From a virus (lineage: Duplodnaviria > Caudoviricetes), in IMG/VR virus record IMGVR_UViG_3300046786_000925, positions 1 through 36,688 of that record: DNA of 36,688 bases; one strand, written 5' to 3'. The notes below the pieces were generated by a model that made no database searches, was not told the DNA's origin, and saw nothing but the letters and a program-made list of their open reading frames with translations. Positions within the stretch are counted from its first letter, which is position 1. Every line of letters starts with the position of its first letter. Position numbers and translations under genes: made by a program. Of the stretch, positions 1-36,688 are shown piece after piece.

Positions 1-7
1 GCTTAGT

Positions 8-361
8 ATGGGTAGAAAAGTTGAACCAAAACAAGATTACGCACCGAGAGTTTATAGCTGGCAGTTAGAGCAGATTCCAACTGATGATGAAATTCACGAT
101 AAATTAATTCATGCTTTCCAACAATATTATAAAGCTAATTTGCATTGGATCCAAGCCGGTACTAAACGTTCTGGCCAAGATGCAAGATATTGGTTAAATG
201 AAATTAACATCCTTTCTAAACAACAACGTAAAGTTATTTTAGAATGGCTTAATAAAATTAAAGATAAAACCAATAAAGATAGAAGTTTTAAATCAACTTC
301 TAGAAAACAACGTAAACTTTTACAGATTCAAGGTAGGGTGAACCCATCGGAAGATAACTAA
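8..361 (+). CDS. Small basic protein, possibly histone H1-like Hc1-family DNA-binding protein
   Basis: 117-aa ORF with a Lys/Arg-rich tail. The helical core GTKRSGQDARYWLNEINILSKQQRKVI resembles the Hc1-like G-x-K-x-A-G-x-R-A-R pattern (recalled, not searched). Confidence 0.4.
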   Translation: MGRKVEPKQDYAPRVYSWQLEQIPTDDEIHDKLIHAFQQYYKANLHWIQAGTKRSGQDARYWLNEINILSKQQRKVILEWLNKIKDKTNKDRSFKSTSRKQRKLLQIQGRVNPSEDN

Positions 362-364
362 CTG

Positions 365-883
365 ATGAGTAGCAAATCTAAAAACAAAGGCAATAGTTGG
401 GAAAGAGATGTAGCAAATCATCTTTCTATCTTATATAAATCAAAATTCCTACGTGTTCCTGCATCTGGTGCATTCATCGGTGGTAAAAATAGCGTTAGAA
501 AAGAATTTCTTCACGAAGGTCAAATCCGAATGATGAAAGGCGATATTATTCCACCAGATAAATGGAAATATTTTAACTGTGAATGTAAATCATATGCAGA
601 TTTTCCATTTCATCAACTGATGCAAGGTGAATGTAAACAATTGGAAACTTGGCTATCTCAATTACTTGAAGTAGCCGATGAAGGCGACATGAATATCTTA
701 ATGTTTAAGATAACAAGAAAAGGCAAATTTGTAGCAGTACCACAGGCACCACATTGGCATACTTTACCATATAACTCATACCATTCTATTAAACATGGTA
801 TTTGGCAAATATTTGATTATGATGCATTTTTTGAACATAATCAAAAACTAGTCAAAACACTATGTACCAAAGGCACACTCTAA
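365..883 (+). CDS. Hjc-like Holliday junction resolvase (PD-(D/E)XK nuclease)
   Basis: N-terminal SKNKGNSWERDV, RVPASGA, GDI and ECKSY motifs typical of the Hjc/PD-(D/E)XK resolvase family. Confidence 0.8.
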   Translation: MSSKSKNKGNSWERDVANHLSILYKSKFLRVPASGAFIGGKNSVRKEFLHEGQIRMMKGDIIPPDKWKYFNCECKSYADFPFHQLMQGECKQLETWLSQLLEVADEGDMNILMFKITRKGKFVAVPQAPHWHTLPYNSYHSIKHGIWQIFDYDAFFEHNQKLVKTLCTKGTL

Positions 884-899
884 GGCATCTCTAGGCTCC

Positions 900-1300
900 A
901 CACTTCTGAAATACTCGCACAGGTAGATTGATATGTGCCGTTGGCAATGGAATGTTCTTCGCATTGAGCGCAACAACTGAGCAGAAGCAGTGACTTTTTC
1001 GACTACCTACACCTCGTGTTGTAGATGATGATTGGATACGCCTTCCGTAAAACCAATTTCGAAAATTTGAACAAATGAAAAAAGGCTAAATGACTGGGTA
1101 ATTCCCAGACGTAATAGGAATTTGACTAGAGTATTTTCCTATTGCCACCGTTGGACATCAGAAACAAAAACGCACTTCGAGGTAACGGCCAACCGCCTCT
1201 GTAATAGTGTAACTCTAGGTAATGAAGTAACTCAAATGAGAATTTATTATTTTTTGCTCCCTTCGGGGGGCAAAATGTGTAAATCATAATCTAAATGAGT
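900..1300 (+). ncRNA. Candidate large structured ncRNA with multiple pseudoknots (unassigned family)
   Basis: ORF-free and GC-richer than its flanks. Many complementary segments, e.g. 903-908/982-987, 1094-1098/1104-1108, 1111-1120/1136-1145, and a 1252-1275 hairpin with a cUUCGg tetraloop. Loop-to-distal pairings at 1126-1132/1212-1218, 1040-1044/1082-1086 and 921-926/1003-1008. Strand inferred from the UUCG loop and G-U pairs. Confidence 0.6.
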
Positions 1301-1360
1301 ATAGCACATATACATTACTTTTGATAATAAGAGAACAGTGAAGAGCGATAGCGATGAACA

Positions 1361-1376
1361 GGGGAACATGTTCCCC
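1361..1376. repeat. Perfect 16-bp palindrome GGGGAACATGTTCCCC
   Basis: Directly visible; preceded by the tandem AGCGAT-AGCGAT (1344-1355). Confidence 0.85.
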
Positions 1377-1383
1377 TCCTATG

Positions 1384-1391
1384 AATAAATA
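1384..1391 (+). promoter_or_regulatory. T4 late-promoter-like box (AATAAATA)
   Basis: 7/8 match to TATAAATA, ~20 nt upstream of the ATG at 1413. Confidence 0.5.
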
Positions 1392-1412
1392 TATTATTGA
1401 CGGATTAATAAA

Positions 1413-2477
1413 ATGAAAGTATATGAAATTGTTAGTACAAATAAAGAATTAAATGAAGGACTCAAATCAAAAATATTTGGTGGTGCACTCGATGCAATTA
1501 TGAATGTTCTTGGTAAGGGATCTGCTAAACAACACCTTGATGATTTATCTCGGTTTGTTCGGTCAAATGGGAAGCTTGATATTGATTCAATAAGAAATAC
1601 TAGAAAGTATGGAAATTTTGTTGCTGATAAACTTGAAAGTGACCCTAAATTAGTTAAGCAAATAGAAAAGATAGCAAGTAATAAAATAAGCAATGCTACT
1701 TTTACAAAAAATGTAGCAGAACTTAAAGCAATTACATCTAAAATAAAAACTGCAGCTGGATCTTTACTTTGGGCAATTGATTCTGCAGCACTATTATATA
1801 TTGGATTTAAAGGATTATATGAACCAATTGCAACATATTATAGCAATATTGAAATTGCTGAACAGCGATACTTAGATACTGGTAAATGGACACCTGAAGA
1901 ATTTAATACATATCATAGACGTGAAGCTGGTGCATTGGTTGGTAAATTAACAGCCAATATAGTTGCTTTTACTGCATCCAGAATACCAGGCGCTAGTGTA
2001 AAAACTGTTTTAGTAAGATTATCGAAGATATTAGGTAAAGCTGGTAATATTGGTCCATTAGAAACTATTATTTCTGGTATGAATACAGCTGCTGCTGCTG
2101 CTGCAATACAATGGATTAATAACGAACATAATGCATCAATTATTGCTAATTTGTTAGCGAAACCATTGATATCTGACATATCAGCGAATGATATAGCTGG
2201 TGGTGCTATTACTACAGTAATTGATGCTTTTAAGGGTATTAGCAATCAATCAACCAGTAGTAATATCAGTGGAATTCCATCTAGTAATGCTGCAATTGGA
2301 AATAACAGTAGTACAGAACCAAATAATACTGCATCCACACCAGTTAGTACACAAACACCAGCTGCAACTGGATCGGGATCACCCGCAGCGTATAATCCTG
2401 ATGATTGGGAATATTATACGCCATCCTTGGTTAAAAATAAGAAAACTGGTGAGATTAATTTCAAGCAATCAAATTAA
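1413..2477 (+). CDS. Putative internal head / ejected virion protein
   Basis: N-terminus MKVYEIVSTNKELNE|G resembles T4 capsid-targeting leaders ending in a gp21 (I/L)-x-E site. Contains hydrophobic helices and a Ser/Thr/Pro linker. Confidence 0.45.
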   Translation: MKVYEIVSTNKELNEGLKSKIFGGALDAIMNVLGKGSAKQHLDDLSRFVRSNGKLDIDSIRNTRKYGNFVADKLESDPKLVKQIEKIASNKISNATFTKNVAELKAITSKIKTAAGSLLWAIDSAALLYIGFKGLYEPIATYYSNIEIAEQRYLDTGKWTPEEFNTYHRREAGALVGKLTANIVAFTASRIPGASVKTVLVRLSKILGKAGNIGPLETIISGMNTAAAAAAIQWINNEHNASIIANLLAKPLISDISANDIAGGAITTVIDAFKGISNQSTSSNISGIPSSNAAIGNNSSTEPNNTASTPVSTQTPAATGSGSPAAYNPDDWEYYTPSLVKNKKTGEINFKQSN

Positions 2478-2702
2478 TGGTAGTTGAGTTTTTTTAGTAT
2501 TTTCAATATTTTCTTTAATAATATTGTACATAATATCTCGATCTTCTGAGGTGTATCTATCCATTAAATCATTTACGGATACACCTCCTCTCATATACCA
2601 ACTTACCTTGAAATAATCTTCTTTAAGATGTTTAATTTCTTCATCTAGCCTAACTAGATATTCATTTATTTCTTCAGATGATAATCCAATTAGGCGTTGT
2701 CG
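2469..2702 (-). CDS. gp51-like tail/baseplate assembly chaperone extension; -1 frame continuation of the gp26-like gene (not in the ORF track)
   Basis: 77 open codons RQRLIGLSSEEINEYLVRLDEEIKHLKEDYFKVSWYMRGGVSVNDLMDRYTSEDRDIMYNIIKENIENTKKTQLPLI*. No ATG/GTG/TTG before the internal WYMRGG Met. Begins at a T TTT TTC heptamer. Confidence 0.7.
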   Translation of the reverse strand, partial: RQRLIGLSSEEINEYLVRLDEEIKHLKEDYFKVSWYMRGGVSVNDLMDRYTSEDRDIMYNIIKENIENTKKTQLPLI

Positions 2703-3514
2703 AAAAAATTTGAATAATCTAAATCTATATTAAGAAGTGCGTCTTTACCACACTCGCATTGTACTGACATTGGTGGAATACTCCATTTTTGTTTTGTATT
2801 TTCAATTTGTTTTTTTATAGCATCTGTGATTTCTTTATCACAATTCTCGATCCATTCTAAAATATAACCACGTTCAGATACTGTCATATCAGGAGTTTGA
2901 ACTGAATCAATACTGGCAACATATGAGTCTTTTTGGATCTCAGCCAATTCAATCCATAATGCATTAATTGATTCTTGTTGTTCTTCTTTTGATTCTAGGT
3001 TTTCTACTTGTGATAATTTCTGTCTTAATTCAAAATTCTTGATATTAAAATCAGTAAATTGTTTATAACTAAATGGTTTGGTTTTTATAATTAAATCTCT
3101 AATTACTATTTTATTATCATACTTACATGACATAAAATGATCTATTACGGTTGATAAATCTACGGTATATTCATTTATCTCACCACATGCTTTGCATACA
3201 TGACCAATAGTCATATCATTACCAAATGTTGCAATTTTAATCGCAGCAAAAATTAATTCACTATCCAAGGTTGAAATATCCCACCCATCTTTAATAGATG
3301 GACAACAGCTTTGAATAATTTTCACAGAACTTTCACCTGATAATAATGCATCAGGGGTTTTTGCAATAATTTCGTCCATGCCAGTCATACCATATACTGG
3401 CAATCTATCTGCTGGGCCATCAATTGTCCCAACTCTATTGTAAATTCCTTTACTAGGTAAATCGATGAAAATCTTTGGTTGTCTAAAATAATTCTGTAAT
3501 GGATTTGCTGCCAT
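2690..3514 (-). CDS. g26: T4 gp26-like baseplate hub assembly protein / tail assembly chaperone
   Basis: NPLxxYFRQPKIFIDLPSKG N-terminus, CKAC and CEC Zn-type Cys pairs, C-terminal NFF. SD AGGAG at 3521-3525 (minus strand). Confidence 0.7.
   Translation of the reverse strand: MAANPLQNYFRQPKIFIDLPSKGIYNRVGTIDGPADRLPVYGMTGMDEIIAKTPDALLSGESSVKIIQSCCPSIKDGWDISTLDSELIFAAIKIATFGNDMTIGHVCKACGEINEYTVDLSTVIDHFMSCKYDNKIVIRDLIIKTKPFSYKQFTDFNIKNFELRQKLSQVENLESKEEQQESINALWIELAEIQKDSYVASIDSVQTPDMTVSERGYILEWIENCDKEITDAIKKQIENTKQKWSIPPMSVQCECGKDALLNIDLDYSNFFDNA
2702..2708 (-). other. Putative -1 programmed ribosomal frameshift slippery site (U UUU UUC)
   Basis: X XXY YYZ heptamer in the correct phase, 3 codons before the gp26-like stop. 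The -1 frame stays open for 77 codons. Confidence 0.65.
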
Positions 3515-3525
3515 TAATATCTCCT

Positions 3526-3547
3526 GATAAATATAAGAGTATTTATA
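3526..3547. promoter_or_regulatory. Pair of oppositely oriented late-promoter boxes: GATAAATA (+, 3526-3533) and TATAAATA (-, 3540-3547)
   Basis: Located in the 59-bp gap between divergent genes; the minus-strand copy is a perfect T4 late consensus. Confidence 0.7.
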
Positions 3548-3573
3548 TACTCATATTTTTGGAATTTTTTATT

Positions 3574-5784
3574 ATGGCTGATCAAGAAATAGTCAATAGT
3601 TTTAAGGAAGCATTGAACTCTGTATTTGGTGGAAATTCTTCTACCATGGGTGGGAATAAAAATCCCGCTTCTTCAACGTTAGATGTTAGCAAAATAACTC
3701 AATCATTAATGAACTTGAGTCAATCAATTGTGCCTGTTATTACTGGATTTAATAATCTTAGTAATTCAACTACTGCATTTTCTGACACGATGAAAGCTGC
3801 TGCGAGTAAATTACCGATTGGTGGTGGTGCAGTAAAGACAATAATAGAAGGTCGTGAACTGTCAAATGAAGCGGGTAAACAAGGATTGGCAAATAATAGC
3901 TTTACCGCCCTTAATCACCAAGCTGCCCAAGCTGGTATGACAATTGAGCAATACGCAAAAACCATGCGTGATGCAGAAGGCCGATTGCAGGGATTTGGTA
4001 GAAATGCCAGTGTAGCTGGTGAAAATTTTTCCGATACTGTCAATCGAGCATTAGAAGGTCCTCTTGGACAACAAATGATTGTTGCTGGAATCAATACAAA
4101 TGAAATAGCTAAAAGTACTGCTGTAATGGGTATGGCAACAAAAGCTAATATGAGTGATGCCAAGGAACGTCAAAAATTGGCTGATGCTACTGCGGCGTTT
4201 ACAATACAAATTGATGAAACTGCGAGACTTACCGGTAAAAGTAGAGAATCTATTATAAATGAAATTGATACTAGATTAAAATCTGTTGACAGTCAATTGG
4301 ACCTACAGTTGATGACAGAAGAACAACGTGCCCAATATGCAAAAACACAAGAACAGTTAGCTATTGTTGGTCCTACAATTCAAAATGCAGCCGCAAATAT
4401 TGCCAGTGGTACTAGATTAACTGAAGATACAAAAAAGACATTAATAGCATTAGGACCAGCCGGTGATGAATTCCAACGTGCAATTGCCGCACAACAAAAT
4501 GCAACAACTGCTGCCGAAAAGCAAGCCGCTGATTCGGCGTTGGAAAAAGCAAAAGCTGATATTTTAGCTTATACTAGCTCATATGAATATGCTTACGCGG
4601 CAAAAAACGGTACTACTGAATTGCAAGCCCATATGAAGACTATGAAAGGTGATGTCATTGCAGTTGAAAATCAGCGTAGAGCAGCAAAACAAGAAGCAGA
4701 ATTTACAGGTAAAGACCCAACAAAAGCAATAGAAGCGGCAAAAGCAGAGGTAATTCAAAATCAACAATTGAAAGATGCCCAAGGTAGACAACTTGAGGGG
4801 GCAGTTGTCATGGGAGAACTTAATAAATCTGCTGAAGGCATGAGAAAAACCTCAGTCGGTGCAGCTGGTGCGTTAGATACCTTGAATAAAGAATTAGGAA
4901 AAACTCCAGAAAGATTAAAACCTGTGTCAGATATTTTAAAATCACTTGGTGATTTTAATAAAACTAGTGATCAAAATAGAAAAAATTTCGAAGATCTTAA
5001 AAATATTATAAAACCAACGACAGAAACAAAACCAACTCCTACTGCAGTACCTACTGAATCCAATGGTGTTGGTATAAAACCAAGTGATATAGTTCCAGGA
5101 ACCCCATTGGAAAAAAGACATACTGGATCATTTGGTAAGAAAGGTACTGATATAGAAGATTTTGGTGAAAACACCCCAATGCTTCTTGGCGGTAAAGAAA
5201 CTGTTATGACCGAAGGAAGATATAACGAAATGGTGATGAAACCAAATGAAGTTTTATCACAACTGCCAAAAATGTTTTCTTCAATGACCGAGAGTGTGGG
5301 AAATATAGATTTTTCTAAACAGCTTGAATCATTAAAAGGACAATTAAGCACGGAACCTAGTAAAGAAAATGATTTACCAAGTCAATTCGAATCATTAAAA
5401 GGTGAACTAGTATCACAGCTTTCACCTAAAGACAATACTTCCATTGCTGATCAATTCGAATCATTAAAAGGTGAACTAGTATCACAAACTTCAAAATTTA
5501 CAGAATTCAATCCACCGGATATGTTCAATATTGCTCCGCAGATTACAGCATTAATTGAAAAAATAAAACCTGTTGAACAAAAACCAGAACCAGTAATTGA
5601 AAAACCACCGGTTAAAGAACAAACCGATACCGAAAGTAAACCAGTAACCATAAAAGACCTTCATGATGTGATGTCTGATGTAAATAAGAATATAATGCGT
5701 ATGGTTAACCATACACAATCAATCAGTGATTCGAGTGATAAAGCTGCAAGATATGCAAGTGAATCAACTGGTTCTAGAATATAA
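3574..5784 (+). CDS. Tape measure / baseplate hub-like protein (gp29-like); start revised to ATG 3574 (MADQEIV)
   Basis: Long Ala/Gln/Lys-rich helical protein next to the gp26/gp51-like chaperone gene. The ORF-track start at 3499 overlaps the divergent gene and the promoters. Confidence 0.6.
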   Translation: MADQEIVNSFKEALNSVFGGNSSTMGGNKNPASSTLDVSKITQSLMNLSQSIVPVITGFNNLSNSTTAFSDTMKAAASKLPIGGGAVKTIIEGRELSNEAGKQGLANNSFTALNHQAAQAGMTIEQYAKTMRDAEGRLQGFGRNASVAGENFSDTVNRALEGPLGQQMIVAGINTNEIAKSTAVMGMATKANMSDAKERQKLADATAAFTIQIDETARLTGKSRESIINEIDTRLKSVDSQLDLQLMTEEQRAQYAKTQEQLAIVGPTIQNAAANIASGTRLTEDTKKTLIALGPAGDEFQRAIAAQQNATTAAEKQAADSALEKAKADILAYTSSYEYAYAAKNGTTELQAHMKTMKGDVIAVENQRRAAKQEAEFTGKDPTKAIEAAKAEVIQNQQLKDAQGRQLEGAVVMGELNKSAEGMRKTSVGAAGALDTLNKELGKTPERLKPVSDILKSLGDFNKTSDQNRKNFEDLKNIIKPTTETKPTPTAVPTESNGVGIKPSDIVPGTPLEKRHTGSFGKKGTDIEDFGENTPMLLGGKETVMTEGRYNEMVMKPNEVLSQLPKMFSSMTESVGNIDFSKQLESLKGQLSTEPSKENDLPSQFESLKGELVSQLSPKDNTSIADQFESLKGELVSQTSKFTEFNPPDMFNIAPQITALIEKIKPVEQKPEPVIEKPPVKEQTDTESKPVTIKDLHDVMSDVNKNIMRMVNHTQSISDSSDKAARYASESTGSRI
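5382..5486 (+). repeat. Exact 36-bp direct repeat (5382-5417, 5451-5486) encoding QFESLKGELVS, with a degenerate third copy near 5320
   Basis: Directly visible; 69-bp period, in frame. Confidence 0.9.
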
Positions 5785-5825
5785 GGAAATATAAATGAAT
5801 AAAAATAATAAGAAGGGGTTCAGTC

Positions 5826-7562
5826 ATGACATGGCGTAAATATTTTACCCCAGTAACATCGGGAACTGAGTTAAGTCCAGTGTCTGGAAATACATCGAAA
5901 GCTGGCCCAGCTAGAACTAATTACTCCAGTTATTTACCTGATGTTTATTCTGGTAGCCCAAACAGAATTGAACGATATCAACAATATGAAGTAATGGATA
6001 GTGATCCAGAAGTAAATGCTGCTCTTGATATATTAGCTGAATTTTGTACTCAAAAATTAAAAGATGGAAAAAGTCCATTCACAGTTAAATGGCGTAGTAA
6101 AGCTACAAATTCTGAAGTAAAAATATTGGGTGAATATCTACAACAATGGAATAAATTACAACAATTTGATACTAAAATTTTTAGAATTGTTCGTAATGTT
6201 TACAAATATGGTGATGCCTTTTTTATTAGAGATCCTGAAACACAAAAATGGTCATGGGTAGATCCAAGTAAATTAGTAAAAGTTATCGTAAATGAAAGTG
6301 ATGGTAAAAAACCAGAACAATATATTGTTAAAGATTTAGCTCCTAATTTTGAAAATTTAGTAGTTACACAAATTACTCCAAATATTAACCCAAGACAAGC
6401 GGGTGGTGGAATGACTTCTGGTGCTGGATATATGGGTTCACAATCAGCACAACGCGGGTCATCTGGTCCATATCCAAGTTCAAGTTCTGGTAGTAGATTT
6501 GGATTAGCTGAAACTGAATATGCTATCGATGCAGAACATGTCGTTCATTTATCCTTGTCAGAAGGATTGGATAACAATTATCCATTTGGTAATAGTTTAT
6601 TGGAGAATGTTTATAAAGTTTATAAACAAAAAGAGTTACTAGAAGATGCTATTTTAATTTACCGTATTCAACGTGCTCCCGAACGTCGTGTATTTCATAT
6701 TGATGTTGGTAATATGCCTTCGCATATGGCTATGGCATTTGTTGAAAGAGTTAAAAACGAAATCCATCAACGTAGAATTCCAAGTCAATCAGGTGGCGGA
6801 CAAAATGTAATTGATTCAGCCTATAATCCATTATCAATCAATGAGGATTACTTCTTCCCTATGACAGCGGATGGACGTGGAAGCAAGGTTGATGTATTAC
6901 CTGGTGGTACAAATCTTGGTGAAATTGATGATTTAAAATACTTTACTAATAAGTTATTTCGTGGATTGCGTATACCAAGTTCATACTTACCAACTGGTGC
7001 AGATGATAGTCAAGCGTCGTTCAACGATGGTCGTGTTGGGACTGCATACATTCAAGAATTAAGATTCAACAAATATTGTGAAAGATTGCAATGGTTAATT
7101 ACAGAATCATTTGATTCTGAATTTAAAATGTATATGAATTCATGCGGCGTTAATATTGATTCTAATTTATTTGAATTAAATTTTAACCCACCAATGAATT
7201 TTGCAAGTACACGTCAAAGTGCATTGGATAGTGAACGTATTAATACTTTTAATACTATTCAACAAATTCCATATATGAGCAATCGATTTGCATTAAAACG
7301 TTTCCTTGGATTAACCGATGATGAAATGGCGGATAATGAACGCTTATGGGCAGAAGAAAATGGTAAAGGAATGCCCACTCATACTGATGCAGCTGGTGAA
7401 ATGCGAAGTGCTGGATTATCTGCTGCTGGTATAGAAGGTGATCTAGGGATGGCCGGTGATTTATCCGCTCCTGATGGAATGGAAGGTGATATACCAGTTG
7501 ACATGGCAGGAACGGGTGCACCTCCAGTCGCTAGCGCACCATCTACACCACCTGTGGCATAA
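5826..7562 (+). CDS. g20: Portal vertex protein (T4 gp20-like)
   Basis: LLEDAILIYRIQRAPERRVFHIDVGNMP, EDYFFP, LPGGTNLGEIDDLKYF and ELRFNKYCERLQ are gp20 signature motifs. Confidence 0.95.
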   Translation: MTWRKYFTPVTSGTELSPVSGNTSKAGPARTNYSSYLPDVYSGSPNRIERYQQYEVMDSDPEVNAALDILAEFCTQKLKDGKSPFTVKWRSKATNSEVKILGEYLQQWNKLQQFDTKIFRIVRNVYKYGDAFFIRDPETQKWSWVDPSKLVKVIVNESDGKKPEQYIVKDLAPNFENLVVTQITPNINPRQAGGGMTSGAGYMGSQSAQRGSSGPYPSSSSGSRFGLAETEYAIDAEHVVHLSLSEGLDNNYPFGNSLLENVYKVYKQKELLEDAILIYRIQRAPERRVFHIDVGNMPSHMAMAFVERVKNEIHQRRIPSQSGGGQNVIDSAYNPLSINEDYFFPMTADGRGSKVDVLPGGTNLGEIDDLKYFTNKLFRGLRIPSSYLPTGADDSQASFNDGRVGTAYIQELRFNKYCERLQWLITESFDSEFKMYMNSCGVNIDSNLFELNFNPPMNFASTRQSALDSERINTFNTIQQIPYMSNRFALKRFLGLTDDEMADNERLWAEENGKGMPTHTDAAGEMRSAGLSAAGIEGDLGMAGDLSAPDGMEGDIPVDMAGTGAPPVASAPSTPPVA

Positions 7563-7565
7563 ATA
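7558..7565 (+). promoter_or_regulatory. Late-promoter-like box CATAAATA overlapping the portal stop codon
   Basis: 4 nt upstream of ATG 7570, with no SD in between. Confidence 0.5.
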
Positions 7566-7569
7566 CAAT

Positions 7570-7812
7570 ATGATTTTAAGAGAACTATTTTATATTGATC
7601 CAGATACTAGACACGTAGCGAATGACTTACGTTATAGCCCAGATCGTGATATTACTACTATGCATCGTAATGACACTCGAAAAACTCGTTTGTCATTACG
7701 ACAGCTTAATGAATTACGAAAAGGCAGTGAAGCACATTTATTAGAACAAGAACGCGAGTTGGAATTTATACATGATATGTATGCTACACCACCTCCAGCT
7801 TCGCCTATGTAA
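7570..7812 (+). CDS. Small head-module protein (positional gp67/gp68 analogue); start revised to 7570 (MILRELF)
   Basis: 80-aa ORF between portal and core protein, containing DTRKTRLSLRQLNELRK. The longer start would overlap the portal gene. Confidence 0.65.
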   Translation: MILRELFYIDPDTRHVANDLRYSPDRDITTMHRNDTRKTRLSLRQLNELRKGSEAHLLEQERELEFIHDMYATPPPASPM

Positions 7813-7826
7813 ATATTTTAAAAAAA

Positions 7827-7889
7827 TATAAATAAAAAACTGGCGTTTTTTATGCATTTGAGCACTATTTTTGATAAGTAGTGTAAATA
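7827..7889 (+). promoter_or_regulatory. Cluster of late-promoter boxes: TATAAATA 7827-7834, GATAAGTA 7873-7880, TGTAAATA 7882-7889
   Basis: Upstream of the core-protease-scaffold-capsid operon; the first box is a perfect T4 late consensus. Confidence 0.6.
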
Positions 7890-7923
7890 TATTACAGCCT
7901 TGAAAATATCACAGGAGATTAAA

Positions 7924-8817
7924 ATGACTGATAGAGCACAATTTGAAGCTATGCTTGAAGCGTTGATCAATGAAGATCAAGAAACAGCAAAAGAAATTTT
8001 CCACAACATCGTTGTTGGAAAATCACGTGAAATTTACGAAGAATTATTAGAATCTGATTTCCCAGGTGAGGAAGAAGAAGAAGAAATGGATGTTGATTCT
8101 GAAGAAGATGATTCAGAAGATGATGCAGAAGCACCAGAATTCGGTGATGAAGAAGATGATGCAGAAGCACCAGAATTTGGTGATGAAGAAGAAGGCGAAG
8201 GTGAACTAGAAGATCGAGTTTTAGACCTTGAAGATGCATTAGAAGAATTGAAAGCAGAATTCGACCAATTATTATCTGGTGAAGAAAACGAGCCAGAACA
8301 TGCTGATATGTTTGGTGATGAAGGTGATGAAGGTGATGAATTCGGCGCAGAACCAGAAGATGAATTCGGTGCAGATTTAGGTGATGATGATGCAGAAGTT
8401 AAAGAAGTTCACATTACACATGAATTTGTAAGAGAAAATGATGCAGAATTCGAACAATTTATGGAATATGTAAATAAAGTTGCATTACCAAAACATGGTG
8501 ATAATGGTATTCAAAACAAATCAGTTGTGGATAACATGAAAAATGATATGGGTGGAACAACTGCTAATATCGCACAAAACTTTTCTACAACATCAGGTGG
8601 TACAAAAGGTGGATTAGCTAAACCATCTACACAACCACAAACTGGTGGGAACATCAACGTTCCTGGTGGAAACGCAGGTAAAACAGCGTTCAAAACAAAA
8701 CAACCAGGTGGATTTGGTGACAATAAAGGTAATAAAGTAGTTGGTGCAGGTACAGGTAGTCCAAATTCTGTATCAGGTGTTAACAACAAAAGTTTAACCA
8801 AAAGATTAGGAAAATAA
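7924..8817 (+). CDS. Highly acidic prohead core/scaffolding protein; start revised to ATG 7924
   Basis: SD AGGAG at 7913-7917. Asp/Glu-rich N-terminal two-thirds, basic Gly-rich tail, several (I/L)-x-E sites. Lies between g20 and g21. Confidence 0.7.
   Translation: MTDRAQFEAMLEALINEDQETAKEIFHNIVVGKSREIYEELLESDFPGEEEEEEMDVDSEEDDSEDDAEAPEFGDEEDDAEAPEFGDEEEGEGELEDRVLDLEDALEELKAEFDQLLSGEENEPEHADMFGDEGDEGDEFGAEPEDEFGADLGDDDAEVKEVHITHEFVRENDAEFEQFMEYVNKVALPKHGDNGIQNKSVVDNMKNDMGGTTANIAQNFSTTSGGTKGGLAKPSTQPQTGGNINVPGGNAGKTAFKTKQPGGFGDNKGNKVVGAGTGSPNSVSGVNNKSLTKRLGK
8116..8190 (+). repeat. 36-bp tandem duplication encoding EDDAEAPEFGDE x2
   Basis: Directly visible, one synonymous mismatch. Confidence 0.85.
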
Positions 8818-8820
8818 TAT

Positions 8821-9447
8821 ATGTTATATCTCCGAGAAAACCTCAGTTTCAACGAAGCACAGATGATCGTTGAATCTGATGATAGAGAAGGTAAAACATT
8901 GCATATGTCAGGTATCTGCATTCAAGGCGGTATCCGTAATGCAAATCAACGTGTTTACCCTGTGAGCGAGATTAGCAAGGCTGTTAAGACCCTTAACGAT
9001 CAGATTCAAAACGGTTATTCAGTACTCGGAGAAGTGGATCATCCAGATGATCTAAAAATAAATTTGGACCGTGTGTCACATATGATAACTAATATGTGGA
9101 TGGATGGTCCAAATGGTTATGGCAAGCTTAAAATCTTGCCAACCCCTATGGGACAACTAATTAAAACAATGTTGGAAAGCGGCGTTAAATTAGGTGTCTC
9201 CTCTAGAGGTTCTGGAAACGTCAGTAGTGACGGGTCCAATTCAGTATCAGATTTTGAGATTATCACAGTAGATATGGTAGCTCAACCCAGTGCTCCAGGT
9301 GCTTACCCAACACCAATTTATGAACACCTAATGAATACAAGAGGTGGTTATAATGCCTTCCGCGTAGCGCAAGAGGTGAAAGGTGATCCACAGGCGCAAA
9401 AATATCTCAAAGAGAGCTTATTAGGCATAATAAGTAATCTCCAATAA
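8821..9447 (+). CDS. g21: Prohead core protein protease (T4 gp21-like)
   Basis: RNANQRVYP, LGEVDHP (catalytic His), GVSSRGSG (catalytic Ser) and DMVAQPSAPGA. Confidence 0.95.
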   Translation: MLYLRENLSFNEAQMIVESDDREGKTLHMSGICIQGGIRNANQRVYPVSEISKAVKTLNDQIQNGYSVLGEVDHPDDLKINLDRVSHMITNMWMDGPNGYGKLKILPTPMGQLIKTMLESGVKLGVSSRGSGNVSSDGSNSVSDFEIITVDMVAQPSAPGAYPTPIYEHLMNTRGGYNAFRVAQEVKGDPQAQKYLKESLLGIISNLQ

Positions 9448-9459
9448 TAGGAGAAACAC

Positions 9460-10548
9460 ATGTTAGATGCATTAAACAAATTATTTGAAAACAATGTGAT
9501 TTCTGGTGAGATTAAAGAGTCAATTGAACAAGCTTGGGATCGTAAAATTTTAGAAAACCGTGAACAAGTTAGTCAACAACTAAGAGAAGAATTCGCTCAA
9601 AAATACGAACACGACAAAAGCACTATGGTTGAAGCAGTAGATCGTATGATCTCTGACCAACTTCGTAGTGAAATTGGCGAGTTTGCAGATGATCGTAAGC
9701 AATTAGCAGAAATGAAAGTTAAATATGCTAAAAAAATCACTGAAAGTGCTAATGTTATGAAAACTTTCGTAACACGTCAATTAGCATCTGAAGTTAAAGA
9801 ATTGCACGAAGATCAAATGCAAATGGCAAGTAAATTTGGTGTATTGGAAAACTTCATTGTTGAGGCTCTAGCTCAAGAAATTACAGAGTTCTACAAAGAT
9901 AAACAAGATTTGGCCGAAACTAAAGTTAAATTACTTCGTGAAGGCCGCAAAGAAATCAAAAAAGTAAAAGAACAATTCGTGCAACGTGCTGCAGTAATGG
10001 TCGAAAGTGTTGTAAATAAAGGACTACGTTCTGAAATTACATCATTAAAAGAAGACATTGAAGCTGCTCGTCGTCAAGAGTTCGGTCGTAAATTATTCGA
10101 GGCTTTTGCTGCTGAATATCAGACCAGTTACTTAAATGAGAATTCGGAAACTGCTAAATTACTCAAAGTCATAGACATGAAAGATCAAGCAATGCAAGAA
10201 GCAGCTAAAGCTGTTTTATCTGCAGAGAAGATTTTAGAAAGTAAACAAGCAGAAATTCGTATGTTGAAGGAATCTCAACAAAGAAAAGAAATCATGGGTG
10301 AATTGTTAGCTCCACTAAATAAAGAGCAACGTTCAATTATGGGCGAATTAATGGAGAGCGTAAAAACCTCAAAATTAAATGAAAGTTTCGAAAAGTATCT
10401 ACCAGCCGTTATAGCTGGCAAAGCTCCACAAAAGAGACAGGCACTAGTAGAGGCTAAAGAAATAACTGGAAATAAAAATTCCACAACCACTCGTAGCAGC
10501 GAAGCGGAATCAAATATCATTGATATTCGCCGTTTAGCTGGGCTTTAA
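9460..10548 (+). CDS. g22: Prohead core scaffold protein (T4 gp22-like)
   Basis: Coiled-coil Glu/Lys-rich protein between g21 and g23. SD AGGAG; C-terminal IRRLAGL. Confidence 0.8.
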   Translation: MLDALNKLFENNVISGEIKESIEQAWDRKILENREQVSQQLREEFAQKYEHDKSTMVEAVDRMISDQLRSEIGEFADDRKQLAEMKVKYAKKITESANVMKTFVTRQLASEVKELHEDQMQMASKFGVLENFIVEALAQEITEFYKDKQDLAETKVKLLREGRKEIKKVKEQFVQRAAVMVESVVNKGLRSEITSLKEDIEAARRQEFGRKLFEAFAAEYQTSYLNENSETAKLLKVIDMKDQAMQEAAKAVLSAEKILESKQAEIRMLKESQQRKEIMGELLAPLNKEQRSIMGELMESVKTSKLNESFEKYLPAVIAGKAPQKRQALVEAKEITGNKNSTTTRSSEAESNIIDIRRLAGL

Positions 10549-10565
10549 ATTTAAGGAGAAATTAA

Positions 10566-11735
10566 ATGTCAGAATTACTTAATGGCCGTTGGGCAGAAAC
10601 TAAAGAAGCCCTATTAGAAGGTCTACAGGGCACAAAAAAATCAGTAATGGGTGTTACTCTAGAAAACACTCGTAAATATTTGGTGGAATCACCAACCGCT
10701 GGTGCGACATCAGCAGGTAACGTTGCAACGTTAAACCGTGTAATTTTACCAGTTATCCGTCGTGTTATGCCAACCGTTATTGCTAATGAATTAGTAGGTG
10801 TACAACCATTGACCGGTCCTGTTGGACAAATCCACACTTTACGTGTTCGTTATTCAGATACATCATCAAATGCTGGTGTTGTAGCTGGTGAAGAAGCGTT
10901 AAGCCCATTCAAAATTGCAGAAGCATATTCTGGAAACACTTCAACTGGTAAAGCAGCTTCTACAGCTACTTTAGAAGGTCAAGCTGGTAACAGAATGAGC
11001 ATCCAAATCTTGAAACAAACTGTTGAAGCGAAAACTCGTAAATTGAGTGCTCGTTGGACATTTGAAGCGGCTCAAGACGCTCAAGCACAACAAGGTATCG
11101 ACGTTGAAGCAGAAATTATGGCTGCTTTAGCTCAAGAAATCACAGCTGAAATTGACCAAGAAATCTTAGCTTCATTAAGTTCATTAGCTGGTACAGCTAC
11201 ACAAACTTATGACCAAGCACAAGTTTCTGGTACAGCTACTTTCGTAGGTGATGAACACGCTGCGTTGGCTATCCAAATCAACCGTGTTTCTAACTTAATC
11301 GCTCAACGTACTCGTCGTGGTGCTGGTAACTGGGCTGTTGTATCTCCATTTGCATTAACAATCTTGCAATCAGCTACAACTTCAGCATTTGCTCGTACAA
11401 CTGAAGGTACTTTTGAAGCTCCAACTAATACAAAATTTGTTGGTACTTTAAACAATGCATTGAAAGTTTATGTAAACAGCTATGCAAATGACAGCACCCC
11501 AATCTTAGTTGGTTATAAAGGTGGTTCAGAATCAGACGCTGCTGCGTTCTACTGCCCATATATTCCATTAATGAGCTCAGGTGTTGTTCTTGATCCATCA
11601 ACATTCGAACCAACCGTTTCTTTCATGACTCGTTATGGCTATGTAGAATTGTCAAATACTGCATCGTCATTGGGTAATGCTGCGGACTACTTAGGTAAAG
11701 TAGCAATTACTGACGGAAACGTTAAATTTAGCTAA
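10566..11735 (+). CDS. g23: Major capsid protein (T4 gp23-like)
   Basis: GVQPLTGPVGQI, TVEAKTRKLSARWTFEAAQD, EITAEIDQE, FYCPYIPL and DPSTFEPxxxFMTRYG. SD AAGGAG. Confidence 0.97.
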   Translation: MSELLNGRWAETKEALLEGLQGTKKSVMGVTLENTRKYLVESPTAGATSAGNVATLNRVILPVIRRVMPTVIANELVGVQPLTGPVGQIHTLRVRYSDTSSNAGVVAGEEALSPFKIAEAYSGNTSTGKAASTATLEGQAGNRMSIQILKQTVEAKTRKLSARWTFEAAQDAQAQQGIDVEAEIMAALAQEITAEIDQEILASLSSLAGTATQTYDQAQVSGTATFVGDEHAALAIQINRVSNLIAQRTRRGAGNWAVVSPFALTILQSATTSAFARTTEGTFEAPTNTKFVGTLNNALKVYVNSYANDSTPILVGYKGGSESDAAAFYCPYIPLMSSGVVLDPSTFEPTVSFMTRYGYVELSNTASSLGNAADYLGKVAITDGNVKFS

Positions 11736-11758
11736 TTTATACTTAGGTATAACAACAC

Positions 11759-11785
11759 AAAAGGGCTCTTCGGGGCCCTTTTTTT
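11759..11785 (+). terminator. Rho-independent terminator after g23
   Basis: AAAGGGCTC-TTCG-GGGCCCTTT stem-loop followed by a T run. Confidence 0.9.
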
Positions 11786-11802
11786 ATATCTTGGTGAATA
11801 AG

Positions 11803-11810
11803 GATAAATA
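11803..11810 (+). promoter_or_regulatory. Late-promoter-like box GATAAATA
   Basis: Between the g23 terminator and the next gene. Confidence 0.65.
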
Positions 11811-11815
11811 CTTAC

Positions 11816-11890
11816 AGTCATAATAACATCTGACTAATAGTTGGATTTATGCTGAAATCCCTCAGCGTATGACCTAGAACGTCAAGGAGA
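11816..11890 (+). promoter_or_regulatory. Structured 5' leader (hairpin, pseudoknot or switch, hairpin) abutting the SD
   Basis: AGTCA/TGACT 11816-11835; GGATTT 11843-48 with AAATCC 11855-60; ATGCTG 11849-54 with CAGCGT 11863-68; TGAC/GTCA 11870-84; then AGGAG. Confidence 0.5.
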
Positions 11891-11898
11891 CAAACAAA

Positions 11899-12849
11899 AT
11901 GGGAAGACCTCTTAATAAAAAATATTTTGGTAACCGTAACATCGGTTCATCCACATCAACCACAGATTCTGGTATCGGTGGTACTTCAGTCGATAGTGTT
12001 ACACTAGGCACATTGGGTTCATATACTGTTCGTCCAACTATTACTTTTAGTGATCCAGATTTATCAGCCGAGGGTGGTGAAACCGCAACTGGTACAGTTG
12101 TTTCAGAAGTGTTAAGTGCAACAGTTGTTGGTGGTAACGCAGGTTCCGGCTACCTTGTGACTGATGTTGTTAGTGTAGGAAGTGCAACATTTAGTATTAC
12201 CGTAAATGGCGGAGGTGCAATTACTGGATTAACACCGGTTAATCGTGGATCATTCACAGCGTTGGCAGCTGGCGCACAAGCAGTAACAGGTGGGACTGGT
12301 ACTTTAGCTACAATTGTAATTACATATCGTGCTAAATCTATCACAATTACAAAACAAGGTTCTGGGTATTCACACTCAGTTGATGCAACTGCATCATTTG
12401 CTGGGTCCGCCACATTACCAGGTGCACCAACTGTAAACATGATAGTTGATACCGGTATTGTTGGTACAGCTGGAAATCAAGAAAATGCAATTAGTATGAC
12501 AGCACAACTTCCAGGAGGATCTGCTGTTTTGGTTGATATTATCAAACAAGTATCTGGACGTAGATATAAAGTTACTGATGGAACACGCATTGGTATTGTC
12601 CAATTACAAGATTCTGCAGTATCTGGTGATGGTCAAGCTACAATCGTAGCAACAGATGCATCTAGTGCTACCTATTATGTTACAAAATTAACTGCTCATA
12701 AAGCTACTTTAACACAAATTAGTGGCAGTTATGAATTTGCATCAGGCACAGCAGTTGCATGGACTATGAATGGTACAACGGGTACTAAAGCATACCCTGC
12801 ACAACCATACCTAGCGACAGGTGTAAATGTTCAAATCGCAAATACTTAA
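11899..12849 (+). CDS. Virion structural protein (possible head decoration protein)
   Basis: Thr/Gly/Ser-rich beta protein directly after g23, with its own promoter, strong SD and terminator. N-terminus MGRPLNKKYFG. Confidence 0.55.
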   Translation: MGRPLNKKYFGNRNIGSSTSTTDSGIGGTSVDSVTLGTLGSYTVRPTITFSDPDLSAEGGETATGTVVSEVLSATVVGGNAGSGYLVTDVVSVGSATFSITVNGGGAITGLTPVNRGSFTALAAGAQAVTGGTGTLATIVITYRAKSITITKQGSGYSHSVDATASFAGSATLPGAPTVNMIVDTGIVGTAGNQENAISMTAQLPGGSAVLVDIIKQVSGRRYKVTDGTRIGIVQLQDSAVSGDGQATIVATDASSATYYVTKLTAHKATLTQISGSYEFASGTAVAWTMNGTTGTKAYPAQPYLATGVNVQIANT

Positions 12850-12867
12850 TTACAAAAACAAAAACTT

Positions 12868-12890
12868 GGAGGGCACTTTGCCCTCCTTTT
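12868..12890 (+). terminator. Rho-independent terminator
   Basis: GGAGGGCA-CTT-TGCCCTCC followed by TTTT. Confidence 0.75.
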
Positions 12891-12903
12891 AAAGGATTTA
12901 TAA

Positions 12904-15900
12904 ATGTCAAGAATATTAAAAGTTAGTCAAAGTGATTACAGATTACAAGTACAATCTGGTGGATCGATTACCTTAGATACAGGATCGAATGCTGGTACAG
13001 TTGTTATTACTGGGAATCTTGACGTTAAAGGAACCACTACCACTGTTGAATCATCAACTACTACTGTAAAAGATAATATTTTACAATTAAATTATGGTCA
13101 AACTGGTAATGGTATTAGCAGCACCCTTGGATATCAATCTGGTATTCAAATTGGTCGTGGTAATTACTCGGCTGCACAACTCATATTCGATGAAAACTTA
13201 CAATTTTATGATTCTCAAACGGATTCAACTTTATTAGGCGCATTTAGTTTTAAAACTGAGAATGGGCAATTAGTTGGTATAAGAACAAATTCTATTACAA
13301 CTGGTGGATTTGATTTAAGTCTTATTAGTTCTGGAACTCATATCGTATCGGTTAAAGGTACAACTGATTATGAACAACATGTATTAAATTATACAGATTG
13401 GCTTACCCCAAGTGGTTTACTACCACATAGTGGTCCGATTACATTAACAGATAACCCAGATGCAATTCCTAATACACAGGCACTGGCTGATTATGTAGAA
13501 TCTGCATTTTATTATTATGGGCCACATTTTATTCAAGAAGGTGATACCAAAGTTGAAACATTTGATGCATCAGCTGGTCGAACCCCAAGTAGAATAACAT
13601 TTAATGTTGATGGTTATGAATATGGTAAATTTACCACTGATGGTCTTACTGTTGGAAACATTAATGTTAAAAGTAGCACTATAAAGACAATCAATACGAA
13701 TAGTAATTTAACCATTTCAGCTGATGGCACTGGTGTAATTAATTTATTGAATAAAACCAATATAAAAAATGATTTACATGTATCAGGTGTACCATATGGT
13801 ACAGCTCCAATTGTAACTAATGTAATTTACGTCACCATGGATGGTTCTGATACTAATGATGGTTCCGCACAGGATTCTACAAGAGCATGTAGAACTATTG
13901 GTGGTGCAATGAAATCAGCTTTATATAATGCTGGTACATCCATTAAAGTTTCACCTGGTCATTATTTAGAAGATAATCCACTATTAGTTAAACCATATAC
14001 ATCTATTATTGGTAGTGATTTAAGAACTACAACGATTGAACCTATTAATAAAACTCAAGATTTATTTCATGTTCAAAGTTCGTGTTATATTGCTCAAATG
14101 CAATTTATTAATGGTAGAAGTGGAATTGTAAATCCAAACTACGACCGTGGTGCGTATGCAGTATCGTTTCCAACGACTGACAAAATAGATTTATATAAAT
14201 CTCCATATATTCAGAATTGTACTAATCAATCTGGTCCTTGGTTATTTGATGGTACTATGTTTGTACCTAATCAAACTGTACAAATTCCATTGGCGGTTGC
14301 AACCACATCTTTTGATAATAATCAAACAACTATTGCAGTAACATTTACTGAAGGGTTAACAGATTTAACAGCTGCAATTGCAATAAATCCTAATATATCA
14401 ATCAACACTGCTCCTCAAGACCAAGGTTTCTTTTCCGCTAGAACATTGATTTTAGCAAATGAATCATTCATTAAAGAACAAACTATTGCATATATTGAAC
14501 AAACATACCCATCATTGAATTATCAACGTGAAAAATGCAGAAGAGATATTGGATACATTTTAGAAAATATATTATATGATGCAACATTTGGTGGGAATTC
14601 AAAATCAGTTGAAGCTGGTGAATTTTATTGGGATGGTGTTACTAGCGTAATCAGTGGTGAACAAACACAAACTAATGCAGCATTGGAATATATCATTAGT
14701 TTGATTACTGATATTATTAGTAATAATGAAATTGATATAGATAGATTGAGTACTACTGGAACAACTATTACTGGCTCCAACATCATTACTGATATTTCAT
14801 CTGATGCTATAAAACAAATTGTTGTTGGTAAATTAATAACCGGTACTTATATTCCTAATAACACGGTTGTTGAATATGTTGATAATGTTAACTATACGAT
14901 TACTATATCCAATAATGCAACTGATAGTGGTAGTACTACATTTACAACTAGTCATCAAATTTTTAACAGTAATTTAACTAACGGTAGCATAGCATTATCT
15001 GCATTAACTAGAAATATTCAATTAATTGAATCTATTATAACATCTAAAACTAACATACCAGAAATTTTTTATAGTACTGGTGCTGAAACTGGTTTAGTTA
15101 GCGCAGAAATATTATTACAAAAAAATAGATTATTCATTCAAAAAGAAATTACTGCTTATATAGCTGCAACATATCCGCAGTTTACATATAATATTAATAC
15201 ATGTGAAAGAGATGTTGGATTGATAGTAGATGCACTAACACAAGATATTTTATTAGGTGGTAATGCAAATTGTATTAATGCTGGATTGTCGTATTACGAA
15301 GCAGCCGACCTATTAATAGTTGGTGAAGTATTGCAAACTAGAAGTGCTTTAGATAGATTAGTTACGATTGCTAAATTAATTGTACAAAATCAAACTGTAT
15401 CTAAAACATCTGGTAATAATCAAACACAATATACTAATACTAATTTTGAACGTGGTGTAATTACTGCAACCGAACCATCAATTATTTCTAGAAATATAGA
15501 AATAATAAAAAATATCATTACAAATGGTCCAAGTTCACAACCTATAAAATACAGTGGTAGTGGTTTATTTTCTGCAACTGGTATAAGTGCTGATGACATT
15601 AAACAATCAACTAAGGTATTAACACTTACACAGGTATCTGGAAACACATACAATGTGGTGTTAGATACACCAACAGTTGGTATTGGTACCAATTCAACCT
15701 TATATTTTGGGTATACTTCGGTCTATCCAGTAGTTGAATCTACTATACCTTCTCCTAGATGGGATAGTAGAAAAGTAGATCCTTATGGCTCTATGGGTGG
15801 TATGTTAGTGGATGGTAATCAAATTACTGATATTTCACCTATTAAATCATTTGTTGTTGATGCGTATACACAGGTAAACCAAGGTGGACGAGGGGTGCGT

Positions 15901-17403
15901 GTAACTAATAATGGATATGCACAGTTAGTATCAGTATTTACATTGTTTAGTTCTATAGCCATTCAATGTGATAGAGGTGGAATTGCATCTATAACAAATG
16001 CTAATGCAAACTTTGGTGATTATTGTATGATTGCGAAGGGTTATGGAAAACGAGAATTTAAAGGAACTGTTTATAATCCACCAGAATTACCATTGTTTCC
16101 ACAAGGTAAATTCCCATCAAAAAATATTATTGAAATATTTGTTCCAGACTTACAGCAAAGACCACACATATCATTAATTATGGAGGTTGAGCCACCAGCT
16201 GGATATATCAATAATTTAGGTACATCTGGATTTATCACATCAACATCAACTATATCAACTATAATAACTGGTTCATTGACTATTGATGATATTGATGTAA
16301 CAAATATGTTTATTGGACAACTCGTATATCTACGAGATCAATATGGTAGTTATTCTGACCCAATAACTGGGAATAATTACATAACCCCTGGTACTATAAT
16401 TGTAGATATTGGCCCTAGAACATTGTATTTGAGTGTTCCTGTTAATAATGGGGGTGGTGATGTTAATAATCCAAACTATTTTAATTTATACACAGTTGGG
16501 AATGCATACTATACTATTATAACTAGTTCAGTTGCACCAAGACCAAAATCTGAAACATTAACTGAGAATGCATTGATATTACCAGCTGAACAAAAAGCAC
16601 CACATTTAGCTGCATTAGAAAAATTGAAAACATTATTACAGGATATTGTACAGAATAATACAATCACAAGATTGCAAACATCTATCGCACAATATAAATC
16701 ATCGATTAACAGTAATTCTACTACATCTACCCGTATTGGAACATTAATCGATATAGTTAAAACTATTGTTAATAGTGGGATATCATCTGCTCCTACCGTG
16801 ATAAAGTCTGGTGCAGTAACTACATCCGATGGAAATGCAAGTTCTTTAATTTTAAAAAATATAGATTTTCTAGTAGCAGAAATATATGCATTTATGAGTA
16901 TAAATTACACATTTACATATGATACAACTTTATGTAAGCGAGATGTTGAATTAATCAGTAAGTGTATATCTGACGATTTGCTAGCAGGTGGAAACTATAA
17001 TTCTGTTAATTCTGGATTATCATATTTTTCACGATCTGGTACTCATCATTATGTTACGATTGAAGAAAGTACATATGATTATAATTTATTTAAGCATGGT
17101 GCATTGGTTAATTTCTATCAAAGAAGTTATATGTCAGCATCTGGATACTTATTCGAGTATGTGGGTTCAGGTTCAAATTATAGTGCATTACCACAGGTAG
17201 GACGTTTCGATCCAATACAAAATAGAGAAGTGAATATGCTAGATGGTGGTAAAGTTTTCTTTACCTCTACCGATCAAAATGGAGATTTTAGAATCGGAGC
17301 AGGGTTAGTAATTAGCCAAGCAACTGGTGTTTTAAGCGGTAGAACATTCCAGAAGAGCTTATTCGCAGAAATGACACCGTTTATACTTGCAATTGAAGGT
17401 TAA
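12904..17403 (+). CDS. Large fibre/appendage protein with a pectin-lyase-like beta-helix and three inserted phycobiliprotein-like helical domains
   Basis: Fibre-type N-terminus (ITGNLDVKGTTTTVES) and beta-helix cap IYVTMDGSDTNDGS..RTIGGA. CxRD motifs at C545, C767 and C1344. Confidence 0.7.
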   Translation: MSRILKVSQSDYRLQVQSGGSITLDTGSNAGTVVITGNLDVKGTTTTVESSTTTVKDNILQLNYGQTGNGISSTLGYQSGIQIGRGNYSAAQLIFDENLQFYDSQTDSTLLGAFSFKTENGQLVGIRTNSITTGGFDLSLISSGTHIVSVKGTTDYEQHVLNYTDWLTPSGLLPHSGPITLTDNPDAIPNTQALADYVESAFYYYGPHFIQEGDTKVETFDASAGRTPSRITFNVDGYEYGKFTTDGLTVGNINVKSSTIKTINTNSNLTISADGTGVINLLNKTNIKNDLHVSGVPYGTAPIVTNVIYVTMDGSDTNDGSAQDSTRACRTIGGAMKSALYNAGTSIKVSPGHYLEDNPLLVKPYTSIIGSDLRTTTIEPINKTQDLFHVQSSCYIAQMQFINGRSGIVNPNYDRGAYAVSFPTTDKIDLYKSPYIQNCTNQSGPWLFDGTMFVPNQTVQIPLAVATTSFDNNQTTIAVTFTEGLTDLTAAIAINPNISINTAPQDQGFFSARTLILANESFIKEQTIAYIEQTYPSLNYQREKCRRDIGYILENILYDATFGGNSKSVEAGEFYWDGVTSVISGEQTQTNAALEYIISLITDIISNNEIDIDRLSTTGTTITGSNIITDISSDAIKQIVVGKLITGTYIPNNTVVEYVDNVNYTITISNNATDSGSTTFTTSHQIFNSNLTNGSIALSALTRNIQLIESIITSKTNIPEIFYSTGAETGLVSAEILLQKNRLFIQKEITAYIAATYPQFTYNINTCERDVGLIVDALTQDILLGGNANCINAGLSYYEAADLLIVGEVLQTRSALDRLVTIAKLIVQNQTVSKTSGNNQTQYTNTNFERGVITATEPSIISRNIEIIKNIITNGPSSQPIKYSGSGLFSATGISADDIKQSTKVLTLTQVSGNTYNVVLDTPTVGIGTNSTLYFGYTSVYPVVESTIPSPRWDSRKVDPYGSMGGMLVDGNQITDISPIKSFVVDAYTQVNQGGRGVRVTNNGYAQLVSVFTLFSSIAIQCDRGGIASITNANANFGDYCMIAKGYGKREFKGTVYNPPELPLFPQGKFPSKNIIEIFVPDLQQRPHISLIMEVEPPAGYINNLGTSGFITSTSTISTIITGSLTIDDIDVTNMFIGQLVYLRDQYGSYSDPITGNNYITPGTIIVDIGPRTLYLSVPVNNGGGDVNNPNYFNLYTVGNAYYTIITSSVAPRPKSETLTENALILPAEQKAPHLAALEKLKTLLQDIVQNNTITRLQTSIAQYKSSINSNSTTSTRIGTLIDIVKTIVNSGISSAPTVIKSGAVTTSDGNASSLILKNIDFLVAEIYAFMSINYTFTYDTTLCKRDVELISKCISDDLLAGGNYNSVNSGLSYFSRSGTHHYVTIEESTYDYNLFKHGALVNFYQRSYMSASGYLFEYVGSGSNYSALPQVGRFDPIQNREVNMLDGGKVFFTSTDQNGDFRIGAGLVISQATGVLSGRTFQKSLFAEMTPFILAIEG

Positions 17404-17416
17404 GAGGATTTAATTC

Positions 17417-19825
17417 ATGGCATTAATACCATTAAACACATTTAAAACAAAAACTGCAGTGTTAACAACACTGAAATATAATCAAGTAAGATGCGCTAGA
17501 GATACTGCTTTAATAGTTGACTCAATTGCATATGACTTGATATATGGTGGGAACACCCAATCTACATTTGCAGCTGTTCAATATTGGGCACAAGGCTCTA
17601 GTAACATCCCTGGTGATATCCCACAAACATTGGCAGCAATGGAACATGCAAAAAAAGTTATTGTTCAGATTTTAAACAATCAAACAATAACAAAGTCTAC
17701 GAGTAATTCTATAACTCAACCTACTCCAACTGCTCCAGCAGCATCAGCTGGTGATATTAATATAGTTATTTCTGAAATTGACTTGATTATGGATATCATT
17801 GAAAATGGTATAAGTGGTATTACAGACAGGATCTCCCCAAATCAATCTAGTGGAGTATCATCCCGTGCTGCTACTATTTTGGCGACTAATAAATCATTCA
17901 TTCAAAATGAAATTGTAGCGTATGTTAAAGATAATTTAATTGATGCTGATTATACATATGATAAAACAAAATGTAGAAGAGATTTAAAATTAATTATAGA
18001 TTCTATTGTTTCTGATTTAAGATTCGGTGGAAATACTCAATCTACATTTGCTGGATTACAATATTGGTCAATGGGTGCAACTCAAATCGCTAATGAAACA
18101 TTACAAACTCAAGCGGCTATCACTCATCTGAAGTCGTTAGTTGGTCAAGTTATTTTAAACGAATCAATCGATAAAACAGAAGCAAATACTCAATCACAGG
18201 TTATTAATAATACTAAAACTGGGACAACCACTAGCAAAGATGTAGCAGACGGTTTATTTGATACATTACTTGCTATATTGGTAGATGCAGCGGATGGGAC
18301 AAGAACTAATGATGTAAGTAATCTTATAACTGCCAATTCTACATTAACAACTGACACTGGTATGATCAACGCATATCAAGCTATTATCTCAAATAAATTA
18401 TTTTTACAAGAAGAAATTGTTAAATGGATAGATGCACAAACTACTACACCATTTGATAATGTAGATTTCATAGCTGCATATGATGATGCAGCGTCTGATA
18501 CATGTTTCCGTGATGTTGGTTATATTTTAGATTGTATTTGTTTTGATATGAAATATGGTGGGAATAGACAAACCATCCAAGCAGGTGTTTATTACAATGG
18601 ATTTGATCAATCAACCAGTATTTTAGCAGAAAAATCATTTGCTATTAATGCGTACAAGTATTTGAAACGAATAATTGGTGATGTAATTCAAGGGCTTCCA
18701 ATTACAACAGTATATCAAGATATTTATAAACAGGATATCTCACTGCCTGCAGGTGGATTAGTTCAAGCTAATATAGCTGTTGAAAATCTGAATCATATTA
18801 TTGATATTATTATTGATAATCCAACCACAGTTGAAAAGAAACCGATCTCATTAAATCAATTAACTGATAAAATGTATGCATTATCAGCTGGTGCTTTGGT
18901 AACTAATGAAACATTTTTAATTGAGGAAGTTATCGCATATATCGATAATATAAACAATACTAGCTTCAATTATCCTAATTCTACATTATACAATGATACT
19001 AATAAATGCTTTAGAGATATGGGATACATTATTGATTGTATTTCATTTGATTTGACACATGGTGGGAACAGACAGGCTATTCAAGCAGGTGTTTATTATT
19101 ATGGTCATTCATCAACAACATCAATTGTTCCTACTGAAAAATCAGATACATTAAATGCATATAATTATATGAGATATGTAATTGAAAATGTTTTAACATC
19201 TACTTCAGAACTGACATCTTCCTTAAATTATCCAGCAGCACCATATCAATCTGAAACACAGAAAGTGTCATTGGCAGTATCGAGTAGTACAGTAAACACC
19301 AGTGCAAGCGCACTGATTACTACACTAAATACTATTATTAACGCTGGACCACCATCTACTTCGCCTACTCCTATTAGTTTAACAAAAGTAACCGATACCA
19401 GTGGAGATTTGGATAAAGCATTTAATTTATTACAAGCTAATAAACCGTATATAGTAGCAGAAGTAATTGGATATATGAATTCATTAAAAACACCAAATAC
19501 TACTAAAATTTATACTGCACCACCAGGTGTTACAGCAATTATTTTAATGGCTCAAGTAGCAAATGTTACAGACCATGATATTAACATCACATTTGCACAT
19601 TATCGTAATATCCCAGTATATGCAGATCCATCTACATTAAATGGAGCACAACCTGGTGATACTATAACGGAATTAGTGGATGGATTTAGTGTCCCTGCAA
19701 ATGATTCAGCATCATTAATTCAGGGGAAAATGATTATCGAAGCTTTCGATAGTATTATAGCTTATGCCAGTGAAGGTGCTGGTTTAAAAGTTACACTTAG
19801 CATATTAGAGACCGCCAATGCCTAA
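17417..19825 (+). CDS. Structural protein with four tandem phycobiliprotein-like helical repeats inserted in a small beta domain
   Basis: CxRD...GGN motifs at C26, C186, C363 and C531. Beta-rich C-terminus (IYTAPPGVTAIILMAQVAN...LSILETANA). SD GAGGA. Confidence 0.7.
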   Translation: MALIPLNTFKTKTAVLTTLKYNQVRCARDTALIVDSIAYDLIYGGNTQSTFAAVQYWAQGSSNIPGDIPQTLAAMEHAKKVIVQILNNQTITKSTSNSITQPTPTAPAASAGDINIVISEIDLIMDIIENGISGITDRISPNQSSGVSSRAATILATNKSFIQNEIVAYVKDNLIDADYTYDKTKCRRDLKLIIDSIVSDLRFGGNTQSTFAGLQYWSMGATQIANETLQTQAAITHLKSLVGQVILNESIDKTEANTQSQVINNTKTGTTTSKDVADGLFDTLLAILVDAADGTRTNDVSNLITANSTLTTDTGMINAYQAIISNKLFLQEEIVKWIDAQTTTPFDNVDFIAAYDDAASDTCFRDVGYILDCICFDMKYGGNRQTIQAGVYYNGFDQSTSILAEKSFAINAYKYLKRIIGDVIQGLPITTVYQDIYKQDISLPAGGLVQANIAVENLNHIIDIIIDNPTTVEKKPISLNQLTDKMYALSAGALVTNETFLIEEVIAYIDNINNTSFNYPNSTLYNDTNKCFRDMGYIIDCISFDLTHGGNRQAIQAGVYYYGHSSTTSIVPTEKSDTLNAYNYMRYVIENVLTSTSELTSSLNYPAAPYQSETQKVSLAVSSSTVNTSASALITTLNTIINAGPPSTSPTPISLTKVTDTSGDLDKAFNLLQANKPYIVAEVIGYMNSLKTPNTTKIYTAPPGVTAIILMAQVANVTDHDINITFAHYRNIPVYADPSTLNGAQPGDTITELVDGFSVPANDSASLIQGKMIIEAFDSIIAYASEGAGLKVTLSILETANA

Positions 19826-22800
19826 ATTATTAAGTAATAGAGTAAAAGTCACTCCATCAGAACAATTATCACAATCTAGATATCAATATGTTGAATTGAA
19901 TCAAACCCAACCAGCCCTTGGTACTCCACTTACTGATAAGAGTGTCTTACTGGCTAATCTAGATGGTACAACAGAATGGGTACCACAGGATGTTATTACA
20001 GGAAATGTAGTACCAAATAAAAATACAATTTATGTATCAAAAAGTGGTAGTGATAGTAATATTGGTAATTCAATATCATCAACGAAATTAACAATTAAAG
20101 GAGCACTAACTGTTGCAACCGCTGGTACTTCTATTATAATTTATGCGGGTGATTATACTGAGGTAAATCCATTAGTTTTACCAGAAAATGTTTCTATTAT
20201 TGGGCAAGATTCACGGGTTAATGTCATACCAAAAAATCCAACTCAAGATGTATTTAAGCTTAATAGCGGTTCATCAATTGATGGTATTACCGTAGTTAAC
20301 CACAAGTACCCAAGTTTTGCATTTAGTCTTAAAAGTACTGTTAACATTAAAATATCACCGATCATTAATAATTGTTCTAGTATAACTGGTCCATTTTTAG
20401 CAGACGGTACATTATTTGTTCCGTTTGTTACTGTACAAAATGGTTCAATAACTCCAGGTGCAACACCATTATTAGATGCTGATGTACCAGATGTTAATAA
20501 AAGAATTAATATAACTGGCGCTGGTGGAGGTATATTTATTGATGGTGGTGAAATAATCTCTCAATCATTGTATAAATCTGTAATTGTTGATCAATTTATT
20601 GCCTCTAATCAAGGTGGTATTGGTGTACAAGCCACCAATAATGCTACAATAATTTTACAAAATAGTATTTCTAAATTTTGTACTGTAGGATTTAAAGCAA
20701 CTAATGGTGGATATATAGATTTAACATCATGTACTACAGAATATGGTACATATGGATTAGTTAGTGATGGGTATCTATCAACACCATATATCAACTCTGG
20801 TATAATTTCTGCATCACACTTTAGTAGTGTTAGTAATGTCTCTATCACAAATCAGGGTTCAGGATATGGTAGTACACCATCAGTTGTAGTTGGTACGCAA
20901 TGGTCTACTGGTGCAACGGTTGCTACACATAGTCAACTTTTTTATGGATCAAATTTATATTTTGTAATGTCTGGTGGGGTTTTAGGGGCTATCGCTCCTA
21001 CCTTTACTAATAGCACACCAACTGCAAATGGTACAGCAACATTATTATATACTGGTACAGCTGCTACTGCTACTGCTACAATGAGTGGTGGGAAAATAAC
21101 AAATATCGCATTTACATCTGGTAGTGGGTATACAAGTATCCCTTCTATTACATTCGTTGGAAGTAATACTACACCAGCAGAAGCTAGTGCTGAATTAACT
21201 GGAATATCTTTAGTTTCAGTTGGTAGCATTACTAAAAAACCACTAGTGAGTACATTAATATCATTCCAGTATAATCCAAATTACTACTATATTACTGATG
21301 CTACTGATGTAGTTGGTACTAATTCAAATATTAAAGTATCACCCGAATTGTATTATGTATTAGGAAATTATACTGCATCATTGTATTATGAAAGTAGAAT
21401 TATTGCAAATGGTCATACTTCAAAATATATTGGAGCTGGGACAACATTAAATGCATTAGCAACCAATTCTGGAAATCCTGTTTATGCAAATGAGACTGTA
21501 GAATCAAATCACGGTAAAATATTTTATACTGGGGTTAATGAAACTGGGTTATATAAAATAGGTGATATTTTTACAGTGGATAATATCACCGGCGTATCAT
21601 CTGTAAATTCAAATATATTTGATTTAACAAATGTAAGTGCAATAGGACCATTAAATCGCAGTGGTGTAATTTCTGGTGTTCAATTACGAGAAATAAGTGA
21701 TGATATAACTTTAACAGCAACAACTGGGATACGTGATAGTTTTACAGCACCTACACAACATGCGGTTTATACATTTTTACAAAATAACTACTTAGCATTA
21801 ACCGGTGGAACTGTTGCAGGAACAGTAACTATTAATGATTTAATACTTTCAGGCAATAGCATTACTAGTAAAAATACAAATCAAAGTATAATATTAAACC
21901 CAGTTGGTAATGGAAATTTAGATGTATCTGGGAGTAGGGTGATTAATTCAGCCACTCCAGTTAATAACACCGATCTTGCAACAAAGGAATATGTTGATAA
22001 CGCAGTTACAGGTGTTGGTAATACATATCCATCCATTAATATTGGTGATTTTTATATTCACGGCGATGTGATTGAAAATACTATTAATGATGCTAATATT
22101 ACCTTAACAACTAAAGGTACTGGACAAACAGTTATCACATCATTACTTGATAGTTCATCAAGTATTACTGGAGCATTAGTTGTGAATGGTGGGGTTGGTA
22201 TTGCCACAAAATTATACGTTGGTGATAGTGTTTATTCTACTACATTTCATGGTAATTTAGATGGTGCGGCTACTACGGCTGGTACAGTAACTACTGCCGC
22301 ACAACCTTCTATTACATCAGTTGGAACCTTAACCAGTTTACAAGTTGATAATATTAATATAAATGGAAACATTATTAAAAATACATTATTGGATGAAAAC
22401 TTAATTCTTGGTGCGACTGGTACTGGTGATGTCATTCCAGCAGTACATAATACTATTGACTTTGGTTCAAATTCTAGTACTTGGAAAAAAGGATACTTCA
22501 CTAATATAGCAGGTACATTAGATACAAGCTCACAGCCTAATATTTCATCATTGTCATCTAATGTTAAAATATTTGATAGTACATACACATTAACTCCAAC
22601 ATTAGATGTTGGATTTTCTAATACCAACAAATTTGAAATAGAAACACACCAAACTAGTAGTTCATTGACATATACTAAATTTGTTAATATTAGTTCGGGT
22701 ACAAATAACAATTATTTTGAATTTCATCCAGATCAGAATTTAGCTTTAACAATTGCAAATGGTCTAGTAACTGTTGAAAACACTTTACATATTAAAAATA

Positions 22801-23693
22801 CATTAACAATTGATAATCCTATTTTGAAATTAGGATTAGATACTACCGATATTGAATCTAATAATGATTTCGGGATATCATTTAGAAACAATTATAACAT
22901 ATATTCATATGTTACCAGTATCGATGTTACATCAACTGGTTCTGTGAATACGGTTATTATCAACTTAAATGATACCGTAGCAAATGCTAATATCACAACA
23001 AATGATACTATACATATTGCTGGAGCAAATCTAGTTGAACTTAATGGTACATGGAATGTAACAGTAGCATCACCATCTGCAACTACTGTCACTATTAATG
23101 TAACATCACAAATCCCGGCGACTACATATGTAGATCATCCATCTGTTATTTTATTAAACAAAATTGGATTCTTTGGGTATAACCATTCGAATGATTCATT
23201 TACTTTTATCCCTGATGCATTAATTAGTAATAACGATGTAACTGGATTAACTGGAACTATTAATGCAAAAATTAACAGTGATAAAGTGACTATTACATCT
23301 GGAACATTGGATAATGTTATTATTGGTGGAACTACCGCAAATACTGGTATATTCACTAATGTGTTATCTGACCAAGTTACGGCCCGAACTACAATATCAA
23401 TTCATGACGCTAATGGTTTTGGTGTAATTTTAGATACTTTTAATAAAAATCAAATTGATTCAGCAAAATACGTAATAAAAATTAAAAATACAACAACTAA
23501 TACTATAACAGTTCAGGAATTTTTATTAGTACAAGATACTGTTGATATCTATATGACTGAATATGCTGTTATTAATACAGGTATTTCATTTGGTGTTTTA
23601 TCTGGTAGCTTTGATGGGAACAATGTAAACGTGGTGTTCACACCATCAACTAATAACAATATTTCAATAAAATTAATAAAATTTTATACCTAA
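19818..23693 (+). CDS. Tail fibre/spike protein with beta-helix domain; paralogue of the C-terminal part of 12904-17403
   Basis: IYVSKSGSDSNIGNS..LTIKGAL, GPFLADGTLFVP, NQGGIGV and GKIFYTG motifs shared with the 1499-aa protein. Also DLATKEYVD and a C-terminal SAKYVI...YMTEYAV domain. Confidence 0.75.
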   Translation: MPKLLSNRVKVTPSEQLSQSRYQYVELNQTQPALGTPLTDKSVLLANLDGTTEWVPQDVITGNVVPNKNTIYVSKSGSDSNIGNSISSTKLTIKGALTVATAGTSIIIYAGDYTEVNPLVLPENVSIIGQDSRVNVIPKNPTQDVFKLNSGSSIDGITVVNHKYPSFAFSLKSTVNIKISPIINNCSSITGPFLADGTLFVPFVTVQNGSITPGATPLLDADVPDVNKRINITGAGGGIFIDGGEIISQSLYKSVIVDQFIASNQGGIGVQATNNATIILQNSISKFCTVGFKATNGGYIDLTSCTTEYGTYGLVSDGYLSTPYINSGIISASHFSSVSNVSITNQGSGYGSTPSVVVGTQWSTGATVATHSQLFYGSNLYFVMSGGVLGAIAPTFTNSTPTANGTATLLYTGTAATATATMSGGKITNIAFTSGSGYTSIPSITFVGSNTTPAEASAELTGISLVSVGSITKKPLVSTLISFQYNPNYYYITDATDVVGTNSNIKVSPELYYVLGNYTASLYYESRIIANGHTSKYIGAGTTLNALATNSGNPVYANETVESNHGKIFYTGVNETGLYKIGDIFTVDNITGVSSVNSNIFDLTNVSAIGPLNRSGVISGVQLREISDDITLTATTGIRDSFTAPTQHAVYTFLQNNYLALTGGTVAGTVTINDLILSGNSITSKNTNQSIILNPVGNGNLDVSGSRVINSATPVNNTDLATKEYVDNAVTGVGNTYPSINIGDFYIHGDVIENTINDANITLTTKGTGQTVITSLLDSSSSITGALVVNGGVGIATKLYVGDSVYSTTFHGNLDGAATTAGTVTTAAQPSITSVGTLTSLQVDNININGNIIKNTLLDENLILGATGTGDVIPAVHNTIDFGSNSSTWKKGYFTNIAGTLDTSSQPNISSLSSNVKIFDSTYTLTPTLDVGFSNTNKFEIETHQTSSSLTYTKFVNISSGTNNNYFEFHPDQNLALTIANGLVTVENTLHIKNTLTIDNPILKLGLDTTDIESNNDFGISFRNNYNIYSYVTSIDVTSTGSVNTVIINLNDTVANANITTNDTIHIAGANLVELNGTWNVTVASPSATTVTINVTSQIPATTYVDHPSVILLNKIGFFGYNHSNDSFTFIPDALISNNDVTGLTGTINAKINSDKVTITSGTLDNVIIGGTTANTGIFTNVLSDQVTARTTISIHDANGFGVILDTFNKNQIDSAKYVIKIKNTTTNTITVQEFLLVQDTVDIYMTEYAVINTGISFGVLSGSFDGNNVNVVFTPSTNNNISIKLIKFYT

Positions 23694-23718
23694 ATAGACA
23701 TATAGGAGATTTTACGAA

Positions 23719-26700
23719 ATGTCAACAACTAATAAACAGTTTTTAACACGAGCTGGAGTAAACCTTCCAGCTGGTACAAGTACACAAGCACCATTAATAT
23801 TCCAAAATGGTACCAATTTAACCACACCTGTGATTGGTGCAATGGAGTGGGATGGATATAATTTAACAATAACAGAATATTCATCGAATGGGACTAATAG
23901 TTCTGCTCCTGCAACAACTGTTCGTAGAACACTTGCATACAATGATTCAACATTATTACCAAAAGTAGATACTTTAACTGCCAATGGAACAACACAAGCT
24001 ACTACAACTGCTAAAATTACTAATGATGTGGTATATGTTTCTGGTGCATCTGTATCAACTGGACCTGGGTACAATGGTGTAATATTACCACCAGCTGTTC
24101 CAGGTAGAAAAGTAACTATTATTAATATAAGTACTAATCCTATTAACATATGGCCATATCCAGCAGTATCTGATTTAACCGGTGTTAGTTCAACTGGTAC
24201 AACATTAACTGTTAGTTCAACTACTAATTTATACCCTGGTATGATTTTAACTAATGCCAATTTTGTTGGCGGCGTTGCAAAAATTATTAGTATTACAGGA
24301 AATACAACTGTAGTTATTGATGCTACTCCTACTACTGCACTATCAGGCGCAACAGTTTCAATCTCAAATGGTGGTACTGGAAGAATTAATGGAAGTGCTG
24401 TTAACCAAGCATATGCATTGGATAAATCATCATCTATTGAAATGGTGGCATATGATTCCGTATACTGGTATACCTTGGCAGCAACTCCGCTTAATGCGAC
24501 TGGGGTTAGCACCTCAAATTATACAATCGGTGACTTGATTGTTGCAAATGGTGCAACTACATTAGGTGTTATTAATGATATTGCTGTTGGTAACGTATTG
24601 TTATCAGGAGGAGTCGGTGCGTCACCAACCTATGGTAAAGTAGATTTAACATCGGTTGTAAGTGGTGTATTACCAGTTGCTAATGGTGGTACTGGGACTA
24701 CTGGTTCTGGATTATTAGCATCTGGAAGTTCATATGATATCGTAACTACTGGCGTTACCTCATTGAATATAGGTAGTGCCGCTACATCTATCAATATTGG
24801 TGCATCTACTGGTACTACAACAATTAATAATGATTTAACAGTTGCTGGTAATTTAATCGTAGGTGGTGATCAGGTTATCAACAATACCACGAACACTTCT
24901 ATTGAAGATACTATTTTTGAAATGAACCATCCATCAGCGGGATGGTTGTCTTCTGATTCTGGTGCAGATATTGGTACTAAATTTGATTGGTTCAAATCAT
25001 CTGGTAATTATCTTATTGTTACAGGTGGTTCATCAACTGGAACTACTTGTACTTTAAATGTTCCAGTATATATAACAGCTGGTACTATTATAACTATTGC
25101 AGGTGTAACACCAGCATCTTTTAATGGTACATTTGTTGTAACCAGTGCGACTTCTGGTGCAACTCCTACTATTACTTATACATCTGGAACATCATATACT
25201 GGTGCCGTAACTACTTCGGGTGCATTAGGAAGTGTAATAAAAGAAGTTAAATTCACAGGCACTAGTTTTACATGGGCTGCCAATGTCATTACAGTATCAT
25301 ATACTGGACCTGCACTTCCATTGGTGACAGTGTTATCTCCAACATATTCATCCGCTAGTAATATAATTACTCATTCTGGGGCAGTAGTCGTTTATCCTGG
25401 AATGTTTTTAACTGGTGCAAATATTACTGCTGGAACATATGTTGTTTCAGTTACTGATACCACACATTTTACAACCAATATTAAACCAACCGGGTCAAAT
25501 TCTGGTTCTATATTGGCCGGTGCAATGGTTACTATTGCTGGTACTACTAATTATAACGGTACATACTATATTGCAACCGCATCTGCGAATAGTTTTACTA
25601 TTTCAAAAAATGGTTCTGCTGCTACTGAAAGTTCTGGTACATTTACATTCGACCATAGATATGCATTTGCTGGATGGACTAATGATGCCCAAGCATTTGA
25701 GTATTATAAAGAAGGTGAAGAAACTAGTACTGGTGTATTCACTGGTATTTACGGTAGTATTAAAGGTGGGCAATTCCAGACACCAGGTTTACCACTAAGT
25801 ATTGGTAATACTGATATTACTGCTGGTATATCATTAAAAATTCCTACAAATACTGTTTATGATATTGATAGTTCAACAAGTGCAACAGTTGCACAGGGAT
25901 CGGTAATTAGTGTTGGTCAACAAACAATTGGTGCAAAAAATGCTACCATCACATACACCAACTTGGCATCATTATATATTGCCAATGCACCTACTACTGG
26001 TTCTAATGTAACTGGAACAAATAAATATGCAATTCAAGTAGCAGCAGGTAATACGTTATTAGGTGGTGATTTAGCTGTAAATGGTAGTAATTTAACCACT
26101 ACACAATCTACCTTTAATTTATTAAATGCAACAGCGACAACGATTAATGCATTTGGTGCTGGTACAACTGTAAATATTGCAACTCCTGCAACTACCGGTT
26201 CAACAGCAACATCTGTTAACATTAGTAATAATACAACAGCTGCTACAACTTTAAGCGTTGGTACTGCATCAACCTCAGCATCTACTTTTACATTTGGCGG
26301 TTCGATCACAACTGGTACTAATACTGTTAAAATTGGTTCTGGAACCGGTGGAACAATCGCATTTGATTCGGGGTTGGCTGGTGCTACTGCAACATTATTT
26401 GCATCAACCACTGGTACTGTGAGAATTGCGGAAGCATCTACAACAGTAACTTTACAAAATACAACATCTAGTGCTAGTACCTTAAATATCGCTACTGCTA
26501 CTGGAAATAATACTAACACATTAACATATGGTGGTGCAGCAACCACTGCAACTAATACAATAAAAATTAATGCAGGTTCTGGCGGTATTGCAACATTAGA
26601 TGCTGGTAATGCTGGTGCAACTGGTAACTTATTCCCAATTATTACTGGAAATATTAATATTGGTGGAGCGGCATCTATTATTAATATTGGTACTACTGGT

Positions 26701-28515
26701 GGTAACTCTATTTTAGAGGTTCGAGGTAATTCAACTAGTGGTACTGCTACGATTAGAACTAATTCTGGTGTTACAACCGTAAGTGTATTCGATACACAGG
26801 CAACAACTGGATCATTATTTAATGCAGCTCCGAGTGTTAGTATTGGTAATGCTATCGCATCAGCTAATACTACAAATAGAACATTAAATATATTTACATC
26901 AATCCCTACTACTACAACTTCCAGTCAATCAATACTGACATTTGGTGCAGCGGTCACTAGTGGTACTAATAAAATTGTTATTAATGCTGGTACTGGTGCA
27001 ACGGTGGCATTTGATTCTGGATTGGCTTCTGCAACTGCAACACTTTTTGCAACAACTACTGGAACTGTTAAACTTGCTGAAAATTCTACTACACTTGCAA
27101 TTCAAGGTACTACTACATCTGGTACAACAACTACAATTGCAGCATTATCGGCAAATAATAATAATACTCTGACATTTGGTGGATTAGCAACTTCTGCAAC
27201 TAATAAAATAGTTATTAATGCATCTAGTGGCGGTATTGCAACATTAGATGCTGGTAATTCTGGTGCTACTGGTAATATATTTCCAACTATTACAGGTACT
27301 GTAAATTATTCAACATTAGCAACTACCGTTGGTATATCTAATACCACTTCATCGGCAGTTAGTGTTAATATTGCAACAGCAGCAACAGTTGGTGCATCAA
27401 CATTGACATTTGGTGGCGCAGCATCAGGTAATACTGTTAAGATAGGCGGTACAACAGCTGGAACAATTAATTTAACAACTGATGTTACTAGTGGTTCAGT
27501 AAATATTTTTCCAAGTGTAACCGGTACAATTACTTTAGGTTCATCGACAATTGCAACCGGTGGAACTGGAGTTGTTAAACTAGGAACATCACCTAGTCAA
27601 ACCGCTACTGGAACTGAAGTTGTAACAGCAGATTGGGTTATTAATAATGTTGGTGCAATCAATTCAGTTGTTACCGATTTGGGTTCATCTCTTACTGCTA
27701 ATCAAGTTATAGATACCTCTACTTCTGGTGCTGGAGTATTCAATACATCTACATATCGTTCTGCAAAATACATTGTTCAAGCAACACAGTATGGTTCTAC
27801 ATCAATGAGAACTCAGACATCTGAAATTCTAGTAACACATGATGCACCATTTGTAACAACAACTGGATTTGCTGGAAGTGCAACTAGTTCAACTAGTGTT
27901 ACATTAAGTAATGCATCTGCTGCTGCATATTATGGTTTATATATAGGTATGACAGTTGCAATATACACAATTAGTGGTTCTGATACAATTTCAGGTGGTA
28001 CTGGTATTATTACTTCAATAACACCTGGTACATCTATTGTTATTTCTACATCAAGTGGTAATACAACCATAACAACTGGAACTGTATTAAAAGCATATGT
28101 TGCAAATCCAAATTTCTCTGGAAATATTTCAACAACTGGTGCATCAATTACTGCAGTAACTACCACTACTGGTGTTTTATACCCAGGAATACAATTTGTA
28201 TATAGTACTGTAACTTATACTGTAACTGCAATCTCTACTAGTGGTTCAACTGTAACTGGTACATTATCTGCATCGCCTGGAAACTTGGTTAGTGTTGCAA
28301 TTACAGGTAAAGTTAATATTTGGATGACTGAATATGCAGTTCTTGAAACTAATGGAACTGTTGCAACCATAACAGCAGATACCAATGCATCTTCACCATA
28401 TAATATCAGATTGTATGCATCACCATCTACTACTGTTAGTGCTGGTGGTATTAGTATTGGGACTTTACAAAAAACAATATTCAAAATAGAAAAGGAATTG
28501 ATTGAGCTAGCTTAA
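23719..28515 (+). CDS. Long Thr/Gly/Ser-rich tail fibre protein
   Basis: 1598 aa; SD AGGAG; GVLPVANGGTG fibre motif, internal repeats, and a C-terminal YRSAKYIV...WMTEYAV domain. Confidence 0.75.
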   Translation: MSTTNKQFLTRAGVNLPAGTSTQAPLIFQNGTNLTTPVIGAMEWDGYNLTITEYSSNGTNSSAPATTVRRTLAYNDSTLLPKVDTLTANGTTQATTTAKITNDVVYVSGASVSTGPGYNGVILPPAVPGRKVTIINISTNPINIWPYPAVSDLTGVSSTGTTLTVSSTTNLYPGMILTNANFVGGVAKIISITGNTTVVIDATPTTALSGATVSISNGGTGRINGSAVNQAYALDKSSSIEMVAYDSVYWYTLAATPLNATGVSTSNYTIGDLIVANGATTLGVINDIAVGNVLLSGGVGASPTYGKVDLTSVVSGVLPVANGGTGTTGSGLLASGSSYDIVTTGVTSLNIGSAATSINIGASTGTTTINNDLTVAGNLIVGGDQVINNTTNTSIEDTIFEMNHPSAGWLSSDSGADIGTKFDWFKSSGNYLIVTGGSSTGTTCTLNVPVYITAGTIITIAGVTPASFNGTFVVTSATSGATPTITYTSGTSYTGAVTTSGALGSVIKEVKFTGTSFTWAANVITVSYTGPALPLVTVLSPTYSSASNIITHSGAVVVYPGMFLTGANITAGTYVVSVTDTTHFTTNIKPTGSNSGSILAGAMVTIAGTTNYNGTYYIATASANSFTISKNGSAATESSGTFTFDHRYAFAGWTNDAQAFEYYKEGEETSTGVFTGIYGSIKGGQFQTPGLPLSIGNTDITAGISLKIPTNTVYDIDSSTSATVAQGSVISVGQQTIGAKNATITYTNLASLYIANAPTTGSNVTGTNKYAIQVAAGNTLLGGDLAVNGSNLTTTQSTFNLLNATATTINAFGAGTTVNIATPATTGSTATSVNISNNTTAATTLSVGTASTSASTFTFGGSITTGTNTVKIGSGTGGTIAFDSGLAGATATLFASTTGTVRIAEASTTVTLQNTTSSASTLNIATATGNNTNTLTYGGAATTATNTIKINAGSGGIATLDAGNAGATGNLFPIITGNINIGGAASIINIGTTGGNSILEVRGNSTSGTATIRTNSGVTTVSVFDTQATTGSLFNAAPSVSIGNAIASANTTNRTLNIFTSIPTTTTSSQSILTFGAAVTSGTNKIVINAGTGATVAFDSGLASATATLFATTTGTVKLAENSTTLAIQGTTTSGTTTTIAALSANNNNTLTFGGLATSATNKIVINASSGGIATLDAGNSGATGNIFPTITGTVNYSTLATTVGISNTTSSAVSVNIATAATVGASTLTFGGAASGNTVKIGGTTAGTINLTTDVTSGSVNIFPSVTGTITLGSSTIATGGTGVVKLGTSPSQTATGTEVVTADWVINNVGAINSVVTDLGSSLTANQVIDTSTSGAGVFNTSTYRSAKYIVQATQYGSTSMRTQTSEILVTHDAPFVTTTGFAGSATSSTSVTLSNASAAAYYGLYIGMTVAIYTISGSDTISGGTGIITSITPGTSIVISTSSGNTTITTGTVLKAYVANPNFSGNISTTGASITAVTTTTGVLYPGIQFVYSTVTYTVTAISTSGSTVTGTLSASPGNLVSVAITGKVNIWMTEYAVLETNGTVATITADTNASSPYNIRLYASPSTTVSAGGISIGTLQKTIFKIEKELIELA
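26290..27300 (+). repeat. Diverged ~120-codon internal duplication with 648-bp offset
   Basis: TFG..GTN...AFDSGLA.ATATLFA.TTGTV...GGIATLDAGN.GATGN.FP occurs from 26290 and from 26938; the shared 30-mer GGCGGTATTGCAACATTAGATGCTGGTAAT is at 26581 and 27229. Confidence 0.8.
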
Positions 28516-28535
28516 TAACTTTATCAACTGAAAAG

Positions 28536-28561
28536 AAGGGCTGTATATACAGCCCTTTTTT
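28536..28561 (+). terminator. Intrinsic terminator formed by a perfect 22-bp palindrome (possibly bidirectional)
   Basis: AAGGGCTGTATATACAGCCCTT followed by Ts and preceded by As. Confidence 0.8.
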
Positions 28562-28568
28562 ATAAATA
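28561..28568 (+). promoter_or_regulatory. T4 late promoter consensus TATAAATA
   Basis: Perfect consensus immediately after the terminator, 32 nt upstream of ATG 28601. Confidence 0.75.
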
Positions 28569-28600
28569 CAGTATACAAATTTTGTGGATAGGGAAACAAA

Positions 28601-31600
28601 ATGTCAAACATCTTAAAAGAATTCAACGTAAAACATGGTGCACTTATTGGTACCAACAATGCTAATTATGTCCAAATATTGGGATCTGCATCTGGAAACT
28701 CGGTTGCAATCAATGCACAGGGTACTGATACCGATATAAGTATATCACTTGTGCCAAAAGGTAATGGTACTGTTAATATTCCATTATCATCAGCTATAAT
28801 GCCACTCGGTACACCGAATGGAGTATTATACTTAGATAGCACAAAAGCTATAACAACTGGTAATAATCTTACATTTTCCGGCACTAATCTTGGGATAGGA
28901 ATTACGACTCCATCGACTGCACTTGAAGTAAATGGTGATATTAAGGTATCCAATACCACAGAAACTTTAACTAAAACATCAACTATTGATGGTTGGACTT
29001 ATTCTGGAAAAAGTATATTGGTATCTGCACAAGAGACTGCTTCTCGTGGTTTAAGTTTTAGCACTGATGGAACTAAAATGTATATTGTTGGGCAAACAAC
29101 TGATACGGTTTATCAATATACACTTTCAACACCATTTGATGTGTCTACTGCTACTTATGCAAGCAAATCGTTTTCAATATTAGCACAAGACGGTACATCA
29201 ACATCTTTATATTTTAAACCTGATGGGTTAGTATTTTATATGTTAGGTGATTCTCTTGATACTGTTTATCAATATACATTATCAACTGCCTGGGATATAT
29301 CAACTTCAGCGTATTCTGGCGGATCATTTGCAAATACTCAAGAAACTGCTCCAGCCGGGTTAGGATTTAGTACTGATGGAACTAAAATGTATATTATTGG
29401 GAGTAATACTGATACTGTTTATCAATATACATTATCCACAGCATGGGATGTTCAATCTGCAACATATTCAACTAAGTCATTTTCTGTAACTCTATTTGAC
29501 GGAACTCCAAGTGGTATTGAATTTAACAATAATGGCACGAAGATGTATATTGTTGGTAGTGGATATGATTGTATTATTGAATATACATTATCAACAGCAT
29601 GGGATGTTTCAACTGCAGTTTATACTGATAGATTACTAATATCATTAGGTATTAGTATTATCGACCCATTAACAGTATTAGATGCTACTGTTACACAAGA
29701 TATATACACAGATTTTACTAATAATGTTGCATATATTCTAGATAGTAACACAGGCAGAGTATATCAATATACTACTAATACAACACCAATGAAAGTAAGT
29801 GGTAATAAATTAGTTGTTACACCATTTACTTATTTTAAAAATGATATTGCAACATTAGGATCGATTCGTGCATTAGGATTTATACAAGCAACCAATGCAG
29901 CAACATTTTCTAGCACTGTAAATGTTGGTAGCACATTAACTGCTAGTGGCTCATTAGTGGCCTCTTCAACAATAACTTTATCTGGTTCAGCCTCTAGTGC
30001 AACAACAATTGGAACTGCAGCAACCACTGGAACAACAACTATTGGTGGTACACTTCAATCAGGTTTAATTACAATTGGTCAATCAACTGGTGCTCAAACA
30101 TTAAATATTGCCAATGGTGCAACACTTACTGCTACAACTAAAACTGTCAATATTGGTGCGAATGGTGTAAGTGGTTCAACTACTAATATTAATATTGGTA
30201 GTGCTGTCAGTGGTGCAACTAGTAGTACAACAAATAATGGGACATTGAGTGTTACTGGCACATTGAATGCTACTTCAACAATATCATTGGGTGGCTCAAC
30301 CACATCTGCAACTAACATTGGTACGTCTGCACTAACTGGAACAACGACTATTGGTGGTACAAGTCAATCTGGTATTATAACTATTGGTCAATCAGCTGTA
30401 GCACAGACATTAAATATTGCCAATGGTGCAACACTTACTGCTACAACTAAAACTGTCAATATTGGTGCGAATGGTGCAAGTGGTTCAACTACTGCGATTA
30501 ATATTGGTAGTGCTGTCAATGGGGCAACTAATAATATTACTGTAAATGGTCTAACGGTAGTGCAATCTGCTACAAGTAGAGTTGGTATCGGAATTGATAG
30601 CGGTGGTAGTATAACACTTGGAAGACAAGATGGAACCGCATCATCGCCTTATATTGATTTTAACACAGGTGCTACTTTAGTAGATTATGATACAAGAATT
30701 ATTGCCACTTCCGGTAATGGAACTGCTGGTAATGGAACATTAGGTATTTTAACAGGAGCTGTTGGTATTGGAACATCAACACCAGGTGCTAAATTGCATA
30801 TTAGACAAGATCAAGATGGTACAACTCAGACTATTATTCAAAATAGAAATGCAACTGGTACTCCATTATCGGCATTAACATTTATTTCAGGTGCATTTGA
30901 TTATGCTGACGATAGATATGCACAAATTGTTTCAGGTGGCGGTAGTTCTAACTATCTAGCATTTAAAGTATCAAATGGTGCAACACCTTCTGAAAAATTA
31001 AGAATAGCTTCTTCAGGGAATATTCTTATTGGAACTAGTACTGATAATAGCACTGGTTTATTACAAGTTAATGGAACGATAACAGGAACAACTTTAAAAT
31101 CTACGGTAGCAACTGGTACAGCACCATTTACGGTTTCCTCTACTACTCTAGTTACGAATCTGAACGCTGATACATTAGATGGATACCATGCATCAAGTTT
31201 CTTAACAGCTGAAACTGATACATTACAATCTGTAACAGGACGTGGAGCTACTTCTTCTGTTTCTACTATTTCCTTAACAGCAGCCACTGCATCAACTACA
31301 ACTGGTACAGGTACATTAGTAGTAACAGGTGGGGTTGGTATCGGTGGTGATACCTATGTTGGTGGTAATTTAGTTGTTACTGGTACTATTACTGGTAGTA
31401 ATCCAACATCGACCATAGATTTAACACCTGCTAATACATCTGGTGTTCAGAAAGGTATACGATTATATGATGCCGGAACTGGTTCAGGTGAGGGATTATA
31501 TATTCAATGGGAATCTGCTAGTCGATCAGATGCAGCACAGATTTATGGGGTTGGTGATACAACTGGTGGTGCATTGGTGTTTAAAACGAATACAAGTAAT

Positions 31601-33283
31601 ACTGGAACTAGTACAGAACGTATGCGTATCGACAGTTCTGGCAACCTAGGTTTGGGGGTTACTCCGAGTGCTTGGTATAGTGGGTATAAAGCATTTGATG
31701 TTTCTGCTTGGGGTAGTGTTGTCGGCGAGTTTGGCACTCAAGGTACGATAACTGTTGTATCAAACGCATACGCAACTTCGGCTGGATACGATAGTTGGGT
31801 CTATAAAAACACTGCACCAGCCTCTCGATATAAGCAGTATGACGGTCAACACCAATGGTACACCGCCCCATCCGGCACCGCAGGTAACGCGATAAGTTTT
31901 ACTCAGGCTATGACGTTGGATGCTAGTGGGAATTTGGGTATTGGTACGAGTTCTCCTATTGCTAAATTAGATATTGCTGGTGATTTGAATGTCGATTATT
32001 TTTCTCGAAAAATTGGGTATTTAGCTGGCGACTCTAGTCACCAAGGCTATATTCAGCCTTATGACTCTAATGGGTTTTTAAATCTATATGCCACATTTGG
32101 AACTGGTGGGATAAGGCTTTTTACTGGGTCAGGTGGTGGCACAGAACGTATGCGTATCGACAGTTCCGGTAACGTGGGGATTGGTCTTTCTACCCCTGGT
32201 GCATTATTTGATGTATACCGTGAAATACGAGTTAGTTATGCCAACAGTAATCAATATCGTATTAGAATAACTGATACTGATGGGAATGGGCGTATTTTAG
32301 TTGATGGTGATACGAGTAGTTTAATTTTTGGTACATCATCTGCTGGCACAAACGCGACTGCTACAGAACGCATGCGTATCGACAGTTCTGGCAACCTTGG
32401 CTTGGGGGTTATTCCTAGTGCTTGGAATAGTACTTGGAAAGCAATTGAGATAACTTCTGGTGCTGGGTATATCGGTTCTGGTGTAGTAAATGCTATTTCA
32501 ATTGGGCAGAATAATTATGTAAATGCTGGTGGTAGTTATGTTTATAAAACTACTAATGCAACGACCGTGTATCAACAAACCGCTGGGCAACACCAATGGT
32601 ATACAGCAGCATCGGGTACTGCAGGAAACGCTATTAGTTTCACCCAAACAATGACACTGGATGCTAGTGGGAATTTAGGGATTGGTACCACCACGCCAGG
32701 TGCTAAATTAGAAGTTAATGGAACAGTTAGATTCCCATCAGTAGGAACAAGTGGTATAATTGGATTAGGGGCTAGTGGTGCATTGAGTTCAGTAACAATT
32801 GGGTCAGGATTAAGTTTAACAGCTGGGACATTGACTGCATCTGCATCGGTAAGTGTATCAGATGATACGACAACTGTTGCAACATATTATCCTGTATTTT
32901 CCACTACAACAAGTGGTGCCCCAACATTAAAAGTATCATCAACAAAATTGCAGTTTATACCAAGTACTGGTACATTATATGCTACAATATTTCAATCATT
33001 ATCTGATAAATCATTGAAAACCAATGTTGAATCCATTGTAGATCCATATGCCGTATTAGAATTAGAAGGTGTTAAATATGATTGGGTTGATGGAAGTGGT
33101 ACCCAATACGGTTTTATAGCTCAAGATGTTGAAAAAATTATTCCTGAATTAGTTGGGTTTAATGGCGAATATAAAAGCGTTAATTATAATGGTATTATAC
33201 CATTCTTAGTTGAAACTGTTAAAAAACAACAATCTGTTATTGATAGTTTAATCGCTCGTATAGAAAAATTGGAGAATAAATAA
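28601..33283 (+). CDS. Tail fibre with N-terminal beta-propeller repeats and C-terminal intramolecular chaperone (peptidase S74-like) domain
   Basis: Four Y(Q/E)YTLST(A/P)(W/F)D(V/I) repeats and several ERMRIDSSGN repeats. C-terminal SDKSLKTNV...GFIAQDVEKIIPELV...SVNYNGIIPFLV plus coiled coil. Confidence 0.85.
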   Translation: MSNILKEFNVKHGALIGTNNANYVQILGSASGNSVAINAQGTDTDISISLVPKGNGTVNIPLSSAIMPLGTPNGVLYLDSTKAITTGNNLTFSGTNLGIGITTPSTALEVNGDIKVSNTTETLTKTSTIDGWTYSGKSILVSAQETASRGLSFSTDGTKMYIVGQTTDTVYQYTLSTPFDVSTATYASKSFSILAQDGTSTSLYFKPDGLVFYMLGDSLDTVYQYTLSTAWDISTSAYSGGSFANTQETAPAGLGFSTDGTKMYIIGSNTDTVYQYTLSTAWDVQSATYSTKSFSVTLFDGTPSGIEFNNNGTKMYIVGSGYDCIIEYTLSTAWDVSTAVYTDRLLISLGISIIDPLTVLDATVTQDIYTDFTNNVAYILDSNTGRVYQYTTNTTPMKVSGNKLVVTPFTYFKNDIATLGSIRALGFIQATNAATFSSTVNVGSTLTASGSLVASSTITLSGSASSATTIGTAATTGTTTIGGTLQSGLITIGQSTGAQTLNIANGATLTATTKTVNIGANGVSGSTTNINIGSAVSGATSSTTNNGTLSVTGTLNATSTISLGGSTTSATNIGTSALTGTTTIGGTSQSGIITIGQSAVAQTLNIANGATLTATTKTVNIGANGASGSTTAINIGSAVNGATNNITVNGLTVVQSATSRVGIGIDSGGSITLGRQDGTASSPYIDFNTGATLVDYDTRIIATSGNGTAGNGTLGILTGAVGIGTSTPGAKLHIRQDQDGTTQTIIQNRNATGTPLSALTFISGAFDYADDRYAQIVSGGGSSNYLAFKVSNGATPSEKLRIASSGNILIGTSTDNSTGLLQVNGTITGTTLKSTVATGTAPFTVSSTTLVTNLNADTLDGYHASSFLTAETDTLQSVTGRGATSSVSTISLTAATASTTTGTGTLVVTGGVGIGGDTYVGGNLVVTGTITGSNPTSTIDLTPANTSGVQKGIRLYDAGTGSGEGLYIQWESASRSDAAQIYGVGDTTGGALVFKTNTSNTGTSTERMRIDSSGNLGLGVTPSAWYSGYKAFDVSAWGSVVGEFGTQGTITVVSNAYATSAGYDSWVYKNTAPASRYKQYDGQHQWYTAPSGTAGNAISFTQAMTLDASGNLGIGTSSPIAKLDIAGDLNVDYFSRKIGYLAGDSSHQGYIQPYDSNGFLNLYATFGTGGIRLFTGSGGGTERMRIDSSGNVGIGLSTPGALFDVYREIRVSYANSNQYRIRITDTDGNGRILVDGDTSSLIFGTSSAGTNATATERMRIDSSGNLGLGVIPSAWNSTWKAIEITSGAGYIGSGVVNAISIGQNNYVNAGGSYVYKTTNATTVYQQTAGQHQWYTAASGTAGNAISFTQTMTLDASGNLGIGTTTPGAKLEVNGTVRFPSVGTSGIIGLGASGALSSVTIGSGLSLTAGTLTASASVSVSDDTTTVATYYPVFSTTTSGAPTLKVSSTKLQFIPSTGTLYATIFQSLSDKSLKTNVESIVDPYAVLELEGVKYDWVDGSGTQYGFIAQDVEKIIPELVGFNGEYKSVNYNGIIPFLVETVKKQQSVIDSLIARIEKLENK
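30098..30476 (+). repeat. Exact 70-bp direct repeat (30098-30167, 30407-30476) within a 309-bp-period duplication
   Basis: Directly visible; encodes TLNIANGATLTATTKTVNIGANG. Confidence 0.9.
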
Positions 33284-34458
33284 TGTCAGGGTTTAATTCA
33301 CCTTTAACTGGTGATTTTGACAAATATTTCATGACTACTACCGATCTAATTGATCGGTATGCAACAGGCGGATTATGGACTTGTGGTTATAATAATAATG
33401 GACAATTAGGTGATAGTACAACAACCAGTAAATCAAGTCCAATACAAACCATTGCAGGTGGAACTAATTGGAAACAAGTTACATGTGGCTATATGCATAC
33501 TGCAGCAATCAAAACAGATGGAACATTATGGACTTGGGGTTATAATGCGTTTGGTCAATTAGGTAATAATGCAACAATCAGTAAATCAAGTCCAATACAA
33601 ACCATTGCAGGTGGAACTAATTGGAAACAAGTTTCCGGCGGTTCCTCTAATATAGCAGCGATTAAAACAGATGGAACATTATGGAATTGGGGATATAATG
33701 GTGATGGACGACTAGGTGATAGTACAACAATCAGTAAATCAAGTCCAATACAAACCATTGCAGGTGGTACTAATTGGAAACAAGTTGCGGGTGGCTATTA
33801 TCATACAGCAGCGATTAAAACAGATGGAACATTATGGACTTGGGGTGATAATTCTTATGGTCAATTAGGTGATAGTACAACAACCAGTAAATCAAGTCCA
33901 GTACAAACCATTGCAGGTGGCACTAACTGGAAACAGGTTTCATGCGGTCAGTATCATATAGCAGCAATAAAAACAGATGGTACATTATGGAATTGGGGTA
34001 GAAATAATAATGGTCAATTAGGTGATAGTACACCAACCAGTAAATCAAGTCCAATACAAACCATAGTAGGTGGCACTAATTGGAAACAAGTTACATGTGG
34101 AGCTTATCATACAGCAGCAATGAAAACTGATGGTACTTTATGGTCGTGGGGATATAATCTTTTTGGAGCATTAGGTAATAATACAACAATCAGTAACTTA
34201 AGACCGGTACAGACCATAGCAGGTGGCACTAATTGGAAACAAGTTACATGTGGAGCTTATCATACAGCGGCGATTAAAACAGATGGAACATTATGGTCTT
34301 GGGGTAATGGTGGTGATGGCCGACTAGGTGATAGTACTAGTATACCAAAATCTAGTCCAGTACAAACCATTGCAGGTGGTACTAACTGGAAACAAGTTGC
34401 ATGTGGCTATCGACATACTGTAGCAGTACAATATTCAGATATAGGACAAATTTTATAA
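33283..34458 (+). CDS. RCC1/BLIP-II-like 7-bladed beta-propeller protein
   Basis: Seven 51-aa (153-bp) repeats LWxWGxNxxGQLGDSTTxSKSSPxQTIAGGTNWKQVxCGxxHTAAIKTDGT. Confidence 0.9.
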   Translation: MSGFNSPLTGDFDKYFMTTTDLIDRYATGGLWTCGYNNNGQLGDSTTTSKSSPIQTIAGGTNWKQVTCGYMHTAAIKTDGTLWTWGYNAFGQLGNNATISKSSPIQTIAGGTNWKQVSGGSSNIAAIKTDGTLWNWGYNGDGRLGDSTTISKSSPIQTIAGGTNWKQVAGGYYHTAAIKTDGTLWTWGDNSYGQLGDSTTTSKSSPVQTIAGGTNWKQVSCGQYHIAAIKTDGTLWNWGRNNNGQLGDSTPTSKSSPIQTIVGGTNWKQVTCGAYHTAAMKTDGTLWSWGYNLFGALGNNTTISNLRPVQTIAGGTNWKQVTCGAYHTAAIKTDGTLWSWGNGGDGRLGDSTSIPKSSPVQTIAGGTNWKQVACGYRHTVAVQYSDIGQIL

Positions 34459-35147
34459 TGTATTTACTAATAGAAAAAACACACGATGGAATGGATTTCG
34501 TTCATCTAGGACCAATGAATTGGAGACCTAGATTTTTTCAATCCTGTTTAAGAGATGATTTAGAAATAGAATTCAATGTTCCGTTATCAAATGATACTAA
34601 TGAAGCAATTATTATTAACGAAATTGCTAGAATTATTCCAGTTATTGATATTGGATTAACATCAGAATATAATCCAAAAATTCAACGATTAGTTGGACCA
34701 AAGTATAATTTCTTTGAAACATATGCAGAACTGTATCATGATGTAGAAGATAAACCAATTGAAGTAGTTAGAGAAGAATTAAAACCGATTGTTGCAGCTA
34801 ATAGATATCGTTATGAAATATTAGGAATTACTGTTAATATTCAAGATAAAGATATCTCGATATTAACTACACGGGAAGATCGTGGATTATATTTACAAGC
34901 ATATCAACTAGGTAAAGATGGTATTAATTGGAAATTCGGTAATGAATTCTTAACATTATCTAATGATGATTTAGGAATTATAGTGCAAGATATTGCCAAT
35001 CATGTACAAAATGCATTCGATTGGGAAGCTAATAAAATACAAGAAATAGATAATACCACATCATTATCGGAATTAAATGAATTAAAATTGGTTTCTGATA
35101 ATATTTTATGGGAACCGGTTATAATTGAACGCCCAGGAATAATGTAA
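34458..35147 (+). CDS. Putative tail-fibre assembly/adaptor protein (DUF4376-like C-terminus); start revised to ATG 34458
   Basis: TAATG overlap with the upstream stop. RYRYEILGI...INWKF...HVQNAFDWE pattern resembles DUF4376-type fibre-associated proteins (recalled, not searched). Confidence 0.6.
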   Translation: MYLLIEKTHDGMDFVHLGPMNWRPRFFQSCLRDDLEIEFNVPLSNDTNEAIIINEIARIIPVIDIGLTSEYNPKIQRLVGPKYNFFETYAELYHDVEDKPIEVVREELKPIVAANRYRYEILGITVNIQDKDISILTTREDRGLYLQAYQLGKDGINWKFGNEFLTLSNDDLGIIVQDIANHVQNAFDWEANKIQEIDNTTSLSELNELKLVSDNILWEPVIIERPGIM

Positions 35148-36358
35148 TGTCTAGTAATTTTAACGAGAGTGATGGGTCAGATATAACTTCTAAATTTGTC
35201 ACTAAAGATTATTTAATTGATGTTTATCCTTATCTAAATGGATTAGGTAATAATATTAAAATGGCTGGTTTGTGGAATTGGGGATATAATAGTGGTGACT
35301 TAGGTGATAGTACTAATGTAAGTAAATCAAGTCCAGTACAGACCATTGCCGGTGGAACTAATTGGAAACAAGTATCAAAGGGAAGACAACATATCGCTGC
35401 AATAAAAACCGATGGTACGTTATGGTTATGTGGGCTCGGTTCTAATGGTAGTTTAGGTGATAGTACATCCGTTACTAAATCCAGTCCAGTACAGACCATT
35501 GCTGGTGGAACTAATTGGAAACAAGTTTCGGGTGGAACTAGTTTCACTGCTGCAATCAAAACCGATGGTACGTTATGGCTATGGGGGACAAATGCAAATG
35601 GACAATTAGGTGATAGTACAACAACCAGTAAATCAAGTCCAATACAAACCATAACAGGTGGTACTAATTGGAAACAAGTTGCATGTGGGTCTATATATAG
35701 TGCAGCAATAAAAACCGATGGTACTTTATGGGCTTGGGGAAGTAATTTTTACGGCAATTTGGGAAATAGTGATAGATCTACTAAATCAAGTCCAGTACAG
35801 ACAATTGCCGGTGGTACTGATTGGAAACAAGTTGCATGTGGGTATAGACACTCTGCAGCGATAAAAACCGATGGTACATTATGGTTATCTGGGGGTAATA
35901 GTTTTGGTCAATTAGGTGATAGTACAATAGTTAATAAATCGAGTCCGGTACAGACAATTGCAGGTGGTACTAATTGGAAACAAGTTGCGTGTGGATACTA
36001 TCATACCTCAGCGATAAAAACCGATGGTACATTATGGTCATTTGGAGGTACAACTATGTTTGGGCAAATTGGATGTTTAGGTGATAGTACAACAGATCCT
36101 AAATCAAGTCCAGTGCAAACCATTGCAGGTGGTACTAATTGGAAACAAGTAGCATGTGGCGATCTTTTCAGTGTAGCAATAAAAACCGATGGTACTTTAT
36201 GGAGTTGGGGGAGGGGCGACAGCGGACAATTAGGTGATAATAATACAGTGAGTAAATCCAGTCCGGTTCAAACCATTGCTGGTGGTACTAATTGGAAACA
36301 AGCAGCTTGTGGTTCAAGTAGTTCAACAGCGATACAAGAAATGGGGGATGATTTTTGA
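35147..36358 (+). CDS. Second RCC1/BLIP-II-like 7-bladed beta-propeller protein
   Basis: Seven repeats with the same scaffold as 33283-34458; TAATG-coupled start. Confidence 0.9.
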   Translation: MSSNFNESDGSDITSKFVTKDYLIDVYPYLNGLGNNIKMAGLWNWGYNSGDLGDSTNVSKSSPVQTIAGGTNWKQVSKGRQHIAAIKTDGTLWLCGLGSNGSLGDSTSVTKSSPVQTIAGGTNWKQVSGGTSFTAAIKTDGTLWLWGTNANGQLGDSTTTSKSSPIQTITGGTNWKQVACGSIYSAAIKTDGTLWAWGSNFYGNLGNSDRSTKSSPVQTIAGGTDWKQVACGYRHSAAIKTDGTLWLSGGNSFGQLGDSTIVNKSSPVQTIAGGTNWKQVACGYYHTSAIKTDGTLWSFGGTTMFGQIGCLGDSTTDPKSSPVQTIAGGTNWKQVACGDLFSVAIKTDGTLWSWGRGDSGQLGDNNTVSKSSPVQTIAGGTNWKQAACGSSSSTAIQEMGDDF

Positions 36359-36688
36359 TTAAATTATTACAAGCAGATAATTTTTTCAAAGAAGAAGATA
36401 TTTCAACTTTAAGAAATGTTGCATATTCTCTACCATTTGTAGAAAAAGAATACGGTGAAGAAATTGATAATTTTAATTTAGTCATACCTGATCTAGATCC
36501 AGTATTTTCAAAATTATTAGCAGAAGAAGTAGTAGTTGATGAGGAAAATTCCGGCATATTTAGAAAACCTACTTTTGGTATTCATTTTGAAAGTTTTGAA
36601 TCATTATCTGATTGGATATTCATAGTAGCATTGGAAAGAACTACATTTAATTTATATCATCACTTAAGCGGTGCCAAGACTGCATTAG
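36355..36688 (+). CDS. Partial ORF running off the window (not in the ORF track); possibly a 2OG-Fe(II) oxygenase-like fold
   Basis: TTG start overlapping the upstream TGA (TTGA). Open to the window end: MIKLLQADNFFKEED...GIHFESF...WIFIVAL. The DNFF start and H-x-E are reminiscent of 2OG-Fe(II) oxygenases. Confidence 0.55.
   Translation, partial: MIKLLQADNFFKEEDISTLRNVAYSLPFVEKEYGEEIDNFNLVIPDLDPVFSKLLAEEVVVDEENSGIFRKPTFGIHFESFESLSDWIFIVALERTTFNLYHHLSGAKTAL

Follow-up and report, generated by a model that had tools for sequence, protein, structure and literature searches.

An Rfam orphan motif extended about threefold in a T4-like jumbo phage, a candidate primer-forming RNA of a ColE1-like replication origin

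GOLLD, ROOL and OLE are large, ornate, pseudoknotted phage-associated RNAs whose function is open. Polynucleobacter-1 (RF01718) is presented in the accessible text of Weinberg 2010 (PMC2864571) as a probable RNA of Burkholderiales and of fresh water and estuaries, with an open function, and is scored there as possibly cis-regulatory; outside subscription papers and bioRxiv supplements, our literature search found no published account of its full-length form or function. The ColE1 plasmid, according to the available sections of PMC5043065 and PMC3167613, uses a Rep-free primer and a primosome site downstream of it, and the portion at hand of a review (PMC4412123) describes the pairing of an rG stretch in the RNA with a dC stretch in the template as essential for the ColE1 R-loop. 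The same portion describes oriF and oriG of phage T4 as R-loop origins composed of a promoter and an unwinding element. Finally, the ARRPOF motif of the Fusobacterium plasmid pKH9 lies, in the accessible part of PMC5737381, within a gene-free region that supports replication without a rep gene. Here we describe a phage locus for which comparison with its relatives establishes a fold, a twin word, a downstream DNA motif and an occurrence in bacterial islands, and whose RNA we believe, with moderate confidence and by analogy, to be the cis-acting primer-forming RNA of a ColE1-like replication origin with a changeable hook.

The window (the whole 36.7-kb stretch of DNA that was analysed) is a fragment of a T4-like jumbo phage, as judged from its gene content (resolvase, baseplate hub, portal, prohead protease, major capsid, tail). 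Its closest cultured relatives, traced through the resolvase, are PA5oct-like Pseudomonas phages (~51% identity). A first-pass annotation of the sequence had picked out a long stretch free of ORFs and GC-richer than its flanks, and had suggested that it encodes an undescribed RNA of a possibly new class. The stretch itself is real, since no other gap between main genes is as long as 884-1412 (529 nt; the next is 212 nt), and its G+C content is 39.9% as against 33% in both neighbouring genes. Elsewhere in the window (2478-2720, minus strand), a TTTTTTC run lies shortly before the end of the baseplate-hub gene (3514-2690), and the 212-nt gap 3' of that gene is spanned by a second frame that has no stop for at least 80 codons, which fits a -1 frameshift. 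At 33283-36358, a DUF4376 gene lies between two RCC1-repeat proteins at the end of the tail-fibre cluster.

The claim of novelty did not survive a search with the Rfam covariance models. Positions 912-1068 match Polynucleobacter-1 at 61 bits (cut-off 37, E 9e-11) over model positions 1-141 of 141, and a hit of this kind had been named beforehand by the annotation as its own refutation. RF01718 is the sole family to reach its cut-off in 850-1430, and nothing does so in 1069-1430. The reported lack of RNase P, tmRNA and group I/II intron signatures holds for the Rfam models in 850-1430, and the window contains no tRNA or tmRNA; covariance models of HDV-like and other Rfam ribozymes and of introns likewise gave no similarity in 850-1430, and those of GOLLD, ROOL, OLE and ARRPOF gave no match at E up to 10. 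Compared with GOLLD, ROOL and OLE, as far as the available part of 10.1101/2024.12.08.627333 describes them, the element is tied to its own downstream DNA and has no Rfam match to them.

What did hold is a large, conserved, multi-pseudoknotted structure on the phage + strand, with RNA-type signatures (Table 1; the ends of the RNA gene are set by conservation). Loci were collected via the resolvase (80) and via two short patterns (153), and iterated profiles matched 185 of 237 sequences, yielding 104 non-redundant full-length homologues of ~390 nt with a mean identity of 59%. Among 120 loci chosen by a pattern in the Rfam domain, 111 extend to model position 350 or further of 395, 7 end early (at least 3 of them where the stored DNA stops) and 2 matched the pattern by chance. 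Since the 111 run far past the Rfam domain, the Rfam motif is a fragment, the 5' third only, and the element is an RF01718 member extended about threefold and not a new class; relative to the model as given in the accessible text of PMC2864571, the 3' core, the pseudoknots, the twin word and the DNA tail all lie outside. Downstream of the resolvase a homologue is detectable in 31 of the 80 loci, the remaining 49 having none within 3 kb, and several of the 31 have the 3' core in common but a different 5' domain.

Table 1. Features of the locus, in window coordinates.
Feature	Position	Strand	Evidence or remark
RusA-like/PD-(D/E)xK Holliday-junction resolvase	365..883	+	phrog_244 E 4e-19, PF24608; upstream gene
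Full-length structured RNA gene, ~400 nt	900..1300	+	395-position profile matches 905-1299; covariation
5' domain Polynucleobacter-1	912..1068	+	stem 917-921/934-938, small pseudoknot 913-915/922-924, closing stem 996-1000/1062-1065
Two hairpins and loop pseudoknot 1126-1132/1212-1218	1094..1145	+	z 16.6, 19.1 and 18.3
Most conserved core	1148..1218	+	stems 1172-76/1206-10 and 1179-82/1196-99; near-invariant GUA and ACCG
Word 1 AAATGAG, proposed RNA hook	1234..1240	+	after conserved ACTC; identity covariation with 1293-1299
Terminal hairpin, cUUCGg loop	1252..1275	+	between the two words; z 13.0; 93% of cells paired
Word 2 AAATGAG	1293..1299	+	after conserved ATCT; template-strand complement is the proposed landing site
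A+T-rich spacer, proposed unwinding/R-loop stretch	1300..1342	.	sequence; homologue A+T profile
GAGCGATAGCGA then perfect palindrome (1360-1377)	1343..1377	+	proposed single-strand initiation (primosome) signal acting as DNA
354-aa downstream gene	1413..2477	+	context; no Pfam or PHROG family at E 0.01

The fold first proposed for this RNA was largely, although not entirely, upheld. All 11 of the listed complementary pairs are present at the coordinates given for them; the description of the stretch as nearly saturated with helices has to be tempered, as the single sequence folds with only a modest advantage over its shuffled versions (z -2.2; 2 of 100 did as well). Across homologues, 9 of the 11 main helices are supported. 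An alignment-free comparison of own with shuffled partners (65 homologues of less than 85% identity; two control pairings at z 1.7 and 1.8) supports 903-908/982-987, 945-949/962-966, 1094-98/1104-08 and 1111-20/1136-45, with z from 4.5 to 19 among the supported helices, and column covariation supports 1031-35/1053-58 and 1172-76/1206-10. Three of the four pseudoknots stand, namely 1126-32/1212-18 (paired in 91% of cells), 1151-54/1189-92 and 1040-44/1082-86, the last being the weakest supported pairing (z 4.5). The fourth, 921-926/1003-1008, fails the same comparison (z 1.3), the actual partners being 934 for 921, 913-915 for 922-924 and 1022-1024 for 1007-1009. The outermost 3' helix, 1230-34/1296-1300, fails as well (z 0.4), a direct repeat occupying those positions, and the inner CGG at 1186-88, assigned to 1193-95, co-varies better with 1148-50. 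The loop of the core, which pairs through 1189-92 with 1151-54, thus probably pairs with 1148-50 too.

Against a purpose-built, tree-aware null (20 simulations), 16 column pairs co-vary at E <=0.05, of which 13 are base pairs and 3 are identities; covariation among homologues, whose absence would have told against the RNA, is therefore present. In the 5' domain the co-varying pairs are 919-936, 920-935, 921-934, 913-924, 996-1065, 1000-1062 and 1033-1056. An alignment of 52 sequences of the 3' core has 91% of its cells paired (slid controls 36-49%) and two-sided changes in 17 of 24 pairs. No U-tract follows the terminal hairpin, and terminator prediction does not call it. Just 5' of the RNA (865-900) there are three AGGC copies, present in close homologues too, that could rival 1082-86 for pairing with the GCCTT loop.

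The repeat that occupies the positions of the failed 3' helix is a twin 7-nt word (1234-1240 = 1293-1299) that the first-pass annotation had missed. Anchors on both sides were found in 187 of 499 loci, 148 of them non-redundant, and in 138 of these 148 the two words match at all 7 positions (mean of shuffles 23, maximum 37), with identity falling to 18% at the eighth position. The word itself is free to vary, as 20 different words occur among the identical pairs. In aligned homologues the words agree in 85 of 99 (shuffled mean 11), and 55 of 65 word changes fall on the same tree branch and to the same letter, compared with 13% for random column pairs. A third, complementary copy of the word nearby was seen in 2 of 75 homologues (5.4 expected), and within 300 nt there is no further copy or complement beyond chance. 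The simplest partner that would demand identity of the words is the template strand opposite the second copy. A wobble-asymmetry test for a partner copy acting as RNA met 6 mismatches, all at word edges, and since these are too few, such a copy cannot be told from them.

Past the second word, the DNA takes on a different character, which had also escaped the first annotation. The A+T content of 75 homologues is 76% at +20 to +40 nt, the other bins ranging from 59 to 71%. The GAGCG-N-AGCGA motif at 1343 is the sole occurrence in the window, and GAGCG-N(1-3)-AGCGA is found on the RNA-sense strand in 49 of the 75 homologues and on the antisense strand in 5, a median of 50 nt past word 2, with a background of 0.0002 per 200 nt as estimated from seven phage contigs. 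Hairpins with a C-GNA-G triloop are stable in DNA. With stems of at least 5, they occur on the + strand in 23 and on the - strand in 28 of the 75 tails (background ~0.001 per 200 nt), a several hundred-fold enrichment on both strands; the window itself has the motif at 1343 and the palindrome but no GNA-triloop hairpin downstream. By these patterns, the tail patch is strand-biased and DNA-like. Taken with the twin word and with the bacterial islands described below, it points to replication initiation.

We take the GAGCG-N-AGCGA motif to be part of ColE1 ssiA. In the ColE1 record, G6 runs lie at 928 and 1175 and GAGCGTAGCGA at 1332, and as in ColE1, the motif of the phage element lies downstream on the same strand. 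Like ColE1 RNA II, as described in the available sections of PMC5043065, PMC4412123 and PMC3167613, the element is a long folded RNA, ColE1 working without an initiator protein, and in both cases an upstream stretch of the RNA equals a downstream DNA site, here the twin word, for which we infer pairing with the template. Unlike ColE1, the hook is a 7-mer of mixed and variable sequence whose twin lies ~50 nt away, rather than G6 at a distance of 247 nt, the element is heavily pseudoknotted, and no antisense RNA was identified here. The core model has no match in the ColE1 record, and there is no sequence homology to RNA II. On balance, then, the element probably works like RNA II, without a sequence relationship to it. 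The nearest published precedent is ARRPOF (accessible part of PMC5737381), likewise an ornate motif in a gene-free region, from which the element differs in its hosts and in having no match to the ARRPOF model. Like T4 oriF and oriG, the element belongs to a T4-like phage and its transcript would be followed by an A+T-rich unwinding stretch; unlike them, it has a conserved folded RNA and a twin word, neither of which is described for T4 in the portion of PMC4412123 at hand.

The following sequence of events can be envisaged. RNA polymerase would transcribe the element, and the pseudoknotted body would fold as it emerges. The fold and the terminal hairpin would then present word 1 to the template opposite word 2, right behind the polymerase; if word 1 pairs in this way, the two words must be identical. 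So anchored, the transcript would remain paired along the A+T-rich spacer, forming an R-loop, and could provide the 3' end from which the leading strand is synthesised. GAGCG-N-AGCGA and its hairpin would become accessible on the displaced + strand, where they might serve as a loading site for helicase and primase. A promoter scan stayed at chance level, and neither a promoter nor an antisense regulator was identified.

It is unlikely, in our view, that the words are instead duplex-DNA or RNA sites for a dimeric protein, the RNA being separately structural or regulatory (e.g. a scaffold or a late-gene regulator). The fairly constant spacing of the words (median 52 nt) would suit such a protein, as would the gene that lies directly 3' in many loci and the cis-regulatory score given to the motif in Weinberg 2010 (accessible text of PMC2864571). 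However, each of the ~55 coupled single-letter changes would need a matching change in the protein, the next gene is convergent in many loci, and a search of five partial and two complete phage genomes did not turn up DUF6641, the neighbour of the RNA in bacterial islands.

These islands are a second context that the first-pass annotation did not see. Of the pattern matches in bacterial genomes, 12 of 22 are the same RNA at >40 bits, mostly in Polynucleobacter records, and the freshwater/estuary and Burkholderiales distribution expected for RF01718 is what we find. All eight annotated islands share one layout, in which a divergent DUF6641 gene is followed by the RNA, the hairpins and a 188-aa tyrosine recombinase, the last three pointing away from DUF6641; a 407-424-aa integrase is also present in 6 of the 8. 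No published literature on DUF6641 was found. Among the 140 of 175 island ORFs that were scanned, none belongs to a Rep, primase or reverse-transcriptase family. An AAA ATPase is encoded in 7 of the 8 islands, several times with a ~260-aa neighbour, and these could be the islands' own replication proteins.

The same position was examined in 28 betaproteobacterial DUF6641 loci, 24 from 301 Burkholderiales genomes (24 of 25 usable, one lacking upstream DNA) and 4 from another set, several of the loci sharing a genome. It is taken by a twin-word RNA in 12, by an HUH-Rep-like ORF in 7, by one ORF family in 3 and by something else in 6, and the RNA and the HUH-Rep-like ORF never occur together (0/28). 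The 12 RNAs comprise 4 of the Polynucleobacter-1 type, 4 of a diverged type and 4, classed by eye, of a third twin-word element. This third structured element (L317, L318, L339, L300, upstream of DUF6641) has twin words and a GAGCG-N-AGCGA tail, follows a 100-146-aa ORF that belongs to no known family, and is not matched by the homologue profiles. The HUH-like ORF has HxH and YxxK motifs that are invariant in 6 of 6 aligned sequences, a match to PF23343 below the cut-off (E 3e-4) and atlas neighbours of which 16% of members carry PF23343. The top three fold matches of its model (pLDDT 83) are HUH Reps (Z 8.5, 7.9 and 7.7, against 6.9 for unrelated folds; rmsd 3.1-3.5, 107-125 aligned); Foldseek with this model returned nothing at E 0.001, and when the Rep-like alignment was searched against the sequences of solved structures, the matches were all spurious. 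The alternative gene is a probable replication initiator, tentatively of the HUH type. A 152-177-aa family in the RNA/HUH position (L321:608-1138, L330:2264-2719, L295:5755-6210) is a candidate for a further type of initiator.

An RNA that shares one island position with an HUH-type gene, the two never occurring together, might itself be catalytic, that is, word 1 might guide it to nick its own DNA at word 2, or it might cleave itself, creating the primer end and replacing the HUH nickase. The core is near-invariant and doubly pseudoknotted, an elaboration beyond what a mere hook would seem to require, and DNA hairpins lie on both strands beside word 2. Against this, the element has no similarity to Rfam ribozymes or introns, the RNA-library contigs map neither a cut site nor an RNA end, and the strand-biased ColE1-like motif fits strand displacement without catalysis, so that we rank a catalytic initiator just behind the protein-site explanation, as unlikely in its turn. 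The widest generalisation of the primer-forming reading, a widespread family of RNA-only initiators in uncultured jumbo phages and integrative islands, each with a re-programmable 7-nt guide to its own DNA, with at least three RNA folds and an HUH Rep interchangeable at one position and, at its boldest, a core that is a DNA-cutting or primer-end-making enzyme, is speculative and, in our view, unlikely.

Still less likely is that the RNA guides or partners the adjacent nuclease, in the manner of OMEGA or HEARO RNAs, for homing or recombination-dependent replication. It is true that in 73 of 79 scorable phage loci the RNA comes right after a nuclease gene, but the type of this gene varies (SegE/GIY-YIG-like in 63, resolvase in 10, other or none in 6; the labels are motif-based, PF19835 having been confirmed for one example), the islands have no co-oriented upstream nuclease, and the variable word matches its own locus. 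Unlike OMEGA and HEARO RNAs, then, the element has no fixed pairing with one co-encoded nuclease family, and the upstream resolvase of the window is context and not an obligate partner.

That the whole element is folded single-stranded DNA (a large single-strand origin) we consider very improbable, even though the tail is DNA-like and, according to the accessible part of PMC5737381, ssDNA motifs are not easily told from RNA motifs. Supported helices of the body have 269 G-U against 65 A-C combinations, an excess that favours an RNA on the + strand. Moreover, GNRA-closed stems outnumber GNA-closed ones by 43 to 12 in the body, and the ratio is reversed in the tail (8 to 41). In DRT2-type systems a reverse transcriptase jumps templates, and a short region of a large structured RNA flanked by direct repeats recalls such a signal here too, but with no reverse-transcriptase family among the 140 island ORFs or the window's 21 proteins the idea is barely credible.

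The primer-forming reading, if true, would assign a role to an Rfam motif that has been an orphan, reveal where replication starts in a large group of uncultured jumbo phages, and mean that the hooking of transcript to template known from ColE1 also comes with a far more elaborate fold and a code word that can change. With its ~480 bp and its presence in cultivable Polynucleobacter, the module is directly testable, and re-matched pairs of words could yield orthogonal, protein-free origins.

DNA searches found no homologue in annotated phages and plasmids, nor any plasmid match to a typical homologue, and with the core model included, cultured phages yielded none. In the phages, the element lies near a divergent switch in gene orientation in four long contigs and in the genomes G309, G312 and G311, at distances of 7, 4.6 and 5.4 kb in the latter three, of which G311 carries the L055-type element described below; in G309 (complete, 347 kb) this is the sole large divergent switch. 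Raw strand skew tracks gene direction, and G/C and T/A skew at synonymous sites does not flip at the locus (4 partial and 3 near-complete or complete genomes). Because this is a single inherited arrangement and the skew does not flip, the switch lends weak support to an origin. When whole genomes were scanned for clusters of hairpin motifs, the locus came top in G312 but not in G309 or G311. As to transcription, RNA-library contigs of relatives span 902-1300 in one freshwater sample (X3 = X4), and those from a second sample cover part of this stretch; the runs with element contigs cover capsid genes too, the shares are small, and the contigs carry no strand, ends or level.

Other non-coding DNA is found beside the resolvase. 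Thirteen loci, among them PA5oct, Phosso and gaps of the L040/L055 type, gave no significant match to the core covariance model and are therefore not counted as members. Gene-poor, hairpin-rich stretches adjoin the resolvase in PA5oct (L081:2480-3995, 1.5 kb) and Phosso (L083:2980-4005, 1.0 kb), the latter next to an RNase HI gene; none of the four PA5oct ncRNAs listed in PMC7318152 adjoins the PA5oct resolvase. In related jumbo phages, a separate large conserved non-coding element lies 3' of the resolvase in L040, L047, L049, L055, L066, L067, L076 and L077, and also in L581-L700. The L055 type combines a terminal hairpin with shorter repeats and a DNA tail that looks similar, and ~370 stored viral stretches match its pattern. 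Its hairpin-plus-repeat layout made it a candidate member, but it was rejected when a GGCA-anchored twin test gave 15 of 62 (shuffled 10, maximum 17). A G+C-richer gap of ~155 nt, possibly a small structured element, recurs 3' of the resolvase stop in L012, L013, L014, L035, L037, L039 and L043. Lastly, one phage contig carries a second full-length Polynucleobacter-1-type RNA (L727:5700-6300; G312:C1 at ~165.9 kb), 110 kb from the usual site and near RNA ligase and redoxin genes, with a twin word and a hairpin tail of its own.
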